In this document: positions 1 through 64,000 of the stretch, in pieces
Position numbering within the stretch: position 1 is the first letter of the stretch
How the letters are laid out: each line of letters starts with the position of its first letter
Position numbers and translations under genes: made by a program
Assembly (NCBI RefSeq): GCF_016026235.1
Contig: NZ_CP065613.1
Reading direction: 5' to 3' (one strand)
Source: Escherichia coli
GTDB taxonomy: Bacteria > Pseudomonadota > Gammaproteobacteria > Enterobacterales > Enterobacteriaceae
Length of the DNA stretch: 64,000 nucleotides
Notes under the pieces: model-generated
The model's input: the letters and a program-made list of their open reading frames with translations, nothing else
Databases searched by the model: none
What the model was told of the DNA's origin: nothing

Positions 1-1743
1 GCCACCAGCGGCAGTATTTTTTCCAGCTACACCTTTACTGGCGTGCAACTCGCTTCCGACGATAATATGTTGCCAAACAGCCAGCGCGGATTTGCCCCAA
101 CGGTACGCGGTATCGCAAACAGTAGTGCAATCGTGACTATCAGGCAAAATGGTTATGTGATCTATCAAAGCAACGTGCCAGCGGGTGCCTTTGAAATTAA
201 CGATCTCTACCCCTCTTCCAACAGCGGCGATTTAGAAGTCACGATTGAAGAAAGTGACGGTACGCAACGTCGCTTTATCCAGCCTTATTCTTCATTACCC
301 ATGATGCAGCGACCTGGGCATCTAAAATATAGCGCGACCGCTGGACGCTATCGCGCTGATGCAAACAGTGATAGCAAAGAACCCGAATTTGCTGAAGCCA
401 CGGCAATATATGGTTTGAATAATACTTTTACGCTGTATGGCGGCCTGCTCGGTTCTGAAGATTATTATGCGCTGGGGATCGGTATCGGCGGCACACTTGG
501 CGCACTGGGCGCGTTGTCGATGGATATCAACAGAGCTGACACCCAATTCGATAACCAGCACTCTTTTCATGGCTATCAATGGCGTACGCAGTACATCAAA
601 GATATCCCGGAAACCAACACCAATATCGCTGTCAGCTACTATCGCTATACCAACGATGGCTATTTTAGTTTTGATGAAGCCAATACCCGCAATTGGGACT
701 ATAACAGTCGCCAAAAAAGTGAAATTCAATTCAACATCAGCCAGACAATATTTGATGGGGTAAGTCTGTATGCCTCCGGTTCACAGCAAGACTATTGGGG
801 CAATAACGAGAAAAACAGGAATATCTCTGTTGGGGTTTCCGGCCAGCAATGGGGAATTGGTTACAGCCTGAATTATCAATACAGCCGCTACACTGATCAA
901 AATAATGACCGCGCACTCTCTTTGAATCTCAGTATTCCGTTAGAACGCTGGTTACCGCGTAGCCGGGTTTCCTATCAGATGACCAGCCAGAAAGATCGCC
1001 CAACCCAACATGAAATGCGTCTTGATGGCTCACTGCTGGATGATGGTCGCCTGAGCTATAGCCTGGAACAAAGTCTGGATGACGATAACAACCATAACAG
1101 TAGCCTGAACGCCAGTTACCGTTCACCTTATGGAACCTTCAGTGCCGGATACAGTTACGGTAATGACAGCAGCCAATACAATTACGGCGTTACCGGCGGC
1201 GTGGTTATCCATCCTCATGGCGTGACGCTCTCGCAATATCTGGGCAACGCTTTTGCGCTTATCGATGCTAACGGGGCATCTGGCGTGAGGATACAAAACT
1301 ATCCGGGGATTGCTACCGATCCCTTTGGCTATGCAGTGGTTCCTTATCTCACAACTTATCAGGAAAACCGTCTCTCGGTAGATACTACGCAGCTGCCCGA
1401 TAACGTCGATCTTGAACAAACAACACAGTTTGTGGTGCCCAACAGAGGTGCAATGGTAGCGGCGCGTTTCAACGCCAATATCGGTTATCGCGTACTTGTT
1501 ACAGTCAGCGATCGCAACGGTAAACCGTTGCCCTTTGGCGCTCTTGCCAGCAACGATGATACGGGGCAACAAAGTATCGTCGATGAGGGCGGCATACTAT
1601 ATCTCTCTGGGATATCGAGTAAATCACAAAGCTGGACTGTACGCTGGGGAAATCAGGCAGATCAACAATGTCAGTTTGCTTTTAGTACACCGGGTTCAGA
1701 ACCAACAACCTCTGTATTACAAGGCACAGCGCAGTGCCATTAA
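1..1743 (+). CDS. yraJ: Fimbrial outer-membrane usher, C-terminal part (5' end cut by window edge)
   Basis: Open frame runs from the window edge to the stop at 1743; translation is usher-like and is followed by a fimbrial subunit gene. Symbol assigned from K-12 synteny. Confidence 0.85.
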   Translation, partial: ATSGSIFSSYTFTGVQLASDDNMLPNSQRGFAPTVRGIANSSAIVTIRQNGYVIYQSNVPAGAFEINDLYPSSNSGDLEVTIEESDGTQRRFIQPYSSLPMMQRPGHLKYSATAGRYRADANSDSKEPEFAEATAIYGLNNTFTLYGGLLGSEDYYALGIGIGGTLGALGALSMDINRADTQFDNQHSFHGYQWRTQYIKDIPETNTNIAVSYYRYTNDGYFSFDEANTRNWDYNSRQKSEIQFNISQTIFDGVSLYASGSQQDYWGNNEKNRNISVGVSGQQWGIGYSLNYQYSRYTDQNNDRALSLNLSIPLERWLPRSRVSYQMTSQKDRPTQHEMRLDGSLLDDGRLSYSLEQSLDDDNNHNSSLNASYRSPYGTFSAGYSYGNDSSQYNYGVTGGVVIHPHGVTLSQYLGNAFALIDANGASGVRIQNYPGIATDPFGYAVVPYLTTYQENRLSVDTTQLPDNVDLEQTTQFVVPNRGAMVAARFNANIGYRVLVTVSDRNGKPLPFGALASNDDTGQQSIVDEGGILYLSGISSKSQSWTVRWGNQADQQCQFAFSTPGSEPTTSVLQGTAQCH

Positions 1744-1753
1744 GGATAAAAAA

Positions 1754-2845
1754 ATGAAAAGAGCGCCTCTTATAACAGGACTTTTGTTGATATCCACATC
1801 CTGCGCTTATGCCTCCTCAGGAGGGTGTGGAGCCGACAGCACTAGCGGTGCGACAAATTACAGCAGTGTGGTTGATGATGTTACGGTGAACCAGACAGAT
1901 AACGTGACAGGACGGGAGTTTACCTCTGCAACGCTAAGTAGCACTAACTGGCAATACGCCTGTTCCTGCTCTGCGGGTAAGGCAGTTAAACTTGTCTATA
2001 TGGTCAGCCCCGTACTTACCACCACTGGACATCAGACAGGATATTACAAACTCAATGACAGCCTGGATATTAAAACCACATTACAGGCAAACGACATTCC
2101 AGGACTCACAACCGACCAGGTTGTCTCTGTTAACACCCAATTCACACAGATAAAAAGCAGCACCGTATATTCTGCTGCAACCCAAACGGGTGTTTGCCAG
2201 GGTGACACGTCTCGTTATGGACCCGTTAATATTGGTGCAAATACCACCTTTACCCTGTATGTCACCAAGCCATTTCTCGGCTCGATGACCATTCCGAAAA
2301 CGGATATTGCCGTCATTAAAGGCGCGTGGGTCGATGGAATGGGAAGCCCGTCTACAGGTGACTTCCATGATTTAGTCAAGTTATCGATTCAGGGAAATCT
2401 CACCGCCCCACAGTCGTGCAAAATTAATCAGGGCGATGTTATTAAGGTTAATTTTGGATTCATCAATGGTCAGAAGTTTACCACCCGCAATGCCATGCCA
2501 GACGGTTTTACTCCAGTAGACTTTGATATCACTTATGACTGTGGTGATACTTCAAAGATTAAAAACTCGTTGCAAATGCGCATCGACGGTACAACTGGGG
2601 TAGTAGACCAGTACAACCTGGTCGCCAGGCGAAGAAGTTCAGACAATGTGCCCGATGTCGGTATTCGTATTGAAAATCTCGGCGGCGGAGTTGCAAATAT
2701 TCCTTTTCAGAACGGTATCCTTCCCGTTGATCCTTCCGGGCATGGCACCGTCAATATGCGCGCCTGGCCAGTTAATCTGGTCGGTGGTGAGCTGGAAACA
2801 GGAAAATTTCAGGGCACAGCCACCATTACCGTCATCGTGCGGTAA
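1754..2845 (+). CDS. yraK: Fimbrial adhesin-like subunit
   Basis: ATG at 1754 gives 363 aa with signal peptide MKRAPLITGLLLISTSCAYA, directly downstream of the usher. The ORF-track start at 1496 is rejected because it overlaps the usher. Confidence 0.8.
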   Translation: MKRAPLITGLLLISTSCAYASSGGCGADSTSGATNYSSVVDDVTVNQTDNVTGREFTSATLSSTNWQYACSCSAGKAVKLVYMVSPVLTTTGHQTGYYKLNDSLDIKTTLQANDIPGLTTDQVVSVNTQFTQIKSSTVYSAATQTGVCQGDTSRYGPVNIGANTTFTLYVTKPFLGSMTIPKTDIAVIKGAWVDGMGSPSTGDFHDLVKLSIQGNLTAPQSCKINQGDVIKVNFGFINGQKFTTRNAMPDGFTPVDFDITYDCGDTSKIKNSLQMRIDGTTGVVDQYNLVARRRSSDNVPDVGIRIENLGGGVANIPFQNGILPVDPSGHGTVNMRAWPVNLVGGELETGKFQGTATITVIVR

Positions 2846-2887
2846 AAGAAGACGTTGCGTTTTGATTAACGCAACGCTTCGGCACTG

Positions 2888-3748
2888 TTACTCCTGCTGC
2901 TCCAGCGCATACTTATACAGCGCATTTTTCTTCACGCCGTGAATTTCTGCGGCCAGCGCCGCCGCTTTTTTCAGCGGCAGTTCTGCCTGTAGCAGAGCCA
3001 GCGTGCGCAGGGCATCAGCAGGCAGGTCTTCTTCCTGTGCTTTATGACCTTCGACAATCAGCACCATTTCGCCTTTGCGACGGTTTTCATCTTCCTTTAC
3101 CCACGCCAGCAGCTCGCCAACGGGCGCGCCGTGAATGGTTTCCCAGGTTTTGGTCAGCTCACGCGCCAGAACCACGTAGCGGGATTCGCCTAATACCGCA
3201 ACGATATCTTCCAGGCTATCTAACAGACGGTGGGTAGATTCATAAAAAATCAGCGTGCGCGGCTCCGCTTCAATGGCTTTTAGCGCATCACGGCGGCCTT
3301 TTGATTTGGCAGGTAAAAAGCCTTCGTAACAGAAACGGTCAGAGGGTAAACCCGCGGCGCTTAACGCAGTGATAGCAGCACACGGTCCGGGTAGCGGCAC
3401 CACACGAATCCCCGCTTCACGGCAGGTACGCACCAGATGGTAGCCAGGATCGTTAATTAGCGGCGTTCCGGCATCGGAAACCAGCGCAATGTTTTGCCCC
3501 TCTTGCAGCTTCGCCAGCAACGTTTCGGCTTTTTGTTGTTCGTTATGGTCGTGCAGCGCAAACAACCGGGCATTAATCCCAAAATGTTGCAGCAATAAAC
3601 CGGTGTGACGAGTATCCTCGGCGGCAATCAGATCAACGGCCTGTAATACCTCTAACGCACGCTGGGTGATATCCGCCAGATTGCCGATTGGCGTCGGTAC
3701 AATGTAAAGCTGGCCCTGAGAATTATCCGCCGATTGGTGTTGTTTCAT
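2888..3748 (-). CDS. rsmI: 16S rRNA (cytidine1402-2'-O)-methyltransferase
   Basis: 286 aa; N-terminus [15 protein letters not shown] is typical of the tetrapyrrole-methylase fold of RsmI. Confidence 0.9.
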
Positions 3749-3812
3749 TGTGTCGTCCGTATTGCCGATTTAATATTGAGCATTGCGTAAAAAAAATATC
3801 ACTGGATACATT

Positions 3813-5849
3813 ATGGTACCCTCAACATTTTCTCGTTTGAAAGCCGCGCGTTGTCTGCCTGTTGTTCTGGCAGCCCTGATTTTCGCCGGTTGTGGCACCC
3901 ATACTCCCGATCAGTCCACTGCTTATATGCAGGGCACGGCGCAGGCTGATTCTGCCTTTTATCTTCAGCAGATGCAGCAAAGCTCTGATGATACCAGGAT
4001 CAACTGGCAATTACTCGCCATTCGTGCACTGGTGAAAGAAGGTAAAACCGGGCAGGCGGTTGAGTTGTTTAACCAACTACCGCAAGAACTGAACGATTCT
4101 CAGCGTCGCGAGAAAACACTGCTGGCGGCAGAGATTAAACTGGCGCAGAAAGATTTTGCTGGCGCGCAAAACTTGCTGGCGAAAATCACACCTGCCGATT
4201 TAGAACAAAACCAGCAAGCGCGTTACTGGCAGGCAAAAATCGATGCCAGCCAGGGGCGTCCTTCCATTGATTTACTGCGCGCGTTAATTGCTCAGGAACC
4301 GCTGCTTGGCGCGAAAGAAAAACAGCAGAATATTGATGCCACCTGGCAGGCGCTCTCCTCCATGACTCAGGAACAAGCGAATACGCTGGTGATCAACGCC
4401 GACGAAAATATTCTGCAAGGCTGGCTGGATCTGCAGCGCGTCTGGTTTGATAACCGTAACGATCCCGACATGATGAAAGCCGGGATCGCCGACTGGCAGA
4501 AACGTTATCCGAACAACCCGGGCGCGAAAATGCTGCCAACGCAGTTGGTTAACGTAAAAGCGTTTAAACCAGCCTCGACCAACAAAATCGCCCTGCTGTT
4601 GCCACTGAATGGCCAGGCAGCGGTATTTGGTCGCACTATTCAGCAAGGCTTTGAAGCGGCGAAAAATATCGGCACTCAGCCAGTGGCAGCTCAGGTAGCT
4701 GCCGCACCTGCCGCAGACGTAGCAGAACAACCTCAACCGCAAACCGTGGATGGCGTTGCCAGCCCGGCACAAGCCTCGGTTAGCGATCTGACCGGTGAAC
4801 AGCCTGCAGCCCAGCCGGTGCCTGTAAGCGCCCCGGCGACAAGCTCCGCAGCGGTAATCGCACCCGCAAATCCATCCGCAGAGCTGAAAATCTACGATAC
4901 CTCATCACAACCACTTAGCCAGATCTTAAGCCAGGTTCAGCAGGATGGCGCGAGTATTGTGGTCGGTCCGTTGCTGAAAAATAACGTTGAAGAGTTGCTG
5001 AAGAGCAACACTCCGCTGAACGTACTGGCACTGAACCAGCCGGAGAATATCGAAAATCGCGTCAATATTTGTTACTTCGCGCTTTCACCGGAAGACGAAG
5101 CGCGCGATGCAGCGCGTCATATTCGTGACCAGGGTAAACAAGCGCCGCTGGTGCTGATCCCACGCAGTTCATTGGGCGATCGCGTAGCCAATGCGTTTGC
5201 ACAAGAGTGGCAAAAACTGGGCGGCGGCACCGTTCTGCAACAAAAATTTGGTTCCACCAGCGAATTACGCGCGGGTGTTAACGGCAGTTCTGGTATTGCT
5301 TTAACGGGTAGCCCGATTACTCTCAGAGCGACAACCGACTCCGGCATGACGACCAACAATCCAACACTGCAAACCACGCCAACCGATGACCAGTTCACCA
5401 ATAATGGCGGTCGTGTCGATGCGGTGTACATTGTGGCAACGCCGGGTGAAATCGCTTTTATTAAACCGATGATCGCCATGCGTAACGGTAGCCAGAGCGG
5501 TGCAACGCTGTACGCCAGCTCCCGCAGTGCGCAAGGGACCGCTGGCCCGGATTTCCGACTGGAGATGGAAGGCTTGCAGTACAGCGAAATCCCGATGCTG
5601 GCAGGCGGTAATCTACCGTTAATGCAGCAGGCACTCAGCGCGGTGAATAACGATTATTCACTGGCTCGCATGTATGCGATGGGCGTCGATGCCTGGTCGC
5701 TGGCAAATCATTTCTCACAAATGCGCCAGGTTCAGGGTTTTGAAATCAACGGTAATACCGGAAGCCTGACGGCTAACCCGGATTGCGTGATTAACAGGAA
5801 GTTATCATGGCTACAGTACCAACAAGGTCAGGTAGTCCCCGCCAGTTAA
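3813..5849 (+). CDS. lpoA: Outer-membrane lipoprotein activator of PBP1A
   Basis: 678 aa from ATG 3813; lipoprotein signal with lipobox (ALIFAGC) and a long Ala/Pro/Gln-rich linker. Confidence 0.9.
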
Positions 5850-6202
5850 CCACCAAACAGACCGGCGATGCGTGGGAAGTACAAGCGCGTCGCTGGCTGG
5901 AAGGCAAAGGACTGCGATTTGTCGCCGCTAACGTGAACGAGCGTGGCGGCGAGATCGATCTGATAATGCGTGAAGGCCGGACCACCGTTTTTGTCGAGGT
6001 GCGTTACCGCCGTTCTGCGCTTTATGGCGGCGCGGCAGCCAGTGTGACCCGCAGCAAACAACACAAATTATTACAGACTGCCCGCTTGTGGCTCGCGCGT
6101 CATAATGGGAGTTTTGATACTGTGGATTGCCGGTTCGATGTGGTAGCCTTCACCGGGAATGAGGTTGAGTGGATTAAGGATGCCTTTAATGACCACTCAT
6201 AA
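5807..6202 (+). CDS. yraN: UPF0102 family protein, predicted endonuclease fold
   Basis: 131 aa ORF whose start overlaps the lpoA 3' end by 43 nt; position and size match K-12 yraN. Confidence 0.85.
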
Positions 6203-6221
6203 TTAAGGTTTAAGGATTAGC

Positions 6222-6812
6222 GTGCAAGAAAGAATTAAAGCTTGCTTCACTGAAAGCATTCAAACTCAAATTGCGGCGGCAGAGGCGCTTCCGGATGCCA
6301 TCTCCCGTGCGGCCATGACGCTGGTTCAGTCTCTGCTCAATGGCAACAAAATCCTCTGTTGTGGTAATGGAACTTCCGCTGCCAATGCACAGCATTTTGC
6401 TGCCAGCATGATCAACCGTTTCGAAACGGAGCGGCCCAGCTTACCTGCCATTGCACTAAATACTGATAATGTTGTCTTAACGGCGATTGCCAACGATCGC
6501 TTACATGATGAAGTGTATGCAAAACAGGTGCGGGCGCTGGGTCATGCGGGAGATGTATTGTTAGCCATTTCTACCCGTGGCAACAGCCGCGATATTGTAA
6601 AAGCGGTAGAAGCTGCCGTTACGCGTGATATGACCATTGTGGCATTGACCGGCTATGACGGCGGTGAACTTGCAGGTTTGTTAGGGCCACAGGATGTGGA
6701 GATCCGCATTCCTTCGCATCGTAGTACTCGCATTCAGGAAATGCATATGCTGACGGTAAATTGCCTGTGCGATCTGATCGATAACACGCTTTTCCCTCAC
6801 CAGGATGATTAA
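6222..6812 (+). CDS. diaA: DnaA initiator-associating protein, SIS domain
   Basis: 196 aa with GTG start at 6222; SIS phosphosugar-binding fold motifs ([16 protein letters not shown]). Confidence 0.9.
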
Positions 6813-6821
6813 GGAGAATAC

Positions 6822-7397
6822 ATGAAGGCATTATCGCCAATCGCAGTCCTTATTTCCGCGCTGCTGTTGCAAGGTTGTGTTGCCGCTGCCGTAGTGGGTA
6901 CCGCTGCTGTGGGTACCAAAGCCGCAACTGACCCACGCAGTGTCGGCACCCAGGTGGACGATGGTACCCTGGAAGTGCGCGTGAACAGCGCATTGTCGAA
7001 AGACGAACAGATTAAGAAAGAAGCGCGCATTAATGTAACGGCCTATCAGGGCAAAGTGCTGCTGGTTGGGCAGTCACCAAACGCTGAACTTTCGGCTCGC
7101 GCCAAACAGATTGCTATGGGCGTAGACGGTGCCAACGAAGTGTATAACGAGATTCGTCAGGGCCAGCCGATTGGTCTGGGCGAAGCGTCTAATGATACGT
7201 GGATCACCACCAAAGTGCGTTCGCAGCTCTTAACCAGCGACCTGGTGAAATCGTCCAACGTGAAAGTGACCACCGAAAACGGTGAAGTGTTCCTGATGGG
7301 GCTGGTGACTGAACGTGAAGCGAAAGCGGCGGCAGATATTGCCAGCCGGGTGAGCGGCGTGAAGCGGGTAACTACGGCGTTTACGTTTATTAAATAG
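6822..7397 (+). CDS. dolP: Outer-membrane lipoprotein with two BON domains
   Basis: 191 aa; lipoprotein signal MKALSPIAVLISALLLQGC followed by tandem BON-like repeats. Confidence 0.9.
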   Translation: MKALSPIAVLISALLLQGCVAAAVVGTAAVGTKAATDPRSVGTQVDDGTLEVRVNSALSKDEQIKKEARINVTAYQGKVLLVGQSPNAELSARAKQIAMGVDGANEVYNEIRQGQPIGLGEASNDTWITTKVRSQLLTSDLVKSSNVKVTTENGEVFLMGLVTEREAKAAADIASRVSGVKRVTTAFTFIK

Positions 7398-7411
7398 CAG
7401 CCCCTTGTAAT

Positions 7412-7497
7412 GCCTGATGCGACGCTTGCCGCGTCTTATCAGGCCTACAACGATGCAAACCGTAGGTCGGATAAGGCGTTTACGCCGCATCCGACAT
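7412..7497. repeat. REP/BIME element, two inverted REP units
   Basis: gcctgatgcgacgcttgccgcgtcttatcaggcctac and the inverted copy gtaggtcggataaggcgtttacgccgcatccgacatg lie between the convergent dolP and yraQ. Confidence 0.6.
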
Positions 7498-7510
7498 GTT
7501 TTCCCTCAAA

Positions 7511-8551
7511 TCAGAACAACAGCGCCAGCCCGCCGACAATCACACCAGACACTGCCACCATCGCCCCTGTCAGCCATAAGGCTTTCGCCGGGAACGCTTT
7601 GCGCAGCATAATCAGTGACGGCAAACTCACTGCCGGGAGCGTCATCAACAATGCCAGCGCCGGAGCGGTTCCCATACCTGCCAGCATCATCGTTTGTACA
7701 ATCGGAATTTCTGCTGCCGTGGGAATGACAAACAAGCATCCTGCTACCGCCATCGCCACCACCCACATCAGGCTGTTATCGACAGCACCATCGGCATGGG
7801 GGAATAACCAGACGCGAGCGGCACCCAACACCAGTACTGCAAGGATGTAAACCGGGATCGTACTCCAGAAAAGCGTCCATAGCGCCCTGCCCCAGCGGCT
7901 AAAAAATCCGCCCTGTGCTTCCGGTATGTCAATTTCGACCGGTGCTTGCGTTTGCGGTGTTTCACGCACCCATTTTTGCACCAGCGTCGCAATCAGCAAC
8001 ACCATCACCAGCCCCGCCACCAGACGAATCGCCACAAACCCCCAGCCGAGGACGAACCCCATAAACACCAGCGTCGCCGGGTTTAACAACGGATTGCCCA
8101 TCCAGAATGCCAGCGCACCGCCCATCGACACCTGTTGGCGACGCATTCCCGCCGCGACCGGAGCCGCACAGCAGGTACACATCATGCCCGGCAGCGAAAA
8201 CAGCGTTCCCAGCAGCGTGCCGCGAAAGCGCGATTGCCCAAGCGTACGCAACAACCAGTCACGCGGGATCAGCACCTGAATCAACGAACCGAGGATCACC
8301 CCCAGCACCGCCGCTTTCCATACTGCGAGGAAATAGATCATCGCGTAATCCAACGCCGCTTGCCACGGATTAGCATCCGCCTGCGCAAGGATAGATTTAC
8401 CGATACTGTGGGTTTCGGCAGCAGTAAACGCTTTGCCGTAGTAAGGTTGCCATTTCACATACCAGAGACCGGCAATGACAACGAGAAAGAAAAGCGCGGG
8501 TTTCCACCACTGAATGGGCGTTGCCGCCTGAGATGAAGACTGACCAGTCAT
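7511..8551 (-). CDS. yraQ: Predicted inner-membrane permease
   Basis: 346 aa polytopic hydrophobic protein in the position of K-12 yraQ. Confidence 0.85.
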   Translation of the reverse strand: MTGQSSSQAATPIQWWKPALFFLVVIAGLWYVKWQPYYGKAFTAAETHSIGKSILAQADANPWQAALDYAMIYFLAVWKAAVLGVILGSLIQVLIPRDWLLRTLGQSRFRGTLLGTLFSLPGMMCTCCAAPVAAGMRRQQVSMGGALAFWMGNPLLNPATLVFMGFVLGWGFVAIRLVAGLVMVLLIATLVQKWVRETPQTQAPVEIDIPEAQGGFFSRWGRALWTLFWSTIPVYILAVLVLGAARVWLFPHADGAVDNSLMWVVAMAVAGCLFVIPTAAEIPIVQTMMLAGMGTAPALALLMTLPAVSLPSLIMLRKAFPAKALWLTGAMVAVSGVIVGGLALLF

Positions 8552-8623
8552 AGCATTCCCCAGGAATAAGTTATGATAATTGAGCGCGTGAATATTACGC
8601 TCACTATCAATCCTTGGGAATAA

Positions 8624-9348
<725 letters not shown>

Positions 9349-9349
9349 A

Positions 9350-9884
<535 letters not shown>

Positions 9885-9905
<21 letters not shown>

Positions 9906-10328
9906 GTCGCGTAGCCAAATCATTTTTTTACCAAAGCCCAGCGTGTTGTCGGTGAATTTGATTTCATCGAGCCGGATTTCCCACACCGGGGCCGACAGCA
10001 TTCTGGCAACCGGAAAGCGACGATTGTACGCCTTGCGCGCGAGGTCGCTTTCCTCACCTTCCAGCCTGCGGATCTCACCTTTAAACTGCACACCGCGAAT
10101 TAACGCTACCGTTTTCGGCTGACCGTTTACCGTTCCGGCAACCGCAGCCTGCGGCCCACTCATCTGCGCGTGGCGCGTTTTTTCTTCCGTCAAAATGTAG
10201 AAGGCGACTTTCTGCGCATCAAACAGATAAAAAGCATTAGCGCACCACAGTTCCCCTTCCTGCTGCACACACCAGGTGACAACATGTTGTTTTGCCAACC
10301 AACGGCTGATGGTGATGAGTGTTTCCAT
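9885..10328 (-). CDS. yhbP: Uncharacterised protein (UPF0306)
   Basis: 147 aa ORF convergent with yhbO; the two 3' ends overlap by 21 nt. Confidence 0.8.
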
Positions 10329-10378
10329 TGCTGTTCTCTTTTATACTGTGGGCCTGACCTTAACATGCGACGCAGACG

Positions 10379-10681
10379 ATGACACCCTGGTTTCTTTACT
10401 TGATCCGTACCGCCGACAATAAGCTTTATACCGGGATCACCACGGATGTCGAACGCCGCTATCAGCAGCACCAAAGCGGCAAAGGGGCGAAAGCACTGCG
10501 CGGGAAAGGAGAACTGACGCTGGCGTTTTCTGCGCCAGTGGGCGACCGTTCGCTGGCACTACGGGCGGAATATCGCGTTAAGCAACTGACCAAACGGCAA
10601 AAAGAGCGTCTGGTAGCGGAAGGCGCAGGGTTTGCAGAACTGTTGAGCAGCCTGCAAACCCCGGAGATTAAAAGCGATTGA
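10379..10681 (+). CDS. yhbQ: GIY-YIG domain nuclease-like protein
   Basis: 100 aa; N-terminal [17 protein letters not shown] is a GIY-YIG motif. Confidence 0.85.
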
Positions 10682-11171
10682 AATGCTCGTGATACTCAAC
10701 CAGACCGGTTACGCCATTCAGCGCGTCATCCGCTAAACGATGTACCTGGAAGGCGCTTTCAGTGCCCGGCCAGCGGCAACGCAGATCGTGATGCGCCGCC
10801 AGTTCAAAGCCGAAACGACTGTACAGCGCCGGATCGCCCAGCGTCACCACTGCGGCATAGCCGAACTCATTAAGCGAATCGAGTCCTTCATAGACCAGTT
10901 GGCGTGCCAGCCCCTGTCCACGGTATTTTTCATCAACCGCCAACGGTGCCATGCCGACCCATTGCAGGTCTTCGCCCTGCACATCAACCGGACTAAATGC
11001 CACATAGCCAATGACCTGACCTTCGTCATCTGTCGCCACCAGTCCCAGCGTCAGAAAGCCATCTTCACGCAGATCGTGAACCAGCTTCGCTTCCGCATCA
11101 CTTTCGAATGAGCGACGCAGCAGGGCATCAATACCCGGCGCATCAATGGGAATTTCTACTCGAATTAGCAT
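10668..11171 (-). CDS. yhbS: GNAT family N-acetyltransferase
   Basis: 167 aa; acetyl-CoA-binding segment ([11 protein letters not shown]). Confidence 0.85.
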
Positions 11172-11689
11172 GGTTCACCTACCGATGTCTGTTTGGTTTC
11201 AGGCGCGGTTTTCATTCCCGCCTCAACAAAATCCGCCAGTTGCAGCAGCATCATGCGTAAGGCTTTCGGCATTTGCTCCAGTTCAATGGCGTCCATCAGG
11301 TTTTTCACATACAGCCCCAGCTCCGTATCGCCTTCAATCACCAGCCGACGCTGGAAGAAGAGCGTATCTGGATCTTGTTTACGCGCCGCAATCATCAGCA
11401 GATCGCTGGCGTCGGCACTAAAACTCACATCAGCTTGCGCGTTCTGGCTGACCACCAGTTTGCCATTCACCACCGAGGTAAACCATTGCAGGTCAATATC
11501 ACGCACATGAATACTTAACCAGCGGCCTTCAAGAAACTCCAGCTCGCCATCATCCAGCGCCTGACGGAATTGCCAGCTTAAGACCTGCTCAAGAACCTGG
11601 CGTTTTAGCGCAAATGGCGTCAGTTTTACCGGTACACTCAACAGAGATGGCCCCAAATGCACAATACGGGAACGCAGTTTATCCAACAC
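11165..11689 (-). CDS. ubiT: SCP2-domain lipid-binding accessory factor of O2-independent ubiquinone biosynthesis
   Basis: 174 aa if started at GTG (cac at 11687-11689); the ORF track offers an ATG 8 codons upstream. First gene of the unit that diverges from ubiU. Confidence 0.75.
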   Translation of the reverse strand: MLDKLRSRIVHLGPSLLSVPVKLTPFALKRQVLEQVLSWQFRQALDDGELEFLEGRWLSIHVRDIDLQWFTSVVNGKLVVSQNAQADVSFSADASDLLMIAARKQDPDTLFFQRRLVIEGDTELGLYVKNLMDAIELEQMPKALRMMLLQLADFVEAGMKTAPETKQTSVGEPC

Positions 11690-11897
11690 GAGTTTTACTC
11701 CCTGTTTCAACAATCATCCTATTTTGCCATATCAGAAAAATAACATAGCGGTATAAATCAACAATTCCATATGAAATTGCTGCTACCACCAATACAACTT
11801 TAACTGCCTTAAATCAAAAATTGTCGCAGCAAGGTTAACTAAAATCCCAGTTCGTTAACATTTTTGCGTTTTGATAGCGCAACCTTCAGGAAAAATT

Positions 11898-12893
11898 ATG
11901 GAGCTGCTCTGCCCTGCCGGAAATCTCCCGGCGCTTAAGGCGGCCATCGAAAACGGCGCAGATGCTGTTTATATCGGGCTAAAAGATGATACCAATGCCC
12001 GTCACTTCGCCGGCCTTAACTTTACCGAGAAAAAATTGCAGGAAGCGGTGAGTTTTGTCCATCAACATCGCCGCAAACTTCACATCGCGATTAACACTTT
12101 TGCGCATCCGGACGGTTACGCCCGTTGGCAGCGCGCCGTGGATATGGCGGCGCAGCTGGGTGCCGACGCGCTGATCCTCGCCGACCTCGCCATGCTGGAA
12201 TACGCCGCCGAGCGTTATCCGCATATTGAGCGCCACGTATCGGTGCAGGCTTCGGCGACCAATGAAGAGGCGATTAACTTTTATCATCGCCATTTTGACG
12301 TTGCCCGCGTGGTGCTGCCGCGCGTGTTGTCGATTCATCAGGTGAAACAGCTGGCACGGGTCACACCTGTACCACTGGAAGTGTTTGCTTTCGGCAGCCT
12401 GTGCATTATGTCGGAAGGCCGTTGCTATCTGTCGTCGTATCTGACGGGTGAGTCGCCTAACACCGTGGGCGCGTGTTCTCCGGCCCGTTTCGTGCGCTGG
12501 CAACAAACGCCGCAGGGGCTGGAATCCCGCCTGAACGAAGTGCTGATCGACCGTTATCAGGACGGCGAAAACGCAGGTTATCCGACGCTGTGTAAAGGGC
12601 GTTATCTGGTGGACGGCGAGCGCTATCACGCGCTGGAAGAACCAACCAGTCTCAATACCCTGGAACTGCTGCCGGAGTTAATGGCGGCGAATATTGCTTC
12701 GGTGAAAATTGAAGGCCGCCAGCGTAGCCCGGCGTATGTCAGCCAGGTGGCGAAAGTCTGGCGTCAGGCTATCGACCGTTGTAAGGCCGATCCGCAAAAC
12801 TTCATACCGCAAAGCGCGTGGATGGAGACGCTCGGGTCGATGTCCGAAGGCACGCAGACCACCCTTGGCGCGTATCACCGTAAATGGCAGTGA
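11898..12893 (+). CDS. ubiU: Peptidase U32 family protein UbiU (anaerobic ubiquinone hydroxylation)
   Basis: 331 aa from ATG 11898; U32 family with a conserved Cys cluster (CIMSEGRC...C...C). Confidence 0.85.
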   Translation: MELLCPAGNLPALKAAIENGADAVYIGLKDDTNARHFAGLNFTEKKLQEAVSFVHQHRRKLHIAINTFAHPDGYARWQRAVDMAAQLGADALILADLAMLEYAAERYPHIERHVSVQASATNEEAINFYHRHFDVARVVLPRVLSIHQVKQLARVTPVPLEVFAFGSLCIMSEGRCYLSSYLTGESPNTVGACSPARFVRWQQTPQGLESRLNEVLIDRYQDGENAGYPTLCKGRYLVDGERYHALEEPTSLNTLELLPELMAANIASVKIEGRQRSPAYVSQVAKVWRQAIDRCKADPQNFIPQSAWMETLGSMSEGTQTTLGAYHRKWQ

Positions 12894-12901
12894 GAAGAGC
12901 A

Positions 12902-13780
12902 ATGAAATATTCCTTAGGGCCAGTGCTGTGGTACTGGCCAAAAGAGACGCTGGAAGATTTTTATCAGCAGGCCGCCACCAGCAGCGCCGACGTGATTTAT
13001 CTTGGTGAAGCGGTATGCAGCAAGCGCCGGGCAACCAAAGTTGGCGACTGGCTGGAGATGGCAAAATCGCTCGCAGGAAGTGGCAAGCAGATTGTGCTCT
13101 CCACGCTGGCGCTGGTGCAGGCATCCTCTGAACTGGGCGAACTGAAACGCTATGTTGAGAACGGTGAGTTTCTGATTGAAGCCAGCGATCTCGGCGTGGT
13201 GAATATGTGCGCTGAACGCAAACTGCCGTTCGTCGCCGGGCACGCGCTGAACTGCTACAACGCGGTGACGCTGAAAATATTGCTCAAACAGAGCATGATG
13301 CGCTGGTGTATGCCGGTGGAGCTTTCCCGCGACTGGCTGGTGAATCTGCTTAATCAGTGCGATGAGCTGGGCATTCGCAACCAGTTTGAAGTGGAAGTCC
13401 TGAGCTACGGTCATCTACCGCTGGCCTACTCCGCTCGCTGCTTTACCGCGCGTTCGGAAGACCGCCCGAAAGATGAGTGTGAAACCTGCTGCATTAAGTA
13501 TCCGAACGGGCGCAACGTGCTGTCGCAGGAAAACCAACAAGTGTTTGTACTCAATGGCATTCAGACCATGAGCGGCTACGTTTACAACCTCGGTAACGAG
13601 CTGACATCCATGCAGGGATTGGTTGATGTGGTCCGCCTGTCACCGCAGGGTACTGACACTTTCGCGATGCTCGACGCCTTCCGCGCTAATGAAAATGGCG
13701 CTGCGCCACTATTGTTGACGGCAAACAGCGACTGTAACGGCTACTGGCGGCGGCTGGCAGGACTGGAGCTGCAAGCCTAA
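12902..13780 (+). CDS. ubiV: Peptidase U32 family protein UbiV (partner of UbiU)
   Basis: 292 aa from ATG 12902, starting 9 nt after the ubiU stop; Cys-rich C-terminal motif (CETCC). Confidence 0.85.
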   Translation: MKYSLGPVLWYWPKETLEDFYQQAATSSADVIYLGEAVCSKRRATKVGDWLEMAKSLAGSGKQIVLSTLALVQASSELGELKRYVENGEFLIEASDLGVVNMCAERKLPFVAGHALNCYNAVTLKILLKQSMMRWCMPVELSRDWLVNLLNQCDELGIRNQFEVEVLSYGHLPLAYSARCFTARSEDRPKDECETCCIKYPNGRNVLSQENQQVFVLNGIQTMSGYVYNLGNELTSMQGLVDVVRLSPQGTDTFAMLDAFRANENGAAPLLLTANSDCNGYWRRLAGLELQA

Positions 13781-13785
13781 GTAAA

Positions 13786-13905
13786 TATGCTCGTCATACT
13801 TCAAGTTGCATGTGCTGCATCTGCATTCGTTCACCCCAGTCACTTACTTATGTAAGCTCCTGGGGATTCACTCTCTTGTCGCCTTCCTGCAACTCGAATT
13901 ATTTA
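13786..13905. repeat. ERIC (IRU) element
   Basis: The core 13828-13871, read in reverse complement, is gtgaatccccaggagcttacataagtaagtgactggggtgaacg, which matches the ERIC core consensus with one mismatch. Outer boundaries are approximate. Confidence 0.6.
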
Positions 13906-13985
13906 GAGCACAGCTCACTTTGTTAACAACTTTAACTACTCTTTAATGCAGTATTAAAGATTAATCGGTAACAAAGTGAGCTGTT

Positions 13986-14993
13986 ATGACTGATAAAACC
14001 ATTGCGTTTTCGCTACTCGATCTGGCCCCCATTCCCGAAGGTTCTTCAGCGCGAGAAGCATTCTCCCACTCTCTCGATCTCGCCCGTCTGGCTGAAAAGC
14101 GCGGCTATCATCGCTACTGGCTGGCAGAACACCACAATATGACTGGCATTGCCAGTGCTGCCACGTCGGTATTGATTGGCTATCTGGCGGCGAATACCAC
14201 CACGCTGCATCTGGGGTCTGGCGGCGTGATGTTGCCTAACCACTCACCGTTGGTCATTGCCGAACAGTTCGGCACGCTCAATACACTCTATCCGGGGCGA
14301 ATCGATTTGGGGCTGGGTCGTGCGCCAGGTAGTGACCAACGGACAATGATGGCGCTGCGTCGCCATATGAGCGGCGATATTGATAATTTCCCCCGCGATG
14401 TCGCGGAGCTGGTGGACTGGTTTGACGCCCGCGATCCCAATCCGCATGTGCGCCCGGTACCAGGCTATGGCGAGAAAATCCCCGTGTGGTTGTTAGGCTC
14501 CAGCCTTTACAGCGCGCAACTGGCGGCGCAGCTTGGTCTGCCGTTCGCGTTTGCCTCACACTTCGCGCCGGATATGTTGTTCCAGGCGCTGCATCTTTAT
14601 CGCAGCAACTTCAAACCGTCGGCACGACTGGAAAAACCATACGCGATGGTGTGCATCAATATTATCGCCGCCGACAGCAACCGCGATGCTGAGTTTCTGT
14701 TTACCTCAATGCAGCAAGCCTTTGTGAAGTTGCGCCGTGGCGAAACCGGGCAACTGCCGCCACCGATTCAAAATATGGATCAGTTCTGGTCGCCGTCCGA
14801 ACAGTATGGTGTGCAGCAGGCGCTGAGTATGTCGTTGGTAGGTGATAAAGCGAAAGTGCGTCATGGCTTGCAGTCGATCCTGCGCGAAACCGACGCCGAT
14901 GAGATTATGGTCAACGGGCAGATTTTCGACCACCAGGCGCGGCTGCATTCGTTTGAGCTGGCGATGGATGTTAAGGAAGAGTTGTTGGGATAG
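13986..14993 (+). CDS. yhbW: Luciferase-like (FMN-dependent) monooxygenase family protein
   Basis: 335 aa in the position of K-12 yhbW; family assigned from memory of the K-12 annotation. Confidence 0.85.
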
Positions 14994-15009
14994 TGTGTCT
15001 TAACGCGGG

Positions 15010-15110
15010 AAGCCTTATCCGAGCTGGCAACGCTGTCCTACGTAGACCTGATAAGCGAAGCGCATCAGGCATTGTGTAGGCAGCAGAAATGTCGGATAAG
15101 GCACCGCTGA
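15010..15110. repeat. REP cluster
   Basis: gtagacctgataagcgaagcgcatcaggcattgtg plus flanking partial REP-like units between yhbW and mtr. Confidence 0.5.
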
Positions 15111-16355
15111 TTACTGATACACCGGCAGTAAATTAAAGCTCGATAAAATATGGACCAGTGCGTTGCCAACGCCAAACACCAGAATCAGCGTAATCATCGG
15201 CTTGCCGCCCCAGACGCGGAATTTCGGGCTGCCAAAGCGTTTACGCGATGCGCGGGCTAACAGCGCCGGAACAATTGCCGCCCAGATGGTAGCTGCTAAA
15301 CCAGCATAACCAATGGCGTACAGGAATCCGTTCGGGAACAGTAGACCACCCACAACAGGCGGGGCAAAGGTCAGCAATGCCGTTTTCAAGCGCCCCAGGG
15401 CTGAGTCATCGAAACCAAACAGATCTGCCAGATAGTCAAACAAACCCAGCGTTACGCCAAGGAACGAACTCGCTACCGCAAAGTTTGAGAACACGACCAG
15501 CAGAAGGTCCAGGCTACGGCTGTTCAGCACGCCGCTTAATGCCTGTACCAGCACATCAATATTACCGCCCTTCTCTGCAATACCGATAAACTCCGGACGC
15601 GGGATGTTACCCATCGTCGCCAGCAACCAGATGGTATACAGCGCCAGTGCCATCAGCGTACCGTACACCAGGCATTTCACGATGGTTTTCGGATCTTTGC
15701 CGTAATACTTCATCAGGCTTGGCACGTTACCGTGATAACCAAACGACGCCAGGCAGAACGGCAATGTCATCAGCAGATACGGCGCATAAGATGCATTGCT
15801 TTCTGCAACGTTGAACAATGTCGCAGGCTGCACATGCCCCAACAGGCTGCCAAAGGTGAGGAAGAAGGTAATGACTTTCGCCCCCAGCACAATCGCCGTC
15901 ATGCGGCTGACGGCCTTAGTACTCAACCACACCACAAACGCTACCAGCAGTGCAAAACCAAAACCCGCCGCCCGTGCCGGGACGTTTAGCGACATCTCTG
16001 CGAAGGTGTGATGCAGAATTGAACCACTGGCAGAAATATAGGCATAGGTCAGGATATAGAGCACAAAGGCAATGGAAATACCGTTGACCACGTTCCAGCC
16101 TTTGCCCAGCAAATCTTTGGTGATGGTGTCAAAACTCGAACCGATTCGGTAATTCAGGTTAGCTTCCAGAATCATCAAGCCGGAATGCAGCATACAGAAC
16201 CAGGTAAAGATCAGCGCCGCCATTGACCAGAAAAACCACGCCCCGGACATGACCACTGGCAGAGAAAACATCCCTGCGCCAATAATGGTGCCGCCGATAA
16301 TCACCACGCCGCCAAGCAGCGACGGTGACGTTTGGGTGGTGGTTAGTGTTGCCAT
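15111..16355 (-). CDS. mtr: Tryptophan-specific permease (HAAAP family)
   Basis: 414 aa polytopic transporter in the position of K-12 mtr. Confidence 0.9.
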
Positions 16356-16406
16356 GAGGGCTTCTCTCCAGTGAAAAATAGTGCGACTGCGTTGTTATGC
16401 ATTGCA

Positions 16407-16427
16407 CTGTACCAGTACACGAGTACA
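16407..16427 (-). promoter_or_regulatory. Candidate TrpR operator in the mtr promoter
   Basis: The minus strand reads GTACTCGTGTACTGGTACAG, a degenerate GTACTAGTT-AACTAGTAC-like palindrome, 50-70 nt upstream of the mtr start. Confidence 0.35.
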
Positions 16428-16431
16428 AAAG

Positions 16432-16467
16432 ACAAAAAAAAAGCCCCGATGGTAAAAATCGGGGCTG
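16432..16467 (-). terminator. Rho-independent terminator downstream of deaD
   Basis: Hairpin agccccgat/atcggggct followed on the minus strand by a run of about 9 T. Confidence 0.6.
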
Positions 16468-16483
16468 TATATATTATTTTACA
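16466..16483. promoter_or_regulatory. Candidate TyrR box upstream of mtr
   Basis: TGTATA-N6-TTTACA fits the TGTAAA-N6-TTTACA consensus. Confidence 0.35.
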
Positions 16484-16508
16484 GATTGTGTTCGCTGTTC
16501 AGCGATGA

Positions 16509-18398
16509 TTACGCATCACCACCGAAACGACGACGACCGGTAGAGTCATCACGACGCGGAGCGCGGCCTTCACGACGTTCGCCGCTAAAACGACGACCAT
16601 CACCACGGCCACCTTCACGGCGTTCACCGCTGAAGTTACGACCGCCTTCACGACGTTCGCCACCGAAACCACGACCACCGCCACGACGCTCACCGCCAGT
16701 ATGCGGCTGTGCATCGCCCAGTAACTGCATGTTCATCGGCTTGTTGAGAATGCGAGTGCGCGTAAAGTGTTGCAGCACTTCACCCGGCATACCTTTCGGC
16801 AGTTCGATGGTGGAGTGAGAAGCAAACAGCTTGATGTTACCAATGTAACGGCTGCTGATGTCGCCTTCGTTAGCAATCGCACCAACGATATGACGAACTT
16901 CAACACCATCATCGCGGCCCACTTCAATGCGGTACAGCTGCATATCGCCAACATCACGACGTTCACGACGCGGACGATCTTCACGGTCACCACGCGGGCC
17001 ACGGTCGTTACGATCGCGCGGACCACGGTCATCACGGTCACGGAATTCACGTTTCGGACGCATCGGCGCATCTGGCGGTACGATCAGAGTACGTTCACCC
17101 TGTGCCATTTTCAGCAGTGCCGCAGCCAGAGTTTCGAGATCCAGCTCTTCACCTTCAGCAGTCGGCTGAATTTTGCTCAGCAGTGCGCGGTATTGATCCA
17201 GATCGCTGCTTTCCAGCTGCTGCTGTACTTTAGCGGCGAATTTTTCCAGACGGCGTTTGCCTAGCAGTTCTGCGTTCGGCAGTTCTACTTCCGGAATAGT
17301 CAGCTTCATAGTACGTTCAATGTTGCGCAGCAGACGACGCTCGCGGTTCTCAACGAACAGCAGCGCGCGGCCAGCACGACCCGCACGACCGGTACGACCG
17401 ATACGGTGAACGTAAGACTCAGAATCCATCGGGATATCGTAGTTAACTACCAGGCTGATACGCTCAACGTCCAGGCCACGGGCTGCAACGTCGGTCGCAA
17501 TCAGGATGTCCAGACGACCATCTTTCAGGCGTTCCAGTGTCTGTTCACGCAGCGCCTGGTTCATGTCACCGTTCAGCGCGGCGCTGTTGTAGCCGTTACG
17601 CTCAAGAGCTTCAGCCACTTCCAGAGTCGCGTTTTTGGTACGAACGAAGATAATCGCCGCATCAAAATCTTCCGCTTCCAGGAAACGTACCAGTGCTTCG
17701 TTTTTGCGCATACCCCAGACAGTCCAGTAGCTCTGGCTGATGTCAGGACGGGTAGTCACGCTGGACTGAATGCGCACTTCCTGCGGCTCTTTCATAAAGC
17801 GGCGGGTAATGCGACGAATCGCTTCCGGCATGGTTGCAGAGAACAGAGCGGTCTGATGACCTTCCGGGATCTGCGCCATAATGGTTTCAACGTCTTCGAT
17901 GAAGCCCATGCGCAGCATTTCGTCAGCTTCATCCAGAACCAGACCGCTCAGTTTAGAGAGGTCCAGAGTGCCACGTTTCAGGTGGTCCAGCAGACGGCCC
18001 GGAGTACCGACAACGATCTGCGGCCCCTGACGCAGGGCGCGTAATTGCACGTCATAACGCTGGCCGCCGTACAGAGCAACCACATTTACGCCGCGCATGT
18101 GTTTAGAGAAATCCGTCATTGCTTCAGCAACCTGTACCGCCAGTTCGCGGGTCGGTGCCAGCACCAGAATCTGTGGTGCTTTCAGCTCAGGATCAAGATT
18201 CTGCAACAGAGGTAAAGAGAATGCTGCAGTTTTTCCGCTCCCCGTCTGGGCCATACCCAGAACGTCGCGGCCATTCAGCAGATGTGGAATACACTCTGCC
18301 TGAATTGGAGATGGTTTTTCGTAACCCAGATCGTTAAGGGCTTCAAGGATAGGAGCCTTCAGGCCCAGATCTGCAAAAGTGGTTTCGAATTCAGCCAT
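16509..18398 (-). CDS. deaD: Cold-shock DEAD-box ATP-dependent RNA helicase
   Basis: 629 aa from ATG (cat at 18396-18398); AQTGSGKT and DEAD motifs; RGG/ERREGG-repeat C-terminal tail. Confidence 0.9.
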
Positions 18399-18471
18399 GT
18401 AGTACGTGTGCCTCAAAATTAATGGCGGCCAGTCTACATAACTCATCATGAAATTGATCAGCAATTTTCAT
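18391..18471 (-). CDS. yrbN: Small upstream ORF (26 aa) overlapping the deaD start codon
   Basis: The minus strand translates to [26 protein letters not shown] with a stop overlapping the deaD ATG. This matches my recollection of K-12 yrbN, but the call is unverified. Confidence 0.45.
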
Positions 18472-18577
18472 TGAAAAGTGTGAACCGGCTCAAAGTAGGT
18501 GTATTAACGAACAACAACGCCCTCACCCGTTAAGGTGATGGCAATCAAAAAAGATTACGGGCTGATGTGTACGTCAG

Positions 18578-19462
18578 CTATTGCTGGTCCGATTCTGCCA
18601 GGTCATCTTGGTCCTGGCCCAGGAGCGATAATTCCAACAATGCGTATCGGTGCTCAACAAAGTTATGAACGTTGTTGGCAACCGCCAGTTTGAACAGTGC
18701 CGTGGCGCTGTCCAAATCCCCCAGACTTAGGTAGTACTTACCTAAATAGAAGTTGGTTTCACTGAGATGCTCAGCGAGCGAGGTGTTATCCGTTGCGTCC
18801 GCCTTGAGCCTTTCCATTAACGTTTGTTCGCTAATGTTGCCCAGGTAGAACTCGACAATGTTCCATCCCCACTGTTCCTTATCCGATTTTTCGAAGTGCT
18901 GTTTCAACACTTCTTTAGCCTGCTTCTCATCGAGCTTCTGCTCGGCGAGATAAAGCCACAGACTACGGAAAGGATCATTGGGATCGTCTTGATAAAACGC
19001 CAGCAGATCATCTTGCGCTAACTTGTCACGACCGCCGTAATATAATGCGATCCCGCGATTCAAGTGCGCGTAGTTGTAAGTTGGATCAAGCTCAAGTACA
19101 GAATCAAACGCTTCATAGGCAGCATCAAAATTGCCTGCCTGCGTTAAATATATGCCTAAGTAATTGAATACTTCAGGCATATCCGGTCGGATTGCCAGCG
19201 CTTGCGAAAAATCGTTACGCGCTAATGCCCTCAGACCGAGACTATCATACAACACTCCGCGCTCATATAAAAGCTGTGCGCGTTCGTCATCGGTTAAAGC
19301 CCGACTGGCAAGGATTTGTTCCATACGTGCCAGAATCACTTCCTGCTGTAAAGTCGGTTGCAATGGTACCGCGAGGACTTCACTTTTACGCCAGGAAGTA
19401 TTACTGCATCCTGCAAGCGTAAGTGCTGTCGCAACGAAACACCAGCGCAAAAAAGGCTTCAT
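18578..19462 (-). CDS. nlpI: TPR-repeat outer-membrane lipoprotein
   Basis: 294 aa; lipobox LTLAGC followed by TPR repeats. Confidence 0.9.
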
Positions 19463-19570
19463 TTCCCACTCCCGAAGACCACGGTTGAATGAACGTCCTG
19501 TTCCCGGTTGCTAACAAGGCGTCCTGCCCGGTTAAAAGCCCCCCGCCGCAGCGGAGGGCAAATGGCAACC

Positions 19571-21706
19571 TTACTCGCCCTGTTCAGCAGCCGGAGCTTC
19601 CGGTGCTGCAGCAGGTTGAGACTGCTCAGTCGCTTCTTTAATGCTCAGACGGATACGGCCCTGGCGATCAACTTCCAGAACTTTCACCGGTACTTCCTGA
19701 CCCATCTGCAGGTAATCGGTCACTTTCTCAACGCGTTTGTCAGCGATTTGAGAGATGTGGACCAGACCTTCTTTACCGCCGCCGATGGCAACAAATGCGC
19801 CAAAGTCAACGATACGGGTCACTTTACCAGTGTAGACGCGGCCCACTTCGATTTCTGCAGTGATCTCTTCGATACGACGAATAGCATGTTTCGCTTTCTC
19901 GCCGTCGGTCGCTGCGATCTTCACAGTACCGTCATCTTCGATTTCGATGGTAGTGCCAGTTTCTTCGGTCAGGGCACGGATAACAGAGCCGCCTTTACCG
20001 ATAACGTCTTTGATCTTATCCGGGTTGATCTTGATGGTATGGATACGCGGTGCGAACTCAGAGATATCGCCACGCGGCGCGTTGATCGCCTGTTCCATTA
20101 CGCCCAGGATATGCAGACGCGCACCTTTAGCCTGGTTCAGCGCAACCTGCATGATCTCTTTGGTGATACCTTCAATTTTGATATCCATCTGCAATGCAGA
20201 GATACCCTCGCGGGAACCCGCAACTTTGAAGTCCATATCGCCCAGGTGATCTTCGTCGCCCAAAATGTCAGACAGTACAACGTAGTTGTCGCCTTCTTTC
20301 ACCAGACCCATTGCGATACCCGCAACGGCAGCTTTGATCGGCACACCTGCGTCCATCAGCGCCAGAGACGCGCCGCACACGGAAGCCATAGAAGAGGAAC
20401 CGTTGGATTCAGTGATTTCAGACACAACACGTACGGTGTACGGGAATTTGTCCATATCCGGCATGACTGCCAGCACGCCGCGCTTCGCCAGACGACCGTG
20501 ACCAATTTCACGACGCTTCGGAGAACCGACCATGCCGGTTTCGCCTACGGAGTACGGAGGGAAGTTGTAGTGGAACAGGAAGGTATCGGTACGTTCGCCC
20601 ATCAGTTCATCAAGAACCTGCGCGTCACGAGCAGTACCCAGCGTTGCGGTAACCAGCGCCTGCGTTTCACCACGGGTGAACAGCGCAGAACCGTGAGTAC
20701 GCGGCAGCACGCCAGTACGCACATCCAGACCACGGATCATATCTTTTTCACGACCGTCGATACGCGGTTCGCCTGCCAGTACGCGGCTACGAACAACGTT
20801 TTTCTCGATAGCGTGCAGAATTTCACCCAGTTCGTTTTCGTCCAGGGTTTCGTCTTCAGCAAGCAGCGTCGCGATGGTTTCAGATTTGATGACATCAACC
20901 TGCGCATAACGCTCTTGTTTGTCGGTGATGCGGTAAGCATCGCTCAGGCGAGCTTCAGCCAGTGCAGCAACGCGCGCGTTCAGCGCTTCGTTTACCGGCT
21001 CCGGCTGCCAGTCCCAACGCGGTTTACCGGCTTCTTTCACCAGTTCATTGATGTTCTGAATAACAACCTGCTGTTGTTCATGACCGAACACTACTGCGCC
21101 CAGCATCTGGTCTTCGCTCAGCAGTTCAGCTTCAGATTCAACCATCAGTACAGCGGCTTCAGTACCCGCAACAACCAGATCCAGTTTGCTCTCTTTCAGC
21201 TCGTCCTGAGTCGGGTTCAGTACGTACTGGTCATTGATGTAACCTACGCGGGCAGCACCAATCGGGCCATTGAACGGAATACCAGACAGAGACAGTGCTG
21301 CGGAAGCACCAATCATCGCGACGATATCCGGGTTAACCTGCGGGTTAACAGAAACCACGGTGGCGATAACCTGAACTTCGTTGACGAAGCCTTCCGGGAA
21401 CAGCGGGCGAATCGGGCGGTCAATCAGACGCGCGATCAGGGTTTCGCCTTCGCTTGGACGACCTTCACGACGGAAGAAGCTACCCGGGATACGACCAGCA
21501 GCGTAGGTACGCTCCTGATAGTTAACGGTCAGTGGGAAGAAGTCCTGACCTGGTTTGGCTTTTTTCTGGCCAACAACGGTAACAAATACCGCGGTGTCAT
21601 CCATGCTAACCATAACAGCGGCAGTAGCCTGACGAGCCATCATGCCGGTTTCCAGAGTCACGGTGTGTTGGCCGTACTGGAATTTACGAACGATCGGATT
21701 AAGCAA
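19571..21706 (-). CDS. pnp: Polynucleotide phosphorylase
   Basis: 711 aa from a UUG start (caa at 21704-21706); two RNase PH domains plus KH and S1 domains. Confidence 0.9.
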
Positions 21707-21906
21707 TGTAATATCCTTTCTCTTTCTTAGACAGTACCTTACGGCACTGGTGTTAATACCCGATCTTCTGCGCATCCTCGCGACTAATGACAACCCTAAC
21801 CCAGCTCTATGTGGGTAAAGCCTCTCATTAGCCGCGCGAACCTCTGCAACGGAAGATCATTCATAGCAACAATACATTAGTTTCCAGTGAATTGCTGCCG
21901 TCAGCT

Positions 21907-21936
21907 TGAAAAAAGGGGCCACTCAGGCCCCCTTTT
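21907..21936 (-). terminator. rpsO rho-independent terminator
   Basis: Hairpin aaggggcc/ggcccctt with a T-run on the minus strand, just downstream of rpsO. Confidence 0.6.
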
Positions 21937-21952
21937 CTGAAACTCGCAAGAA

Positions 21953-22318
<366 letters not shown>

Positions 22319-22370
22319 TTAAGCGGCAGTATTCTACTCGTAGCGACCTGTTATCGCAAGACGGTTAACA

Positions 22371-23315
22371 TTACGCCGGGTATTCAACCACCAGGCGACG
22401 AGGCGCAACGCGGCCTTCATCGTCAATTTCGCCCATACCGATAAATTTGCCGTTCTCACCTTCCGTGACGCGAACCAGTCCTTCCAGCGGCGCACCAGAT
22501 GTACGAACCGGGTTACCATTTTTGAAGTAAACAGAAGACGTTAACGGAAGATTCACCACCGGATAGTCCGAAGCTGGACTGTCCATTGGCATCAGTAATG
22601 GATCAAGTAACTCCGCAGCCGGAATATCCTGCTGTTCAGCTTGCTCAACAAGTTCACGCAGGTGCTCCAGGGTCACCATCCGTTCAACCGGATATTTACT
22701 TACCGCCAGACGGCGCAGGTAAATAACATGCGCGCCACAACCGAGTTTTTCACCCAGGTCATCAATGATGGTGCGGATATAAGTGCCTTTTGAGCAGTGA
22801 ATTTCCAGCTCCAGCTCATTGCCTTCATGGCGAATAAACAGCAATTCATAAACGGTAATCGGACGCGCTTCACGCGGAACTTCAATGCCCTGACGCGCAT
22901 ATTCGTACAGTTTTTTGCCCTGGTATTTCAGTGCTGAATACATCGATGGGATCTGTTCGATATCGCCACGGAAAGTATCCAGTGCCACCGCCAGTTGTTC
23001 TGCACTAAAGGTTACCGGACGCTCTTCAACGATTTGTCCGTCGGCGTCAGAAGTATCAGTACGCTGTCCAAGACGCGCAATGACCCGATAGCGTTTGTCG
23101 GAGTCCAGCAGATACTGGGAAAACTTCGTCGCTTCCCCGAGGCAAATCGGCAACATGCCGGTCGCCAGCGGGTCCAGCGCACCGGTATGACCGGCACGGT
23201 TGGCGTTATAAATCCGTTTCACTTTTTGCAGCGCATCGTTGCTGGACATACCCTGAGGTTTATCCAGCAACAAAACGCCGTTAATGTCGCGACCGCGACG
23301 ACGAGGACGACTCAT
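22371..23315 (-). CDS. truB: tRNA pseudouridine-55 synthase
   Basis: 314 aa with the [12 protein letters not shown] catalytic-Asp motif. Confidence 0.95.
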
Positions 23316-23716
23316 TAGTCCTCCTTGCTGTCGTCCGGGTTAACACGACGTTCTTCGTCATGTTTGACCACGCTGGTCACCAGGTTTGACATGCGCATCC
23401 CTTCAACCAGAGAGTTGTCGTAGAAGAAGGTCAGTTCCGGCACGATACGCAGGCGCATCGCTTTCCCCAGCAGGCTGCGGATGAAACCAGAAGCTTCTTG
23501 CAACGCTTTGATGCCCGCTTTAACCGCGTCTTCATCTTTGTCGTTGAGGAACGTCACATATACTTTGGCATACGCCAGGTCGCGAGACATTTCGACACCG
23601 GAAACGGTGGTCATCATGCCCAGACGAGGATCTTTAATTTCACGCTGCAGGATGAGAGCGATCTCTTTTTGCATTTCCTGCGCTACGCGCTGCGGGCGAC
23701 CAAATTCTTTCGCCAT
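23315..23716 (-). CDS. rbfA: Ribosome-binding factor A
   Basis: 133 aa from [20 protein letters not shown]; its stop overlaps the truB start by 1 nt. Confidence 0.9.
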
Positions 23717-23793
23717 AATAAATTCTCCTGACAAAAAAGGGGCTGTTAGCCCCTTTTTAAAAATTAATTTCAGGTGGAAGGGCTGTTCACGTT

Positions 23794-23867
23794 GGCCTGA
23801 TAAGACGCGCCAGCGTCACATCAGGCAATCCATGCCGGATGCGGCGTAAACGCCTTATCCCGCATGG
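23794..23867. repeat. REP/BIME element
   Basis: ggcctgataagacgcgccagcgtcacatcaggc and gccggatgcggcgtaaacgccttatcccgcatg between infB and rbfA. Confidence 0.5.
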
Positions 23868-23880
23868 AACCCTAAAAACC

Positions 23881-26553
23881 TTAAGCGATGGTACGTTGGA
23901 TCTCGATGATTTCGAATACTTCGATCACATCGCCAGTGCGGACGTCGTTGTAGTTCTTAACGCCGATACCACATTCCATACCGTTACGGACTTCGTTAAC
24001 GTCATCTTTGAAGCGGCGCAGGGACTCCAGCTCGCCTTCATAGATAACCACGTTGTCACGCAGAACGCGGATCGGGTTGTGACGTTTAACCACACCTTCG
24101 GTAACCATACAGCCTGCGATGGCACCAAATTTCGGCGATTTGAACACGTCACGAACTTCCGCCAGACCGATAATCTGCTGTTTCAGTTCCGGAGACAGCA
24201 TACCGCTCATCGCCGCTTTCACTTCGTCGATCAGGTTATAGATGACGGAGTAGTAACGCAGATCCAGGCTTTCCGCTTCAATCACTTTACGTGCAGAGGC
24301 ATCAGCACGTACGTTGAAGCCAACCAGGATGGCGTTGGACGCCGCAGCCAGGGTGGCGTCGGTTTCGGTGATACCACCTACGCCAGAACCGATGATCTTC
24401 ACTTTAACTTCGTCAGTAGACAGTTTCAGCAAGGAGTCGGAGATCGCTTCCACAGAACCCTGTACGTCTGCCTTCAGGACGATATTCACTTCGTGAACTT
24501 CGCCTTCGGTCATGTTGGCGAACATGTTCTCGAGTTTAGATTTCTGCTGACGCGCCAGTTTAACTTCGCGGAATTTACCCTGACGATAGAGTGCAACTTC
24601 ACGCGCTTTCTTCTCGTCACGTACAACGGTAACTTCATCACCCGCAGCCGGAACACCGGATAAGCCGAGGATTTCCACCGGAATGGACGGACCCGCTTCC
24701 AGCACTTCCTGACCCAGTTCGTTACGCATCGCACGAACACGACCGTATTCGAAGCCACACAGAACGATATCGCCCTTGTGCAGAGTACCTTCACGTACCA
24801 GAACGGTAGCAACCGGACCACGACCTTTATCGAGGAAGGATTCGATAACCGCACCGCTCGCCATACCTTTACGTACCGCTTTCAGCTCCAGAACTTCCGC
24901 CTGCAGCAGGATAGCGTCCAGCAGTTCATCGATACCGGTACCCGCTTTCGCAGATACGTGTACGAACTGGCTTTCACCGCCCCACTCTTCCGGCAGGATG
25001 CCGTACTGGGAGAGTTCGTTCTTAACGCGATCCGGATCGGCTTCTGGTTTATCGATCTTGTTCACTGCAACCACCACCGGTACCTGCGCCGCTTTCGCGT
25101 GCTGGATTGCTTCGATGGTCTGCGGCATTACGCCGTCGTCGGCAGCAACAACCAGGACTACGATGTCAGTTGCCTGCGCACCACGTGCACGCATTGAAGT
25201 AAACGCAGCGTGCCCCGGGGTGTCCAGGAAGGTGATCATGCCGTTTTCAGTTTCAACGTGGTATGCACCAATGTGCTGGGTAATGCCGCCCGCTTCGCCA
25301 GAGGCCACTTTCGTTGAGCGAATGTAGTCCAGCAGAGAGGTTTTACCGTGGTCAACGTGACCCATGATGGTCACAACCGGCGCGCGCGGTTCAGCCGCAG
25401 CACCCGTGTCACGGTCGCTCATTACCGCCTCTTCCAGCTCGTTTTCACGACGCAGGATAACTTTGTGGCCCATCTCTTCAGCAACCAGCTGTGCGGTTTC
25501 CTGATCGATAACCTGGTTGATGGTTGCCATTGCGCCCAGTTTCATCATCGCTTTGATGACCTGAGAGCCTTTAACCGCCATCTTGTTCGCCAGTTCGCCA
25601 ACGGTGATGGTTTCGCCGATCACAACGTCACGGTTAACGGCCTGAGCTGGCTTCTGGAAGCCTTGCTGCAGGGAAGAACCTTTACGTTTTCCGCCTTTAC
25701 CGCCACGTACTGCTGCGCGTGCTTCTTCACGATCAGCTTTTGATTCAGCGTGTTTGTTGCCTTTCTTCGGACGCGCTGCTTTCGCGTTACGACCACGGCC
25801 ACGGCCGCCTTCGACTTCACGATCGCTTTCGTCTTCTGCCTGGCGAGCATGTTGAGAAGTAGTGACGTGATAATCGCTGGAATCTTCAGTCGGTTCCGCG
25901 TTATCAGTCCATTTGTTTTCTTCCGCCATACGACGTGCTTCTTCAGCAACGCGACGTGCTTCTTCTTCGAGTTTACGACGCGCTTCTTCTTCGGCTTTAC
26001 GCTTGAGCTCTGCAGCTTCCTGCTCACGGCGGGCTTTTTCAGCTTGGGCGTTTTTAGTCATATCGTCTTGTTGATTGCTCACTTTGTCTTTTTCCGCAGC
26101 TTCACGTTTCGCTTGTTCAGCAGCTTCACGCTTAGCTTGTTCTGCGGCCTCACGTTCAGCTTTTTGTTGCGCCTCGCGTTTAGCCGATTCTTCTGCCTCA
26201 CGACGGGCTTGCTCTTCCGCTTCACGCTGCGCTTGCTCTTCCGCTGCAAGGCGTTCAGCCTCTTGCGGATCGCGTTTCACAAAGGTGCGTTTCTTGCGGA
26301 CTTCGATTTGTACCGATTTGCTTTTTCCACCGGTACCAGGAATGTTAAGGGTGCTGCGTGTTTTACGTTGCAGCGTCAATTTGTCCGGGCCTGAATTTTT
26401 CTGATTCAGGTGGTCAATCAAAGTCTGTTTCTCTTGTGCAGACACAGAGTCGTCAGCAGACTTCCGGATACCTGCATCAGCAAATTGCTGTACCAGGCGT
26501 TCCACGGAGGTCTGTCGCTCTGCGGCCAGCGTTTTAATCGTTACATCTGTCAT
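23881..26553 (-). CDS. infB: Translation initiation factor IF-2
   Basis: 890 aa; G-domain motifs ([17 protein letters not shown]); repetitive EAxxQAKREA N-terminal region. Confidence 0.95.
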
Positions 26554-26577
26554 GCTGTTCCTTCCTGCTACAGTTTA

Positions 26578-28065
<1,488 letters not shown>

Positions 28066-28092
28066 CGCGGGCTTTTCACCTCATCCAGACTA

Positions 28093-28545
28093 TTAAAAGT
28101 GGGGAACCAGGTTCGCCTTCTGGATATTACTCAGCGCGAACACTTCATCTTTACCTTCGACGGTAACTGTGATCATTTCACCGTCTACCGCTTTGATAAC
28201 GCCCTGCCATTTACGACGGTTTTGTACCGCCATACGGAGAACCAGAGTCACCTCTTCTCCGACAAAACGGGCGTAGTGTTCAGCCGTGAACAGTGGGCGA
28301 TCGAGACCCGGTGAGGAGACTTCCAGGTTATAAGCAACGGTGATGGGATCTTCAACATCCAGCACAGCACTTACCTGGTGGCTCACATCAGCACAATCAT
28401 CAACATTGATGCCATCTTCACTATCAATATAGATGCGCAGTGTGGATGTGCGACCGCGAATAAATTCGATGCCAACCAGTTCAAAACCCAGGGCCTCAAC
28501 TGGCGCAGTAATCATCTCTGTTAATTTTTGCTCTAATGTGGACAA
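28093..28545 (-). CDS. rimP: Ribosome maturation factor RimP
   Basis: 150 aa if initiated at UUG (caa at 28543-28545); the ORF track offers an ATG 4 codons upstream. Confidence 0.85.
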
Positions 28546-28751
28546 GCCCACCCCCAAGACATAAAAAAAGGGCCTAAAGCCCAGTTATTCTGTAGTCAGA
28601 TAACAAAAAACCCCGATAAATCGGGGCTTTATATAACTGAACCCTATAACCGCAACTGCGGTCTGGAGCACTTTCCAGAAGGATTTTTTCAAATCCCACT
28701 ACGAAGGTCGAAGTCTTCACAGTATATTTGAAAAAGGACTCTAAGGGAAAG

Positions 28752-28828
<77 letters not shown>

Positions 28829-29086
28829 CCTGAAACGTGGCAAATTCTACTCGTTTTGGGTAAAAGATGCAAATACTGCTGGGATTTGGTGTACCGAGAC
28901 GGGACGTAAAATCTGCAGGCATTATAGTGATCCATGCCACATTTTGTCAACGTTTATTGCTAATCACGTGAATGAATATCCAGTTCACTTTCATTTGTTG
29001 AATACTTTTGCCTTCTCCTGCTCTCCCTTAAGCGCATTATTTTACAAAAAACACACTAAACTCTTCCTGTCTCCGATAAAAGATGA

Positions 29087-29125
29087 TTAAATGAAAACTC
29101 ATTTATTTTGCATAAAAATTCAGTG
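29087..29125 (+). promoter_or_regulatory. Candidate tandem ARG boxes (ArgR operator) upstream of argG
   Basis: aaTGAAaactCATTta and tTGCATaaaaATTCAg resemble the TGAAT-N8-ATTCA ARG-box consensus, 50-90 nt upstream of the argG ATG. Confidence 0.35.
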
Positions 29126-29160
29126 AGAGCGGAAATCCAGGCTCATCATCAGTTAATTAA

Positions 29161-30519
<1,359 letters not shown>

Positions 30520-30537
30520 TATCATAGCTTTCGTGCT

Positions 30538-30563
30538 AAAGGCCGCAAATGCGGCCTTTTTTT
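30538..30563 (+). terminator. argG rho-independent terminator
   Basis: Hairpin ggccgca/tgcggcc followed by a run of 7 T. Confidence 0.6.
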
Positions 30564-30702
30564 ACGGCTAAGAGAATGTGACTGCGTTTAGGGGCCACCA
30601 TGTCCGAATTCGGAATTAAAGTAAAAGTTAAATGAAATAAAGTAAATTTCAGCGCATTCTATTTTTGCTTTATGTTTTTATGCTCAGTAAAAGGAATGAC
30701 CG

Positions 30703-31656
30703 ATGAATGGTAAATATTTTGTACGCCTCGCATTACATACTCTGAAATGCACTCAAAAAGATTTAGCAAGCCACTTAGGTGTTTCCTCAACACAAATTAG
30801 CAAGTGGAAAAAAGGGGAACACATGTCCGCTGATATGGAAAAAAAGTTCAGAAATATTACACAAATAGGAGATTATTCTCCTCAACTAGTTGAATGGACA
30901 GGCTCAGTCGCGAATGCTGAGAAATGGGATCGACTTATCCATTTTCTTGCTCGACGAGCTATGGACGATGCTGAAACGGGTTATATAACACAACTTCTTA
31001 CTGACGAAGATGGTTTTTTGGTTGAAGAAACAATTGATGTATTAAAGCGAATAGGTTTTCCTACACCTCTTTCCTTTCCTGAAGGACTTAATATTGACGA
31101 CGATAATGCTGATGAAGAAGAGGCTTTTTGGGAGATATTAGAGAGCAATGCTCATTGTTCTGTAATTAATGATATTTATCATGCTCTGAATGATGTTTAT
31201 GGTTTCTACATAGCATATGTTGATGAGTTGATTCAGGACGACGATTTAGATGTCTATTCAAGCGAAGCCATCAATATTCAGAGTTCATTGATATCACTTG
31301 CTGCATGCAAAATTGAAATTGATACTCCTGTTGCGTCAAACTTTAAAGAATTTCGTTATAGAGTTAAAAAAGACTACGAAAATTGGTTGAATCAACTCAA
31401 GATGATGGCATTCAGGGCGGGAATTCCGTTAAGAGCCGAACTTCTGGAAATGGTTTATAACACCGCTGACCAACTTAGCGTTGCAGCAGAAGCCGAACGT
31501 TTCGATTTCAATAAATCTCGCATTCATCCAGATATATACATGAACGAGATCCTTACTGGCATGAGAATAATTCACCAAGTGCTTCCGGTAATAATGCAAA
31601 AGTTAGAAATTACAGATTTCAAACTAGATGAAACAGATTTATGCCTGGGTAAATAG
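30703..31656 (+). CDS. Uncharacterised 317-aa protein with N-terminal XRE-type HTH and acidic C-terminal domain of unknown function (replaces yhbX of K-12 at this locus)
   Basis: Only long frame in a roughly 1.1-kb AT-rich block; RBS aagga lies 8 nt upstream of the ATG. Residues about 10-45 (LKCTQKDLASHLGVSSTQISKWKKGEH) fit the Cro/C1 HTH pattern. I recognise no motif in the remainder. Confidence 0.6.
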   Translation: MNGKYFVRLALHTLKCTQKDLASHLGVSSTQISKWKKGEHMSADMEKKFRNITQIGDYSPQLVEWTGSVANAEKWDRLIHFLARRAMDDAETGYITQLLTDEDGFLVEETIDVLKRIGFPTPLSFPEGLNIDDDNADEEEAFWEILESNAHCSVINDIYHALNDVYGFYIAYVDELIQDDDLDVYSSEAINIQSSLISLAACKIEIDTPVASNFKEFRYRVKKDYENWLNQLKMMAFRAGIPLRAELLEMVYNTADQLSVAAEAERFDFNKSRIHPDIYMNEILTGMRIIHQVLPVIMQKLEITDFKLDETDLCLGK

Positions 31657-31692
31657 TTATCAAATTAAGAATACTTAACCTGGCTTATAAAA

Positions 31693-31725
31693 CGAAAAAA
31701 GACGCTTTTCAGCGTCTCTTTTCTG
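31693..31725. terminator. Bidirectional rho-independent terminator (tRNA-Leu/secG operon and the islet gene)
   Basis: Hairpin gacgct-tttc-agcgtc flanked by an A-run on one side and a T-rich tract on the other. Confidence 0.55.
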
Positions 31726-31730
31726 GAATT

Positions 31731-31817
31731 TGGTACCGAGGACGGGACTTGAACCCGTAAGCCCTATTGGGCACTACCACCTCAAGGTAGCGTGTCTACC
31801 AATTCCACCACCTCGGC
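31731..31817 (-). tRNA. leuU: tRNA-Leu (anticodon GAG)
   Basis: The reverse complement reads GCCGAGGTGGTGGAATTGGTAGACACGCTACCTTGAGGTGGTAGTGCCCAATAGGGCTTACGGGTTCAAGTCCCGTCCTCGGTACCA, an 87-nt class II tRNA. Confidence 0.9.
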
Positions 31818-31831
31818 ACGGAAACTACTTT

Positions 31832-32164
31832 TTAGTTCGGGATATCGCTGGTCGGCTTAGCCGGAGCAGCTGGCTGAGTTTGTTCGGTTTTCGCCGGCGC
31901 ACTCAGGTTTTCCCATTCGCTACCTTTATTGGTTTTGTTGCTATTGATGTTACCCAGCACCAGACTGATGATGAAGAATAACGTTGCCAGCAACGCCGTC
32001 ATGCGGGTCATGAAGTTACCAGAACCACTTGAACCAAACAGCGTAGCGGAAGCGCCTGCTCCGAAGGAGGCTCCCATATCAGCGCCTTTACCTTGCTGCA
32101 GCATGATCAGACCAACAAGGCCAATTGCCACAATAAGGAAAACTACCAAAAGAGCTTCGTACAT
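31832..32164 (-). CDS. secG: Preprotein translocase subunit SecG
   Basis: 110 aa from MYEALLVVFLIVAIGLVGLIMLQQGKGADMG. Confidence 0.9.
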   Translation of the reverse strand: MYEALLVVFLIVAIGLVGLIMLQQGKGADMGASFGAGASATLFGSSGSGNFMTRMTALLATLFFIISLVLGNINSNKTNKGSEWENLSAPAKTEQTQPAAPAKPTSDIPN

Positions 32165-32391
32165 AATCAACCTGTTCCTTGCGGAGTTGCCGCGTACCAA
32201 TGCTTCAACCAATAAAGCGGGAGTTTTTAATCTTTCCCACTGAAGCGGGTGTGAATACTAACCAAAGCGAATGACCTTCGCAAGGGCAATTTTATCGCAT
32301 TGTATCAACTGCGGAAAAAAACAGCAAAACCGATGTGTTCGCCGAGAAAAAAGGCGACAATCGCCGCCTTTTTAGCCAGTTATCTAACGCT

Positions 32392-33729
32392 TTAAACGGC
32401 TTTTACTGCATCGGCGATGCGGTGTGCAAATTCAGTCACCTGCGCTTCGTCTTCGCCTTCCACCATCACGCGAATTAACGGTTCGGTGCCGGATTTACGC
32501 AACAGCACACGTCCACGGCTACCCAGCGCCGCTTCAACTTCTGCGGTCACGGCTTTAACTGACTCATGCTCAAGCGGATCGCCGCTACCTGCGGTGTAAC
32601 GCACGTTTACCAGGATTTGCGGGAACATTTTCATGCCGCTGCAAAGGTCGTGCAGGCTCATATGGTTACGCGCCATCGCCGCCAGCACCTGCAAACCAGC
32701 AACGATGCCGTCACCGGTAGTGGTTTTATCCAGCAGGATCACATGACCGGAATTCTCTGCACCGATACGCCAGCCTTTCTCCTGCATTTTTTCCAGTACG
32801 TAGCGGTCACCCACTTTCGCGCGCGCAAATGGAATACCTAACTGTTTCAGCGCCAGTTCAAGCCCCATGTTGCTCATCAATGTACCCACAGCGCCACCAC
32901 GCAGCTGGCCCTGACGAAGACCTTCACGCGCGATGATATACATGATCTGATCGCCATCGACTTTATTGCCTTCATGGTCAACCATAATCACGCGATCGCC
33001 GTCGCCGTCGAAGGCAATACCGAGATCCGCTTTTTCAGCCAGCACACGAGCCTGGAGCGCGCGAACGTCGGTAGCCCCCACTTCGGCATTGATGTTTACA
33101 CCGTTTGGCTCACAACCGATAGCGATAACATTCGCTCCCAGTTCGCGCAGCACGTTCGGCGCGATGTGATAAGTCGCACCGTTTGCGCAATCCACCACAA
33201 TCTTCAGTTCACTGAGGCTAAGTTCGTTCGGGAACGTGGCTTTGCAAAACTCGATATAGCGACCCGCAGCATCAACGATACGGCTGGCTTTACCCAGTTC
33301 TGCCGAATCAACACAGCTGATCTCTTTTTCCATTTCCGCTTCGATGGCTTCTTCAACTGCATCCGGCAGCTTAGTACCGTCAATAGAAAAGAATTTAATG
33401 CCATTATCGTAGAACGGGTTATGCGATGCAGATATCACAATTCCGGCCTCTGCGCGGAAGGTACGCGTCAGATAAGCCACGGCCGGTGTTGGCATCGGGC
33501 CAGTGAAGAGTGCGGAAAGGCCCGCAGCCGCCAGCCCCGCTTCCAGTGCTGACTCCAGCATATAGCCAGAAATACGCGTGTCTTTACCAATAATAATCTT
33601 ACGGGAGCCGTGGCGCGCCAGCACTTTACCCGCGGCCCAACCCAGCTTAAGCACAAAATCAGGTGTGATCGGCGCATCCCCTACACGACCACGAATCCCA
33701 TCGGTACCGAAATATTTACGATTACTCAT
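32392..33729 (-). CDS. glmM: Phosphoglucosamine mutase
   Basis: 445 aa; active-site serine loop SASHNP. Confidence 0.95.
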
Positions 33730-34570
33730 AGCGTTTGTTTTCCTTTGCAGACAGAGTGGCTTCCACCACCCGCATCGCTTCTACGGTTTCTTTGACGTCA
33801 TGAACACGAATGATGTGCGCGCCTTGCATTGCGGCAATGACCGCACAGGCCAGACTACCGCTCAGGCGCTCGGACGGCCCCACGTTCAGCAGCTGCCCAA
33901 TCATCGATTTTCGTGACATACCCACCAACAGCGGCAGGTTGAAATGGTGAAATTCAGCCAGGCGCGCCAGTAATGAATAGTTATGGGAGAGATTTTTACC
34001 GAAACCGAATCCGGGGTCGAGCAACAATTTCTCTTTTGCGATACCCGCCTGCTCGCAACGTGCTATTTGCTCAATAAAGTAGCGATTCACTTCTGCAAAG
34101 ACATCGTCATACTTCGGGGCTTCCTGCATGGTTTTTGGATTTCCCTGCATATGCATCAGACAAACCGGTAAACCGGTTTCTGCAGCCGCCTCCAGAGCGC
34201 CAGGTTCGGAAAGGGAGCGGATATCGTTAATAATGTGAGCGCCAACTTTCGCTGACTCACGGATGACTTCTGGTTTGGATGTATCGACCGAGATCCAGAC
34301 TTCGAAGCGTTGAGCAATTGCCTCAACCACAGGAATAACACGTTGCAACTCTTCTTCAACGCTAACTTCCGCCGCCCCTGGGCGCGTGGACTCGCCACCA
34401 ACGTCAATGATCGTCGCGCCAGCGTTGATCATCAGATTCGCATGTTTCACCGCATCTATCAGCGAGTTATGCGTGCCACCATCCGAAAAGGAATCAGGCG
34501 TGACGTTGAGGATCCCCATTACGTGAGGATGGCTAAGGTCCAGTGAAGTGCCCTGGGCAAAGAGTTTCAT
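33722..34570 (-). CDS. folP: Dihydropteroate synthase
   Basis: 282 aa from [32 protein letters not shown]; the 5' end overlaps the glmM start by 8 nt. Confidence 0.9.
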
Positions 34571-34586
34571 GGTGTTATCCCTGGTA

Positions 34587-34616
34587 TGAATTGATAAGAA
34601 AAAACCCCGGAGCACG
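34587..34616 (-). terminator. Rho-independent terminator downstream of ftsH
   Basis: GC-rich hairpin ccccgg/ccgggg followed on the minus strand by a run of 6 T. Confidence 0.5.
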
Positions 34617-34659
34617 CCCCGGGGTTTTCGGTACAAATACAGTCATCTGATGCGGGAAC

Positions 34660-36594
34660 TTACTTGTCGCCTAACTGCTCTGACATGGTGTTACCCGGGT
34701 TCGGCGTACGCGGTTCATCAACCGGACGAGGAGCCTTTGGACTACCATTGTCGCCAGAATTGTTAGAAGCGCCTGGTTCTTCCCAGCCCGCTGGCGGACG
34801 TACATCGCGACGTGCCATCAGGTCATCAATCTGCGGTGCGTCGATAGTCTCATATTTCATGAGAGCATCTTTCATCGCATGCAGAATATCCATATTGTCG
34901 GTCAGAAGCTGACGCGCACGATTATAGTTACGCTCAATCAGTGCTTTCACTTCCTGGTCGATGATACGTGCAGTTTCATCGGACATATGTTTCGCTTTCG
35001 CTACGCTACGGCCGAGGAACACTTCACCTTCTTCTTCCGCGTACAGCAGTGGACCCAATTTCTCAGAGAAGCCCCACTGAGTCACCATGTTACGTGCCAG
35101 GTTGGTCGCAACTTTAATATCGTTGGACGCACCGGTAGAAACATGTTCCGGCCCGTAGATGATCTCTTCTGCCAGACGACCACCGTACAGCGTAGAAATC
35201 TGGCTTTCCAGTTTCTGACGGCTGGCGCTGATTGCGTCGCCCTCAGGCAAGAAGAAAGTCACACCCAGCGCACGACCGCGTGGGATAATCGTCACTTTGT
35301 GCACCGGATCGTGCTCCGGCACCAGGCGACCGATAATCGCATGACCCGCTTCGTGGTAAGCCGTCGATTCTTTCTGCGCTTCCGTCATCACCATGGAGCG
35401 ACGTTCCGCACCCATCATGATTTTGTCTTTCGCTTTCTCGAACTCAACCATCGACACAACGCGTTTGTTGCCACGAGCAGCGAACAGTGCCGCTTCGTTC
35501 ACCAGGTTCGCCAGGTCAGCACCGGAGAAACCAGGAGTACCACGGGCAATGATTGCCGCGTCGATATCGGGTGCCAATGGTACGCGACGCATGTGAACTT
35601 TCAGGATCTGCTCACGACCGCGAACATCTGGCAAGCCGACCACAACCTGACGGTCGAAACGGCCAGGACGCAGCAGGGCTGGGTCGAGAACGTCCGGACG
35701 GTTAGTCGCGGCGATAACGATGATACCTTCGTTACCTTCGAAGCCATCCATCTCAACCAGCATCTGGTTCAGAGTCTGTTCACGTTCATCGTGACCACCG
35801 CCCAGACCTGCGCCACGCTGGCGGCCTACGGCGTCGATTTCATCGATAAAGATGATGCACGGTGCCGCTTTCTTCGCCTGTTCGAACATGTCACGAACAC
35901 GGGATGCACCCACACCGACGAACATTTCTACGAAGTCAGAACCGGAGATAGTAAAGAACGGAACTTTCGCTTCGCCTGCAATCGCTTTCGCCAGCAGCGT
36001 TTTACCGGTACCTGGAGGACCGACCATCAGGACGCCTTTCGGGATCTTACCGCCGAGTTTCTGGAAGCGGCTCGGCTCGCGCAGATACTCAACCAGTTCA
36101 GCAACTTCTTCTTTTGCTTCGTCGCAGCCCGCAACGTCAGCAAAGGTCGTTTTGATCTGATCTTCCGTCAGCATGCGCGCTTTGCTCTTACCAAACGACA
36201 TGGCACCTTTGCCACCGCCGCCCTGCATTTGACGCATGAAGAAGATCCAGACACCAATCAGCAACAGCATCGGGAACCAGGAGATGAAGATAGAAGCCAG
36301 CAGGCTTGGTTCTTCAGGCGGTTCACCGACAACCTTGACGTTCTTGGTCAACAGGTTATCCAGTAATTTCGGATCCTGAACCGGAATGTAAGTGGTATAA
36401 CGGTTACTATCTTTCTTGGTAACGTTGATTTCACGTCCGTTGATACGCGCTTCACGAACCTGGTCGTTATTGACCTCTTGTAGGAAGGTAGAGTAATCCA
36501 CCTTACGGCCATTAGACTCGCTGGGCCCAAAGCTCTGGAATACTGACATCAGCACAACGGCAATGACCAGCCAGAGTATTAGGTTTTTCGCCAT
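34660..36594 (-). CDS. ftsH: ATP-dependent zinc metalloprotease FtsH
   Basis: 644 aa; Walker A (GPPGTGKT), AAA second region of homology and HEAGH zinc motif. Confidence 0.95.
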
Positions 36595-36693
36595 GTCACT
36601 CAAGGGATTAACCTCTTATTACAACTGTGTTAAAAACAGCGTCAGGATACTCTATATCCAGCATCTTTCAAACTTTCGTCTGAAATCTCCCGG

Positions 36694-37323
36694 TTAGGGT
36701 TTACGCCCGGTCGCTACAATATACACTTCCCGCGAACGTGCACGAGAAGAGTCCGGCTTACGAACTTTGACCTTCGTAAACAGGGAGCGAATTTCCCTTA
36801 GATACTCATCGAAACCTTCGCCCTGGAACACCTTCACTACAAAACTGCCACCTGGCGCTAATACATCACGACACATTTCTAGCGCCAGTTCCACCAGATA
36901 CATGGCACGGGGGATATCCACCGCCGGTGTTCCGCTCATGTTTGGTGCCATATCGGACATGACAACCTGGACTTTGCTGTCGCCAACGCGCTCCAGCAGT
37001 GCTTTCATCACCAGTTCATCACGAAAATCGCCCTGAAGAAAGTCCACACCAACGATAGGATCCATAGGTAAAAGATCGCAAGCGATGATGCGGCCTTTGC
37101 CGCCAATTTGGGTGACCACATATTGTGACCAACCACCCGGAGCAGCACCAAGGTCGACAACCGTCATTCCCGGTTTAAAGAGTTTGTCACTTTGCTGTAT
37201 TTCATCAAGTTTAAACCAGGCACGGGAACGTAACCCCTTTTTCTGTGCCTGTTGAACATATTTATCGCTAAAGTGTTCCTGAAGCCAGCGGCTGGAGCTG
37301 GCAGAACGCTTCTTACCTGTCAT
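36694..37323 (-). CDS. rlmE: 23S rRNA (uridine2552-2'-O)-methyltransferase
   Basis: 209 aa; SAM-binding [13 protein letters not shown]. Confidence 0.95.
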
Positions 37324-37448
37324 TTAACTTTCCCATGGGGATAACTCATCGTAACCAATTGCGTAAATTTTTACGCGCCTATTTGGTGATATATGGGAGA
37401 TGGCGGTAGAATGACCCGTTTTCAATCCCAACGTAAGCAAAAAATACG

Positions 37449-37742
37449 ATGAATCTGAGTACTAAACAAAAACAGCACCTGAAAGGTCTGGCACATCCGC
37501 TCAAGCCAGTTGTTCTGCTTGGCAGTAATGGTTTGACCGAAGGGGTGCTGGCCGAGATTGAACAAGCGTTAGAGCACCATGAACTCATCAAGGTGAAAAT
37601 CGCCACCGAAGATCGCGAAACTAAAACCTTGATCGTGGAAGCTATCGTGCGCGAAACCGGCGCCTGTAATGTACAGGTCATCGGTAAAACGCTGGTGCTT
37701 TATCGCCCAACTAAAGAACGTAAAATCTCGCTGCCACGCTAA
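37449..37742 (+). CDS. yhbY: CRS1/YhbY-domain RNA-binding ribosome assembly protein
   Basis: 97 aa, divergent from rlmE. Confidence 0.9.
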   Translation: MNLSTKQKQHLKGLAHPLKPVVLLGSNGLTEGVLAEIEQALEHHELIKVKIATEDRETKTLIVEAIVRETGACNVQVIGKTLVLYRPTKERKISLPR

Positions 37743-37830
37743 GATTATCCTAAAGTTACACACATTTGCTGTGTAAAACGAGGGGTTTTCCGCAGGCAGG
37801 AGAGCAAAATGCCACGCTCTGTTCGTTGAT

Positions 37831-37856
37831 AAAAGGCCGCATAGCGGCCTTTTTCC
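37831..37856. terminator. Bidirectional terminator between convergent yhbY and greA
   Basis: Hairpin ggccgc-atag-gcggcc flanked by aaaa and tttt. Confidence 0.55.
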
Positions 37857-37897
37857 TTTCTTTACAATACATCAACATCTTGAGTATTGGGTAATTC

Positions 37898-38374
<477 letters not shown>

Positions 38375-38621
38375 TTGTTATACCTCTTGAATATTCCTGA
38401 TGGGGCAAGTCTTCACCCACCCCGGCTGTTCGGCCTGCCCGGCATAACTCCTCACCGGGACCAGAAGCAAAAAAATACCGACCCAGGTACAAGTCCCAGG
38501 TCAGCTACAATTCACATTTTGATAGTCATTTTACCCTGAAGTTCCCGAAGGGTCATCGTTTACTTTATAGGGCGTTGCGCCGTAGTATGACGGCTCGATT
38601 CCAGGTTGTTAGCGCGAGATT

Positions 38622-40055
38622 ATGCGATTTTCCAGATTTATCATCGGATTGACCAGCTGTATAGCGTTTAGTGTTCAGGCCGCAAATGTTGATGAGTACA
38701 TTACTCAACTCCCCGCTGGTGCCAACCTTGCCCTGATGGTGCAAAAAGTCGGCGCGTCGGCCCCCGCTATTGATTACCACAGTCAGCAGATGGCGCTGCC
38801 CGCCAGTACGCAGAAAGTGATTACTGCGCTGGCGGCGTTGATTCAACTCGGCCCCGATTTTCGTTTCACCACGACGCTTGAAACCAAAGGCAATGTGGAA
38901 AACGGCGTACTTAAGGGTGACTTAGTGGCGCGATTTGGTGCCGATCCGACGTTAAAACGTCAGGATATTCGCAATATGGTCGCGACTTTGAAAAAATCTG
39001 GCGTCAACCAAATTGATGGCAATGTGTTAATAGATACCTCCATTTTCGCCAGCCACGATAAAGCCCCCGGCTGGCCATGGAATGACATGACACAATGCTT
39101 TAGCGCTCCGCCTGCCGCCGCCATAGTTGACCGCAACTGTTTCTCCGTCTCGCTCTACAGTGCCCCAAAACCTGGTGATATGGCTTTTATACGCGTGGCA
39201 TCTTATTACCCCGTTACGATGTTCAGCCAGGTACGCACCCTCCCCCGTGGTTCTGCCGAAGCGCAATACTGCGAACTGGATGTCGTACCAGGCGACCTGA
39301 ACCGCTTTACGCTAACGGGATGCCTGCCGCAACGTTCTGAGCCGCTCCCGTTGGCTTTTGCCGTGCAGGATGGAGCCAGCTATGCCGGGGCAATTCTGAA
39401 AGATGAGTTAAAACAGGCAGGTATCACCTGGAGCGGAACACTGCTGCGCCAGACTCAGGTTAACGAACCTGGAACGGTAGTTGCCAGTAAACAGTCGGCC
39501 CCGTTGCACGATCTGCTTAAGATTATGCTGAAAAAGTCGGACAACATGATCGCCGATACGGTTTTCCGCATGATAGGCCATGCGCGCTTCAATGTGCCTG
39601 GAACATGGCGGGCCGGGTCGGACGCCGTGCGTCAGATCCTGCGCCAGCAAGCCGGTGTCGATATTGGAAACACCATTATTGCCGATGGTTCAGGGCTTTC
39701 GCGGCATAACCTGATTGCCCCCGCCACCATGATGCAGGTGCTGCAATACATTGCCCAACACGACAATGAACTTAACTTTATCTCCATGCTGCCGCTGGCG
39801 GGCTATGACGGCTCTTTGCAGTACCGTGCAGGTCTGCATCAGGCGGGCGTGGATGGAAAAGTCTCAGCGAAAACCGGTTCGTTGCAGGGGGTATATAACC
39901 TGGCGGGATTCATTACCACAGCGAGCGGGCAACGAATGGCGTTTGTACAATATCTTTCTGGCTATGCAGTAGAACCGGCGGATCAGCGTAATCGCCGTAT
40001 TCCGTTAGTGCGTTTTGAAAGCCGTTTGTATAAAGATATTTATCAGAACAATTAG
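38622..40055 (+). CDS. dacB: D-alanyl-D-alanine carboxypeptidase/endopeptidase PBP4
   Basis: 477 aa with signal peptide and the SxxK active-site motif (STQK). Confidence 0.95.
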   Translation: MRFSRFIIGLTSCIAFSVQAANVDEYITQLPAGANLALMVQKVGASAPAIDYHSQQMALPASTQKVITALAALIQLGPDFRFTTTLETKGNVENGVLKGDLVARFGADPTLKRQDIRNMVATLKKSGVNQIDGNVLIDTSIFASHDKAPGWPWNDMTQCFSAPPAAAIVDRNCFSVSLYSAPKPGDMAFIRVASYYPVTMFSQVRTLPRGSAEAQYCELDVVPGDLNRFTLTGCLPQRSEPLPLAFAVQDGASYAGAILKDELKQAGITWSGTLLRQTQVNEPGTVVASKQSAPLHDLLKIMLKKSDNMIADTVFRMIGHARFNVPGTWRAGSDAVRQILRQQAGVDIGNTIIADGSGLSRHNLIAPATMMQVLQYIAQHDNELNFISMLPLAGYDGSLQYRAGLHQAGVDGKVSAKTGSLQGVYNLAGFITTASGQRMAFVQYLSGYAVEPADQRNRRIPLVRFESRLYKDIYQNN

Positions 40056-40069
40056 TCAAAAAGAAACCC

Positions 40070-40082
40070 CGGCACATGGCCG
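40070..40082. repeat. IS4 target-site duplication, left copy
   Basis: cggcacatggccg, identical to 41508-41520. Confidence 0.85.
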
Positions 40083-40100
40083 TAATGCCAGTCAGTTAAG
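40083..40100. repeat. IS4 terminal inverted repeat, left
   Basis: taatgccagtcagttaag, 16 of 18 matches to the reverse complement of 41490-41507. Confidence 0.85.
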
Positions 40101-41423
40101 CAACTGACTGGCTCTTTTTCGGGGCTGTGGGGTATTTCCAGGGCCTCTCCTTTACCACTCTCGGGAAGGCCCTTCCCCTTCTCGTCGGTAATTTCACAAG
40201 TTGTCCCATACTTGCAAGATCGCGCATCAGCTCCGGTATACGTCCCGGTGAAGCGCCCTGCAATGTCATCAGCATTCTCATCACCATTCCGCATGATTCT
40301 GAGAAACTCAGTTGATTCGGCCAGTAACCTTTCAGATGTTCCGCCATTTTAATCATCTGATATCTCACCAGATTATAAGCCAGTAAGACACCCCACAGCT
40401 CTTGCTCCACAAGCTCCGGCTTTTTACTTCTCAGCGTCAGCCTGCTCAGTTGCATCGTCTGTTTTATCTCCCTGTATCCCAGTTCGATTTCCCAGCGATG
40501 ACTGTACAGATCCGCCATTTCTCCTCCGGGGAAGCGCATGGCGTCCGTCATCGACGTCAGCAGATGGCAGACTTTTCCTTTGCGCGTCACGGTCAGCAGG
40601 CGGGCTGTCACTTCATTTCCCAGTCCCGGCCACTTTTTTCGTGCCTGCGGGCTGGTTTTCAGCTTCACCAGATGATCGCCTTTACCCAGTTTTCTGAGCT
40701 CTTCATATTGCGCTCCCTTTCTGAGAGGTATCATCCAGTGGCGGTGTTCTCCCGCCAGGCTCCAGGCATTTAACAGTCCCAGTGAGTAATAACCTTTATC
40801 CATTAACGTCAGAGTGTTATCGCCGGTTTGTTCTATAAGTTGCTCAGCAAGCTCATTTTCGCTGTTCTTCATCGTGCCGAAGGCTGCAGCCGTCAGCAGA
40901 TGGCTGGTCAGTTCCATCTGGCAGACCATTTTGACCTGCGGGTAGAGCGCCGGGTTCCCGGCATGTGTCTGGCGGGGAAGGCTGCATCGTTCTCTGGTGT
41001 ATCCGGTGTGCGCCAGAACACACCATCGATGGCCAGCAGGGTCAGGCCGCACCAGTGCGGATGCGGCGTGGCGTTATGCCAGAGCTGCGCTGTTTTCGTG
41101 AACACGCGGCGGACAGCCTCACTTCCCAGGCGCTGGCGGGCCTGAATAACGGCACTGGGGGCAACGAAGGGGCGATTGCCCGGCAGCATGATGTCCAGGC
41201 GATTCACAATCTGGTGAAGAGGTTCTTTACGCTCAAGCGCCATGCCAACAATACACCAGACCATCATTTCGAGGGGAAGACGGCGCTTGCGTAGCGTTAC
41301 AGTACCTGATTCGGCAAGGCAACGAGAGATGAGTTCGGGGTCGAGGTAATCCCCCAGAGAAGTCAGTGGGTTACGCAGAGAATCGTAACGGGATACCAGA
41401 TCAAGAGCCTGTCCAATGTGCAT
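40096..41423 (-). pseudogene. insG: IS4 transposase interrupted by a -1 frameshift
   Basis: Two overlapping minus-strand ORFs (40908-41441 and 40096-41052) together encode 150 + 292 = 442 aa of one continuous transposase. The frame changes at a G4 run, 40974-40977. Confidence 0.8.
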
Positions 41424-41489
41424 AAAAAAATCCGGAAACAAGTGAGCGTTTCCGGATTCTTACACAGCCACTGGATCGGTCAACTGATC

Positions 41490-41507
41490 CTTAACTGATC
41501 GGCATTA
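41490..41507. repeat. IS4 terminal inverted repeat, right
   Basis: cttaactgatcggcatta. Confidence 0.85.
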
Positions 41508-41520
41508 CGGCACATGGCCG
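41508..41520. repeat. IS4 target-site duplication, right copy
   Basis: cggcacatggccg. Confidence 0.85.
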
Positions 41521-41532
41521 GGGTTTTGCTGA

Positions 41533-42720
<1,188 letters not shown>

Positions 42721-43686
42721 TCATTCGCCTGCGCGGGGTTGCGATACCACCGTTGTATGCTTACGTAATCCGCCCCAAATACGATGACCAATGGCGGAAT
42801 ACATCGCGCCCGCAACCACGACAAACGCACCGAGATAACCTAAAAGGTTTAACATCGGTCTGGCGAAGAAATCGGGCCAGGCCAGTGATAAAAGATCTGA
42901 AAAAAACAGCGTAAACAGTGGGGTGAGCGTGATGATCGCGCTCACCTGCGCTGCCTGCCAGCGAGCCATCGCTTCCGCCAGGGCGCCATATCCTACCAAG
43001 GTATTCAGTCCGCAAAAAATTAAACATGCGAGCTGCCAGTGGCTAAGCTGCGCTATCACTCCAGGCTTTGCCAGAGGGAAGAGCGCAATTGTACATAAAG
43101 TGTACAGTAAAAACAGGATCTGCGGTGAGGCCAGCCGACGCAATAAAACCTTTTGCGCCACGCCATAACTCACCCAAACCGTCGCCGCACCGACCCCAAA
43201 GATAACTCCCCAGGTGTAATCGGTGAGCTTTGTAAATATCTCGACCAGACTGGTGTTAAAAAACATCACCAGGCCGCTCAGGAGCATCAATGCCCCTACA
43301 ACCTGAGTGCTGCGCATTTTCTCTTTCAGGATAAATACGCTGGCAACCATCATGCCAACTGGCGAGAGTTGCCCAATCACCTGCGAAGCGGTCGGACTCA
43401 GGTATTGCAAGGATGAGCTGAACAGGATGAAGTTCCCAAACAGCCCGGCGGTCGCCACTGCCAACAAAATCAACCAGCGTGGCTTACGAAACACGCGTAA
43501 TGGCGGCAACCTCTTCTTCACCGCAAGAATGGCACCCAGGCCAATACTCGCCATCAAGAAACGGTAAAACACGATTGTCGGAGGTTCCATCACCTCCAGC
43601 ACCTGCTTCATTGCGATTGGCAACGCCCCCCAGCAAATTGCTGTGGTGAGCGCCAAAAGAATGCCAATGCCTGCCTGCTGCTTCAT
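42721..43686 (-). CDS. yhbE: EamA/DMT family inner-membrane transporter
   Basis: 321 aa polytopic hydrophobic protein. Confidence 0.9.
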   Translation of the reverse strand: MKQQAGIGILLALTTAICWGALPIAMKQVLEVMEPPTIVFYRFLMASIGLGAILAVKKRLPPLRVFRKPRWLILLAVATAGLFGNFILFSSSLQYLSPTASQVIGQLSPVGMMVASVFILKEKMRSTQVVGALMLLSGLVMFFNTSLVEIFTKLTDYTWGVIFGVGAATVWVSYGVAQKVLLRRLASPQILFLLYTLCTIALFPLAKPGVIAQLSHWQLACLIFCGLNTLVGYGALAEAMARWQAAQVSAIITLTPLFTLFFSDLLSLAWPDFFARPMLNLLGYLGAFVVVAGAMYSAIGHRIWGGLRKHTTVVSQPRAGE

Positions 43687-43754
43687 ACCGTATTCCCTGC
43701 AAAGCGCATTTGCGGATTAACGTCGCACCATGCGCATTTTTACCGGTTATCGAA

Positions 43755-43787
43755 TGTAAAAAGCCCCGCAACGTGTTGCGGGGCTTT
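43755..43787 (-). terminator. rplU-rpmA operon terminator
   Basis: Hairpin agccccgcaac/gttgcggggct followed on the minus strand by a T-run. Confidence 0.6.
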
Positions 43788-43812
43788 CATCCGTTACCGG
43801 GACGCGAAAAAC

Positions 43813-44438
<626 letters not shown>

Positions 44439-44660
44439 TCAGAGTGCGCTATAAATATTCACAATAGGGCGCGAATATTACGCAAAACGCACGCCTTTGA
44501 CAAGTGCTACAGTCAATACACGAAGAAAAAAAACACAACTTGTACGGTAACGTTTATCTGTGCCATTTTTTCAGTACAATCACCCTATATTCCTAACCAT
44601 AAACCCTAAGTTGCCTTTGTTCACAGTAAGGTAATCGGGGCGAAAAGCCCGGCTTTTGCG

Positions 44661-45632
44661 ATGAATTTAGAAAAAATCAATGAGTTAACCGCGCAAGATA
44701 TGGCGGGTGTTAATGCGGCAATCCTTGAGCAGCTTAATTCCGACGTCCAACTGATCAATCAGTTAGGCTATTACATCGTCAGCGGCGGCGGTAAACGTAT
44801 TCGTCCGATGATTGCTGTACTGGCTTCACGAGCTGTTGGCTATGAGGGAAATGCGCATGTCACCATTGCTGCCCTGATCGAGTTTATCCACACGGCGACT
44901 CTGCTACACGACGACGTTGTGGATGAATCAGATATGCGCAGGGGTAAAGCTACCGCCAACGCTGCATTTGGCAATGCCGCCAGCGTGCTGGTAGGCGATT
45001 TTATTTATACCCGCGCGTTCCAGATGATGACCAGCCTCGGTTCGCTCAAAGTGCTGGAAGTCATGTCAGAAGCCGTAAACGTCATCGCAGAAGGTGAAGT
45101 TCTGCAACTGATGAACGTTAACGATCCGGACATCACTGAAGAAAACTACATGCGCGTTATCTATAGCAAAACCGCGCGTCTGTTTGAGGCTGCCGCGCAG
45201 TGTTCCGGGATTCTGGCTGGCTGTACGCCGGAGGAGGAGAAAGGCCTGCAGGATTATGGGCGCTATCTCGGCACTGCTTTCCAGTTGATCGACGATTTAC
45301 TCGATTACAATGCCGATGACGAACAGTTAGGTAAAAATGTCGGCGACGATCTGAACGAAGGTAAACCGACGCTGCCGCTGCTGCACGCGATGCATCATGG
45401 CACACCAGAACAGGCACAGATGATCCGTACCGCCATCGAACAGGGTAACGGTCGCCATCTTCTGGAACCGGTTCTGGAAGCAATGAACGCTTGTGGATCT
45501 CTTGAATGGACGCGTCAGCGTGCCGAGGAAGAAGCAGACAAAGCCATCGCAGCGTTACAGGTGCTCCCGGACACCCCTTGGCGAGAAGCACTCATCGGCC
45601 TCGCGCACATCGCTGTTCAACGCGATCGTTAA
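44661..45632 (+). CDS. ispB: Octaprenyl diphosphate synthase
   Basis: 323 aa with two Asp-rich motifs (DDVVDES and DDLLDY). Confidence 0.95.
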   Translation: MNLEKINELTAQDMAGVNAAILEQLNSDVQLINQLGYYIVSGGGKRIRPMIAVLASRAVGYEGNAHVTIAALIEFIHTATLLHDDVVDESDMRRGKATANAAFGNAASVLVGDFIYTRAFQMMTSLGSLKVLEVMSEAVNVIAEGEVLQLMNVNDPDITEENYMRVIYSKTARLFEAAAQCSGILAGCTPEEEKGLQDYGRYLGTAFQLIDDLLDYNADDEQLGKNVGDDLNEGKPTLPLLHAMHHGTPEQAQMIRTAIEQGNGRHLLEPVLEAMNACGSLEWTRQRAEEEADKAIAALQVLPDTPWREALIGLAHIAVQRDR

Positions 45633-45859
45633 TCCCCTCCCCTCATCCCGCGCAGCGCGCGGGATGGTTCCAGTAAATTCCATAAAAACACTTATTCAGC
45701 TCTATAACACCCGAAAAACAGGGCTGTGCATCTTTATATATTCTGAATATTCACACTCTTTACAGGAACTTTTTAGAGCAATAGGCCATCAGGAGTATAG
45801 TGATGCTCGACAGAAGAAGTGTTCTGAATGAAAGCGACTAACTTAAGGAGTGAGGAAAG

Positions 45860-46138
45860 ATGGAAAGTAATTTCATTGACTGGCATCCCGCTGACATCAT
45901 TGCGGGTTTGCGCAAGAAGGGAACGTCAATGGCGGCGGAGTCTCGCAGAAATGGTTTGAGTTCCTCAACGCTGGCGAATGCATTATCGCGCCCATGGCCG
46001 AAAGGAGAGATGATTATTGCGAAAGCCCTGGGAACTGACCCCTGGGTTATCTGGCCATCACGCTACCATGATCCGCAGACCCATGAGTTTATCGACAGAA
46101 CGCAGTTGATGCGTAGCTACACTAAACCGAAAAAATGA
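45860..46138 (+). CDS. sfsB: Ner-like DNA-binding regulator (sugar fermentation stimulation protein B)
   Basis: 92 aa, MESNFIDWHPADIIAGLRKKGTSMAAESRRNGLSSSTLANAL. Confidence 0.9.
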   Translation: MESNFIDWHPADIIAGLRKKGTSMAAESRRNGLSSSTLANALSRPWPKGEMIIAKALGTDPWVIWPSRYHDPQTHEFIDRTQLMRSYTKPKK

Positions 46139-46185
46139 GTGGTCTGGCGGTAGCCCCGCGAACGGGGCTGCCAGCTCTCAGACGA

Positions 46186-47445
<1,260 letters not shown>

Positions 47446-47499
47446 TTAGTTTGTTCTCAGTTAACAATTCATATCCGCTACCGGCGAATCGCCCATAGC

Positions 47500-47754
47500 T
47501 CAAAAGCCGTTCAGTTTGCGATCGCGCGCCCACTCCGCAGGGGTATACGCTTTGATCGACACAGCATGAATGCGGTTATCCGCAATATATTCCATCAGCG
47601 GGCCATAGACCGTCTGCTGTTTTTTAACCCGACTCATGCCGTCAAACAACTCACCCACGGCAATAACCTGAAAGTGGCTGCCATCGCCGGAAACGTGGAC
47701 TTCCTGGAGGGAGAGAGCGTTCATCAACACGCTCTGAATTTCATTATTTTCCAT
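47500..47754 (-). CDS. ibaG: BolA-family acid-stress protein
   Basis: 84 aa from [14 protein letters not shown]. Confidence 0.85.
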
Positions 47755-47872
47755 GGGATCTTCAATCATCAGTTAATAAACCAGCGAAACATCTTAGAGC
47801 AAAGTTGCGCTGGCATAAATAAGCAAAAAGCCTCGCTGATAAATCAGACAAGGCTCGACTTGCAGGCAGGTT

Positions 47873-47905
47873 TGCCGGACAGGCGGTTAACGCCATATCC
47901 GGCCT
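47873..47905. repeat. REP-like element
   Basis: tgccggacaggcggttaacgccatatccggcct between ibaG and mlaB. Confidence 0.4.
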
Positions 47906-47913
47906 GAAAAAAT

Positions 47914-48206
47914 TTAACGAGGCAGAACATCAGCAGGCAAATTATACAATTTCGCCAGGGTATACACTTTGTCGTTTACCCCCTGAAGCGTCACATTGTT
48001 GCCCTGCTTTTTCGCCAGATCGATAAGATGGAGCAGCAGTGCCAGTCCCCCCGTATCCACGCGGGACACACGGCTAAGATCGATGCAGGTAATCCCCTTC
48101 ACCGCTTCCTCACGCATTTCCCAAAGCGGTAGCAGAACGTCCTGATCCAACTCTCCGGATAACGCCAGCGTGTCACCCGTCTGCATCCAGCTCAGTGACT
48201 CGCTCA

Positions 48207-48207
<1 letters not shown>
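47914..48207 (-). CDS. mlaB: STAS-domain component of the Mla phospholipid transport system
   Basis: 97 aa from MSESLSWMQTGDTLALSGELD; its ATG overlaps the mlaC stop (ATGA). Confidence 0.85.
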
Positions 48208-48860
<653 letters not shown>

Positions 48861-49412
48861 TTATTTCGTTGTACCCACAGGTTCAGTGGTTTCATTATTA
48901 CCTGGCGCAGCAGCTGGCGCATCGCCACTATTCTTATTGTCATCGCCTTTACTACCGTAAAGGAACTGACCAATGAGATCTTCCAGCACCATCGCAGACT
49001 TGGTGTCCTGAATTGTATCGCCATCCTTCAGGATAGCAGTCCCCAGTTCCGGGTCTTCAAAACCGACGTTTAATGCCAGATATTGTTCTCCCAGCAGGCC
49101 GGAAGTACGAATGCTCAGCGAACTGGTATCAGGAATGTGGTTATAACGTTGTTCAATTTCCAGCGTTACGCGTGGCAGATAGGTTTTCGGGTCCAGCGTA
49201 ATATCCGCCACCCGGCCCACAACAACGCCACCAATACTGACCGGAGAGCGCGCTTTCAGGCCGCCAATGTTATCGAACGTCGCATAAAGCGTGTAGGTCG
49301 GTTCAGTACGTATGGACGTCACGTTCGCCGCCTTCAGGCAAACAAACAGCGCCGCCAGTAGTGCTGCTAATAAAAAGATACCCACCCAAATTTCATTTTT
49401 TTTCGTTTGCAT
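48861..49412 (-). CDS. mlaD: MCE-domain protein MlaD
   Basis: 183 aa from MQTKKNEIWVGIFLLAALLAALFV. Confidence 0.9.
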   Translation of the reverse strand: MQTKKNEIWVGIFLLAALLAALFVCLKAANVTSIRTEPTYTLYATFDNIGGLKARSPVSIGGVVVGRVADITLDPKTYLPRVTLEIEQRYNHIPDTSSLSIRTSGLLGEQYLALNVGFEDPELGTAILKDGDTIQDTKSAMVLEDLIGQFLYGSKGDDNKNSGDAPAAAPGNNETTEPVGTTK

Positions 49413-49416
49413 GAAC

Positions 49417-51016
<1,600 letters not shown>

Positions 51017-51225
51017 AATTCACCCTTCGTCTTGCGTTGATTTTCTAAGCATGGCGCTCAATTTAACCTTGAACCCAACATATTTACAGAATATTACCCG
51101 CCGTGGTTAGCGAAAGCTGGCATTTGTTTTACTTTTTAGCCGCATAAAGTCAAAATTAAGAATCCGTTACGGCTTTCTGAAAATCTTCAGCGGACCGGCG
51201 AGTATACCTGAAGAAAGGACGTTAG

Positions 51226-52203
51226 ATGCTTTTAGCTACGGCACTGTTAATTGTTGGTTTACTTTTGATCGTTTACAGTGCCGACCGCCTGGTTTTTGCC
51301 GCGTCTATTCTTTGCCGAACCTTTGGCATCCCGCCGCTGATCATCGGCATGACGGTGGTCAGTATTGGTACATCGTTACCAGAAATCATCGTCTCGCTTG
51401 CCGCGTCTCTGCACGAACAACGCGATTTAGCCGTTGGTACAGCCCTCGGCTCAAACATTATCAATATATTGCTGATCCTCGGTCTGGCTGCGCTGGTTCG
51501 TCCTTTTACCGTCCATTCTGATGTTCTACGCCGTGAATTACCCTTAATGTTGTTGGTCAGCGTGGTGGCCGGTTCCGTACTCTATGACGGACAACTTAGT
51601 CGCAGCGATGGTATCTTTCTCCTCTTTCTGGCTGTGCTATGGCTGCTGTTCATTGTTAAACTTGCACGTCAGGCTGAACGTCAGGGGACTGACAGCCTGA
51701 CCAGAGAGCAGCTTGCAGAGCTGCCGCGTGACGGCGGATTGCCCGTCGCGTTTTTATGGCTCGGCATTGCGCTTATCATCATGCCAGTGGCCACCCGGAT
51801 GGTGGTTGATAACGCCACGGTGCTGGCGAATTACTTTGCCATCAGCGAGTTGACGATGGGTCTGACGGCAATTGCTATCGGAACCAGCCTGCCGGAACTG
51901 GCAACCGCAATAGCGGGGGTTCGCAAAGGTGAAAACGACATTGCTGTCGGAAATATCATTGGCGCAAACATTTTTAATATTGTCATCGTGTTGGGTTTAC
52001 CCGCGCTGATAACGCCAGGAGAGATTGATCCACTGGCGTACAGTCGTGACTACAGCGTGATGTTGCTGGTGAGCATTATTTTTGCGTTGCTGTGCTGGCG
52101 GCGCTCCCCACAACCGGGCCGTGGTGTAGGGGTATTATTAACTGGCGGATTTATCGTATGGCTGGCGATGTTGTACTGGTTATCGCCAATACTCGTTGAA
52201 TAA
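51226..52203 (+). CDS. yrbG: CaCA-family cation antiporter-like inner-membrane protein
   Basis: 325 aa with two alpha-repeat motifs (GTSLPE). Confidence 0.9.
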   Translation: MLLATALLIVGLLLIVYSADRLVFAASILCRTFGIPPLIIGMTVVSIGTSLPEIIVSLAASLHEQRDLAVGTALGSNIINILLILGLAALVRPFTVHSDVLRRELPLMLLVSVVAGSVLYDGQLSRSDGIFLLFLAVLWLLFIVKLARQAERQGTDSLTREQLAELPRDGGLPVAFLWLGIALIIMPVATRMVVDNATVLANYFAISELTMGLTAIAIGTSLPELATAIAGVRKGENDIAVGNIIGANIFNIVIVLGLPALITPGEIDPLAYSRDYSVMLLVSIIFALLCWRRSPQPGRGVGVLLTGGFIVWLAMLYWLSPILVE

Positions 52204-52216
52204 CTGGAAACGCATT

Positions 52217-53203
52217 ATGTCGCACGTAGAGTTACAACCGGGTTTTGACTTTCAGCAAGCAGGTAAAGAAGTCCTGGCGATTGAACGTGAATGCCTGGCG
52301 GAGCTTGATCAATACATCAATCAGAATTTCACGCTTGCCTGTGAAAAGATGTTCTGGTGTAAAGGGAAAGTTGTCGTCATGGGGATGGGGAAATCGGGGC
52401 ACATCGGGCGCAAAATGGCCGCAACGTTTGCCAGCACCGGTACACCTTCATTTTTCGTCCATCCTGGTGAAGCCGCGCATGGTGATTTAGGCATGGTCAC
52501 CCCACAGGATGTGGTGATTGCTATCTCTAACTCAGGTGAATCCAGCGAAATCACTGCCTTAATTCCAGTGCTTAAGCGTCTTCACGTACCGTTAATCTGC
52601 ATCACCGGTCGCCCGGAGAGCAGCATGGCGCGCGCCGCAGATGTGCATCTGTGTGTTAAAGTAGCGAAAGAAGCCTGTCCGTTAGGGCTGGCACCGACCA
52701 GCAGCACCACCGCCACGCTGGTAATGGGCGATGCCCTCGCTGTCGCGCTGTTAAAAGCACGCAGCTTTACTGCTGAAGATTTTGCGCTCTCACACCCAGG
52801 CGGCGCACTGGGTCGTAAACTTCTGCTGCGCGTAAACGATATTATGCATACGGGCGATGAGATCCCGCATGTTAAGAAAACGGCCAGTCTGCGTGACGCG
52901 TTACTGGAAGTTACCCGCAAAAATCTTGGTATGACTGTCATTTGCGATGACAATATGATGATTGAAGGCATCTTTACCGACGGTGATTTACGCCGTGTCT
53001 TCGATATGGGCGTGGATGTTCGTCAGTTAAGTATTGCCGATGTGATGACGCCGGGGGGAATACGCGTGCGCCCTGGCATTCTGGCCGTTGAGGCACTGAA
53101 CTTAATGCAGTCCCGCCATATCACCTCCGTGATGGTTGCCGATGGCGACCATTTACTCGGTGTGTTACATATGCATGATTTACTGCGTGCAGGCGTAGTG
53201 TAA
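52217..53203 (+). CDS. kdsD: D-arabinose 5-phosphate isomerase
   Basis: 328 aa from MSHVELQPGFDF; SIS domain plus tandem CBS domains. Confidence 0.9.
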   Translation: MSHVELQPGFDFQQAGKEVLAIERECLAELDQYINQNFTLACEKMFWCKGKVVVMGMGKSGHIGRKMAATFASTGTPSFFVHPGEAAHGDLGMVTPQDVVIAISNSGESSEITALIPVLKRLHVPLICITGRPESSMARAADVHLCVKVAKEACPLGLAPTSSTTATLVMGDALAVALLKARSFTAEDFALSHPGGALGRKLLLRVNDIMHTGDEIPHVKKTASLRDALLEVTRKNLGMTVICDDNMMIEGIFTDGDLRRVFDMGVDVRQLSIADVMTPGGIRVRPGILAVEALNLMQSRHITSVMVADGDHLLGVLHMHDLLRAGVV

Positions 53204-53223
53204 AGATTCAAGGATAAACAACA

Positions 53224-53790
53224 ATGAGCAAAGCAGGTGCGTCGCTTGCGACCTGTTACGGCCCTGTCAGCGCCGACGTTATAGCAAAAGCAGAGAACAT
53301 TCGTCTGCTGATCCTCGATGTCGATGGCGTACTGTCAGATGGCCTGATTTATATGGGCAATAATGGCGAAGAGCTGAAAGCGTTCAATGTTCGTGACGGT
53401 TATGGCATTCGTTGTGCGCTCACCTCTGATATTGAAGTCGCTATCATTACTGGGCGAAAGGCTAAACTGGTAGAAGATCGTTGTGCCACATTGGGGATCA
53501 CTCACTTGTATCAGGGGCAGTCAAACAAACTGATCGCCTTTAGCGATCTGCTGGAAAAACTGGCGATTGCCCCGGAAAATGTGGCTTATGTCGGCGATGA
53601 TCTCATCGACTGGCCGGTAATGGAAAAAGTGGGTTTAAGCGTCGCCGTGGCCGATGCGCATCCACTGTTGATCCCGCGCGCCGATTACGTGACGCGCATT
53701 GCTGGCGGTCGTGGCGCAGTGCGCGAAGTTTGCGACTTATTACTCCTGGCGCGGGGCAAACTGGATGAAGCCAAAGGGCAATCGATATGA
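53224..53790 (+). CDS. kdsC: KDO 8-phosphate phosphatase
   Basis: 188 aa; HAD motif LLILDVDGVLSDG. Confidence 0.95.
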   Translation: MSKAGASLATCYGPVSADVIAKAENIRLLILDVDGVLSDGLIYMGNNGEELKAFNVRDGYGIRCALTSDIEVAIITGRKAKLVEDRCATLGITHLYQGQSNKLIAFSDLLEKLAIAPENVAYVGDDLIDWPVMEKVGLSVAVADAHPLLIPRADYVTRIAGGRGAVREVCDLLLLARGKLDEAKGQSI

Positions 53791-54362
53791 GTAAAGCCAG
53801 ACGTTGGGTTATCATTGTGCTATCACTGGCGGTTCTGGTGATGATCGGCATTAATATGGCCGAAAAAGACGATACCGCCCAGGTGGTCGTCAACAACAAT
53901 GATCCCACCTATAAAAGCGAGCATACGGACACGCTCGTCTATAACCCAGAAGGGGCACTAAGCTATCGATTGATTGCTCAACACGTTGAATATTATTCCG
54001 ATCAGGCCGTTTCGTGGTTTACGCAGCCGGTACTTACCACGTTTGATAAGGATAAAATCCCGACATGGTCCGTAAAAGCAGATAAAGCCAAGCTGACCAA
54101 TGACCGGATGCTCTATTTATATGGACACGTTGAAGTCAACGCACTTGTGCCGGACTCTCAACTTCGCAGAATCACGACGGATAACGCGCAGATCAATCTG
54201 GTGACGCAGGATGTTACCTCTGAAGACCTCGTCACGTTATACGGAACAACATTTAACTCCAGCGGTCTGAAAATGCGCGGCAACTTACGCAGCAAGAACG
54301 CCGAGCTGATTGAAAAGGTTAGAACATCCTATGAAATTCAAAACAAACAAACTCAGCCTTAA
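53787..54362 (+). CDS. lptC: LPS export protein LptC
   Basis: 191 aa with an N-terminal transmembrane anchor; its start overlaps the kdsC stop. Confidence 0.95.
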   Translation: MSKARRWVIIVLSLAVLVMIGINMAEKDDTAQVVVNNNDPTYKSEHTDTLVYNPEGALSYRLIAQHVEYYSDQAVSWFTQPVLTTFDKDKIPTWSVKADKAKLTNDRMLYLYGHVEVNALVPDSQLRRITTDNAQINLVTQDVTSEDLVTLYGTTFNSSGLKMRGNLRSKNAELIEKVRTSYEIQNKQTQP

Positions 54363-54888
54363 TCTTGTGCTTGCCAGCTCACTTCTGGCCGCCAGCATTC
54401 CGGCATTTGCCGTAACCGGAGACACTGATCAGCCGATCCACATTGAATCGGACCAGCAATCTCTTGATATGCAAGGCAACGTGGTTACCTTTACCGGTAA
54501 TGTCATCGTCACCCAGGGCACCATCAAAATTAATGCCGACAAAGTGGTCGTTACCCGTCCGGGTGGCGAACAAGGTAAAGAAGTGATTGACGGCTACGGT
54601 AAACCGGCAACGTTCTACCAGATGCAGGACAACGGTAAACCCGTTGAAGGTCACGCTTCCCAGATGCACTACGAACTGGCAAAAGATTTTGTCGTTCTGA
54701 CGGGTAATGCTTATCTGCAGCAGGTCGATAGCAACATTAAGGGCGATAAGATCACTTACCTGGTGAAAGAGCAGAAAATGCAGGCTTTCAGCGACAAAGG
54801 CAAGCGCGTAACCACCGTTCTGGTGCCGTCGCAGCTGCAGGACAAAAACAACAAAGGCCAGACCCCGGCACAGAAGAAGGGTAATTAA
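54331..54888 (+). CDS. lptA: Periplasmic LPS transport protein LptA
   Basis: 185 aa from MKFKTNKLSLNLVLASSLLAASIPAFA; overlaps the lptC 3' end by 32 nt. Confidence 0.9.
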   Translation: MKFKTNKLSLNLVLASSLLAASIPAFAVTGDTDQPIHIESDQQSLDMQGNVVTFTGNVIVTQGTIKINADKVVVTRPGGEQGKEVIDGYGKPATFYQMQDNGKPVEGHASQMHYELAKDFVVLTGNAYLQQVDSNIKGDKITYLVKEQKMQAFSDKGKRVTTVLVPSQLQDKNNKGQTPAQKKGN

Positions 54889-54894
54889 TTCGTT

Positions 54895-55620
54895 ATGGCA
54901 ACATTAACTGCAAAGAACCTTGCAAAAGCCTATAAAGGCCGTCGCGTGGTAGAAGACGTCAGCCTGACCGTCAACTCTGGGGAAATTGTCGGTCTGCTGG
55001 GGCCAAACGGTGCCGGTAAGACCACCACTTTCTATATGGTTGTTGGCATTGTGCCGCGCGATGCGGGCAACATCATTATTGATGATGACGATATCAGTCT
55101 GCTGCCTCTGCATGCACGCGCGCGCCGCGGTATCGGATATCTGCCGCAGGAAGCCTCCATTTTCCGTCGCCTCAGCGTTTACGATAACCTGATGGCGGTA
55201 CTGCAAATTCGTGACGACTTGTCTGCTGAACAACGTGAAGACCGCGCGAACGAGCTGATGGAAGAGTTTCACATTGAGCACCTGCGTGACAGCATGGGGC
55301 AGTCACTCTCCGGGGGTGAACGTCGCCGTGTAGAAATTGCCCGCGCACTGGCTGCGAATCCGAAATTTATTCTGCTCGACGAACCGTTTGCCGGGGTTGA
55401 CCCGATCTCGGTTATCGACATTAAACGCATCATTGAGCACCTGCGCGACAGCGGCCTGGGCGTGCTGATCACTGACCACAACGTGCGTGAAACACTGGCG
55501 GTTTGTGAACGCGCTTATATCGTCAGTCAGGGGCATTTGATCGCCCACGGCACGCCTACAGAAATCTTACAAGACGAACACGTTAAGCGTGTATACCTTG
55601 GGGAAGACTTCAGACTCTGA
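54895..55620 (+). CDS. lptB: LPS export ABC ATPase LptB
   Basis: 241 aa; Walker A (GPNGAGKTT) and ABC signature (LSGGERRR). Confidence 0.95.
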
Positions 55621-55667
55621 TAGGGTAGAAGTTTGCGACGTTTTAGCAGGAGAGTACGATTCTGAAC

Positions 55668-57101
55668 ATGAAGCAAGGTTTGCAACTCAGGCTTAGCCAA
55701 CAACTGGCGATGACGCCACAGCTTCAACAGGCAATTCGTCTGTTGCAGTTGTCGACGCTGGAACTTCAGCAGGAGCTACAGCAGGCGCTGGAGAGTAATC
55801 CGCTGCTTGAGCAAATCGACACTCATGAAGAAATCGACACCCGCAAAACGCAAGACAGTGAAACGCTGGACACCGCCGACGCGCTCGAACAAAAAGAGAT
55901 GCCGGAAGAGCTGCCGCTCGATGCCAGTTGGGACACCATTTACACCGCTGGTACACCATCCGGCACCAGCGGTGACTACATTGACGACGAGCTACCGGTC
56001 TATCAGGGCGAAACGACGCAGACCTTGCAGGATTACCTGATGTGGCAGGTCGAGCTGACACCGTTTTCCGACACTGACCGCGCTATTGCTACCTCTATCG
56101 TCGATGCCGTTGATGACACCGGTTATCTGACTGTCCCGCTGGAAGATATTCTCGAAAGTATGGGCGATGAAGAGATCGACATCGACGAGGTTGAAGCCGT
56201 CCTTAAGCGGATCCAACGGTTTGATCCGGTCGGTGTGGCGGCAAAAGATCTGCGTGACTGCCTGCTGATCCAACTCTCCCAATTCGATAAAACCACGCCG
56301 TGGCTGGAAGAGGCCAGACTGATCATTAGCGATCATCTCGATCTGTTAGCCAATCACGACTTCCGCACTTTAATGCGCATCACGCGTCTGAAAGAAGATG
56401 TGCTGAAAGAAGCCGTCAATCTGATCCAGTCGCTCGATCCGCGCCCCGGGCAGTCGATCCAGACTGGCGAACCTGAGTATGTCATTCCAGATGTGCTGGT
56501 GCGTAAGCATAACGGTCACTGGACGGTAGAACTCAACAGTGACAGCATTCCGCGTCTGCAAATCAACCAGCACTACGCCTCGATGTGCAATAACGCGCGC
56601 AATGATGGTGACAGCCAGTTTATCCGCAGCAATCTGCAGGATGCCAAATGGTTGATCAAGAGTCTGGAAAGCCGTAACGATACGCTACTGCGCGTGAGTC
56701 GCTGTATCGTTGAACAGCAGCAAGCCTTCTTTGAGCAAGGCGAAGAATATATGAAACCGATGGTACTGGCCGATATCGCCCAGGCTGTCGAAATGCATGA
56801 ATCGACGATATCTCGCGTGACCACGCAAAAATACCTGCATAGTCCACGAGGCATTTTTGAACTGAAGTATTTCTTTTCCAGTCACGTCAATACCGAGGGC
56901 GGCGGCGAAGCTTCCTCCACGGCGATTCGTGCGCTGGTGAAGAAATTAATCGCGGCGGAAAACCCAGCGAAACCGTTGAGCGACAGCAAGTTAACCTCTT
57001 TGCTGTCGGAACAAGGTATCATGGTGGCACGCCGCACTGTTGCGAAGTACCGAGAGTCTTTATCCATTCCGCCGTCAAACCAGCGTAAACAGCTCGTTTG
57101 A
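55668..57101 (+). CDS. rpoN: RNA polymerase sigma-54 factor
   Basis: 477 aa with a Gln/Leu-rich N-terminus and the C-terminal RpoN-box region. Confidence 0.95.
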
Positions 57102-57123
57102 CCCAACCGATAAGGAAGACACT

Positions 57124-57411
57124 ATGCAGCTCAACATTACCGGAAATAACGTCGAGATCACCGAGGCACTGCGCGAATTTGTTACAGCCAAATTTGCCAA
57201 ACTTGAGCAATATTTTGACCGAATCAACCAGGTCTATGTTGTTCTGAAAGTGGAGAAAGTCACCCACACCTCAGATGCAACACTGCATGTAAACGGTGGT
57301 GAAATTCATGCCAGCGCGGAAGGTCAGGACATGTACGCTGCCATTGATGGCTTAATTGATAAGCTGGCACGCCAGTTGACCAAACATAAAGATAAACTGA
57401 AACAACACTAA
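57124..57411 (+). CDS. hpf: Ribosome hibernation promoting factor
   Basis: 95 aa from MQLNITGNNVEITEALREFV. Confidence 0.9.
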   Translation: MQLNITGNNVEITEALREFVTAKFAKLEQYFDRINQVYVVLKVEKVTHTSDATLHVNGGEIHASAEGQDMYAAIDGLIDKLARQLTKHKDKLKQH

Positions 57412-57528
57412 TTGTCCGGGCAATTAGCATGTGCATGGCGGCCTGTTGTGCGGCACAACGGGCCATTTGTACGGTTAATGCTCCGAGCCTGTTCCACTGT
57501 TTGAGTGGGCAGGTTCTTAGGTGAAATT

Positions 57529-58020
57529 ATGACAAATAATGATACAACTCTACAGCTTAGCAGTGTTCTTAACAGGGAATGTACGCGAAGCCGCGTCCAC
57601 TGTCAGAGCAAAAAACGCGCCCTGGAAATCATCAGCGAGCTGGCGGCGAAACAACTTAGCCTGCCGCCTCAGGTGGTTTTTGAAGCTATCCTGACGCGGG
57701 AAAAAATGGGCAGTACCGGTATCGGCAATGGTATTGCCATTCCGCATGGCAAACTGGAAGAAGATACTCTGCGTGCCGTTGGCGTTTTCGTTCAGCTCGA
57801 AACGCCTATAGCTTTCGATGCCATCGACAACCAACCGGTGGACTTACTTTTTGCCCTGCTGGTGCCGGCAGACCAAACTAAAACGCACCTGCATACTCTG
57901 TCGCTGGTGGCGAAACGTCTGGCGGACAAAACCATCTGCCGCCGTTTACGCGCAGCCCAGAGCGATGAAGAGCTGTATCAAATCATTACGGATACCGAAG
58001 GTACTCCGGATGAAGCGTAG
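57529..58020 (+). CDS. ptsN: Nitrogen-PTS EIIA-Ntr
   Basis: 163 aa from MTNNDTTLQLSSVL; phosphorylatable His in the GIAIPHG motif. Confidence 0.9.
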   Translation: MTNNDTTLQLSSVLNRECTRSRVHCQSKKRALEIISELAAKQLSLPPQVVFEAILTREKMGSTGIGNGIAIPHGKLEEDTLRAVGVFVQLETPIAFDAIDNQPVDLLFALLVPADQTKTHLHTLSLVAKRLADKTICRRLRAAQSDEELYQIITDTEGTPDEA

Positions 58021-58065
58021 TTATTCGGTAATGTCTCTTTTAGACGTTGTGAGGAGAAACAGTAC

Positions 58066-58920
58066 ATGGTACTGATGATCGTCAGCGGACGTTCAGGTTC
58101 AGGTAAATCTGTCGCCCTGCGTGCGCTGGAAGATATGGGTTTTTACTGCGTGGATAACCTTCCCGTAGTGTTGTTACCCGATCTGGCTCGAACCCTGGCC
58201 GATCGCGAGATTTCTGCCGCCGTCAGCATTGATGTTCGTAATATGCCGGAGTCACCAGAAATATTCGAACAGGCGATGAGTAACCTGCCTGACGCTTTCT
58301 CACCGCAACTCCTGTTCCTGGATGCCGACCGTAATACCTTAATTCGTCGTTACAGTGACACGCGCCGACTGCATCCGCTTTCCAGCAAAAACCTGTCGCT
58401 GGAAAGTGCTATCGACAAAGAAAGCGATCTGCTGGAGCCTCTGCGTTCGCGAGCGGATCTGATTGTCGATACCTCAGAAATGTCCGTTCACGAGCTGGCA
58501 GAAATGCTGCGTACCCGTCTGCTGGGTAAACGTGAACGCGAACTGACCATGGTCTTTGAGTCTTTCGGCTTCAAACACGGTATCCCTATCGATGCAGATT
58601 ACGTCTTTGACGTGCGCTTCTTGCCGAACCCGCACTGGGATCCGAAACTGCGTCCAATGACAGGTCTTGATAAGCCTGTCGCCGCGTTCCTCGACCGCCA
58701 CACAGAAGTACACAATTTTATCTACCAGACGCGAAGCTATCTTGAGCTATGGTTACCTATGCTGGAAACCAACAACCGTAGCTACCTGACGGTCGCCATT
58801 GGTTGTACCGGCGGGAAGCACCGTTCGGTGTATATTGCAGAGCAACTGGCTGACTACTTCCGCTCGCGCGGTAAAAACGTCCAGTCACGCCATCGTACGC
58901 TGGAAAAACGTAAACCATGA
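58066..58920 (+). CDS. rapZ: RNase adaptor protein RapZ
   Basis: 284 aa with an N-terminal Walker A (SGRSGSGKS). Confidence 0.95.
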
Positions 58921-59189
58921 CCGTCAAGCAAACTGTTGAAATCACAAACAAGCTGGGCATGCATGCCCGGCCTGCAATGAAGCTGTTTGAATTAATGCAG
59001 GGTTTTGACGCTGAAGTGCTGTTACGTAATGACGAAGGCACCGAGGCTGAAGCCAACAGCGTTATTGCGCTGCTGATGTTGGATTCTGCCAAAGGGCGGC
59101 AGATTGAAGTTGAAGCGACCGGTCCACAGGAAGAGGAAGCACTGGCCGCCGTTATCGCCCTCTTTAATTCTGGTTTTGATGAAGATTAA
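58917..59189 (+). CDS. npr: Nitrogen-PTS phosphocarrier NPr
   Basis: 90 aa HPr-like protein (GMHARPA); its start overlaps the rapZ stop. Confidence 0.95.
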
Positions 59190-59335
59190 TCTTCATCACT
59201 TTGACATACAACTCCCTTCAAACTCCCCCCGACAATAAGAAAATCACGTACTGAAATCGTTCTCAATCAACGTCAATTGTACATTTCGTGCGCTTTTTAC
59301 TTTCAGAAGAACCTTAAGAAAACCTTAAGAAGCAT

Positions 59336-59352
59336 TGTTTAGGTTTCGTTTA
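59336..59352 (+). promoter_or_regulatory. Candidate PhoP box in the yrbL promoter
   Basis: TGTTTA-ggttt-CGTTTA is a direct hexamer repeat with 5-nt spacing, 12 nt upstream of a -10-like catact and about 50 nt upstream of the yrbL ATG. Confidence 0.5.
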
Positions 59353-59402
59353 AGTTAATCGACCATACTGGAGATCGTCAGAAAATATTTCCAGGAGATG
59401 GC

Positions 59403-60035
59403 ATGATTCGCTTATCTGAACAAAGTCCCCTGGGCACCGGAAGACATCGGAAATGTTATGCGCATCCGGAAGATGCCCAACGCTGTATCAAGATTGTCTA
59501 CCATCGTGGCGATGGTGGCGATAAAGAGATCCGTCGTGAGTTAAAGTACTACGCGCATCTTGGTCGCCGGTTAAAAGACTGGAGTGGAATACCGCGCTAT
59601 CACGGTACCGTTGAGACGGATTGCGGAACCGGTTATGTCTACGATGTGATTGCCGATTTTGACGGCAAGCCCTCCATTACGCTGACCGAATTTGCTGAAC
59701 AATGCCGTTACGAAGAAGACGTTGCACAACTGCGCCAGTTACTGAAACAGCTGAAGCGTTATTTGCAGGATAACCGTATCGTGACGATGTCGCTGAAGCC
59801 GCAGAATATCCTCTGTCACCGCATTAGTGAGTCAGAGGTTATCCCCGTCGTCTGCGACAACATTGGTGAAAGCACATTGATTCCACTGGCGACCTGGTCA
59901 AAGTGGTGTTGTCTGCGTAAGCAAGAGCGGTTGTGGAAACGATTTATCGCCCAACCGGCGCTGGCTATTGCCCTGCAGAAAGATCTGCAACCTCGTGAGA
60001 GCAAAACGCTGGCCCTCGCTTCGCGCGAAGCTTAA
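59403..60035 (+). CDS. yrbL: PhoP-regulon protein YrbL
   Basis: 210 aa, [33 protein letters not shown]. Confidence 0.9.
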
Positions 60036-60760
60036 TCCAGCTGGTGTTGTTGCATAAACGGCTCACCGCCTAACTGATACATCTGCCGTAAAATCCACGC
60101 CTGACGGCTGCGCACGTAGCCCGATGGCGCGGAGACTTTGAAACGAAGTGGATTAGGTAATACAGCTGCCAGTAAGGCAGCTTCCGATCGGGTAAGTTTG
60201 CTCGCGGGTTTGTGGAAATAACGTTGTGCCGCAGCTTCGACGCCAAACACACCGTCGCCAAATTCGGCGATATTCAGGTAAACCGTCAGGATACGCTTTT
60301 TGCTCCAGACAGTTTCTATCCCCAGCGTTAATCCGGCTTCCAGCCCTTTTCGAACCCAGCTACGCCCATCCCATAAAAAGAGATTTTTGGCTGTCTGTTG
60401 AGAAATCGTTGAAGCACCGCGAATACGGTTTTCATTGCGCTCATTGTGCGCCAGGGCTTTCTCAATGGAAGCGACATCAAAGCCCCAGTGCTCAGGAAAT
60501 TTCTGATCTTCTGCGGCAATCACCGCCAGTCCCATCCACGGCGAGATTTGATCCATACTGACCCAGTCAGAATGTGCCACGTAACGAAAATTGCCATGCA
60601 GCCAGGCGCTGACCTGTCGCTCGACCATTACCGCTGAGAAGGGAACAGGCGCAACGCTAAACAACGCGATGCCCCCGCCCCAGTAAACGGCGAGGACAAC
60701 CATTAACCGCAGAAGAAAACGGCGAACAAAACTAAACACCGTTAAGCGGCTTTTACTCAT
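60032..60760 (-). CDS. mtgA: Monofunctional peptidoglycan glycosyltransferase
   Basis: 242 aa; GT51 motifs ([10 protein letters not shown] and RGASTISQQ). Confidence 0.95.
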
Positions 60761-61410
60761 TCAGCCAGAACCAGCACACGGGCAACCAGCTTATCAATGC
60801 CGCTCGCCGCTTCTGCAATGTTCTGCGCCAGCATATATGCTGGGGTGGTGACAATCTTATTGTCTTCATCAACCACGATATCATCGACAGGACACGGCAC
60901 ATGCTCCGCGCCCATCTCTTCCAGCACTTCTGCGGTATCGATATCAGTACCGATGGTCAAACGCAGCGGGAAATCGAAAATTTTCGGCAGCATCGCCGGG
61001 GCAATACACATAAAACCAAGCGGTTTTCCGGCCTGATGCATCGCTTGTGCCAGCGCCTTTAATTCACGGTCAACGGTGCATTCGCGACCAAGACTGGCAA
61101 AATTACTTAAATTCTTTGCCGCGCCAAACCCCCCCGGCACAATCAACGCATCCAGTTCAGCGGCATCGGCCTGGGCCAGAGGACGGATTTCACCGCGCGT
61201 TATTCGTGCCGCTTCAATCAGCACATTGCGCGTATCCGTCATCGCTTCGCCAGTTAAATGATTGATAACATCAACCTGCTGCTTATCAGGTGCAAAGCAG
61301 ACCGCCTGCGCACCGCTGCGTGAAATAGCTAACAACGTCAACACCGCTTCATGAATTTCAGAACCGTCATAGACGCCGCATCCGCTCAGAATTACGCCAA
61401 TTTTCTTCAT
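60757..61410 (-). CDS. elbB: DJ-1/PfpI family glyoxalase ElbB
   Basis: 217 aa from [24 protein letters not shown]. Confidence 0.9.
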
Positions 61411-61526
61411 TGTGATCATCCTTTCGCAATTGACTGAAACACATTAATTTTTTTAATAAAAATGGTACGCATCACACATTTAACTGATTCATGTAACAAA
61501 TCATTTAAGTTTTGCTATCTTAACTG

Positions 61527-61647
61527 CGTGCGGCCTGAAAAACAGTGCTGTGCCCTTGTAACTCATCATAATAATTTACGGCGCAGCCAAGATTTCCCTG
61601 GTGTTGGCGCAGTATTCGCGCACCCCGGTCTAGCCGGGGTCATTTTT
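61527..61647 (+). ncRNA. arcZ: Hfq-dependent small RNA ArcZ
   Basis: GTGCGGCCTGAAAAACAGTGCTGTGCCC...CACCCCGGTCTAGCCGGGGTCATTTTTT matches the ArcZ sequence as I remember it; its terminator overlaps the arcB stop on the opposite strand. Confidence 0.85.
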
Positions 61648-63976
61648 TAGTGGCTTTTGCCACCCACGCTTTCAGCACTTCTACGTCGTGACGCCACTCT
61701 TCTTTCATCTCTTCAATCCATTCACCGACGTTATCTTCCCAGGCAGGAAGGTCAGGAGACTGAATTTGCTGACCCAGCTGTTGCAGATGGCGTAACCCCA
61801 CTGACCCCGCCGCACCTTTAATTTTATGTCCTTCCTCAACAATGCCTTTTTTATCCTGCGCCGTCAGATTCGACTCCAGCACGCTGACATAGCCCGGCAT
61901 CATCTTCTCAAACACCGCTAACCCGTCGGTGATCAGCTTCGGTCCTACAAGTTCGAGATACTGTTCCAGCATGGGAATATCGAGCAATGCTTCTGATTTA
62001 CTGTTCTCTTCTGTCGTCACCGTACTCTCCTCATCATCCTGGGTATCCCAGAATTTCTTGATCATCGCGGTTAGCGCCGGAACAGAAAGCGGCTTACTCA
62101 GCACATCATCCATTCCAGCATTGAGGTACTCTTGTTTGTCTTTCAGCACGTTAGCGGTTAAGGCCACCAGCGGCGGTAAATCCTCTCGCGGATAACGCTT
62201 CGTCAGTTCACGAGAGATATCCAGCCCGGTCATATCTGGCAACTGAATATCCAGTAACACCAGGTCGTATTCGCCCGGTTTAAACATCTCTAGCGCCGCC
62301 TTGCCGGTCATGGCGACATCAACGCTGTTACCTAATTTTTCCAGCACAGAACGCGCGACAATCACGTTCAGTTCAATGTCTTCCACCAGTAGCACATTCA
62401 GCGCCGGTAAAGGCATATCGTCTTCATCAAACGCATCATCGACCTCTTCTGCCACCGACGGTGCGTGGATCGTCAACGTAAAGGTTGAACCTTTGCCCTG
62501 TTCGCTGGTAACCGTAATATCGCCACCCATATTTTTCGCCAGACGACGAGAAACGGCCAGACCAATACCGGTGCCGGTGGCAGGTTTACCGCCATGACTG
62601 TCTTTCACCTGGTAATACATGGCGAAGATTTTATCCAGCTCATCCTGCGGAATGCCGATACCAGAATCTTCCACTTCAAAATGCAGCATATCGCCTTCAT
62701 CGTAGCGCACGCGCACGGTAACCTGGCCTTGCTGGGTGAATTTGACGGCGTTACTGATGAGGTTCCACAGGATCTGCCGTAAACGCGTCCCGTCGGTAAT
62801 GACCTGATGCGGTAATGGCAGCGTAGGCTCCAGGTTAAAGCGCAATCCTTTTTGTTGCGCCTGCAATGCGGAGAGATTTTCCAGATCGGCAAGGAAGCTG
62901 GTGAAATCAACCGGCTGATTATCAAGCTGGACCTTGCGCCGTTCCATCTTATCCATGTCGATAATATCGTTAAAGATATTCCCCAGCGTGACGGCCGAAA
63001 CATGGATAGTTTTGAGATATTTTTCCTGCTCGGCGGTGAGTTCGGTATCCAGCAGAATGCGGCTCAGGCCGACGATACCGTTCAGCGGTGTACGCAATTC
63101 GTGACTGATGGTGGAGATAAACGTCGTTTTGTCGCGGCTGGCCCGTTCAAGCGCATCCTGATACCGCTTACGCTCGGTAATGTCGCGACCAAAGCCCATC
63201 AAACCGTGACGTTTACCCACGCGGTCGTAGTACGGCACTTTACGGATTTCAAAGCAGGCTTTGCGCCCGTCCGGGTAATCCAGCCACTGTTCATAGGTCA
63301 GTGACACATTATGACGGAACACTTTTTCATCGGTTTCAATGACTTTCGCAGCGGCTTCCGGTGAGTAAACATCAGCAGGTTTCAGATGAACCAGTTGTTT
63401 TTCGCTTTTTCCGGTCAGCAGCTCCATCGCGCGGTTACAGCCGGAAAACTCTTTATCTTCGTTACGATAAAAAACCAGGTCGGGTGAAGCATCAAGGAAG
63501 GAACGTAAGAATGAGGATTGCTGCTCGAGCTGAATTTGTGTCTCTTCGCGCTCTTTGATTTCAATTTTCAGTTGGCCGAAGGTTTCCTGCAGTTCTGCTT
63601 CCGCTTTTTCACGAACGGCAATTTCCTGATTTAGCTGGGCAATATTATCTTTTAACTGAACGTTGAGGCTCAAATCGCGCTCGCGCATCTCCTCCAGTTT
63701 TTGCACCAGCCGTGACAGACGTTGTCGTGACTCCTCCAGTTGCTCGACGACCACCGATAGAAAGTAGACCGCCCACGGCGTAATCAGCAAACCAAAGAAG
63801 ATAGAACGAATAACATCAATGCTTTCGACCTGACCATGCAGCACCATGGTTACCGCCATTTGTACCACAATGGCAAGAACGACGAGGGCCAGCGCCAGCA
63901 ACATTGAGAAGCGCACCAGACCTAACTTCATCATCAGGTCAACATAATACTGCGCCAGCAGACGAATTTGCTTCAT
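61640..63976 (-). CDS. arcB: Aerobic respiration control sensor kinase ArcB
   Basis: 778 aa; transmembrane, PAS, HisKA (H-box SHELRTPLN), receiver and HPt domains. Confidence 0.95.
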   Translation of the reverse strand: MKQIRLLAQYYVDLMMKLGLVRFSMLLALALVVLAIVVQMAVTMVLHGQVESIDVIRSIFFGLLITPWAVYFLSVVVEQLEESRQRLSRLVQKLEEMRERDLSLNVQLKDNIAQLNQEIAVREKAEAELQETFGQLKIEIKEREETQIQLEQQSSFLRSFLDASPDLVFYRNEDKEFSGCNRAMELLTGKSEKQLVHLKPADVYSPEAAAKVIETDEKVFRHNVSLTYEQWLDYPDGRKACFEIRKVPYYDRVGKRHGLMGFGRDITERKRYQDALERASRDKTTFISTISHELRTPLNGIVGLSRILLDTELTAEQEKYLKTIHVSAVTLGNIFNDIIDMDKMERRKVQLDNQPVDFTSFLADLENLSALQAQQKGLRFNLEPTLPLPHQVITDGTRLRQILWNLISNAVKFTQQGQVTVRVRYDEGDMLHFEVEDSGIGIPQDELDKIFAMYYQVKDSHGGKPATGTGIGLAVSRRLAKNMGGDITVTSEQGKGSTFTLTIHAPSVAEEVDDAFDEDDMPLPALNVLLVEDIELNVIVARSVLEKLGNSVDVAMTGKAALEMFKPGEYDLVLLDIQLPDMTGLDISRELTKRYPREDLPPLVALTANVLKDKQEYLNAGMDDVLSKPLSVPALTAMIKKFWDTQDDEESTVTTEENSKSEALLDIPMLEQYLELVGPKLITDGLAVFEKMMPGYVSVLESNLTAQDKKGIVEEGHKIKGAAGSVGLRHLQQLGQQIQSPDLPAWEDNVGEWIEEMKEEWRHDVEVLKAWVAKATKK

Positions 63977-64000
63977 TAGGGAATTCCTTCACGACAACCT

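Follow-up and report, generated by a model that had tools for sequence, protein, structure and literature searches.

A 740-codon stop-free frame opposite pnp of Escherichia coli is judged to be a non-coding shadow of codon bias

Shadow ORFs, the open frames that lie in frame -1 opposite bacterial genes, were treated by Merino et al. 1994 and Silke 1997, whose work is summarised by Mir et al. 2012 (PMC3454372). Antisense genes with experimental support have also been reported in E. coli O157:H7 and P. aeruginosa, namely pop/ompA (PMC7103648), ano (PMC5960689), asa (PMC6294744), laoB (PMC5810103) and olg1/olg2 (PMC8850804), and one of them, ano, lies in frame -3 and not in the bias-prone frame -1 (PMC5960689). 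The groups of Scherer and Neuhaus have put forward overlapping genes of this kind (PMC7103648, PMC9927249, PMC7457138), and some long antisense ORFs have been argued to exceed the expectation from codon usage (Ardern et al., PMC7457138; Mir et al., PMC3454372). The frame opposite pnp that we analyzed here resembles the antisense overlapping genes of E. coli O157:H7 and P. aeruginosa in that a long ORF lies antisense within an annotated gene. With the shadow ORFs that highly expressed genes have in frame -1, it shares both its codon alignment and a strongly codon-biased host gene.

Position and alignment of the antisense frames

The stretch of DNA analyzed (64,000 nucleotides, hereafter the window) is a part of the E. 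coli chromosome extending from yraJ to arcB. By annotation transfer, it carries on its minus strand the pnp coding sequence for polynucleotide phosphorylase (PNPase; 19571..21706, 711 codons, TTG start). Opposite this gene, an ORF finder returned a plus-strand ORF of 740 aa beginning with TTG at 19508..21730, which reproduces the stop-free frame of 740 codons given in the preliminary description; measured from stop to stop, the frame occupies 19493..21730 on the plus strand, or 745 codons. The ORF contains all of the annotated pnp together with 63 nt past the pnp stop and 24 nt past the pnp start. It had been said to have the same length as the pnp ORF itself, which is a coincidence: 740 codons is the length of the upstream-extended pnp ORF (19571..21793) reported by the ORF finder, while the annotated gene has 711. 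The pnp region is 100% identical in strain FDAARGOS_943, and all but one of the complete E. coli genomes contain it (5425 of 5426).

The plus-strand ORF and pnp have their codon boundaries in common, as positions 19508 and 19571 are both 2 mod 3, and every antisense codon reads as the reverse complement of a single codon of pnp. Because of these shared boundaries, a stop in the aligned antisense frame can come only from a sense TTA, CTA or TCA (hereafter stop-type codons). There are no stops in the aligned frame opposite pnp; the remaining two antisense frames contain 22 and 39.

Across the whole window, unannotated ORFs of 150 aa or more opposite annotated genes number 16, and 15 of them are in the aligned frame. 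Among these 15 are ORFs of 495 codons opposite ftsH (34879..36366, plus strand), 489 codons opposite nusA and the start of infB (26410..27879, plus strand), 357 codons opposite argG (29149..30222, minus strand), and 274 and 214 codons opposite infB (23839..24663 and 25750..26394, both plus strand), lengths that agree exactly with those first quoted. These frames had been described as spanning entire essential genes, and this holds for pnp as far as the span is concerned. The others cover their hosts in part: 1488 of the 1935 nt of ftsH (77%), a gene with 6 stop-type codons; 1302 of the 1488 nt of nusA (87.5%) plus 144 nt of infB; 1047 of the 1344 nt of argG (78%); and, for the last two ORFs, parts of infB. 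Nor is the word essential appropriate throughout, since pnp and argG are non-essential in E. coli. Viable, cold-sensitive pnp mutants are mentioned in PMC5029454.

Codon usage of pnp and the number of stops expected

None of the 711 codons of pnp is TTA, CTA or TCA. To see this number in its context, we counted twelve further rare codons that have no effect on the antisense frame (GGA, GGG, ATA, CTC, CCC, AGA, AGG, CGA, CGG, AGT, TCG and ACA; hereafter control rare codons), and they were missing from pnp as well, making fifteen rare codons that the gene lacks. The control rare codons would be expected 43.6 times at the codon usage of the window and 14.0 times at that of ribosomal-protein and elongation-factor genes. 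Leucine is encoded by CTG at 46 of 51 sites and serine by TCT, TCC or AGC at all 31 sites, and pnp is poorer than its neighbours in both amino acids (Leu, 7.3% vs 10.6%; Ser, 4.4% vs 5.5%). Stop-type codons make up 2.09% of codons on the window average. In a pool of ~140 genes consisting of the window genes and two K-12 regions, pnp was the cleanest at Gly, Ile, Pro, Arg and Thr sites, where 0 of 231 codons were control rare codons. The depletion of rare codons in pnp is thus general and not specific to the antisense frame.

The probability of finding no stop depends on the reference used. For random codons, (61/64)^745 gives P ~3e-16 by our own arithmetic. When the PNPase sequence was kept fixed and its synonymous codons followed the usage of the other window genes, 10.95 stop-type codons were expected, with P(0)=7.7e-6. 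The usage of ribosomal-protein and elongation-factor genes, taken from 32 K-12 genes of those operons, lowered the expectation to 3.3 to 3.9 stop-type codons, with P(0)=0.018 to 0.034.

Under the ribosomal-protein table alone the absence of stop-type codons is mildly unlikely (P ~0.02 to 0.03), an observation that runs against a reading by codon bias. We did not keep this table as the sole null. By this table pnp should have 14 control rare codons, and it has 0; the table is therefore insufficiently biased to serve as a reference for pnp.

A bias-matched null was built from genes having under 1 to 2% control rare codons. In these genes, stop-type codons account for 2.2 to 2.6% of Leu + Ser codons, so that 1.8 to 2.1 are expected among the 82 Leu + Ser codons of pnp, giving P(0)=0.11 to 0.16. 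Across genes, the density of stop-type codons rises with the density of unrelated rare codons (Spearman 0.73). In K-12, rpoB has one stop-type codon in 1342 and an open antisense run of 991 codons, the open runs opposite rpoC and fusA reach 844 and 528 codons, and tufA and tufB have no stop-type codons. The pnp frame is therefore neither unexpected, at a P(0) of 0.11 to 0.16, nor the longest of its kind, as the runs opposite rpoB and rpoC are longer. It is far longer than random sequence gives and not longer than the codon bias of pnp predicts, and the view that its length is unusual does not survive once this bias is accounted for.

Codon bias in E. coli reflects selection for efficient translation, and from this established knowledge of E. 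coli codon usage, the bias of pnp is likely to be due to the same selection. The stop-free frame almost certainly arises passively from the translational codon bias of pnp. The gene is strongly expressed and keeps almost entirely to preferred codons; with its low Leu and Ser content, TTA, CTA and TCA happen to be missing, and the opposite frame stays open over the whole gene and for a few codons past each end. No reading of the frame is required for this, and the frame breaks whenever a synonymous change makes a TTA, CTA or TCA.

Alternative explanations and the evidence bearing on them

The plus-strand frame could instead be a real overlapping gene whose antisense transcript is translated into a functional protein of ~720 to 740 aa, or into a shorter one begun at an internal start codon, a proposal made for pop/ompA and further overlapping genes of EHEC. 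Such a gene would fit with the great length of the frame, with its being intact here and in ~70% of E. coli genomes, and with published claims of translated antisense ORFs in E. coli (PMC9927249, PMC7103648). We nevertheless consider it highly improbable, for reasons that come from variation, conservation, constraint and expression signals.

We compared 13 E. coli pnp alleles, which diverge by up to 2%. Codon 242 of pnp (20981..20983) is CTG in the present strain, read as CAG on the antisense strand, and is CTA in K-12 W3110 and strain E148. This synonymous CTG>CTA change creates an antisense TAG, by which the frame is split into about 496 and 248 codons. Among about 5420 complete E. coli genomes, two reciprocal 45-nt queries gave exact matches to the CTA allele in 1614 and to the CTG allele in 3776; the frame is thus interrupted at this codon in ~30% of them, K-12 included. 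The K-12 allele largely refutes a full-length antisense product. Among 107 synonymous single-base variants in the 13 alleles, only 1 created a stop-type codon where 6.25 were expected, a scarcity that would be in line with a frame kept open for its protein; variants creating control rare codons were also fewer than expected (6 observed vs 13.3). These expectations were derived from transition/transversion opportunity, in a small sample and with phylogeny ignored, and the difference between the two deficits was not significant (our own binomial P ~0.29). Both deficits are as expected for selection against rare codons in pnp.

The conservation of the frame was analyzed with 80 pnp loci and their 10-kb flanks, one genome per species, which gave 77 usable orthologues. 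The frame was fully open in only four of the 77 species, Citrobacter werkmanii, Pseudescherichia vulneris, Escherichia sp. ESNIH1 and E. albertii; other close Enterobacteriaceae, among them Enterobacter, Kluyvera, Siccibacter and Pluralibacter, had 1 to 2 stops in it, and distant genera had dozens. In Vibrio and Photobacterium, where CTA is a common Leu codon, it occurs 14 to 30 times in pnp (10 in one Vibrio strain). The stop-type share of Leu + Ser codons in pnp was closely correlated with that in its neighbours infB, nusA, deaD, truB and rpsO from the same genome (Pearson 0.975, Spearman 0.96, n=64). The openness of the frame is not an ancient conserved property, because it follows the present-day codon preferences of each genome, as the CTA-rich pnp of Vibrio illustrates. 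In 11 close Enterobacteriaceae, pnp had 1.15 stop-type codons per 1000 compared with 3.3 to 5.2 in the neighbours, and the ratio of stop-type to control rare codons was 0.231 in pnp, 0.261 in infB, 0.205 in nusA and 0.303 in deaD. Stop-type codons are thus depleted in proportion to control rare codons, and no excess depletion of the former was found in pnp of these 11 genomes.

The hypothetical antisense product did not show signs of constraint of its own. From one E. coli strain to another, 1 to 3 of the 711 residues of PNPase change and 17 to 43 of the antisense translation; against Citrobacter, the numbers are 24 and 176. The rate of evolution of the antisense 'protein' exceeds that of PNPase 10- to 40-fold, and dN/dS is 2.3 to 8.5 for the antisense frame compared with 0.014 to 0.055 for pnp. 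Such values for the antisense frame are the mirror image of purifying selection on PNPase and not the mark of a second constrained protein. The preliminary description had proposed looking in pnp for synonymous-site constraint consistent with dual coding, and the outcome was negative: against close genera, dS of pnp (0.43 to 0.62) was about the same as that of infB (0.41 to 0.69) and deaD (0.45 to 0.72), so that no extra synonymous constraint in pnp was found by this comparison. Conservation of the ORF and purifying selection are two defining features of a functional overlapping gene, and the pnp antisense frame displays neither.

Signals for expression were also sought. A crude consensus-match scan of the plus strand over 19200..22300 found no sigma-70-like promoter, and there is no Shine-Dalgarno sequence at the TTG at 19508. 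The first in-frame ATG (19562), as read from the plus strand, is preceded at a distance of 4 nt by GGAGG (19553..19564), which could be taken in favour of an antisense gene. This pair falls within the complement of a G+C-rich hairpin that follows the pnp stop and is predicted from the sequence as the pnp terminator; the pair is probably a coincidence, and base pairing in the stem would mask it. The only documented plus-strand transcript at the pnp locus is the sRNA SraG (21765..21936, plus strand; Rfam RF00082, 164 bits), whose true 5' end lies 42 nt upstream of the old annotation (Fontaine et al., PMC5029454). SraG begins no earlier than the extreme 3' end of the shadow ORF and extends away from there, so that the ORF cannot be expressed from it. 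A Pfam scan detected no domain in the antisense protein, and a collection of 15 billion predicted proteins contains neither the exact 740-aa nor the exact 722-aa antisense sequence. Two E. coli antisense-gene surveys, searched in text and supplements for pnp by name and by locus tags, did not mention it, which weighs little as the identifiers used in the surveys may differ. We infer that the frame is not expressed. No recognisable promoter appears to transcribe it, and selection does not maintain it.

Where a strain has the frame intact, pervasive transcription of pnp in antisense might permit low-level translation of a part of it, for example from the ATG at 19562 with the GGAGG before it, and the frame would then be a very young, strain-variable proto-gene below the reach of the selection tests. 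We give this very little credence.

Just as doubtful is the idea that the frame is kept open by selection unrelated to a protein, either as a remnant of coding on the complementary strand (RNY), a speculation of Merino et al., or because antisense stops are avoided for some reason at the RNA level. Long frame -1 ORFs are general and non-random (PMC3454372), and RNY codons are indeed more frequent in pnp (42%) than on the window average (35%), both of which would suit this idea. However, over 49 genes of the window, the density of stop-type codons was predicted poorly by RNY content (R2 0.09) and better by the avoidance of rare codons (R2 0.27). CTG, the dominant Leu codon of pnp, is YNR and not RNY, and yraK has 7 antisense stops in spite of 44% RNY codons. 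RNY periodicity was therefore rejected as the main cause. The dependence of openness on the present codon preferences of each genome and the polymorphic antisense stop, at 30% frequency, also argue against selection on the frame, as does a stop-type depletion that did not exceed the control-codon depletion in the pnp region and the ~140 genes where the two were compared. The preliminary description had attributed the pattern to highly expressed genes with strong RNY-type codon bias. The codon bias of highly expressed genes does deplete antisense stops, and it is RNY periodicity as such that is not the mechanism.

Least credible of all is pure chance, a long open frame arising by luck and unrelated to codon bias, for which one can say nothing beyond that some ORF has to be the longest in any window, and which is already refuted by the confinement of the effect to the aligned frame and by its correlation with rare-codon avoidance, stop-type density being lowest in the most biased genes, besides the minute P(0) values for window usage and random codons.

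With codon bias as the preferred explanation, we judge the ORF at 19508..21730 to be a non-coding shadow ORF that is presumably not expressed. Its reading as a non-coding shadow, suggested from the start, is supported by the codon counts, the bias-matched null, the non-conservation of the frame and the lack of constraint.

Comparison with known systems

Had the frame been coding, no longer antisense overlapping gene would be known from bacteria; the evidence speaks against this. The supported antisense genes rest on RNA-seq, Ribo-seq, promoters and terminators, phenotypes and, for some, purifying selection, whereas the pnp frame fails the tests of conservation and selection and had no promoter in our scan. 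Like the pnp frame, SraG (RF00082; PMC5029454) lies on the plus strand opposite pnp, and it is a real antisense product; unlike the frame, it is a non-coding RNA of ~170 to 215 nt that is complementary to the pnp 5' UTR only.

A caution follows for other loci: codon bias by itself is enough to produce very long antisense open frames across from highly expressed genes of bacteria, and such frames should not count as evidence for overlapping genes. Three controls used here can be reused. The frame should be identified, as stops in the aligned frame come from just three sense codons; the depletion of those codons should be set against the depletion of codons that are just as rare but have no bearing on the antisense frame; and natural synonymous 'knock-outs', such as the common CTG>CTA allele carried by K-12, should be looked for.

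The likeness to the frame -1 shadow ORFs is close. As with them, the openness of the pnp frame is fully explained by the missing TTA, CTA and TCA, and the same pattern is seen opposite rpoB, rpoC, fusA, tufA, nusA, ftsH, argG and infB. There is no substantive difference from other frame -1 shadow ORFs; the pnp frame is simply long, with 740 codons and 100% of its host gene covered in this strain, although in K-12 it comes to only about 491 and 248 codons. The frame -1 shadow phenomenon is already known, and the frame opposite pnp is a textbook case of it.

Codon optimisation of pnp and its lineage dependence

Of the 231 codons in pnp (19571..21706, − strand) that specify Gly, Ile, Pro, Arg or Thr, none is rare. 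When we made the comparison with the two K-12 loci, L083 and L096, rare codons for these amino acids numbered 2 to 7 in fusA, tufA, tufB, infB and rpoB, versus 0 in pnp. Across 11 related species, pnp was still more codon-biased than all its neighbours. The gene so strongly optimised encodes an exoribonuclease.

Codon preference was also considered in the pnp loci of Vibrio and Photobacterium (L044, L055 to L064, L073 and L076). CTA is the Leu codon that E. coli uses least. In these genera it occurs 14 to 30 times in pnp (10 times in one Vibrio strain) and 5 to 9 times in rpsO, a gene of 89 codons, and TTA is nearly absent. Clearly, the preferred Leu codons of highly expressed genes differ between these lineages and E. 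coli.

We also noted a 183-aa ORF opposite infB (24776..25327, + strand), shifted by 1, which is the only long antisense ORF of the window lying outside the codon-aligned frame.

Insertion sequences

Between dacB and cgtA (about 40084..41508) the window carries an inserted IS4-family element of 1.43 kb, with a target duplication of ~13 bp on both sides. A frameshift divides its transposase between two ORFs, one of 177 aa carrying Nterm_IS4 (40908..41441) and the other of 318 aa carrying DDE_Tnp_1 (40096..41052). FDAARGOS_943, otherwise the closest genome, is without this insertion; it has ISEc60 between folP and ftsH, which is absent from the window.

Regulatory RNAs near pnp and a predicted deaD leader in nlpI

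We found two regulatory RNAs that are already known. One is SraG (21765..21936, + strand; 164 bits), an sRNA complementary to the 5' UTR of pnp; the other, at 22166..22280 on the − strand (118 bits), is the ribosomal S15 leader, which precedes rpsO. A terminator-like hairpin predicted at 21915..21931 fits the bidirectional rpsO/sraG terminator described previously (PMC5029454).

The synonymous divergence of nlpI (18578..19462, − strand) is unusually low: dS against close Enterobacteriaceae is 0.20 to 0.50, below that of pnp, and falls to 0.048 in the E. albertii comparison, despite the weak codon bias of the gene. In codons 2 to 60, dS is only slightly above that of the codons further downstream. 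This synonymous constraint may be explained by a dual role of nlpI as a regulatory 5' UTR of deaD. Our promoter scan predicted a sigma-70-like site at 19271..19244 (− strand), from which a transcript would begin ~839 nt before deaD, whose start is at 18398. This predicted length agrees with the 838-nt 5' UTR published for deaD/csdA (bioRxiv 10.1101/2021.03.08.434349), so that most of nlpI doubles as the deaD leader.

What the first reader, a model, noticed from the sequence alone, without database searches (positions are those of the whole stretch)
21704..21706. Non-AUG initiation codons on several genes
pnp (UUG at 21704-21706), rimP (UUG at 28543-28545), diaA (GUG at 6222) and probably ubiT (GUG at 11687-11689) use non-AUG starts when matched to known protein lengths. 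The ORF track, which requires ATG, over-extends or mis-starts them. pnp and rimP both sit in autoregulated operons, where weak start codons are functionally relevant.
Basis: partly seen in the sequence, partly recalled or inferred. Interest (0 to 1): 0.15.

Follow-up and report, generated by a model that had tools for sequence, protein, structure and literature searches.

The report
Four known non-AUG start codons

Summary
The window is E. coli chromosome (yraJ to arcB). All four claimed starts are at the stated coordinates: pnp UUG 21704-21706(-), rimP UUG 28543-28545(-), diaA GUG 6222-6224(+), ubiT GUG 11687-11689(-). Both NCBI's automatic annotation and the curated K-12 MG1655 record use these starts. 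Each has the best-placed Shine-Dalgarno sequence among nearby candidate codons, and orthologues in other species start at the same aligned codon. For pnp there is published experimental proof: a 30S toeprint at the UUG and an N-terminal peptide MLNPIVR carrying Met at that codon. These are the only non-ATG primary starts among 65 mapped genes (6%, below the roughly 17% E. coli norm), so there is no enrichment. An ATG-only ORF caller would over-extend pnp (ATG at -69, the 734-aa form) and truncate the other three. The claim that the weak codons matter for autoregulation is not shown. The codons are strongly conserved across species: pnp UUG in 46/46 Enterobacterales and Orbales loci, rimP UUG in 48/58 loci and ubiT GUG in 37/38. 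That fits selection but does not establish a mechanism. Verdict: already known, low interest.

The parts
21704..21706 (-). pnp initiation codon UUG
   Evidence: Sequence. PGAP and MG1655 CDS ends. 30S/tRNAfMet toeprint at +15 and a TTG-to-TGA mutant in PMC5029454. N-terminal peptide MLNPIVR with Ribo-RET and INRI support in the PMC13245402 supplement. TTG at this aligned codon in 46/46 Enterobacterales and Orbales loci.
21714..21718 (-). pnp Shine-Dalgarno AAGGA, 7 nt before the UUG
   Evidence: Sequence. Best anti-SD duplex is -5.4 kcal/mol with correct spacing. AAGGA/AGGA is conserved in the orthologous leaders.
19571..21706 (-). pnp coding sequence (711 aa)
   Evidence: Pfam finds RNase_PH, PNPase, KH and S1 domains.
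21773..21775 (-). Upstream in-frame ATG (-69) that is not the pnp start (obsolete 734-aa form)
   Evidence: It sits at the 3' foot of the long leader hairpin. 33 of 46 orthologous loci have no in-frame upstream ATG before a stop, and the stop is as close as -6.
28543..28545 (-). rimP initiation codon UUG
   Evidence: TTG at the aligned codon in 47 loci, plus one more after correcting a 2-codon offset. ATG at the same codon in 10 Vibrio loci, several with TAA directly upstream. PDB chains of E. coli RimP begin MSTLEQ.
28549..28555 (-). rimP Shine-Dalgarno GGGGGUG; its last three bases form the in-frame GUG at -6
   Evidence: Anti-SD duplex is -9.7 kcal/mol, 3 nt before the UUG. Only -4.3 kcal/mol with zero spacing is available for the GUG at -6.
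28093..28545 (-). rimP coding sequence (150 aa)
   Evidence: Pfam finds RimP_N and the RimP C-terminal domain.
28563..28663 (-). rimP leader (Rfam RF01770), ending 18 nt upstream of the UUG
   Evidence: Rfam match of 102 bits against a gathering score of 47. Terminator-like hairpins, z = -4.0.
6222..6224 (+). diaA initiation codon GUG
   Evidence: In-frame stop at -15 and next ATG at +93, which would cut into the SIS_2 domain that aligns from residue 13. PDB 2yva chain of 196 aa starts at this codon. Orthologues have GTG (Cronobacter, a 5.9-Mb enteric genome, Sodalis) or ATG (5 more distant loci) at the same aligned codon.
6212..6216 (+). diaA Shine-Dalgarno AAGGA, 5 nt before the GUG
   Evidence: Sequence. 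Duplex energy -5.9 kcal/mol.
6222..6812 (+). diaA coding sequence (196 aa)
11687..11689 (-). ubiT (yhbT) initiation codon GUG
   Evidence: GTG in 37/38 orthologous loci and ATG in one at the same codon. The adjacent TTG (+3) is not conserved; it becomes ATT, TTC or CTT.
11698..11703 (-). ubiT Shine-Dalgarno AGGGAG, 8 nt before the GUG
   Evidence: Duplex energy -7.7 kcal/mol, with a 7-nt gap after the 9-mer. GGAG is conserved in orthologues.
11165..11689 (-). ubiT coding sequence (174 aa)
   Evidence: Pfam SCP2 domain.
26080..26082 (-).
   Evidence: Sequence. Separate CDS in MG1655. N-terminal peptides [10 protein letters not shown]....

Best explanation
These are four ordinary, already annotated, Shine-Dalgarno-led bacterial initiation sites that use the near-cognate codons UUG (pnp, rimP) and GUG (diaA, ubiT). 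The 30S subunit is positioned by SD/anti-SD pairing 5-8 nt upstream, and initiator fMet-tRNA reads the codon with a first-position mismatch. The protein therefore starts with Met, not Leu or Val. Initiation is expected to be less efficient than at AUG (10-100% of AUG in reporter assays). Shown here or in papers read: the positions of all four starts, and actual initiation at the pnp UUG. Inferred: that the weaker codon is used to hold translation of these genes down, and in pnp to make initiation easier to out-compete by the leader-based controls (RNase III/PNPase, CsrA, SraG).
For: The annotation agrees in two independent records. At each gene the annotated codon has the strongest and best-spaced SD among all candidates within the open frame. 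Orthologue DNA gives pnp TTG in 46/46 Enterobacterales and Orbales loci. In the other gammaproteobacteria the start is GTG one codon downstream in 19 loci and ATG in 14. rimP is TTG in 48/58 loci, with ATG in 10 Vibrio loci at the same codon. ubiT is GTG in 37/38. diaA is GTG or ATG at the same aligned codon in 8/8 loci, with stops at -3 and -6 in two of them. The pnp upstream frame is closed within 6-27 nt in many species. Experimental support comes from the toeprint at the pnp UUG and the peptide MLNPIVR with Met at the UUG plus Ribo-RET and INRI peaks. PDB chains start at the same residues for RimP and DiaA. Reporter efficiencies for GUG and UUG are 10-100% of AUG.
Against: I found no direct N-terminal or ribosome-profiling evidence for RimP, DiaA or UbiT. 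They are absent from the held part of the N-terminomics table, which was truncated on storage. The PDB sequences are recombinant constructs that follow the annotation, so they are not independent. For rimP, in-frame GUG (-6) and UUG (-12) codons exist and the whole region is too conserved to discriminate by substitution pattern alone. For ubiT, UUG at +3 shares the same SD. The regulatory role of codon weakness is untested.
Confidence: 0.95

Rival explanations
1. pnp is translated from the upstream in-frame AUG at -69 (21773-21775), giving a 734-aa protein as in older annotations. The UUG would then be an internal leucine codon.
For: The frame is open for 50 codons upstream in E. coli and E. 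albertii and contains an ATG. The mechanical ORF list extends pnp to 21793.
Against: The published peptide MLNPIVR carries Met at the UUG, and the toeprint is at the UUG. The ATG has no spaced SD; its best duplex abuts the codon. It lies at the foot of the leader hairpin. 33 of 46 orthologues have no upstream ATG before a stop. MG1655 record version .4 uses the UUG.
Confidence: 0.01
2. rimP starts at the in-frame GUG 6 nt upstream (152 aa) or the UUG 12 nt upstream (154 aa) rather than at 28543-28545.
For: Both codons are in frame and downstream of the stop at -39. The mechanical ORF list starts rimP at 28557. The MG1655 protein record is at version .6, showing that the start has been revised repeatedly.
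Against: The GUG is part of the SD itself, with zero spacing and -4.3 against -9.7 kcal/mol. The UUG at -12 has no usable SD. In Photobacterium, Pseudidiomarina, Shewanella and others the -6 and -12 codons are not start codons, while the TTG at position 0 is kept. Vibrio has ATG at position 0 with TAA directly upstream.
Confidence: 0.04
3. ubiT starts at the UUG immediately after the GUG (11684-11686), giving a protein one residue shorter.
For: The same SD is 10-11 nt upstream, still within the usable range.
Against: That codon is ATT, TTC, CTT or TTA in many orthologues, whereas the GTG is kept in 37/38 and is ATG in the other.
Confidence: 0.03
4. On function: the non-AUG codons have no regulatory meaning. 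They are tolerated sub-optimal starts, fixed historically and compensated by good SD sequences, as in the roughly 17% of E. coli genes with such starts.
For: Genome-wide analyses find selection generally favours AUG and see weak starts as sub-optimal states compensated by the SD. diaA switches freely between GTG and ATG among relatives. Vibrio uses ATG for both pnp and rimP. The leader-structure comparison shows no clean link between start-codon class and leader hairpin.
Against: The first base of the pnp UUG is invariant in 46 taxa, whereas only 11 of 144 four-fold degenerate sites in the same genes escaped a transversion. rimP and ubiT show the same pattern with fewer sites, 0/7 and 0/4. Flanking bases at -1 to -3 of pnp vary while the TTG does not.
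Confidence: 0.45

Closest known systems
Reference annotation of E. coli K-12 MG1655 (b3164 pnp, b3170 rimP, b3149 diaA, b3157 ubiT/yhbT)
   Same: Same genes, same start codons, same protein lengths of 711, 150, 196 and 174 aa.
   Different: Nothing of substance. The window is another E. coli strain, 99.9% identical to FDAARGOS_943, with a few SNPs and different IS content.
infC (IF3) autoregulation through its AUU start codon
   Same: A sub-optimal start codon in a translation-related, autoregulated gene.
   Different: AUU is a non-canonical codon that IF3 itself discriminates against. UUG and GUG belong to the canonical trio. PNPase and NusA are not known to act on start-codon selection. pnp control described in the paper read works through the leader (RNase III, PNPase, CsrA, SraG), and the nusA-infB operon is described as being controlled through transcription terminators and NusA.
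Internal GUG start of infB (IF2-beta) in the same window
   Same: A GUG read as Met by initiator tRNA, confirmed by N-terminal peptides and annotated in MG1655.
   Different: It is an internal, secondary site that produces an N-terminally shortened isoform, not the primary start of a gene.
cdsA UUG start re-assignment in E. coli (PMC11448367)
   Same: Another E. coli gene whose annotated start is TTG rather than a downstream ATG (abstract seen).
   Different: A different gene. That paper reports multiple usable initiation codons, which I have no evidence for here.

Membership tests
Canonical SD-led bacterial initiation at a near-cognate (GUG/UUG) codon | GUG or UUG in frame with, and at the 5' edge of, the conserved coding region | tested here: met
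   The four codons precede the conserved N-termini. Orthologous starts fall on the same aligned codon. Pfam domains begin within 13-43 residues of the start.
Canonical SD-led bacterial initiation at a near-cognate (GUG/UUG) codon | Shine-Dalgarno complementarity 4-10 nt upstream, better than for competing codons | tested here: met
   Duplex energies are -5.4 (pnp), -9.7 (rimP), -5.9 (diaA) and -7.7 (ubiT) kcal/mol with 3-7 nt gaps. Alternatives are weaker or mis-spaced.
Canonical SD-led bacterial initiation at a near-cognate (GUG/UUG) codon | The codon is decoded as (f)Met by initiator tRNA | tested here: inconclusive
   Met for pnp only, through published data: peptide MLNPIVR and a tRNAfMet-dependent toeprint. 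No peptide evidence was found for RimP, DiaA or UbiT.
Canonical SD-led bacterial initiation at a near-cognate (GUG/UUG) codon | No conserved in-frame AUG upstream before a stop | tested here: met
   rimP, diaA and ubiT have stops at -39, -15 and -24 with no ATG. The pnp ATG at -69 is absent in 33/46 orthologues.
Start-codon-dependent autoregulation (infC/IF3 type) | Non-canonical start codon (AUU, AUC, AUA, CUG) subject to IF3 discrimination | tested here: not met
   The codons are UUG and GUG, members of the canonical trio.
Start-codon-dependent autoregulation (infC/IF3 type) | The gene product modulates its own synthesis by acting on start-codon selection | not testable with these tools
   Needs reporter fusions with UUG against AUG at varying PNPase, NusA or IF2 levels. 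The primary pnp autoregulation papers were not held.
pnp leader-based autoregulation (RNase III / PNPase / CsrA / SraG) | Long RNase III-type hairpin in the rpsO-pnp intergenic leader and an antisense SraG gene | tested here: met
   The leader folds at -67.6 kcal/mol, z = -3.5, with a long hairpin. Rfam SraG matches at 164 bits at 21765-21936(+).
pnp leader-based autoregulation (RNase III / PNPase / CsrA / SraG) | Dependence of that control on the UUG being a weak codon | not tested
   No accessible experiment. The comparison of leader hairpin strength across start-codon classes is confounded by phylogeny.
rimP-nusA-infB leader attenuator (Rfam RF01770) | Covariance-model match upstream of rimP | tested here: met
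   102 bits against a gathering score of 47 at 28563-28663(-).

The most novel reading that the evidence does not exclude
The weak start codons of pnp and rimP may be selectively maintained regulatory parts rather than tolerated defects. UUG is invariant for pnp in all 46 Enterobacterales and Orbales species sampled, and a non-AUG codon is used in 65 of 79 gammaproteobacterial loci. rimP keeps UUG in 48 of 58 loci spanning several orders. Four-fold degenerate sites in the same genes are saturated. The idea is that slow initiation keeps the ribosome-binding site open long enough for competing factors. In pnp these would be CsrA, PNPase or SraG acting on the leader. For rimP the effect would be to set a low RimP:NusA:IF2 ratio from one mRNA, possibly making RimP synthesis sensitive to the initiator-tRNA (metY) and IF2 supply encoded in the same operon.
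Probability: 0.3. Interest if true: 0.3.

Novelty: already known. Interest (0 to 1): 0.06.

Why it matters
The main value is annotation hygiene. It shows that an ATG-only ORF track mis-calls four genes in this window: one is 23 residues too long and three are truncated by 10, 31 or more than 80 residues. It also shows that the standard annotation already has them right. Correct N-termini matter for expression constructs, proteomics databases and interpretation of 5' leaders. The only slightly new point is the depth of conservation of the UUG and GUG codons. This gives a cheap, testable hypothesis (UUG-to-AUG swaps) about translational tuning in two well-studied operons.

Tried and rejected
1. 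I tried to read the primary pnp autoregulation papers (Park 2015 PMC4652041, Robert-Le Meur & Portier 1992 PMC556739, Carzaniga 2009 PMC2648360, Jarrige 2001 PMC125756). None is held, so I could not check whether a UUG-to-AUG mutant has been characterised. I have a vague recollection of translation-initiation-region mutants in Robert-Le Meur & Portier 1994 but do not rely on it.

2. The Ribo-RET preprint has no held supplements. The INRI-seq supplement lists only an out-of-frame alternative peak near rimP and nothing on the annotated start.

3. RimP, DiaA and UbiT are not in the held, truncated N-terminomics tables.

4. My DiaA protein search used only the first 80 residues. It returned mostly truncated or frameshifted entries. 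I used eight of them only for their start regions.

5. I tested whether start-codon class (UUG, GUG or AUG) tracks the strength of the rpsO-pnp leader hairpin. Median best 90-nt window energies were -40.0, -33.6 and -30.6 kcal/mol, but the classes coincide with taxonomic orders and base composition, so I draw no conclusion.

6. I considered that the SraG promoter on the opposite strand constrains the pnp UUG. By the MG1655 coordinates the UUG complement lies about -15 to -17 from the SraG start, just upstream of a TAATAT box that occupies the SD-to-start spacer. This is my own reading of the sequence. I saw no reason an ATG or GTG would damage that promoter, so I dropped the idea.

7. I rejected enrichment of non-AUG starts in this window, because the window is depleted in them.

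Full report
**What the window is.** A 10-kb slice around the finding is 99.9% identical to E. coli FDAARGOS_943 and is present in 5422 of 5426 complete E. coli genomes. The window is colinear with that genome, with 18 mismatches over the first 34 kb. The annotated coordinates of that record can therefore be read directly as window coordinates up to about 34.6 kb. The window runs from yraJ to arcB and includes the rpsO-pnp and metY-rimP-nusA-infB-rbfA-truB operons.

**Check of the observation.**
- The reverse complement of 21704-21706 is TTG, followed by [11 protein letters not shown].
- The reverse complement of 28543-28545 is TTG, followed by [10 protein letters not shown].
- 6222-6224 is GTG, followed by QERIKACF.
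- The reverse complement of 11687-11689 is GTG, followed by LDKLRSR.
- NCBI's PGAP annotation places the CDS boundaries at exactly these codons: pnp 19571..21706, rimP 28093..28545, diaA 6222..6812, ubiT 11165..11689.
- The curated K-12 MG1655 record has the same gene lengths. Its protein records for pnp (.4) and rimP (.6) have been revised several times, which fits a history of start-codon corrections.

I mapped every annotated CDS onto the window and found 61 ATG, 2 GTG and 2 TTG starts among 65 genes. The four genes named are therefore the complete set of non-ATG primary starts. At 6% they are fewer than the 83/14/3% E. coli norm quoted would predict (P of 4 or fewer = 0.009). Nothing about the number is unusual in the direction of excess.

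**Are these the true starts?** I examined every alternative codon in the open frame around each gene and scored Shine-Dalgarno pairing.
- pnp: AAGGA lies 7 nt upstream of the UUG. The frame stays open for 50 codons upstream and contains an ATG at -69, which gives the obsolete 734-aa form. That ATG has no spaced SD and lies at the foot of the long leader hairpin.
- rimP: GGGGGUG pairs at -9.7 kcal/mol, 3 nt before the UUG. The in-frame GUG at -6 is part of that SD, and the UUG at -12 has none. There is no upstream ATG, the stop is at -39, and the next ATG is at +30.
- diaA: AAGGA lies 5 nt upstream. The stop is at -15 and the next ATG is at +93, inside the SIS_2 domain that already aligns from residue 13.
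- ubiT: AGGGAG lies 8 nt upstream. The stop is at -24 and there is no ATG in the first 80 codons.

An ATG-only ORF caller therefore over-extends pnp and truncates the other three. The mechanical longest-ORF list over-extends pnp to 21793 and rimP to 28557.

**Comparative evidence.** One scan of species-representative genomes with PNPase and 10-kb flanks returned 80 loci. Many of them also carry rimP and ubiT.
- pnp: the codon aligned to the E. coli UUG is TTG in all 46 Enterobacterales and Orbales loci. The remaining gammaproteobacteria start one codon later with GTG (19 loci) or use ATG (14 loci, mainly Vibrio). In 33 of the 46 TTG loci there is no in-frame ATG upstream before a stop, and the stop is often only 6-27 nt away.
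- rimP: TTG is found in 48 of 58 loci across Enterobacterales, Photobacterium, Aeromonas, Alteromonadales and Shewanella. Ten Vibrio loci have ATG at the same aligned codon, several with TAA immediately upstream. The -6 and -12 codons are not conserved as starts.
- ubiT: GTG is kept in 37 of 38 loci and is ATG in one, while the neighbouring TTG at +3 is not conserved.
- diaA: this gene lay outside the flanks, so I located eight orthologous starts through a protein search and contig look-ups. Cronobacter, a 5.9-Mb enteric genome and Sodalis have GTG. Five more distant loci, including Plesiomonas and Paraglaciecola, have ATG at the same aligned codon, with in-frame stops at -3 and -6 in two of them.
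- PDB entries for E. coli RimP and DiaA begin at these residues. They follow the annotation, however, and are not independent evidence.

**Experimental evidence from papers.** For pnp, the SraG study reports a 30S- and tRNAfMet-dependent toeprint 15 nt from the UUG and uses a TTG-to-TGA mutant to abolish pnp translation (PMC5029454). The supplement of a 2026 N-terminomics study lists pnp as a TTG database start with the peptide MLNPIVR, that is, Met at the UUG, supported by Ribo-RET and INRI-seq (PMC13245402). The same tables show Met-initiated peptides from the internal GUG of infB (codon 158, window 26080-26082). RimP, DiaA and UbiT do not appear in the held, truncated part of those tables, so their starts rest on sequence and comparative evidence only.

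**How it works.** These are standard SD-led initiation sites at near-cognate codons. GUG and UUG give 10-100% of AUG output in reporter assays. Genome-wide, selection tends to favour AUG, and weak starts are partly compensated by the SD. Against that background the conservation seen here is notable. The first base of the pnp UUG is unchanged in 46 taxa, while only 11 of 144 four-fold degenerate sites in the same alignment escaped a transversion. For rimP and ubiT none of the few usable sites did (0/7 and 0/4). The bases at -1 to -3 of pnp vary while the TTG does not. This is consistent with selection to keep a weak codon, but it is a crude count without phylogenetic correction. The rimP start also sits in a stretch that is conserved at nearly every base, directly after the Rfam rimP leader.

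**The autoregulation claim.** The operons are autoregulated according to the papers I could read. pnp is controlled through RNase III, PNPase, CsrA and SraG acting on the leader. The nusA-infB operon is controlled through terminators and NusA. I found nothing that ties either mechanism to the identity of the start codon, and the primary pnp papers are not held. The classical start-codon-dependent circuit (infC, with an AUU discriminated by IF3) is a different case, because UUG and GUG are canonical starts. A comparison of leader hairpin strength between loci with UUG, GUG and AUG starts gave differences that coincide with taxonomy and cannot be interpreted. The functional remark therefore remains a reasonable hypothesis and not a finding.

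**Verdict.** All of it is already in the reference annotation and, for pnp, in the experimental literature. Novelty: already known. Interest: low.

Noticed in passing
window 26080-26082 (-) and 26059-26061 (-): infB has an internal in-frame GUG (codon 158, IF2-beta) and an AUG (codon 165, IF2-beta'). Both are annotated as separate CDS in MG1655 and supported by N-terminal peptides.
   Followed up: yes
window ~40058-41528: An IS4 copy sits between dacB and obgE/cgtA. It is 98-99% identical to IS4 elements elsewhere in E. coli and is absent at this site in FDAARGOS_943 and MG1655. Its transposase is split into 177-aa and 318-aa ORFs on the minus strand, so it is probably frameshifted.
   Followed up: partly
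window ~34620 (between folP and ftsH); L001 34640-35830: The closest genome, FDAARGOS_943, carries an ISEc60 insertion here that the window lacks.
   Followed up: partly
window 50207-51016 (-), mlaF: The N-terminomics supplement reports an alternative start at a GTG four codons into mlaF (peptide MANLVDMR) alongside the annotated ATG.
   Followed up: no
window 28546-28752 (-), upstream of rimP: A transposon-reporter study (PMC12350097) reports a small translated ORF, 'CDS115', co-conserved with rimP and suggested to be a leader peptide for the rimP-nusA operon. I did not locate it in the window. The region also holds the Rfam rimP leader at 28563-28663.
   Followed up: no
window 28516-28560 (-): The sequence around the rimP start (cuugggggugggcUUGuccacauuagagcaaaaauua) is almost base-for-base identical across Enterobacterales, including synonymous positions of codons 2-8. 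A small GUGG/CCAC stem could place the UUG in a loop. The reason for this conservation is unexplained.
   Followed up: partly
window 21709-21721 (+): By the MG1655 coordinates SraG starts about 15 nt from the pnp UUG on the opposite strand. A TAATAT box that fits its -10 element (my own reading of the sequence) occupies the spacer between the pnp SD and the start codon, so the two signals overlap. Rfam's model covers only 21765-21936.
   Followed up: partly
window 30703-31656 (+): A helix-turn-helix protein gene sits after argG, where MG1655 has yhbX on the opposite strand. This is a strain-specific difference.
   Followed up: no
window 13781-13985: The ubiV-yhbW spacer is 205 nt here and in FDAARGOS_943 but 80 nt in MG1655, so about 125 nt of extra intergenic sequence is present. 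I did not examine it.
   Followed up: no
window 38470-38591 (-), 61528-61635 (+), 23794-23864 (-), 22166-22280 (-): Other Rfam matches above gathering score are the greA leader, ArcZ sRNA, naRNA4 and the S15 leader.
   Followed up: no

Follow-up and report, generated by a model that had tools for sequence, protein, structure and literature searches.

The rpsO-pnp intergenic region

The window analysed here is a 64,000-nt stretch of the Escherichia coli chromosome. The genes rpsO and pnp both lie on its minus strand, with truB, rbfA and infB upstream of rpsO, and hence the antisense RNA SraG is encoded on the plus strand. According to both the list of open reading frames and the RefSeq annotation, positions 21707-21952 are exactly the 246-nt intergenic region between the two genes. 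A sequence-only reading of this DNA had placed the interval between the rpsO terminator and the UUG start of pnp; this was exact at the pnp end, whereas at the other end the interval begins at the rpsO stop codon, the terminator being situated inside it (Table 1).

Table 1. Features of the rpsO-pnp region in window coordinates, listed from rpsO towards pnp.
Feature	Position	Strand	Remarks and basis
rpsO (ribosomal protein S15)	21953-22222	-	ORF list; RefSeq rpsO
rpsO stop codon TAA	21953-21955	-	upper boundary of the intergenic region, 1 nt outside it
Bidirectional intrinsic terminator	21909-21936	both	T1 of rpsO (-), SraG terminator (+)
sraG (b4449), primary antisense sRNA	21721-21936, 216 nt	+	RefSeq; Rfam; cRT-PCR in PMC5029454
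P2 -10 hexamer TATTGT, putative	21869-21874	-	inside the conserved block CTAATGTATTGTTGCT (21880-21865)
P2 start of the monocistronic pnp mRNA	21861-21864, best 21864 (A)	-	published RNA length and cut geometry
Long RNase III hairpin	21762-21858	-	basal helix (GAUCUUC/GAAGAUC), middle helix and core R
Core R	21774-21841, 68 nt	-	-35.2 kcal/mol, z = -6.0, 0/200 shuffles as good
RIII1, putative	cut 21826/21825, after +39	-	position from PMC5029454 mapped on the fold; depends on +1 = 21864
RIII2, putative	cut 21788/21787, after +77	-	position from PMC5029454 mapped on the fold; depends on +1 = 21864
GGA motif, candidate upstream CsrA site	21775-21777	-	within the nearly invariant CGCGAGGAUG of the 3' arm of R
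Hairpin 2 (CAGUGCC-GUAA-GGUACUG)	21732-21749	-	between R and the SD
pnp Shine-Dalgarno (SD) AAGGA	21714-21718	-	AAGGA-like motifs in almost all 79 species
PSraG -10 hexamer TAATAT	21709-21714	+	in the spacer from the pnp SD to the start; its last base is 7 nt upstream of +1 (21721)
pnp UUG (TTG) start codon	21704-21706	-	RefSeq pnp; TTG in 79/79 loci

Over 701 nt (21600-22300) the sequence is 100% identical to that of E. coli K-12 MG1655, the MG1655 coordinate being the window position + 3,289,462, and therefore the experimental mapping done in K-12 applies to it base for base. The K-12 region is the same locus, alike in gene order, terminator, hairpin, SD and UUG start, with no difference between the two. 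The 246-nt region is present in 5425 of 5426 complete E. coli genomes, and its identity is at least 99% in 5175. A single complete genome has no match to 21707-21952; one match is located on a plasmid, and at least one genome has two copies. Nothing contradicts the identification of the region as the rpsO-pnp control region of E. coli, and we are nearly certain that it is the same as in K-12. It is an ordinary locus, whose pnp leader and SraG are already known in detail; the work on the leader (Portier 1987, Jarrige 2001, Carzaniga 2009, Park 2015) is summarised in PMC5029454.

The list of open reading frames has pnp starting at an in-frame upstream TTG at 21793 (740 aa). This start was rejected, as both RefSeq and the conservation across species put it at 21706 (711 aa). 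A mirror reading frame of 740 aa, which runs antisense to pnp on the plus strand (19508-21730), is almost certainly a codon-usage artefact. The other Rfam matches above threshold in the window are the S15 leader, naRNA4, the rimP leader, two tRNAs, the greA leader and ArcZ (22166-22280, 23794-23864, 28563-28663, 28755-28828, 31734-31817, 38470-38591 and 61528-61635), all of them expected in this part of the E. coli chromosome.

For the comparative analysis we collected 80 Enterobacterales loci and one Orbales genome. To keep the leader itself from biasing the sample, we used the S15 protein as the anchor, and the counts below refer to the 79 loci in which both genes could be identified. All of them have TTG as the pnp start, and the spacer varies from 239 to 366 nt.

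Terminator T1 and promoter P2

On the minus strand, T1 reads AAAAGGGGGCC-UGAGU-GGCCCCUUUUUU, the stem being followed by UUUUUU; on the plus strand the same segment reads GGGGCC-ACUCA-GGCCCCCUUUU, followed by CUUUU and ending at 21936. It thus consists of a GC-rich stem between an A-run and a T-run, providing each strand with its own U-tract, as is characteristic of a bidirectional terminator. The folding energy is -19.9 kcal/mol on the minus strand (z = -3.6) and -15.7 kcal/mol on the plus strand (z = -2.1). The terminator scan reported the plus-strand stem (21915-21931) and did not report the minus-strand version, although the latter is clear both on direct reading and on folding.

A consensus promoter scan of the window flagged neither P2 nor the SraG promoter (PSraG), the -35 boxes being weak or absent, and both promoters were placed by conservation and published start sites. 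The hexamer TATTGT is exactly retained in 46 of the 79 species, the flanking T/TG/T columns keep their bases in over 90%, and the position of the hexamer fits a transcription start at about 21864. The in vitro pnp RNA spanning P2 +1 to nucleotide 79 of the ORF is given both as 237 nt and as 1-234 (PMC5029454). A length of 237 or 234 nt implies a UTR of 158 or 155 nt and hence +1 at 21864 or 21861, so that the uncertainty is about 3 nt. We prefer 21864, because only this start turns the published cuts at +39 and +77 into a 2-nt stagger; with +1 at 21861, the value corresponding to the '1-234' wording, the cuts do not form a staggered pair, and this variant was rejected. The positions of the P2 -10 hexamer and of +1 given here are our best estimates.

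The long hairpin of the pnp leader

In the MFE structure of the P2 leader, the core R is extended by two further helices to 21858-21762, with 37 pairs in total. The resulting hairpin is mostly double-stranded over at least about two helical turns and lies between P2/T1 and the pnp start. Folding of the minus strand is well below that of shuffled sequences, with z = -5.2 for 263 nt and z = -3.9 for the P2-initiated leader, and none of 200 shuffles folds as well as R, hairpin 2 (described below) or the whole leader. The sequence-only reading had considered the 246-nt region to be the autoregulatory leader of pnp with a hairpin cleaved by RNase III, and had proposed RNA folding as a check. Both the stable extended hairpin on the minus strand (for the energy of its core, see Table 1), which is conserved, and the cleavage mapped on the identical K-12 sequence (PMC5029454) bear this out.

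The pairs of the E. coli hairpin were projected on a plain MAFFT alignment of the 79 species, which had not been fitted to the structure. In this alignment 91.8% of the cells are paired, and compensatory changes are observed in 19 of the 37 pairs. The covariation score is 0.206, compared to 0.123 in shuffles, none of 500 of which reach it, and to at most 0.079 in slid controls. The covariation is located in the basal helices and in the apical part, and approximately 15 pairs around the presumed cut sites are invariant or nearly so in the 79 species. Near-invariance is silent on pairing, but it shows a strong sequence constraint around the cuts. Such a constraint is to be expected, since RNase III recognition, the PNPase-sensitive duplex, the GGA motif and the antisense RNA all overlap there.

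The hairpins might also be chance folds of a GC-balanced intergenic region, devoid of function. Apart from the truism that every sequence has some fold, nothing speaks for this explanation, and the shuffling result, a covariation exceeding all 500 shuffles and all slid controls, and the cleavage shown experimentally (PMC5029454, PMC4681348) speak against it; we consider it extremely improbable.

RNase III cleavage and CsrA binding

RNase III cuts R twice, at RIII1 and RIII2, which lie 39 and 77 nt downstream of P2 +1 (PMC5029454), and paired RNase III sites between rpsO and pnp have also been detected by RNA-seq (PMC4681348). In the genome-wide RNase III map (PMC6212723), pnp is absent from the main text. 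We compared the published sites with the fold, the other check proposed for the hairpin. With +1 at 21864, the G at +39 (21826) is paired to +76 and the A at +77 (21788) to +38. Cuts after +39 and +77 would then leave a 3' overhang of exactly 2 nt, with a U-A and a G-C pair between them, and hence form a staggered pair. This matches the rule derived in vivo by Altuvia et al. 2018, according to which the two positions between the cuts are paired, usually including a G-C (PMC6212723). We infer the exact cut positions in this way, with an accuracy of about 3 nt; if RIII2 is at 21788/21787, the processed pnp mRNA would begin with UUAGUCGCGAGGAUG.

After the RNase III cut, PNPase degrades the small upstream fragment of the duplex, and RNase E inactivates the message (PMC5029454). 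CsrA has two sites in the pnp leader and binds them only once RNase III and PNPase have processed the leader, one of the sites overlapping the SD (Park 2015, via PMC5029454). GGA occurs exactly twice in the processed leader, at 21777-21775 and 21716-21714, and both motifs are highly conserved. The second motif is part of the SD and corresponds to the reported SD-overlapping CsrA site (PMC5029454). The first one, whose columns are invariant or nearly so in the 79 species, is paired until the 5' arm of R is removed. Judging from the sequence, the upstream CsrA site is probably this GGA; its sequestration in the 3' arm of R would account for the need for processing before CsrA binds.

One could suppose that the leader serves mainly for translational control independent of RNase III, by competition of PNPase with ribosomal protein S1, with cleavage being secondary. 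Indeed, PNPase continues to repress its own translation when RNase III is missing, and its catalytic activity is not needed for that (Carzaniga 2015, via PMC5029454); moreover, hairpin 2 and the AU-rich tract adjoining the SD are conserved and have no known role in RNase III action. However, pnp mRNA is stabilised and rises strongly in rnc mutants (PMC3082872), Fontaine et al. name RNase III as the primary actor (PMC5029454), and the nearly invariant core of R surrounds the presumed cut sites. We therefore regard a secondary role of cleavage as unlikely and retain the RNase III-dependent mechanism.

The antisense RNA SraG

The Rfam family RF00082 (SraG) matches positions 21765-21936 of the plus strand with 164.3 bits, the gathering threshold being 50 (E = 5.4e-30). 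The match covers the full length of the model (1-177 of 177) and has the same position and strand as the annotated gene. Thus SraG is indeed encoded here opposite to pnp, as had been noted from the literature when the sequence was first read; at that time it was left undelimited, whereas it can be delimited to 21721-21936, the 216 nt taking up most of the interval. It lies between rpsO and pnp, has the opposite direction of transcription, and is bounded by a promoter, whose function is known from PMC5029454, and an intrinsic terminator, which together define the 216-nt transcript.

The Rfam model covers only the older form of 172-177 nt (21765-21936), whereas the 5' end of the primary transcript is at 21721, 44 nt upstream of that form. 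This additional 5' part, which is the functional one (Fontaine 2016, PMC5029454), is outside the model. The start was mapped by Fontaine et al. 2016, who found by cRT-PCR that SraG begins 42 nt upstream of the older 5' end of Argaman (PMC5029454). SraG ends at the rpsO terminator read in reverse, and Northern blots and cRT-PCR in K-12 yielded two forms, of 216 nt and roughly 190 nt (PMC5029454). Mutation of the PSraG -10 box abolishes the 216-nt SraG (PMC5029454). The hexamer TAATAT is exact in 25 of the 79 species, spread over several families, and its conservation cannot be credited to SraG alone, because it is situated in the AU-rich spacer of the translation start.

SraG pairs with the pnp leader, blocks the 30S toeprint via its 5' part and induces a new RNase III cut in vitro (PMC5029454). 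The 5' 42 nt are essential for repression (Fontaine et al., PMC5029454). Overexpression of SraG lowers pnp mRNA, and its loss raises pnp mRNA and PNPase only about 1.3-fold (PMC5029454). The mirror hairpin of SraG is also cut by RNase III in vitro (PMC5029454). No trans targets of SraG were found in E. coli, whereas one was reported in Yersinia pseudotuberculosis (PMC5029454).

A second hairpin upstream of the Shine-Dalgarno sequence

On the minus strand the elements of the leader follow in the order R, a single-stranded spacer, hairpin 2, an A-rich tract and the SD. Hairpin 2 is situated opposite the 5' 42 nt of SraG, and the two GGA motifs of the processed leader, the only ones there, flank it. 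In E. coli its folding energy is -10.9 kcal/mol on the minus strand (z = -4.2) versus -5.9 kcal/mol on the plus strand (z = -1.0).

A hairpin is found at this place in almost every species; its sequence is wholly different between genera, and its position is fixed. The center of the loop is at a median distance of 34.5 nt upstream of the TTG, with the interquartile range of 33.5-36.5 in the 79 species. When the best hairpin in the segment between R and the SD was compared with shuffles, the median z was -2.2, and z was below -2 in 44 of 79 cases. RNAalifold did not find hairpin 2 in the plain MAFFT alignment of the segment from R to the start codon (64 species), because the arms were out of register, the sequences being wholly different.

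We then built a covariance model from 18 Enterobacteriaceae sequences that align well, and 76 loci were aligned to it. In this model-guided alignment 90% of the cells are paired, compensatory changes are observed in 11 of 11 pairs, the number of doubly changed cells is 165 compared to 43 +/- 8 in shuffles, and the covariation score is 0.438, compared to 0.147 in shuffles and at most 0.09 in slid controls. Since an alignment of this kind leans towards the structure that was modelled, it is the shuffle z-scores and the fixed position that support hairpin 2 independently. In the accessible literature, which did not include the primary mapping papers, we found no role assigned to hairpin 2.

Strand asymmetry of the two hairpins

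A structured region transcribed on both strands could be conserved on account of the pnp leader, of SraG, or of both. The alternatives differ in the expected pairs: a G.U pair on one strand becomes an A.C mismatch on the other. In every one of the 79 species, R folds more stably on the pnp-mRNA strand, the mean energy being -34.9 kcal/mol versus -21.6 kcal/mol on the opposite strand (in E. coli, -35.2 versus -21.2 kcal/mol), although the 79 comparisons are not independent, as the species are related and the invariant lower stem is common to all of them. The invariant core of R contains conserved G.U pairs, for example, a G.U in 76 and a U.G in 73 of the 79 species. In hairpin 2 we observed 74 G.U against 9 A.C. 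For R the direction is unambiguous, the mirror hairpin of SraG being its weaker complement; both leader hairpins are selected on the pnp-mRNA strand.

The Rfam match to SraG exceeds the threshold on the antisense strand in 78 of the 79 loci; the only locus without it is the Orbales representative, Candidatus Schmidhempelia bombi (L050). The model scores mostly the R hairpin and the shared terminator, and hence a match in another genome shows the presence of the pnp leader more than that of the sRNA.

SraG could thus be largely a passenger, that is, a real but weak transcript whose conservation and structure throughout the family mirror the constraint on the pnp mRNA, so that an Rfam match elsewhere would be no proof of a functional sRNA. 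This is what one would expect from the stability of R in all 79 species, from the energies of both hairpins in E. coli, and from the G.U bias, the conserved G.U pairs of R being A.C mismatches in SraG. It also agrees with the exact TAATAT hexamer occurring in only 25 of 79 species within the AU-rich spacer of translation initiation, with the approximately 1.3-fold effect of SraG removal and with the lack of E. coli trans targets (PMC5029454). On the other hand, the promoter, terminator and ends of SraG have been mapped, and the -10 mutation abolishes it; the pnp toeprint is blocked by SraG in vitro, and overexpressed SraG reduces pnp mRNA; in Yersinia pseudotuberculosis a trans target has been reported (all in PMC5029454); and the relatedness of the species and the invariance of the lower stem, mentioned above, limit the weight of the 79 comparisons. 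We consider a passenger SraG a serious possibility, to which we would give slightly less than even weight.

As to hairpin 2, we tentatively suggest, with more doubt than confidence, that it functions as an element of its own in the pnp leader, under selection on the mRNA strand, with its pairing and its distance to the start (about 34 nt) fixed throughout the Enterobacterales and its sequence varying freely, and that the conservation of the SraG family mainly reflects the pnp mRNA.

Lineage-specific changes of the spacer

In the Erwiniaceae (Erwinia, Pantoea, Tatumella), there are approximately 62 extra nucleotides between the rpsO stop codon and T1 (loci L023, L029, L042, L046, L053, L061-L063, L067-L070, L073, L077, L078 and L081, at about 1771-1835 in each). 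The insert is predicted to form a hairpin with a basal stem of 10-11 bp, whose sequence varies between genera with the pairing kept (z = -2.8 to -5.8 in four cases); judged by these folds, it is a lineage-specific structured insert.

Insertions of 60-100 nt into the spacer, leaving the flanking conserved blocks intact, were observed in L008 (about 1870-1970), L012 and L052 (about 1990-2060). In a Pseudocitrobacter MAG the insertion is upstream of the P2 -10 hexamer; in Hafnia paralvei, downstream of the P2 -10 block and upstream of the long hairpin; and in Sodalis sp., between R and hairpin 2.

The apical loop of R tolerates large insertions as well. The largest, of about 125 nt, is in Serratia sp. 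DD3 (L054, about 1905-2035), and insertions of about 25-50 nt are present in Dickeya oryzae, Budvicia and a metagenome-assembled Enterobacteriaceae genome (L031, L059, L064). The Serratia insert keeps the region a single long hairpin (-84.6 kcal/mol), and it presumably resembles an ERIC repeat (GAGTGAGTCCCTAGGAGC...GTGACTAGGGTGAACGAG).

Affinibrenneria salicis has two rpsO-pnp loci on the same contig, NZ_VYKJ01000001.1 (L020 and L021, at 394245-397511 and 677618-680884). They are in the opposite orientation, about 283 kb apart, and have the same scores in every search, and hence represent either a large inverted duplication or an assembly artefact.

Model of regulation and related systems

The observations may be combined with the published experiments into the following scheme, where the identity to K-12, coordinates, folds, covariation, strand bias and Rfam membership were established in this analysis, and the cleavage, the roles of PNPase, CsrA and RNase E, and the ends and effect of SraG are taken from the literature. 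The pnp transcripts would arise either by read-through of T1 from the rpsO promoter or by initiation at P2 (about 21864), both carrying the leader hairpin 21858-21762. RNase III would make a double staggered cut in the hairpin, probably at 21826/21825 and 21788/21787; PNPase would then remove the small upstream fragment from the remaining duplex, exposing the 5' end and the GGA motif. CsrA could then bind the GGA motif and the SD, blocking translation, and RNase E would inactivate the message, thereby closing the autoregulation loop. SraG (21721-21936), driven from the promoter in the SD-to-start spacer of pnp and ending at the terminator read in reverse, would pair perfectly with the leader; its 5' 42 nt, adjoining the SD, would block 30S binding, and the duplex would create an extra RNase III site, with a small net effect on PNPase, of about 1.3-fold.

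Similar arrangements are known elsewhere. In the E. coli rnc leader (rncO), RNase III cuts a hairpin in the 5' leader and thereby destabilises the downstream mRNA, as in pnp (PMC8708148). The difference is that the rnc mRNA encodes the cutting nuclease itself, whereas in pnp RNase III only primes the process, and the sensing step is the removal of the small fragment by PNPase. In Streptomyces coelicolor and others, the same gene pair is cleaved by RNase III upstream of pnp (PMC4681348, PMC8708148), and antisense RNAs RliD in Listeria and ref41 in Enterococcus are encoded at rpsO-pnpA, the same locus as SraG (PMC5029454). In sequence, the rpsO-pnp systems of other phyla are homologous neither to the enterobacterial leader nor to SraG.

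PNPase is one of the major enzymes of RNA degradation, and the pnp leader is a textbook case of layered post-transcriptional control, with five players, RNase III, PNPase, CsrA, RNase E and an antisense RNA, acting within 246 nt. What is new here is only mildly so: the strand asymmetry, together with what it implies for the Rfam SraG family, and the strongly covarying hairpin 2. The former is a caution for annotation, as a match to a covariance model of an antisense sRNA can be driven entirely by a structure under selection on the opposite strand. If the suggestion on hairpin 2 is true, this hairpin could set the geometry for CsrA bridging, bar decay dependent on the 5' end, or gate the pairing of SraG.

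Follow-up and report, generated by a model that had tools for sequence, protein, structure and literature searches.

The repeat-rich stretch of infB described here very probably encodes the N-terminal Domain I and linker of IF2, in the form of a helical spacer built from eight-residue units (octads), together with the internal initiation site from which the shorter isoforms of the factor are made. It was analyzed within a 64,000-nucleotide stretch of Escherichia coli DNA (the window; NCBI RefSeq assembly GCF_016026235.1, contig NZ_CP065613.1), in which the interval 26040-26260 corresponds to infB codons 98-172 on the minus strand. The repeat-rich character of this part of IF2 has been described previously, and infB was among the earliest bacterial genes in which initiation at internal in-frame codons was demonstrated; the feature, a charged, repeat-built spacer followed by GUG158 and AUG165, is therefore already known, and is real but ordinary. 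The elements discussed below are as follows.

23881-26553, minus strand: infB coding sequence (IF2-alpha, 890 amino acids, ATG start), from the ORF call, TIGR00487, Pfam, identity to annotated infB and a Shine-Dalgarno (SD) energy of -6.5 kcal/mol
26092-26259, minus strand: octad array, seven units of 24 nucleotides (8 amino acids), codons 99-154, consensus QAKREAEE, from Tandem Repeats Finder (period 24), lag identity and codon shuffles
26091-26097, minus strand: GCGGAAA, the weak SD-like element of the IF2-beta start, 9-15 nucleotides upstream of GTG158 in the last two codons of the last unit, from an anti-SD duplex of -3.5 kcal/mol
26044-26091, minus strand: hinge, codons 155-170, an A-rich (51% A), unstructured mRNA segment, from the AlphaFold2 helix break, base composition and unpaired probability
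26080-26082, minus strand: GTG codon 158, start of IF2-beta (IF2-2), in frame, nucleotides 472-474, the published GUG158
26059-26061, minus strand: ATG codon 165, start of IF2-gamma (IF2-3, beta'), in frame, nucleotides 493-495, the published AUG165
25918-26043, minus strand: a further charged block with a looser repeat, codons 171-212 (AEEEARRK / LEEEARRV / AEEARRM), which all three isoforms contain, from Tandem Repeats Finder periods 21 and 24

The host gene is a typical E. coli infB

The identity of the gene is secure at the level of protein family, sequence and context. Its product matches the IF-2 equivalog TIGR00487 over its full length with 987.9 bits (cut-off 424.4) and carries the Pfam domains IF2_N (twice), IF2_assoc (residues 56-94), GTP_EFTU and IF-2; the same Pfam search gave no family match for residues 99-212. 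The window gene shares 99.9% identity with infB as annotated in E. coli, a gene present in 5,425 of 5,426 complete E. coli genomes, and it stands in the conserved, E. coli-type order metY-rimP-nusA-infB-rbfA-truB, with nusA, rimP and a tRNA-Met gene (metY) upstream and rbfA and truB downstream, as is also annotated in E. coli N68. Leaders of rimP and S15 are likewise present, as is SraG. Compared with infB of E. coli K-12, whose products IF2-alpha, -beta and -gamma are also called IF2-1, -2 and -3, the window shares the gene, its length of 890 amino acids, the operon context and both GUG158 and AUG165. Over a 451-nucleotide region the window matches K-12 derivatives (RP437 and C600, for example) at 99.6% identity, and nothing of substance differs; in this region its nearest counterparts are O157:H7-type alleles, and a few synonymous SNPs separate it from K-12.

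Antisense or out-of-frame ORFs also run through the array, at 25750-26394 and 26075-26404 on the plus strand and at 26079-26249 on the minus strand. These were set aside as genes; nothing was found in their favor, and they were judged to follow mechanically from the codons of which the repeat is made.

An array of eight-residue units precedes the hinge

A sequence-only reading of the region had proposed DNA-level tandem repeats within infB, and this was confirmed both by Tandem Repeats Finder and by lag identity measured against codon shuffles. At a period of 24, the program reported two stretches, 26088-26162 (3.1 copies, score 94) and 26189-26245 (2.4 copies, score 79). Over codons 99-154, nucleotide identity at lag 24 is 0.69 and protein identity at lag 8 is 0.67, whereas protein identity at every other lag lies between 0.07 and 0.26; not one of 20,000 codon shuffles matched the lag-8 protein or lag-24 nucleotide value, including when each shuffle was scored at its best lag between 4 and 14 amino acids. 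The units had been called heptad-like, a description that does not survive these figures: the period is eight (lag-7 protein identity is 0.10), and a hydrophobic a/d seam is absent.

Their near-identity, also asserted from the sequence, holds for the last two or three units of the array and not for the rest. Only the last two units encode identical protein, and these share 21 of 24 nucleotides with three synonymous differences; the last unit reads QAKREAAE. The remaining pairs share 10-18 of 24 nucleotides, so that DNA identity among the units spans 42-88% in full. Because synonymous differences separate even the protein-identical units, the pattern points to an old, diverged, in-register duplication that is held by selection on the protein. 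The eight-residue period is also found well beyond E. coli: of 96 IF2 N-termini from Gammaproteobacteria, 80 have eight as their best lag, including those of Aeromonas, Salinivibrio and Zobellella, as do all 68 with an identity of at least 0.5.

The repeat had been placed at about residues 100-170; the array itself accounts for codons 99-154, while residues 155-170 lie outside it and form the hinge that contains the internal starts. The second charged block has a period of 7-8 amino acids (lag-7 and lag-8 identities of 0.42 and 0.38) and lies almost wholly beyond 26040-26260. A CRISPR array was ruled out, in agreement with the earlier description of these as coding repeats: the 24-nucleotide units are contiguous, without spacers, only 42-88% identical, and in frame inside a conserved coding sequence.

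The octad array is predicted to form a charged single helix

The composition of residues 99-154 fits a charged helix. Charged residues make up 52% of the segment, only one of its 56 residues is hydrophobic, Gly and Pro are absent, and the net charge is -5; opposite-charge pairs are concentrated at i+4 (16 pairs, vs 5-8 at i+1 to i+3). In the second block (codons 171-212), charged residues amount to 64%, and 20 opposite-charge pairs fall at i+4. When the alignment of 96 gammaproteobacterial IF2 N-termini was given to AlphaFold2, the predicted model comprised the known N1 subdomain, a beta-hairpin at residues 58-92, a continuous 61-residue helix at 96-156 (pLDDT 80-89), an eight-residue break at 157-164 (pLDDT below 50 at 159-163) and a second helix at 165-216 (pLDDT 81-87), followed by Gly/Arg-rich sequence of low confidence. 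The pTM of 0.26 indicates no fixed packing among these elements, and the model is a prediction in which helices drawn through low-complexity charged sequence are no proof of a stable helix.

ER/K-type charged single alpha-helices (SAHs) are known from myosin VI and myosin X, caldesmon and other proteins. The IF2 array resembles them in its content of more than 50% Glu, Lys and Arg, in its opposite charges at i/i+4 without a hydrophobic seam, Gly or Pro, and in being a long, isolated and non-packing predicted helix (96-156, and likewise 165-216) between two functional modules. It differs in being rich in Ala and Gln, in its strict eight-residue repeat and in its net charge of -5, and its helix is a predicted one. 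Taking composition and model together, we suggest that the octad array most likely forms a long, solvent-exposed, ER/K-type single alpha-helix, which would act as a spacer between the N-terminal NusA-binding module and the rest of IF2. A literature search linking IF2 to "single alpha-helix" returned nothing relevant, and no paper was found that names the segment an SAH. IF2N and its flexible linker were reportedly the subject of a 2004 paper in Protein Science.

The heptad description would instead lead to a coiled coil, with the region serving as a dimerization or oligomerization domain of IF2-alpha. Beyond the impression of the earlier reader, what speaks for it is that the region is predicted to be a long helix with a high content of Glu, Lys and Arg. 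The periodicity is wrong, however, and in every heptad register at most one hydrophobic residue occupies a/d, so the coiled coil was rejected on both counts; the AlphaFold2 model likewise shows no helix-helix packing. We regard this alternative as highly improbable.

A more serious alternative is that the segment is intrinsically disordered, a low-complexity charged stretch without a persistent helix that acts in RNA-dependent, cold-induced condensates, its octad period being a by-product of duplication history. Two studies treat the whole IF2 N-terminal region as intrinsically disordered and tie it to phase separation (PMC11838494, PMC12919033): the first reports that the N-terminal disordered region drives phase separation, which the beta isoform, lacking residues 1-158, largely loses, and the second that the extensions are prone to disorder. 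Nor did a structure search return a solved structure that confirmably covers IF2 residues 51-294: 1ND9 goes no further than residue 50, and the cryo-EM entries were assessed by their listed sequence, which is full-length. On the other hand, the period of eight has been kept across orders of Gammaproteobacteria despite sequence divergence, the i/i+4 salt-bridge pattern and the lack of Gly and Pro fit a helix, and the predicted helices have pLDDT values of 80-89, against values below 50 in the adjoining, truly disordered segments. Even the condensate study mentions predicted helices "in line with spectroscopy studies" (PMC11838494). Disorder in place of a helix therefore seems rather unlikely to us, although the condensate and helical-spacer readings are compatible and not mutually exclusive.

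Two internal start codons lie in the hinge

Downstream of the octad helix, both internal starts proposed for the shorter isoforms were found in frame in the window infB. GTG158 and ATG165 sit in the hinge, three and ten codons past the last unit and within 26040-26260, at exactly the published positions (PMC3334882, PMC13245402), which bears out the earlier suggestion that shorter isoforms initiate in frame downstream of the repeat. IF2-beta begins within the hinge and IF2-gamma at the first residue of the predicted second helix (165-216); neither form contains the octad helix or the NusA-binding Domain I.

Production of these forms is documented by published data from E. coli K-12, BW25113 and BL21. 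The point mutations g474c and t494c abolish IF2-2 and IF2-3, while a deletion ending 32 nucleotides upstream of GUG158 still gives both (PMC3334882), so that on its upstream side the site needs no more than the last repeat unit. Formyl-dependent N-terminomics has recovered N-terminal peptides for all three starts, including "GUG158 and AUG165" (PMC13245402), a Ribo-RET initiation peak lies within infB (10.1101/520783), and the alpha, beta and gamma forms of IF2 are described in PMC12297416.

A historical alternative attributes the shorter forms to proteolysis of IF2-alpha or to a separate internal promoter and transcript. Nothing in the window favors either, and no sigma-70-like promoter was detected on either strand of 25800-26700. 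Against both stand the loss of the short forms in the two start-codon mutants (PMC3334882), the Ribo-RET peak, the formyl-dependent peptides (PMC13245402), and nucleotide-level conservation of the start codon (GTG or TTG). We can give this explanation hardly any credence. Three terminator-like matches were seen on the antisense strand of the same interval, which is the chance level (1.9 expected).

Internal initiation in infB has parallels in the E. coli genes clpB and mrcB, which likewise combine a primary and an internal in-frame start, yield two proteoforms differing by an N-terminal module, and are detected by Ribo-RET. What sets infB apart is that it has two internal starts close together and that the ribosome-binding site is embedded in a coding repeat, with a minimal SD.

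The internal site combines a weak SD with open mRNA

An SD upstream of the internal starts had been proposed as the check on this initiation, and the outcome was divided: the in-frame starts are present, and the SD is weak in energy, yet invariant across Enterobacterales. No strong SD was found upstream of GTG158 or ATG165, where the pairing energies are -3.5 and -1.9 kcal/mol vs -6.5 kcal/mol at the primary ATG. At GTG158 the pairing is through the GGA core of GCGGAAA, and its energy is no better than that at 26% of infB codon positions; at ATG165 pairing is essentially absent. Accessibility of the mRNA is conspicuous in E. coli, as GTG158 lies in the top 1.8% of the gene, and the window from -15 to +10 around ATG165 is the most accessible in the whole coding sequence (top 0.1%). 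We read the internal site as made by a minimal SD-like GGA together with open, A-rich mRNA, and we infer that the openness of the mRNA, and not SD strength, drives internal initiation. An open mRNA structure at the intracistronic site was reportedly described by Laursen et al. in Genes Cells in 2002.

The internal site is conserved at the nucleotide level

Conservation of the site was assessed with a DNA-pattern scan of species-representative genomes, anchored on an unrelated 10-residue motif downstream, which recovered 120 loci. Of these, 45 are from Enterobacterales; they come from related species and are phylogenetically non-independent, so that the counts given here overstate independence, although the contrast with neighboring synonymous sites remains clear despite this relatedness. 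The IF2-beta start codon, which comes just after the array, is GTG in 43 and TTG in two of the 45, with no other Val or Leu codon used, whereas among the remaining Val codons of these regions the share of GTG is only 23%. The upstream Ala-Glu pair is encoded by GCG-GAA in every case (Ala at codon -5 in 44 loci and one codon closer in the 45th), against a GCG share of 28% among the other Ala codons of the same arrays. In addition, the base following the beta start codon is invariably A, and in 91% of the 45 species the beta start ranks among the 10% most accessible positions.

The equivalent of ATG165 is less constant, being ATG in 26 and GTG in two of the 45 loci and missing in Edwardsiella, in Morganellaceae, where Photorhabdus and Providencia have the GUG alone, and in several further groups. 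When genera are compared, beta starts fall into clusters at codons 158-160, 166-169 and 182-183, which is consistent with the gain or loss of whole octads. Further afield, the arrays of Aeromonas contain a conserved in-frame AUG, a hint in the sequences that isoform production may extend beyond Enterobacterales.

Unit number varies rarely within E. coli

To survey copy number, the 451-nucleotide region was used as a query against 5,425 E. coli genomes, alongside queries with one unit removed or added. The region is at least 99% identical in 5,320 genomes and at least 95% identical in 5,401, leaving 24 below 95%. About 99.5% of the genomes hold the seven-unit length, and at least 17 (0.3%) have three, six, eight or nine units; some eight more of those below 95% fall outside this count and may be indel alleles or merely divergent. 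By span, the variants comprise seven records of 427 nucleotides, eight of 475 nucleotides, one genome with an additional 48 nucleotides and one lacking 96. The nine variant records that were read contain three (N68), six, eight or nine (OkiPb01695) units, all in register and in frame, and all keep GCGGAA...GTG...ATG. Because at least eight different junctions occur, among them three distinct -1 alleles and as many distinct +1 alleles, the events that changed unit number are independent; rare slippage or unequal recombination may add or remove whole units. One six-unit copy, in the Nissle 1917 assembly CP007799.1, is a partial pseudogene; the record has infB at five places, and the copy is probably an assembly problem.

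These natural whole-unit variants, with their many junctions, are what could be cited for a hypervariable VNTR or contingency locus in which frequent switching of copy number varies IF2. A single length, however, prevails almost throughout the species, which is not the pattern of a common polymorphism, the units at 42-88% DNA identity are poor substrates for slippage, and on/off switching is precluded by every variant being in frame. Such a locus is accordingly very hard to credit. The view taken from the sequence that this is not a VNTR holds in practice, with the amendment that rare whole-unit variants do occur in E. coli.

Discussion

Our preferred reading, a helical spacer followed by an internal initiation site, can be set out as a putative mechanism. 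The octad helix would space the NusA-binding module (N1 subdomain and beta-hairpin, residues 1-92) from the rest of IF2, with the hinge at 157-164 leading into the predicted second charged helix at 165-216. At the level of the mRNA, the 3' end of the last unit and the hinge would together constitute a second ribosome-binding site, in which the GGA of GCGGAAA and an A-rich open stretch precede GUG158, with AUG165 seven codons further on. 30S subunits loading at this internal site make IF2-beta and IF2-gamma without the first helix and the NusA-binding module.

The range of unit numbers, three to nine within E. coli and about seven to ten across Enterobacterales, allows a more speculative proposal. 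The array might be a tunable molecular ruler whose eight-residue helical units, each of approximately 1.2 nm, set the reach of the NusA-binding head from the ribosome-bound body in transcription-translation coupling, while the last unit is dual-coded, with GCGGAAA and GUG-A forming the IF2-beta ribosome-binding site. We offer this idea tentatively and consider it doubtful as it stands.

Domain I (residues 1-157, ending with the array) binds NusA (PMC12297416) and promotes cold-induced condensates (PMC11838494). Because both properties have been shown only recently, the spacing between head and body and the ratio of alpha to beta are live questions. What the present analysis adds should be taken as leads rather than discoveries: the octad period across Gammaproteobacteria, the E. 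coli alleles of three to nine units, the nucleotide-level invariance of GCGGAA...GTG/TTG, and the conserved open mRNA at the internal site.

Reading frames crossing the infB repeat array

Besides infB itself, the following open reading frames overlap the octad repeat array:
26079-26249 (-), out-of-frame ORF of 56 aa, TTG start, Lys/Arg-rich, crossing the array
25750-26394 (+), antisense ORF of 214 aa, Phe/Ser/Ala/Arg-rich, overlapping the repeat region
26075-26404 (+), antisense ORF of 109 aa, Phe/Ser/Ala/Arg-rich, overlapping the repeat region

The two antisense frames are free of stops because the repeat uses a restricted codon set, and neither shows any sign of being a gene. The UGA stop of the 56-aa ORF overlaps the IF2-beta start codon (mRNA AAAGUGAGC). 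When this start was compared across species, the base directly 3' of the GTG (TTG in two species) was A in 45 of 45 Enterobacterales, so that the GUGA found here is invariant as regards its final base; this invariance may simply reflect the usual preference for A at +4.

The infB-rbfA spacer and the rbfA start

The spacer downstream of infB is occupied by an RNA element:
23794-23864 (-), naRNA4, a REP-type nucleoid-associated RNA element, Rfam match

Further Rfam matches within the window are SraG, the S15, rimP and greA leaders, and ArcZ. In the mechanically generated list of ORFs, rbfA begins with a TTG (23734, -), and an alternative ATG lies six codons downstream (23716, -). Judged by Shine-Dalgarno strength, the ATG is the likelier start (AGGAG, -7.4 kcal/mol, versus -5.2 kcal/mol for the TTG).

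infB loci in other genomes

A six-unit array in E. coli Nissle 1917 is probably not a real allele:
NZ_CP007799.1, 5112272-5113298, partial infB pseudogene (L005)

Its six units are divergent in sequence, a partial nusA-like fragment adjoins it, and infB occurs at five places in the record; this copy looks like misassembly or foreign sequence.

The IF2 genes of Aeromonas carry an in-frame ATG at a position architecturally equivalent to the E. coli internal starts:
Aeromonas loci with the in-frame ATG: L027, L052, L056, L063, L069, L090, L111, L112, L116

In these genes the octad array is followed by a Gln/Pro-rich linker and then by this ATG, which lies immediately 5' of the second charged helix and is preceded by AAGAGG at -13 to -8. 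An ATG is also found at the corresponding position in Oceanisphaera, Zobellella and a related MAG (L022, L036, L088). Taken together, these candidate starts suggest that shorter IF2 isoforms may occur beyond the Enterobacterales.

Follow-up and report, generated by a model that had tools for sequence, protein, structure and literature searches.

The interval between argG and leuU in the Escherichia coli DNA analysed here (a window of 64,000 nucleotides) holds a single gene for a protein in which a Cro/C1-type helix-turn-helix (HTH) domain is followed by an acidic, all-helical domain. The gene belongs to a rare and widely scattered family whose members are nearly always lone genes. What is new here is an 11-bp palindrome that recurs across the family and is concentrated in the family's own promoters, and through this predicted operator the HTH protein appears to control its own promoter. 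Literature searches found no account of the family, and it is in none of the defence catalogues that we searched.

Organization of the argG-leuU segment

The coordinates of all features are given in Table 1. A preliminary description of this DNA, made from the window alone, had reported one 954-bp ORF (30703-31656) in the orientation of argG. This ORF is present on the + strand, encodes 317 aa and is preceded by a Shine-Dalgarno sequence (AGGA) 7 nt 5' of its ATG. In K-12 and CFT073 the same interval contains yhbX, a phosphoethanolamine transferase gene convergent with argG, as had been stated for K-12. We also find the AT-rich block that had been estimated by eye. The GC content is 0.34-0.39 over positions 30600-31650 and ~0.49-0.57 in the flanks, and for the FDAARGOS_943 record (99.9% identical) the values are 0.374 for the HTH gene and 0.503 for the flanks.

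The limits of the block had been placed at 30566 and 31725 and have to be moved. In the alignments homology with K-12 and CFT073 stops at ~30511 and resumes at ~31689, just before the leuU-side hairpin, and the segment that differs from K-12 is ~30512-31688. The last two codons of argG differ as well (KVK* here, KGQ* in K-12). As the left break at ~30512 lies inside the end of argG, the hairpin 3' of argG belongs to the variable segment; it is kept in an 88%-identical variant of the segment and in Salmonella and is absent from K-12. Of the two terminators that had been described as bracketing the block, the one on the leuU side is shared with K-12, whereas the one on the argG side is part of the variable DNA. 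The leuU hairpin, 32 nt beyond the stop codon of the HTH gene, is likely to be the terminator of this gene too.

Table 1. Features of the argG-leuU region (positions within the window)
Feature	Position	Strand	Remarks
argG	29176-30519	+	Left neighbour of the variable segment
Variable segment, 1.18 kb	~30512-31688		In place of the ~2.06-kb yhbX segment of K-12/CFT073; from alignments with K-12 and CFT073
Hairpin and T-run (AAAGGCCGCAAATGCGGCCTTTTTTT)	30538-30565	+	3' of argG, inside the variable segment; perfect 10-nt inverted repeat
Operator-like site 1 (TTAAAGTAAAA)	30616-30626		Degenerate; AGTAAA core at ATG-84; 21 bp from site 2
Operator-like site 2 (ATAAAGTAAAT)	30637-30647		Best match here, 2 mismatches; Salmonella counterpart ATTTACTAAAA at -68
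Operator-like site 3 (reverse complement ATAAAGCAAAA)	30663-30673		Degenerate; inverted repeat with site 2; putatively the Salmonella/C. koseri -42 site
Operator-like site 4 (GCTCAGTAAAA)	30682-30692		Just 5' of the Shine-Dalgarno sequence; AGTAAA core at ATG-18; Salmonella/C. koseri -21 site
HTH gene, 317 aa	30703-31656	+	954-bp ORF, ATG; RefSeq relative WP_001012978.1, 'helix-turn-helix domain-containing protein'
Cro/C1 (XRE) HTH domain, aa 1-57	30703-30873	+	Recognition helix S-x-T-Q-I-S-K-W-K-K-G-E, W35 invariant
C-terminal all-alpha acidic domain, aa 58-317	30874-31653	+	Net charge -27
Most conserved C-terminal segment, aa 275-300 (IHPDIYMNEILTGMRIIHQVLPVIMQK)	31525-31602	+	H275, P276, D277, Y279, E282, R288 and K300 invariant or near-invariant
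Bidirectional hairpin terminator (leuU terminator)	31694-31723		Common to K-12
tRNA-Leu(GAG), leuU	31731-31817	-	Conserved right-hand neighbour, context only

We found neither an integrase nor a partner ORF in the segment and no direct repeats flanking it, in agreement with the earlier remark that an integrase and a partner gene are lacking at the locus. The hallmarks of a tRNA-targeted island (an integrase, att repeats copying the 3' end of the tRNA) were not found, and the two junctions are the 3' end of argG and the leuU terminator. A search of the islet against Rfam returned no RNA family except the tRNA, and a simple sigma-70 scan detected no consensus promoter in this region. Furthermore, we found no gene for a small signalling peptide adjoining the HTH gene; an 11-codon upstream ORF (30600-30635) is not kept in Salmonella and Citrobacter.

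Distribution and age at the argG-leuU site

The segment had been suspected to vary between strains, and it occurs in 236 of 5,426 complete E. coli genomes, always on the chromosome and in single copy. The HTH gene is 99.5-99.9% identical in 228 of these and ~97% identical in the other 8, its ORF is intact in all 236, and RefSeq annotates the E. coli copies solely as "helix-turn-helix domain-containing protein". The yhbX gene is carried by 5,167 of the 5,426 genomes, and this allele is AT-rich as well. The proposal to list alternative cargo across the pangenome yielded little besides yhbX: E. coli has essentially two alleles at this site (yhbX or the HTH gene), which is no multi-cargo hotspot.

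Orthologs occupy the same place, argG-X-leuU-secG, in Salmonella enterica (71% protein identity) and Citrobacter koseri (73%), in addition to the 88%-identical variant. At least 1,000 contigs carry one and the same sequence variant of the S. enterica gene. Comparison of the orthologs from E. coli, Salmonella and Citrobacter gave a saturated dS, no lower than that of argG, a dN ~10 times that of argG and dN/dS values of 0.07-0.22. Judged by these substitution rates the gene is under purifying selection, and it is a functional and old resident of the argG-leuU site, an alternative allele to yhbX. The syntenic orthologs with saturated dS in S. enterica and C. koseri thus argue against a recent tRNA-targeted insertion, and a recent acquisition next to a tRNA is not supported.

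The family and its genomic contexts

A word-indexed search returned 745 clusters of homologs and an exhaustive search over 50%-identity representatives returned 322. Nearly all members have 312-330 aa and align end to end, with the N-terminus aligned from Met1. The E. coli protein shares 50-57% identity with its counterparts in Pseudomonas, Acinetobacter, Serratia, Photorhabdus, Massilia, Gallionella, Halomonas and Oryzomonas. When one genome per species was scanned, 78 loci came up, distributed over alpha-, beta- and gamma-Proteobacteria, Desulfuromonadota, Acidobacteria and Deferribacteres.

In order to compare the surroundings we clustered four genes on each side of 61 full-length copies. 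No neighbour was conserved across genera; the clusters were lineage-specific only and we rejected the hypothesis of a conserved partner. The contexts examined are mostly housekeeping genes, for example argG/leuU, MFS/pflA in Serratia and fdhD/CMD. In 5 of 54 loci there is a tRNA no more than 500 nt away, to which the enterobacterial site has to be added. The same distance from the upstream gene, 183 nt, is seen in E. coli, Serratia, Pseudomonas, Acinetobacter and Polynucleobacter. We regard it as a coincidence, given that the distribution of gaps is broad and no boundary sequence is conserved.

The low GC content is a property of the gene rather than of the region. In 54 of 59 loci the gene is poorer in GC than its flanks (by 9.5 points on average), and relative to distant genes of the same locus the family gene is lower by 10.7 points, compared to ~3 points for the immediate neighbours. 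Only 3' remnants were left in 13 of the 78 loci (mid-contig). We encountered the family on 5 of 72,556 plasmids and found no relatives in 50,697 phage records. Among 2.9 million viral contigs there were one distant full-length relative (26% identity) and some fragments, so the family is essentially absent from phages.

The HTH domain and a palindrome in the family's own promoters

The N-terminal Cro/C1-type HTH of the preliminary description is borne out by profile matches to HTH_19 (E=5.4e-5, aa 6-42) and HTH_3 (2.7e-3), the latter also matching 42 of 60 family members at E<=0.001. The N-terminal domain shows the five-helix HTH fold, and the recognition helix (V-S-P-T-Q-I-S-K-W-K-K-G-E) is near-invariant across the family.

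We counted k-mers in the 200 nt preceding the gene in 57 non-redundant members and, as controls, in regions 1.2-1.4 kb upstream. The 7-mer AGTAAAT was observed in 48 of these 57 regions and in none of the 50 controls, while other AT-rich words reached 17-25 upstream regions at most. The sites align as an 11-bp palindrome, ATTTA(G/C)TAAAT (consensus form ATTTAGTAAAT), which recurs 2-4 times in the promoters of nearly all family members. Allowing for at most one mismatch, there are 79 palindromes in 8.9 kb of upstream sequence and 14 in 735 kb of other sequence, which amounts to a 465-fold enrichment; there is no enrichment inside or downstream of the gene. The usual layout is two sites 20-21 bp apart, or two plus two (e.g. 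at -97, -76, -50 and -29), and the paired sites bracket the expected places of the -35 and -10 elements. Such a concentration in the promoters suggests an autoregulated HTH of the Cro/C1 type.

The E. coli copies of the putative operator are degenerate, with 2-4 mismatches each, and their positions are kept in Salmonella and Citrobacter. Of the two roles that had been offered for the protein, a regulator or a stand-alone immunity or abortive-infection factor, the former gains concrete support from the putative family-wide operator in its own promoter, and a stand-alone immunity factor is a reasonable guess.

The C-terminal acidic domain

The remainder of the protein had been described as acidic and devoid of a recognized catalytic motif. 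It carries a net charge of -27, and the domain is acidic in every member of the family (mean -25.6, range -14 to -37). When we scanned the query and 60 family members against Pfam, NCBIfam, PADLOC-DB 2.0 and PHROGs only the HTH was matched. For PADLOC-DB 2.0 the best match had an E-value of 1.8e-4 (aa 16-40) and the non-HTH part corresponded to no defence model; sequence and profile searches of the PDB likewise returned HTH matches only.

AlphaFold2 predicted the whole protein with a pLDDT of 92.6 and a pTM of 0.86 (60-sequence alignment), and residues 58-317 alone with a pLDDT of 89.8 (48-sequence alignment). The C-terminal part is all-helical in both models. No fold homolog of this domain was found in the PDB, the top Foldseek matches being weak and including ComR, Rgg2, PlcR and Stl, and the model points to an undescribed fold.

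Conservation is highest in the HTH and across residues 261-300 (A-E-x-E ... I-H-P-D-I-Y-M-N-E-L-L-x-G-M-R-x-I-H-Q-V-L-P). Invariant or nearly so are K203, K233, E246, E263, H275, P276, D277, Y279, E282, R288 and K300. It is exactly in the 261-300 segment that the confidence of both models dips, which would be compatible with an interface that only a partner, or oligomerization, completes. We compared the motif IHPDIYMNELLxGMRxIH with those of HEPN (Rx4-6H), Fic (HPFx[D/E]GNGR), HD and J-domain (HPD) proteins and rejected all four, as the spacing is wrong and neither profiles nor the fold support them.

TIR-fused relatives and defence gene neighbours

In one branch of the family the complete protein is followed by a second domain. 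P0135 (484 aa) continues into a ThsB-like TIR domain (Pfam TIR_2 3e-22, PADLOC PDC-S66 1e-64, ThsB 7e-37). This architecture defines a clade of six clusters (P0135 and P0314-P0318), one of them (P0318) from Stenotrophomonas sp. 2619. The TIR domain is confined to this sister clade; neither the query nor any of the 60 aligned members has one. The recognition helix is degraded in five of the six clusters, with L or M in place of W35, and the tryptophan survives in the Stenotrophomonas member. At the single locus of the clade that was fetched (L097), P0135 is a lone gene among housekeeping genes and has no operator copies upstream. The motifs of the helical domain are all kept throughout the clade. 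As they persist while the HTH decays, the helical domain looks like the conserved core, sensor- or switch-like and able to drive another output.

Several loci contain genes of defence or toxin-antitoxin systems. One intact copy (L018) is flanked by an HNH effector-like gene and, at its opposite end, by DarT/DarG, and a second one (L041) lies two genes away from AbiEii. Remnants abut AbiEi/AbiEii (L070), HipA/HipB (L074), a ParD antitoxin (L064) and an addiction-module component (L087). These loci are a small and non-random subset, picked for their unusual look (a low-GC patch larger than one gene).

A metagenomic protein (P0250) has a GIY-YIG domain in place of the HTH, a single case.

A possible function and its alternatives

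We tentatively favour, at somewhat under even confidence, a two-part protein that combines an autorepressing HTH with an acidic helical sensor and acts as a single-gene module in conflict with phages or mobile DNA. The HTH, probably as a dimer, would bind the palindromes flanking the -35 and -10 elements of its own promoter, and expression would be held low and self-limited by autorepression. The helical domain might bind a trigger (a protein, a nucleic acid or a small molecule), and this binding would alter DNA binding or the oligomeric state. The trigger may be supplied by a phage or plasmid, which is speculative, and the role would then be conflict with phages or other mobile DNA. Release from the operator could lead to more synthesis of a binder, of a toxic form or of a trigger of abortive infection; this step is speculative too and the least supported one. 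In the TIR-fused clade the same sensor might, again speculatively, be coupled to NAD+ depletion. Being self-contained, such an accessory module would move between genomes without a partner.

The clues to a role in conflict are indirect: the TIR fusion, the DarTG, AbiE and HipBA neighbours and the near absence from phages. The mostly housekeeping contexts count against it. Sensors of phages usually diversify, and thus the identity of 50-57% across classes also speaks against a phage sensor. The degenerate operator-like copies in E. coli and the failure of the sigma-70 scan to find a promoter count against the proposed explanation. A further difficulty is that autoregulation in the absence of another local target leaves the protein with no evident output. 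Alternatively, the TIR fusion could point to a family that controls an effector encoded next to it.

Rather unlikely, to our mind, is an ordinary accessory transcription factor whose helical domain has a small molecule or a peptide as its ligand and whose HTH also controls distal genes bearing the palindrome, with no part in defence. Autoregulation through a palindromic operator is typical of XRE regulators, and the strong purifying selection and cross-phylum conservation are more in keeping with a regulator that binds a ligand than with a sensor caught up in an arms race. The neighbours, mostly housekeeping genes, agree with this, and the weak top matches of Foldseek (ComR, Rgg2, PlcR and Stl) are themselves regulators made of an HTH and an all-alpha domain.

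The strongest form of the conflict model would make the family a new single-gene anti-phage or anti-plasmid system with the helical domain as a new invader-sensing fold; the trigger would lift autorepression, a binder or toxic form would then be overproduced rapidly, and the TIR form would degrade NAD+. We think this form unlikely.

Improbable, in our judgement, is a fused toxin-antitoxin or addiction-type selfish gene, in which the HTH would autorepress and the acidic domain would be a latent toxin, or an orphan neutralizer kept because its loss is costly. Operator-mediated autorepression is a hallmark of type II antitoxins, copies and remnants lie among toxin-antitoxin modules, and the gene is a lone, AT-rich and horizontally spread unit. 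The matches to the HigA, HipB and MqsA antitoxin models are weak, however, and cover only the HTH (13-15 bits for NCBIfam antitoxin models with cut-offs of 47.7-71.65). Moreover, no toxin partner was found at 61 loci or in the window, the C-terminal domain has no known toxin fold or motif, and remnants as common as 13 in 78 loci argue against strong addiction.

A minimal mobile-element enzyme or regulator (a novel transposase, recombinase or Rep-like protein, with the repeats as element ends or iterons) would account for a lone gene whose location changes from genus to genus, for 11-bp sites at 21-bp spacing that resemble iterons and for the tRNAs near some loci, but we consider it highly improbable and reject the transposon or iteron reading on the single copy in every E. 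coli genome, the enrichment of the motif upstream only and the lack of flanking direct repeats, to which come its persistence at one site in three genera over a time in which dS became saturated, the five plasmids in 72,556 and the absence of a recombinase, RNase H or winged-helix Rep fold.

If the sensor-repressor reading holds, a single gene with a single promoter and palindromic operator would make up a compact and portable module, conserved from Geobacter relatives to E. coli, with a sensing domain that has no structural or sequence precedent. E. coli itself offers a natural experiment, as strains carry either yhbX or the HTH gene at the same site and K-12 is without the latter. The TIR-fused relatives are a second handle on what the helical domain senses, with an output that can be assayed (NADase activity). 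If the protein is only an orphan autoregulator, the analysis at least accounts for the "HTH domain-containing protein" annotation that recurs in Enterobacteriaceae and provides a predicted operator for it.

Comparison with known systems

By sequence and fold the protein is a member of the XRE/Cro-C1 superfamily. The autoregulators of this superfamily (the 434 and P22 repressors, ImmR of ICEBs1, Aca and the controller C-proteins of restriction-modification (RM) systems) have no counterpart of the 260-residue acidic helical domain, and the protein in turn lacks their regulated neighbours, an S24/ImmA-type cleavage module and a phage, ICE or RM context. Unlike the cleavable repressors LexA and lambda CI it has no match to Peptidase_S24, and its C-terminal domain is all-alpha. 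With the type II antitoxins HigA, HipB and MqsA it shares the type of HTH and, by prediction, autorepression through an operator; it differs in having no toxin gene, in being three times larger and in scoring below the thresholds of their models. The sister clade is fused to a TIR domain like that of the ThsB-like defence proteins (PADLOC candidate PDC-S66), whereas the protein in the window has neither a TIR nor another recognizable effector.

Two groups share its layout. The RRNPP regulators (PlcR, PrgX, Rgg and ComR), the nominal top matches of Foldseek, are of similar size (~290-320 aa) and also consist of an XRE HTH and an all-helical sensor, but the protein described here has no TPR-like peptide-binding domain at the C-terminus and no adjacent peptide gene. 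Stl of the SaPI/PICI islands has the same arrangement of an HTH and an all-alpha C-terminal domain, although here there are no island genes downstream. The C-terminal domain of Stl binds phage proteins, which frees the repressor from DNA, and Stl is the closest functional analogy for a sensor-repressor.

Boundaries and upstream region of the HTH gene

In its final two sense codons argG departs from K-12, the protein ending in KVK* here compared to KGQ* in K-12, because the junction between the two alleles falls inside the 3' end of argG. Both the argG stop codon and the new terminator hairpin come from the variable segment that carries the HTH gene. The K-12 yhbX allele is likewise AT-rich, with a GC content of 0.37-0.47, and therefore both cargoes of the argG-leuU site are compositionally atypical.

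An 11-codon ORF in the window (MSEFGIKVKVK*) overlaps operator-like site 1 and is retained as MSDFGVKVKFK* in the 88%-identical variant. Judging by its absence from Salmonella and Citrobacter, this ORF is probably not functional.

E. coli, Serratia, Pseudomonas, Acinetobacter and Polynucleobacter all have a gap of precisely 183 nt between the upstream neighbour and the ATG of the HTH gene; at the remaining loci it ranges from -19 to 1145 nt. The upstream genes flanking the 183-nt gap are unrelated to one another and occur in both orientations, and the boundary shows no sequence conservation. The recurrence of this length is probably a coincidence, though a statistically odd one.

Coordinates of features in the window and at the loci of HTH-gene relatives and remnants (L-numbers; L002 is the K-12 yhbX region)
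Feature	Locus	Position	Strand
argG 3' end	window	30508-30519	+
11-codon ORF	window	30600-30635	
183-nt gap	window	30520-30702	
183-nt gap	L004, L008, L011	5818-6000	
183-nt gap	L065	7812-7994	
yhbX allele	L002	1959-4000	
Cys-rich ORF	L011 (Acinetobacter)	6982-7794	
Cys-rich ORF	L046 (Acinetobacter)	8910-9296	
Cys-rich ORF	L038 (Zophobihabitans)	9261-9827	
Low-GC gene pair	L043 (Tahibacter)	9054-10792	-
Divergent 346-aa gene	L065-L068, L084 (Polynucleobacter)	6771-7811	-
3' remnant	L077/L078 (Gilliamella)	7962-8348	
Full-length viral-collection relative	L099	6001-6951	

Neighbouring genes at other loci

The HTH gene is followed in Acinetobacter and Zophobihabitans by a Cys-rich ORF (270 aa in L011), which begins 18 nt beyond the HTH-gene stop codon in both Acinetobacter loci and 321 nt beyond it in L038. 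This ORF, which may be a lineage-specific partner of the HTH gene, had no match in PADLOC or NCBIfam. The same searches returned no match for the low-GC pair of genes (363 and 216 aa) adjoining the HTH gene in Tahibacter, whose sizes and arrangement agree with the DarG/DarT pair next to the HTH gene of L018.

The Polynucleobacter subfamily of the protein is divergent (34% identity) and has only one copy of the canonical operator, with 2 mismatches. At every Polynucleobacter locus a divergently transcribed 346-aa gene lies 183 nt upstream of the HTH gene; it too was without a match in PADLOC and NCBIfam.

Remnants and contigs of doubtful assignment

Within Gilliamella species the HTH gene survives solely as 3' remnants (L077, L078, L086, L090 and L091), and in L078 and L090 the remnant adjoins ORFs which, judged by eye, we take to resemble IS transposase genes. 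Together these observations point to repeated decay of the gene in Gilliamella.

The HTH gene is also present, at 100% identity to the E. coli protein by tblastn, on a 1,485-bp contig assigned to a Collinsella sp. MAG (L014, JAIJJM010000762.1); this contig is almost certainly a piece of E. coli DNA placed in the wrong bin. The sole full-length relative in the viral collection, with 26% identity, lies on a 281 kb contig (L099, IMGVR_UViG_3300020473_000011); this contig may represent a jumbo phage, or it may be cellular and misclassified.

Follow-up and report, generated by a model that had tools for sequence, protein, structure and literature searches.

The locus between argG and leuU raises the question of which of two features upstream of a gene for a 317-aa helix-turn-helix (HTH) protein, an eye-catching perfect palindrome or a set of plain A/T-rich repeats, forms part of the control region of that gene. 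An initial annotation had read both together as an operator for a dimeric HTH protein, possibly the gene's own product, a proposal which we found to be strongly supported for the direct repeats and their 21-bp phasing and unsupported for the palindrome. The stretch of Escherichia coli DNA analysed here (64,000 nucleotides, hereafter the window) carries, in order, infB-nusA-rimP-metY, argG, the 317-aa ORF, leuU, secG, glmM, folP and ftsH. We consider it probable that positions 30617-30695 constitute the promoter-operator of this XRE-type HTH gene, and that its own product binds four sites there and represses its own expression.

In K-12 the argG-leuU slot holds yhbX, which encodes a phosphoethanolamine transferase and lies on the opposite strand, and which is replaced here by a variable segment (30520-31688) with a GC content of 32-43%, compared with approximately 52% in its flanks. 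This version of the segment is carried by 236 of 5426 complete E. coli genomes (~4%); carrier strains include FDAARGOS_943 and STW0522-31. When 30450-31760 was used as the query, the match to most E. coli genomes ended at query positions 71 and 1240, that is, similarity was lost at the argG stop codon and regained 42 nt before leuU, and therefore the whole intergenic region, including the palindrome and the repeats, is part of the variable segment. The junction lies within the last two argG codons (30511-30519), the product ending in NKVK before the stop here and in NKGQ in K-12. As an orthologue occupies the same argG slot in Salmonella, Enterobacter and Citrobacter koseri, the HTH gene may be an older occupant of this slot.

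The segment begins with a likely intrinsic terminator of argG (Table 1), the arms of which, AAAGGCCGCA and TGCGGCCTTT, are 100% complementary across a 2-nt gap and are followed by a T-run; a counterpart of this hairpin is found in Salmonella, Enterobacter and C. koseri. It was missing from the output of the terminator scan, possibly because the minimum loop in that scan is 3 nt. An Rfam scan of 30400-31900 for RNA elements in the intergenic region returned only the tRNA-Leu and sub-threshold noise. A contig of 1485 bp from a metagenome-assembled genome (MAG) labelled 'Collinsella sp.' (L003, JAIJJM010000762.1) is virtually identical to the E. coli locus, argG terminator included, and is almost certainly an E. 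coli fragment mis-binned in the MAG of this actinobacterium. At the other end of the segment, just past the stop codon of the HTH gene, 31664-31680 reads ATTAAGAATACTTAAC, a short dyad (TTAAG / CTTAA) with arms that resemble the TTAAG-type operator half-sites of the HTH family described below.

Table 1 Features of the argG-leuU region, in window coordinates. Site and promoter assignments are predictions.
Feature	Position	Strand	Remarks
argG	29176-30519	+	
Low-GC variable segment, 1.17 kb	30520-31688		argG terminator, operator/promoter region and HTH gene
argG intrinsic terminator (likely)	30538-30565	+	10-bp GC-rich hairpin, then T-run
Perfect 12-bp palindrome, TCCGAATTCGGA	30603-30614		judged incidental, outside the conserved operator array
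O1, TAAAGTAAA	30617-30625	+	distal site, centre at ~-46 from the inferred start, abuts the -35 element
-35-like hexamer, ATGAAA	30632-30637	+	conserved TTG ~10-13 nt downstream of O1 centre family-wide
O2, TAAAGTAAA	30638-30646	+	in 17-bp promoter spacer, centre at ~-25
-10-like hexamer, CATTCT (weak)	30655-30660	+	17 bp after -35, placed from aligned/anchored upstream regions
O3, TTTGCTTTA	30664-30672	-	inverted copy of the site at ~+1, degraded here by A-to-G at 30667
O4, CTCAGTAAA	30683-30691	+	proximal site at ~+21, overlaps Shine-Dalgarno AAGGA (30691-30695); partial match here
317-aa HTH gene	30703-31656	+	N-terminal Xre/Cro-type HTH and ~260-aa C-terminal domain
leuU, tRNA-Leu(GAG)	31731-31817	-	

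The two copies of TAAAGTAAA are present where the initial annotation had placed them, 21 nt apart from start to start (O1 and O2 in Table 1), and the A/T-rich tract which it had described around them has a GC content of 32-36%. The repeat can be extended to 13 nt (GAAtTAAAGTAAA / GAAaTAAAGTAAA). Throughout the window TAAAGTAAA occurs three times against 0.24 expected, a count that was reached in none of 100 shuffles, while only 2-3% of local shuffles produced two identical 9-mers in direct orientation within 40 nt. Moreover, O1 and O2 are the only pair of family half-site 6-mers 20-22 bp apart in the whole window. Judged from the window alone, the repeats are modestly unusual. The third exact copy of TAAAGTAAA, at 38559-38567 on the minus strand (TTTACTTTA on the plus strand), is single, with no partner at 21 bp, and is probably due to chance, although it could be an extra target of the regulator. 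It is the comparison with homologous loci that in our reading makes the decisive case for the repeats.

The HTH protein belongs to a family of 745 database clusters (E ≤ 0.001), whose identity to the E. coli protein is typically 50-57%; its members are labelled, according to source names or record titles, as Gamma-, Beta- and Alphaproteobacteria, Geobacterales, Desulfovibrionaceae, Deferribacteraceae and Acidobacteria. In 38 diverse homologue loci, the motif TTTA[C/G]TAAA was found 48 times in 7.6 kb of upstream sequence (200 nt per locus) versus three times in the remaining 304 kb, and it was present upstream of the gene in 29 of the 38, an enrichment over the flanks of approximately 640-fold; the motif was first spotted by eye and then counted by regular expression, with a strong background control but a definition that is not itself unbiased. 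The family consensus is an 11-bp quasi-palindrome, A-TTTA-[C/G]-TAAA-T, of which the window uses TAAAGTAAA and its complement. Relative to the ATG, starts of the motif peaked in bins -100 and -30, and the proximal peak spanned bins -30 and -40 (about -40 to -21). Of 46 pairs of adjacent sites, 21 had centres separated by exactly 21 bp and 28 had centres separated by 20-22 bp, making 21 bp the dominant spacing, and on these counts we regard the 21-nt phasing as a genuine family trait. The same motif, mostly as a pair approximately 21 bp apart, was seen in the loci excluded from the first count for uncertainty of the start codon, and copies, again mostly paired, occur at loci labelled Geobacterales, Acidobacteria, Deferribacteraceae and Alphaproteobacteria. 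Many clades have just one 21-bp pair, located directly before the ribosome-binding site (RBS). When upstream regions were anchored on the distal site, a TTG appeared approximately 10-13 nt past its centre, followed 17 bp further by TAnnnT, with the second site in the spacer between them.

In order to compare the region at closer range, the window was aligned with four syntenic orthologues, located between argG and secG/leuU in a diverged Escherichia (L076, 88% protein identity), C. koseri (L077, 73%), Salmonella (L078, 71%) and Enterobacter (L079, 67%), as well as with two island copies (L086 and L087) and two Photorhabdus loci. Conservation started exactly at O1 and ran in blocks to the start codon, the sequence upstream of O1 being unalignable, and all of O1, the -35 element, O2, O3 and O4 were conserved in the four syntenic copies. 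The island copies, beside P4-type integrases, kept the O1-21-O2-26-O3 layout within unrelated flanks. These homologues (L086, 3001-3951; L087, 3001-3960), which come from C. freundii and an enterobacterial contig, lie at the margins of integrative islands, 0.1-0.6 kb from the integrases (Arm-DNA-bind_3 and Phage_integrase domains), with IS elements, DUF4942 and DUF5983 nearby, which indicates that the gene also moves as island cargo.

The list of sites in the initial annotation proved correct for the direct repeats but incomplete, as O3, O4 and the promoter elements lying between the sites had been missed. The array reads O1, 21 bp, O2, 26 bp, O3, approximately 20 bp, O4, and would wrap a weak sigma-70-like promoter and the RBS. 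Spacings between site centres are 21, 26 and 19 bp in the window, 21/26/20 in C. koseri and 21/26/21 in Photorhabdus. The core of O1, AGTAAAA, is invariant in 10 Enterobacterales upstream regions, and O1 is the counterpart of the distal TTTAGTAAA found across the wider family; for O2, TAAA[C/G]TAAA is conserved in Enterobacterales. O3 and O2 form a 90% inverted repeat. In the other E. coli alleles examined and in L076, O3 reads TTTACTTTA, the exact reverse complement of TAAAGTAAA, and it is conserved as TTTACTT(A/T)A in enteric relatives, Photorhabdus retaining only the TTTACT half. O4 shares the 8-mer AGTAAAAG with O1, and in relatives it aligns with a TTTACTAAA or TTTAGTAAA that immediately precedes the RBS.

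A consensus sigma-70 promoter was not found in a scan of 30400-31850, in which the -35-like hexamer fell below threshold. The E. coli hexamers are poor (ATGAAA / CATTCT), and the placement of the promoter and start, and hence the geometry of repression, comes from the alignment to relatives. The -35 hexamer is ATGAAA in all three Escherichia alleles and TTGAAA, TTGCAA or a similar TTG-hexamer in relatives outside Escherichia, while at -10 the aligned relatives have AATAAT (Salmonella), CATAGT (C. koseri), TAGAGT or TATAGT. From this arrangement we infer a transcription start near 30667.

Among the alleles sampled, the A-to-G change at 30667, in the conserved core of O3, was present only in the window and in FDAARGOS_943, possibly as a regulatory variant. 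A second difference, Glu4Lys (GAA to AAA at 30712), sets the window apart from all the other sampled alleles, L076 among them. The O2/-10 region (30641-30657) and codons 12-17 (30737-30753) are related by an imperfect inverted repeat of 17 nt with 76% complementarity, which may be due to chance or may allow pairing within the mRNA leader. An ARG box, the binding site of ArgR, was considered because argG adjoins the region. The region does not match the consensus of this box, TNTGAATWWWWATTCANW, and any such site would lie downstream of argG, so this candidate was rejected.

Residues ~1-57 of the 317-aa protein (WP_001012978) form the HTH domain, a five-helix Xre fold with a helix 2-turn-helix 3 unit, in which an AF2 model places the recognition helix at residues 29-36. 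The E. coli protein scores below the Pfam cut-offs (HTH_19, PF12844, 25.1 bits versus 30.2; HTH_3, PF01381, 19.2 versus 23), and precomputed PF01381/PF12844 hits exist for many homologues. Literature searches by protein accession, motif strings and gene names of the locus returned nothing relevant on this HTH family. A crude neighbour-joining tree shows that position 2 of the recognition helix changed from Thr to Ala (VSPTQ to VSPAQ) in approximately six separate lineages, and in five of these the operators switched from TTTAsTAAA to TTAAGTAAA/TTTACTTAA (TTAAG-type), the exception being L005, which keeps TTTAGTAAA. The Enterobacteriaceae clade (VSSTQ) has the TAAAsTAAA variant seen in the window. 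The operator thus tracks the DNA-reading residue, TTTA-to-TTAA going with Thr30-to-Ala, and such repeated joint change of a base-reading residue and a site would be difficult to account for if the protein did not read that site. Taken with the enrichment upstream of homologues, the family-wide spacing and the fact that the sites travel with the gene, this covariation supports the earlier suggestion that the repeats act as operator.

We propose that the gene product binds O1-O4 through its recognition helix. O1 would lie just upstream of the weak -35 element, O2 in the spacer, O3 at the inferred start and O4 over the RBS, and because O2-O4 extend over the spacer and the start site into the leader with its RBS, binding would most likely shut off the gene's own transcription. 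Each 9-11-bp site could be occupied by one dimer, or each could receive one subunit, with subunits bridged over 21 bp; the stoichiometry is in doubt because a quasi-palindrome of 9-11 bp is short for a classical HTH dimer. As a speculation, the large C-terminal domain may bridge subunits two helical turns apart.

An alternative possibility, which we regard as unlikely but worth weighing, is that the protein uses the same sites mainly as an auto-activator or as a dual switch, O1 stimulating transcription at low concentration and O2-O4 repressing it at high concentration, in the manner of restriction-modification (R-M) controller (C) proteins or of lambda cI at PRM. O1, centred at approximately -46 and abutting a weak -35 element, could equally be an activating site, the poor promoter hexamers of E. 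coli may need help, and the several sites differ in quality. Nothing computational separates activation or a dual switch from simple repression; however, the single pair directly before the RBS in many clades is placed where binding can only hinder expression, which favours autorepression.

The surroundings of the gene bear on which protein binds the sites. In E. coli the HTH gene stands alone between argG and leuU, and an all-against-all BLAST of ORFs in 70 loci revealed no conserved partner gene, no neighbour family being present in more than 5 of the 70; two apparent neighbour clusters were antisense shadow ORFs of the HTH gene itself. The only constant partner of the sites is therefore the HTH protein. 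Scanning 30 ORFs from the flanks with Pfam gave a mixture of housekeeping genes with a few mobile or defence-type ones, the sampled set extending from rpoD and groES to genes for integrases, HipA, Fic and SIR2-like proteins. A phage or plasmid origin was rejected, as the gene had no match in 50,697 phage records and was found in 5 of 72,556 plasmid records.

The C-terminal ~260 residues of the family are all-helical, with a mean column identity of 67% and invariant HPDxYMNE and GMRxxH motifs. Matches in Pfam, NCBIfam, PADLOC and PHROGs were confined to the HTH, with none for the C-terminal domain, and a search of PDB sequences with the family profile likewise retrieved the HTH only and no solved structure for the 260-aa domain. 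PADLOC-DB v2 gave no full-length defence match, only HTH-limited ones (E of at least 1.8e-4 over ~25 residues). That so well conserved a domain without family or structural match belongs to a solo, patchily distributed gene would suit a protein which binds its sites mainly for a non-regulatory purpose, such as nucleation or anchoring of an activity of this domain, with transcriptional control being secondary. We judge this improbable, as the sites always lie in the gene's own promoter or 5' leader at fixed offsets to the -35, -10 and RBS, which is a signature of regulation, and no enzymatic motif was in evidence.

A related idea, which we advance only with considerable doubt, is that the 317-aa protein does more than regulate and forms a horizontally mobile module complete in one gene, for example a new kind of defence, abortive-infection or addiction element, in which the 260-aa helical domain would act as effector or sensor and the four-site array would clamp the level of a potentially harmful protein. 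The solo gene, its 50-57% identity across distant phyla, its presence in 4% of E. coli, its location in a strain-variable slot by a tRNA gene or by integrases and its occasional SIR2-like, HipA or Fic neighbours are consistent with such a module, although none of these is diagnostic.

Two other readings of the region seem to us very improbable. The first takes the repeats for generic features of AT-rich foreign DNA (tracts for H-NS, Fis or IHF, UP-element-like A-tracts) or for chance, as might be thought of a 32-36% GC tract within a foreign low-GC segment, in which a few local shuffles also yield a 9-nt repeat, but it does not account for the same 9-mer and 21-bp spacing across several phyla, against flanks that are not AT-rich, for their strong enrichment over those flanks or for a motif that shifts in step with the recognition helix.

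The second takes the palindrome TCCGAATTCGGA for the operator of a dimeric HTH protein and the repeats for auxiliary elements. The palindrome is indeed perfect over 12 bp and intergenic, lies 3 nt upstream of O1 and 89 nt from the ATG, in agreement with the ~90 nt given in the initial annotation, and occurs in each of the five genomes sampled for the main E. coli allele. However, the 64-kb window contains 19 perfect 12-bp palindromes against approximately 15.6 expected (64000/4^6), and when the 183-nt intergenic region was shuffled with its dinucleotides preserved, ~11% of the shuffles held one, so that its presence is no more than chance would produce. It reads TCCGAATCCGGA in the diverged 92% E. 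coli allele (L084) and TCCGATTTCGGA in L076, two different single uncompensated substitutions that break the dyad while the O1-O4 blocks are unchanged, which marks the palindrome as unconstrained sequence. Its columns are unconserved or unalignable in Salmonella, Enterobacter, Citrobacter and Photorhabdus, and no counterpart was found in Salmonella, Enterobacter, C. koseri, C. freundii, Photorhabdus or approximately 50 other loci; across orthologues, then, the dyad symmetry is not kept by selection. The palindrome looks like chance, unconserved sequence outside the operator system, and its proposed role as operator was not borne out.

Two further readings of the same stretch were ruled out. 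An RNA hairpin or terminator was dismissed because folding of the palindrome would give no more than a 4-bp stem around a 4-nt loop. At 30594-30612, the succession of GCCACCATG and TCCGAATTC recalls a eukaryotic Kozak consensus with an EcoRI site, as in cloning vectors; vector contamination was excluded by the presence of this stretch in sampled natural E. coli chromosomes, and the resemblance is a coincidence.

The locus illustrates the separation of signal from noise, since the eye-catching palindrome appears to be irrelevant and the plain A/T repeats appear to be the functional element. The proposed mechanism, most likely autorepression, is an ordinary one in an uncharacterised and widely mobile XRE-type family, and the understanding of autoregulation itself is unchanged. 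For this widespread orphan family, the analysis offers a code of DNA recognition that can be tested, A-TTTA-S-TAAA-T with 21-bp phasing, together with a likely promoter layout. The predicted specificity determinant is residue 30, where Thr would read T, and Ala go with A, at position +/-2 of the site. Such a code could be used for target searches in carrier genomes, for the design of EMSA probes and for orthogonal repressor/operator pairs.

Conserved recognition sites repeated over the gene's own promoter and leader, as found here, are what is expected of an autoregulated repressor. With 434, P22 c2 and lambda cI/Cro the system shares an Xre-type HTH fold and, as predicted here, several operators over its own promoter, but unlike these it has neither a prophage context nor a divergent cro-like partner gene. 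Its sites of 9-11 bp, spaced 21/26/21, contrast with the 14-17-bp palindromes of 434, P22 c2 and lambda, and its C-terminal domain of ~260 aa, with a fold without match, contrasts with the LexA/S24-type or short dimerisation domains of phage repressors. Aca regulators (Aca7, PDB 9lx1) and C-proteins of R-M systems (C.AhdI, C.Esp1396I) are only 60-120 aa long, compared with 317 aa here, and always adjoin the acr or R-M genes that they control, whereas the present gene has no conserved neighbour and was not found in a prophage, acr-adjacent or R-M-adjacent location. Type II antitoxins of the Xre class (HigA, MqsA, HipB) differ in turn, as no adjacent co-transcribed toxin is conserved here, the HipA beside L013 being a single case, and as the long conserved C-terminal domain is unlike that of antitoxins. 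The gene thus appears to be an uncharacterised addition to the autoregulated XRE-family regulators, with a different C-terminal domain and a distinctive 21/26/21 four-site layout.

Follow-up and report, generated by a model that had tools for sequence, protein, structure and literature searches.

A copy of the insertion sequence IS4 separates the convergent genes dacB and obgE in the E. coli DNA analysed here (a stretch of 64,000 nucleotides, hereafter called the window). It is very probably a lineage-specific copy of a known element which was sited by its target preference and whose end hairpins probably replace the terminator that it split. Judged from the sequence of the site, the insertion into the dacB–obgE hairpin is to be expected from the target preference of IS4 and is no coincidence.

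An IS4 copy between dacB and obgE

The element at positions 40083–41507 was identified as IS4, of the IS4 subgroup in the IS4 family. It is 1425 bp long and carries its transposase gene on the minus strand. Comparison with annotated IS4 copies gave 99.9% identity, with a 1-nt gap as the sole difference from the best matches, and the IS4 of K-12 differs at 7 of 1426 positions (1419 identical). It is the only IS4 copy within the window. The element ends read TAATGCC...GGCATTA, and the terminal inverted repeats agree at 16 of 18 bases. An exact target-site duplication of 13 bp, CGGCACATGGCCG, flanks the element at 40070–40082 and 41508–41520. The dacB stop is 27 nt away from the element, and the obgE stop 25 nt; both coding sequences are intact beside it and have the same lengths as in MG1655. 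The identity of the element, its 18-bp imperfect repeats, the 13-bp duplication and the two distances had all been claimed in an earlier note on this DNA, and each was found in place. The length of 1425 bp given there is also correct, but it was overlooked that an intact IS4 measures 1426 bp and that the missing base splits the transposase gene. The features of the region are as follows.

38622–40055, plus strand: coding sequence of dacB, 477 aa, ending with TAG at 40053–40055 (open reading frame list; length and position as in MG1655 and other genomes)
40058–40069, no strand: outer half, on the left, of the former terminator and IS4 target, with A runs at 40058–40062 and 40064–40066, then the three C that open the left arm at 40067–40069 (fits the conserved AAA and C-rich arm)
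40070–40082, no strand: target-site duplication, copy 1, CGGCACATGGCCG (exact 13-nt direct repeat; corresponds to the loop and inner part of the stem in the former hairpin)
40083–41507, minus strand: IS4 element, 1425 bp (nucleotide identity to annotated IS4)
40083–40100, no strand: terminal inverted repeat on the transposase-stop side (16/18 match to the reverse complement of the other end)
40087–40119, plus strand: left-end inward-facing terminator-like signal, 11-bp stem, 4-nt loop and UCUUUUU (terminator scan; -18.7 kcal/mol; predicted function)
40096–41052, minus strand: downstream open frame, C-terminal two thirds of the transposase with the catalytic DDE part (open reading frame list; NF033592 match)
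40974–40977, no strand: frameshift site, G4 where intact IS4 has G5 (alignment to intact copies)
40908–41423, minus strand: N-terminal part of the transposase, 171 aa, beginning with the ATG at 41423 and closing with an out-of-frame tail (translation; NF033592 match)
41424–41461, minus strand: right-end inward-facing hairpin with seven U, immediately ahead of the start codon ATG of the transposase (inverted repeat; -21.1 kcal/mol; predicted function)
41456–41483, minus strand: promoter-like site for the transposase, TTGACC, 16 nt, TG-AAGAAT (sole sigma-70-like match in 39900–41700)
41490–41507, no strand: terminal inverted repeat on the transposase-start side (match to the other end)
41508–41520, no strand: target-site duplication, copy 2, CGGCACATGGCCG (exact direct repeat)
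41521–41527, no strand: outer half, on the right, of the former terminator and target: GGG, with which the right stem arm ends, and TTTT (fits the conserved G-rich arm and TTT)
41533–42705, minus strand: obgE (cgtA) coding sequence, 390 aa (open reading frame list; matching genomes annotate it as Obg family GTPase CgtA)
Occupied junction sequence of the window: CATGGCCGTAATGCCAGTCAG

The length of the duplication lies within the 11–13 bp (about one helical turn) that are characteristic of IS4, and 11–13 bp were also found at 18 other copies with duplications. A review of the IS4 family gives a duplication length of about 10 bp (PMC2266710).

The split hairpin and its empty site

Removal of the element together with one repeat gave the restored site AAAAAGAAACCCCGGCACATGGCCGGGGTTTTG. 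This site contains a hairpin with a 7-bp GC stem and a 5-nt loop, preceded by AAA/AAAAA and followed by TTTT, which lies 11 nt from the dacB stop and 9 nt from that of obgE. Folding yielded -20.4 kcal/mol on the sense strand of dacB (z -4.0) and -18.3 kcal/mol on that of obgE (z -3.4). By these sequence features the restored site is predicted to be a bidirectional intrinsic (Rho-independent) terminator between convergent genes. No Rfam family was detected within 40056–41532 in a scan of the whole window.

The reconstruction is well supported by other genomes. Over 600 nt, the reconstructed empty site is 100% identical to E. coli FDAARGOS_943, and a 76-nt version of it is uninterrupted in 3455 of the 5426 complete E. 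coli genomes. The earlier proposal that excision leaves a GC-rich hairpin with A and T runs on its two sides was thus confirmed. IS4 transposed into this hairpin, common to dacB and obgE, and thereby produced the 13-bp duplication. The hairpin was split into two remnants; each folds today as a 4-bp stem of -5.8 kcal/mol and lacks a U run, the left one being followed by UAAUGCC instead.

Occurrence of the insertion in other genomes

The occupied junction of the window was found in none of the 5426 complete E. coli genomes. FDAARGOS_943, the closest of them (99.9% over 20 kb), has an empty site. Likewise, no IS4 was seen beside proteins identical to DacB and ObgE of the window among the places listed (tens of thousands of blocks matched). 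K-12 MG1655 has no IS4 at dacB/obgE, its annotated copy being located at 4502090–4503515, and its spacer differs from a simple bidirectional site by a REP pair of about 146 bp that follows the hairpin. The insertion is taken to be lineage-specific; a strain-specific one had been supposed. The alignment to other E. coli genomes that the note had called for revealed neither the element at this site in an MG1655-type reference nor a mismatch between the reconstructed empty site and related strains.

The K-12 copy (insG, MG1655 4502090–4503515) resembles that of the window in its TAATGCC ends, its single transposase gene, its relative strand and the AAA...TTT flanks of its site, where it has a 12-bp duplication. 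In contrast, the copy of the window is 1 nt shorter (G4 instead of G5), its transposase is split, and it is located at dacB/obgE instead of yjgZ/nanX. The deletion aside, its allele is identical to that of copies on plasmids of about 290 kb and on the chromosomes of CFSAN029787, RMDEC364 and VL46. According to a published survey, Shigella and enteroinvasive E. coli have a distinct set of IS4 variants in common (PMC7373316).

In three genomes (STEC346, CE0026a and 19KM1766N), IS4 occupies the same 13 bp of the same dacB/obgE hairpin, also with a 13-bp duplication. Here the element lies in opposite orientation, and is intact (1426 bp) with an intact transposase; the hairpin has the loop variant CGGCATATGGCCG, and a REP pair follows the hairpin in the spacer, unlike in the window. 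DacB, Obg and the transposase have the same protein accessions in all three genomes, which therefore probably represent one event. That insertion is independent of the one in the window.

Target preference of IS4

A target consensus was derived from 12 IS4 sites with duplications, aligned at their centres and chosen among the best matches rather than by a systematic census of the IS4 copies, which occupy about 5,500 places in complete E. coli genomes. Among the aligned sites, A occupies positions -12 to -10 in 10–11 of 12 and T positions +10 to +12 in 10–12 of 12, while -9 to -3 is C-rich and +3 to +9 G-rich. The IS4 target is thus symmetric: a core of about 5 nt lies between a C-rich arm (about 7 nt), preceded by AAA, and a G-rich arm, followed by TTT, with staggered cuts 11–13 bp apart around the centre. 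The dacB/obgE site displays this arrangement with its conserved arms, AAA standing about 19–20 nt before TTT. When scored with a half-site matrix built from 10 other sites, it ranked 5th of about 188,000 positions, and 4th among distinct loci, in the window without the IS. Some IS4 sites fit one arm only (L005, L006, L025 and L028). A target rule AAA-N20-TTT was reportedly given for IS4 by Mayaux and colleagues in Gene in 1984. The published rule was not found in the literature searched, which yielded just an indirect statement (PMC2266710).

The sites include the spacers rpoD/mug, aroA/ycaL, tdk/adhE and typA/yihL. In all four, IS4 sits at the centre of a GC-rich hairpin with A/T runs and is flanked by duplications of 12–13 bp; at typA/yihL it is found in both orientations in different genomes (L002, L012). 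A bidirectional terminator shares its pattern with the IS4 target, and such terminators are therefore natural landing sites for IS4. The claim that the element had entered exactly the terminator hairpin was correct as to location; its significance is lowered, since the target preference predicts it and the same 13 bp is occupied in three other genomes. IS elements that target REP sequences are described as preferring palindromic intergenic sequence, which limits damage to coding sequence (PMC1525189). IS4 is alike in this preference. The REP-targeting elements hit REP repeats, whereas IS4 uses a degenerate AAA/C-rich/G-rich/TTT pattern to which unique terminators conform, and it also enters coding sequence that happens to fit the pattern.

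Hairpins at the ends of the element

Both ends of IS4 contain an inward-facing hairpin followed by a U run. At the left end, the hairpin at 40087–40112 with TCTTTTT (-18.7 kcal/mol) starts 4 nt inside the element and was flagged as terminator-like by the scan. The right-end hairpin, at 41461–41431 with seven U (-21.1 kcal/mol), starts 46 nt inside and was detected by a repeat finder and folding. It was missed by the terminator scan of the minus strand; our guess is that the scan extended the stem into the U run, which left too few T. The two hairpins are invariant in 10 other IS4 copies. With a hairpin, a U run and an orientation against incoming transcription, both are predicted to act as terminators. 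The transcripts of dacB would probably end near 40119, about 37 nt inside IS4, and those of obgE near 41424, about 84 nt inside and just before the transposase start codon. The right-end hairpin would in this way shield the transposase gene against transcription from outside.

A promoter scan of 39900–41700 gave a single sigma-70-like match, where 1.5 were expected by chance, and no outward-facing promoter. From this putative promoter of the transposase, RNA is predicted to start at about 41449. Such a start lies past the 5' arm of the right-end hairpin, so that the transposase mRNA would not form it; the RNA from 41449 folds at only -3.3 kcal/mol. Outward folding toward dacB, of the IS end with the target remnant, gave -10.9 kcal/mol (z -0.59), which indicates no significant structure. 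Toward obgE, a z of -3.0 was obtained with bases of the IS end paired to flanking bases, which was taken as fortuitous.

A reading in which IS4 recognises extruded hairpin or cruciform DNA rather than base sequence, and hits terminators for their structure, is improbable. It agrees with the strong hairpin potential of 6 of the 12 aligned sites (-12.7 to -21 kcal/mol), but five intragenic sites (in a kefC-like gene, yicI, a tape-measure gene, bcsG and ygeA) fold weakly, at -1.4 to -7.2 kcal/mol, and most of them retain the A/T flanks at the same spacing. This combination is what one would expect if a dimer of the transposase made symmetric sequence contacts with duplex DNA. A different question is whether the insertion matters for the neighbouring genes: dacB and obgE transcripts might read into IS4 and transposase transcripts run antisense to dacB, so that expression of the essential GTPase and of the penicillin-binding protein would be altered, now that the shared hairpin is split and 1.4 kb separate the convergent polymerases. 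The loss of a long stem and U run from both remnants and the unstructured path of the transposase transcript toward dacB speak for such an effect. So does single-molecule work according to which convergent gene pairs avoid read-through only if polymerases collide head-on at a stem-loop (bioRxiv 10.1101/2022.10.23.513370). The effect is nevertheless rather unlikely, since the inward hairpin-plus-U signals close to both ends equal the original terminator in energy, the coding sequences of both genes are undamaged, the three other isolates occupied at the same site are viable, and IS4 is also found in other terminators by essential genes, e.g. rpoD. In addition, an early stop in the frameshifted transposase mRNA would be expected to favour premature termination. 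From the sequence we infer a small effect on dacB and obgE. The earlier note had about 1.4 kb of IS DNA brought into the 3' regions of both genes; the terminator is indeed split, but this reach is probably overstated in view of the signals near the two ends.

The split transposase gene

Alignment to intact copies and translation showed that one G was lost from a run of five, and that the transposase gene is frameshifted as a result. The two fragments match the NCBIfam model NF033592 (IS4 family transposase) at positions 3–131 (E 4.2e-30) and 133–332 (E 5.7e-56). The uninterrupted DDE transposase gene of IS4 (Nterm_IS4 and DDE_Tnp_1) is thus broken by the 1-nt deletion at 40974–40977, and the element is a degraded copy of IS4, not another element. 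Since the N-terminal piece of its transposase (171 aa) is separated from the catalytic piece, the copy is most likely immobile on its own.

It is unlikely that the missing G is a homopolymer error of sequencing or assembly in an element that is truly intact, active and 1426 bp long. Such an error would be favoured by the position of the deletion in a G5 run and by the otherwise complete identity to intact copies in CFSAN029787. Several carriers of the G4 variant also belong to the CP0268xx series, which we take to be long-read assemblies. Against it, 18 complete genomes of RefSeq carry the same G4 variant, at 37 places in all, with a frameshift annotated there. The 171-aa product is also on record in 200 blocks of a public assembly collection (the intact protein of the same allele in 341). 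The longest contig is below 2 kb in 76 of these 200 blocks, which were taken as collapsed short-read IS contigs. That the junction itself arose in assembly, through assignment of an IS copy to a locus where it does not belong, is very unlikely: repeated elements commonly cause misassembly, but the duplication is perfect, exact excision brings back the empty site, the site fits the IS4 target consensus, and the same position is independently occupied in other genomes.

The G4 deletion was found on two allele backgrounds, and frameshifted copies occur at many different loci, each with its own 11–13 bp duplication (two of them in CP026810). Their product is recorded about 60% as often as the intact protein of this allele. 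There is a slight chance that the change from G5 to G4 has created a self-limiting, still mobile variant of IS4 rather than a dead copy. The G4 mRNA reads UUC CCC GCC. A -1 slip of the proline tRNA in the P site from CCC to the preceding CCC would place CGC in the A site and, on this reading of the sequence, give back exactly the wild-type transposase. If such slippage does occur, a transposase of the IS4 family would have newly come under frameshift-dependent control. Plainer explanations for the G4 copies are that intact copies mobilise them in trans, that gene conversion takes place between copies, or that homopolymer loss or sequencing error recurs.

Significance of the insertion

The insertion is a known element acting as expected; it leaves the current understanding of IS4, dacB and obgE unchanged. 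Being absent from the 5426 complete E. coli genomes, it is usable as a lineage marker. The presence of IS4 between convergent genes is an expected outcome, since its target pattern coincides with bidirectional terminators. If the end hairpins terminate transcription as predicted, IS4 replaces the terminator that it destroys, which would explain why it is tolerated beside essential genes such as obgE and rpoD.

IS4 in the spacer between dacB and obgE

The convergent genes dacB and obgE are separated by a 1425-bp element, which is the single copy of IS4 in the window.

38622-40055, + strand: dacB, 477 aa
40070-40082: left copy of the direct repeat
40083-41507: IS4
41508-41520: right copy of the direct repeat
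41533-42705, - strand: obgE, 390 aa

The element has the ends TAATGCC...GGCATTA, its inverted repeats match at 16 of 18 terminal bases, and the 13-bp direct repeats flanking it are exact (CGGCACATGGCCG). The distance from the dacB stop to the element is 27 nt, and from the element to the obgE stop 25 nt. Loci annotated as 'IS4-like element IS4 family transposase' matched the element in 2686 of the 5426 complete E. coli genomes searched. The best matches span 1426 bp with 99.9% identity, a single gap being the only difference from the window copy; the closest copies (CFSAN029787, RMDEC364, VL46) are located on chromosomes and on plasmids of about 290 kb. Seven differences in 1426 positions separate the window copy from the annotated IS4 of K-12 MG1655, which lies elsewhere (4502090-4503515), as the earlier note had stated, while the K-12 dacB/obgE spacer is free of IS4. 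In a population study, a distinct set of IS4 variants is common to Shigella and enteroinvasive E. coli, with the invasion plasmid as a possible vehicle (PMC7373316), so the window may come from a lineage of this kind.

With the element and one repeat taken out, the site reads TCAAAAAGAAACCCCGGCACATGGCCGGGGTTTTGCTGA, a hairpin with a GC stem of 7 bp, a loop of 5 nt and A and T runs on its flanks, folding at -20.4 kcal/mol in dacB sense and -18.3 kcal/mol in obgE sense. The description in the earlier note (an IS4 with its repeats and distances, and a hairpin at the empty site) was thus recovered in full, and its coordinates, ends, repeats and stop distances were all correct when rechecked in the sequence. 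A 600-nt reconstruction of the empty site was 100% identical to E. coli FDAARGOS_943, which at 99.9% over 20 kb is the nearest complete genome as well. Using a 76-nt probe built to break at any insertion, the empty site was found uninterrupted in 3455 of the 5426 genomes. In about 1900 genomes, K-12 included, the match stops at the hairpin. In the 185-bp spacer of MG1655 (L013 3398-3582, corresponding to window 40082/41521), CTTCAG and a REP pair of about 146 bp come after the dacB hairpin in place of the T run, as they do in the other genomes of this group; K-12 therefore lacks both IS4 and the simple bidirectional arrangement at this locus. Two dacB-obgE spacer alleles are thus common, the 'bidirectional terminator' form being one of them.

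Recurrent insertion at the same hairpin

The insertion had been proposed to be strain-specific. This holds for the junction itself, as a 600-nt left-junction probe in window orientation was covered in none of the 5426 complete E. coli genomes, but the same position is occupied in opposite orientation in three annotated public genomes. A chimeric probe for that orientation was fully covered in STEC346, CE0026a and 19KM1766N, where an intact 1426-bp IS4 lies at the same 13 bp. These genomes have CGGCATATGGCCG as their duplication and the REP pair in the spacer, whereas the window duplication is CGGCACATGGCCG. The accessions of DacB, Obg and the transposase are common to all three, which therefore probably descend from one insertion event. 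The window insertion arose independently of it, and the dacB/obgE hairpin has thus been a target of IS4 at least twice.

Target preference of IS4

IS4 copies at other loci were drawn from the best matches and their empty sites reconstructed. Twelve sites with a duplication (eleven of these and the window) were aligned at their centre. A occurs at -12 to -10 in 10-11 of the 12 sites and T at +10 to +12 in 10-12; the stretch from -9 to -3 is rich in C and that from +3 to +9 in G, and duplications measure 11-13 bp. The K-12 IS4 site displays the same pattern. The aligned sites agree with the target rule AAA-N20-TTT, reportedly formulated by Mayaux and colleagues in 1984. They also agree with the striking specificity in target arms described for the IS4 family (PMC2266710).

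Among the sites are the post-gene spacers rpoD/mug, aroA/ycaL, tdk/adhE and typA/yihL. At the last, too, IS4 has inserted recurrently: the typA terminator contains a 12-bp target, GCCAGCGATGGC, that carries IS4 in opposite orientations in stretches from two unrelated genomes (L002, L012). Recognition of an extruded hairpin was considered and is disfavoured, since five intragenic sites fold weakly (-1.4 to -7.2 kcal/mol) although most of them retain the A and T flanks, which argues for sequence recognition. Four further stretches (L011, L021, L022, L023) hold IS4 copies without a matching duplication on the two sides, suggesting that IS4 copies recombined later or that the adjacent DNA was rearranged.

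A half-site matrix was made from ten sites, the window excluded, and run along the window sequence after deletion of IS4. The dacB/obgE site ranked 5th of about 188,000 positions, as the fourth distinct locus, and the remaining top sites were likewise terminator-like hairpins. Three unoccupied hairpins outscored it and would be candidates for future IS4 insertion:

32347-32374
15960-15989
21909-21937

Given this preference, insertion exactly within the terminator hairpin is expected IS4 behaviour, and the interpretation in the earlier note is largely right with this qualification.

Frameshifted transposase gene

Intact IS4 reads GGCGGGGGAAGG where the window reads GGCGGGGAAGG, with a run of four G (G4) at 40974-40977 in place of five (G5). 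With one G fewer, the transposase gene is split.

From ATG at 41423: N-terminal product, 171 aa, with an out-of-frame tail at its end
40096-41052: second frame, with the remaining part of the protein

Each piece aligns to the NCBIfam model NF033592 (IS4 family transposase), the N-terminal one at profile positions 3-131 and the other at 133-332. Judged from its reading frames, the window copy alone should make no transposase. A -1 slip of proline tRNA on UUC CCC G would restore the wild-type frame, a speculative route of low probability.

Among complete E. coli genomes the G4 variant is widespread: 18 of them carry it, at 37 places in all, annotated as 'frameshifted'; B-2207 has the most copies in one genome (7). 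In the public assembly collection, 200 blocks contain the 171-aa product and 341 the intact protein encoded by that allele. Ten G4 places read from large assemblies are ten different loci, seven of them with their own 11-13 bp duplications, two of these seven within one genome. Mobilisation in trans and gene conversion are possible explanations for G4 copies at many loci, and so are recurrent homopolymer loss and sequencing error. Two further stretches (L007, L008) show the same deletion on the allele that is common in E. coli. It has therefore appeared, or been recorded, at least twice.

Other differences from K-12

Between argG and tRNA-Leu(GAG), where K-12 has yhbX, segment 30512-31688 encodes a 317-aa protein (ORF 30703-31656, + strand) whose N-terminal part matches a helix-turn-helix domain (Pfam HTH_19, E 5e-5). 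Only 236 of the 5426 complete E. coli genomes cover this segment, and PADLOC and NCBIfam searches gave no informative matches. Between ubiV and yhbW the window has an insertion of 119 bp that K-12 lacks (13793-13911); by eye it resembles an intergenic repeat of the ERIC/IRU type (core ...CCCCAGTCACTTACTTATGTAAGCTCCTGGGGATTCAC...).

Probable consequences for dacB and obgE transcription

The remnants of the split hairpin have a 4-bp stem each (-5.8 kcal/mol) and no U run; neither direction thus retains the original terminator. The ends of IS4 contain signals of their own:

40087-40112: inward signal of the left end, 4 nt inside IS4; 11-bp stem, 4-nt loop, then UCUUUUU
41461-41431: inward hairpin of the right end (-21.1 kcal/mol), then seven U, then the transposase ATG
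41483-41456, - strand: sole promoter-like site (TTGACC, 16 nt, TG-AAGAAT), predicted start near 41449

The left signal was flagged by a terminator scan (-18.7 kcal/mol), and neither inward signal varies among ten other copies. From these hairpin-plus-U signals we infer that transcription would stop inside IS4 for both genes, near 40119 for dacB and near 41424 for obgE. RNA from 41449 folds at only -3.3 kcal/mol; as the predicted start lies past the 5' arm of the right-end hairpin, this hairpin would act only on transcripts from outside. This arrangement resembles the protection from outside activation in other IS4-family elements (IS10, IS50). Terminator-like sequences upstream of transposase genes, some within the elements, have been described for several IS families (bioRxiv 10.1101/2025.07.22.666184).

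The predicted replacement termination inside IS4 may still not leave the insertion fully neutral for dacB and obgE. In convergent pairs, head-on polymerase collisions at the stem-loop contribute to termination in single-molecule work (bioRxiv 10.1101/2022.10.23.513370), and this geometry is abolished by the insertion, which counts against a fully neutral outcome.

The finding is an ordinary one, of a known element acting by a known mechanism at a site of the preferred IS4 type; the insertion is lineage-specific in its orientation, and the copy is degraded.
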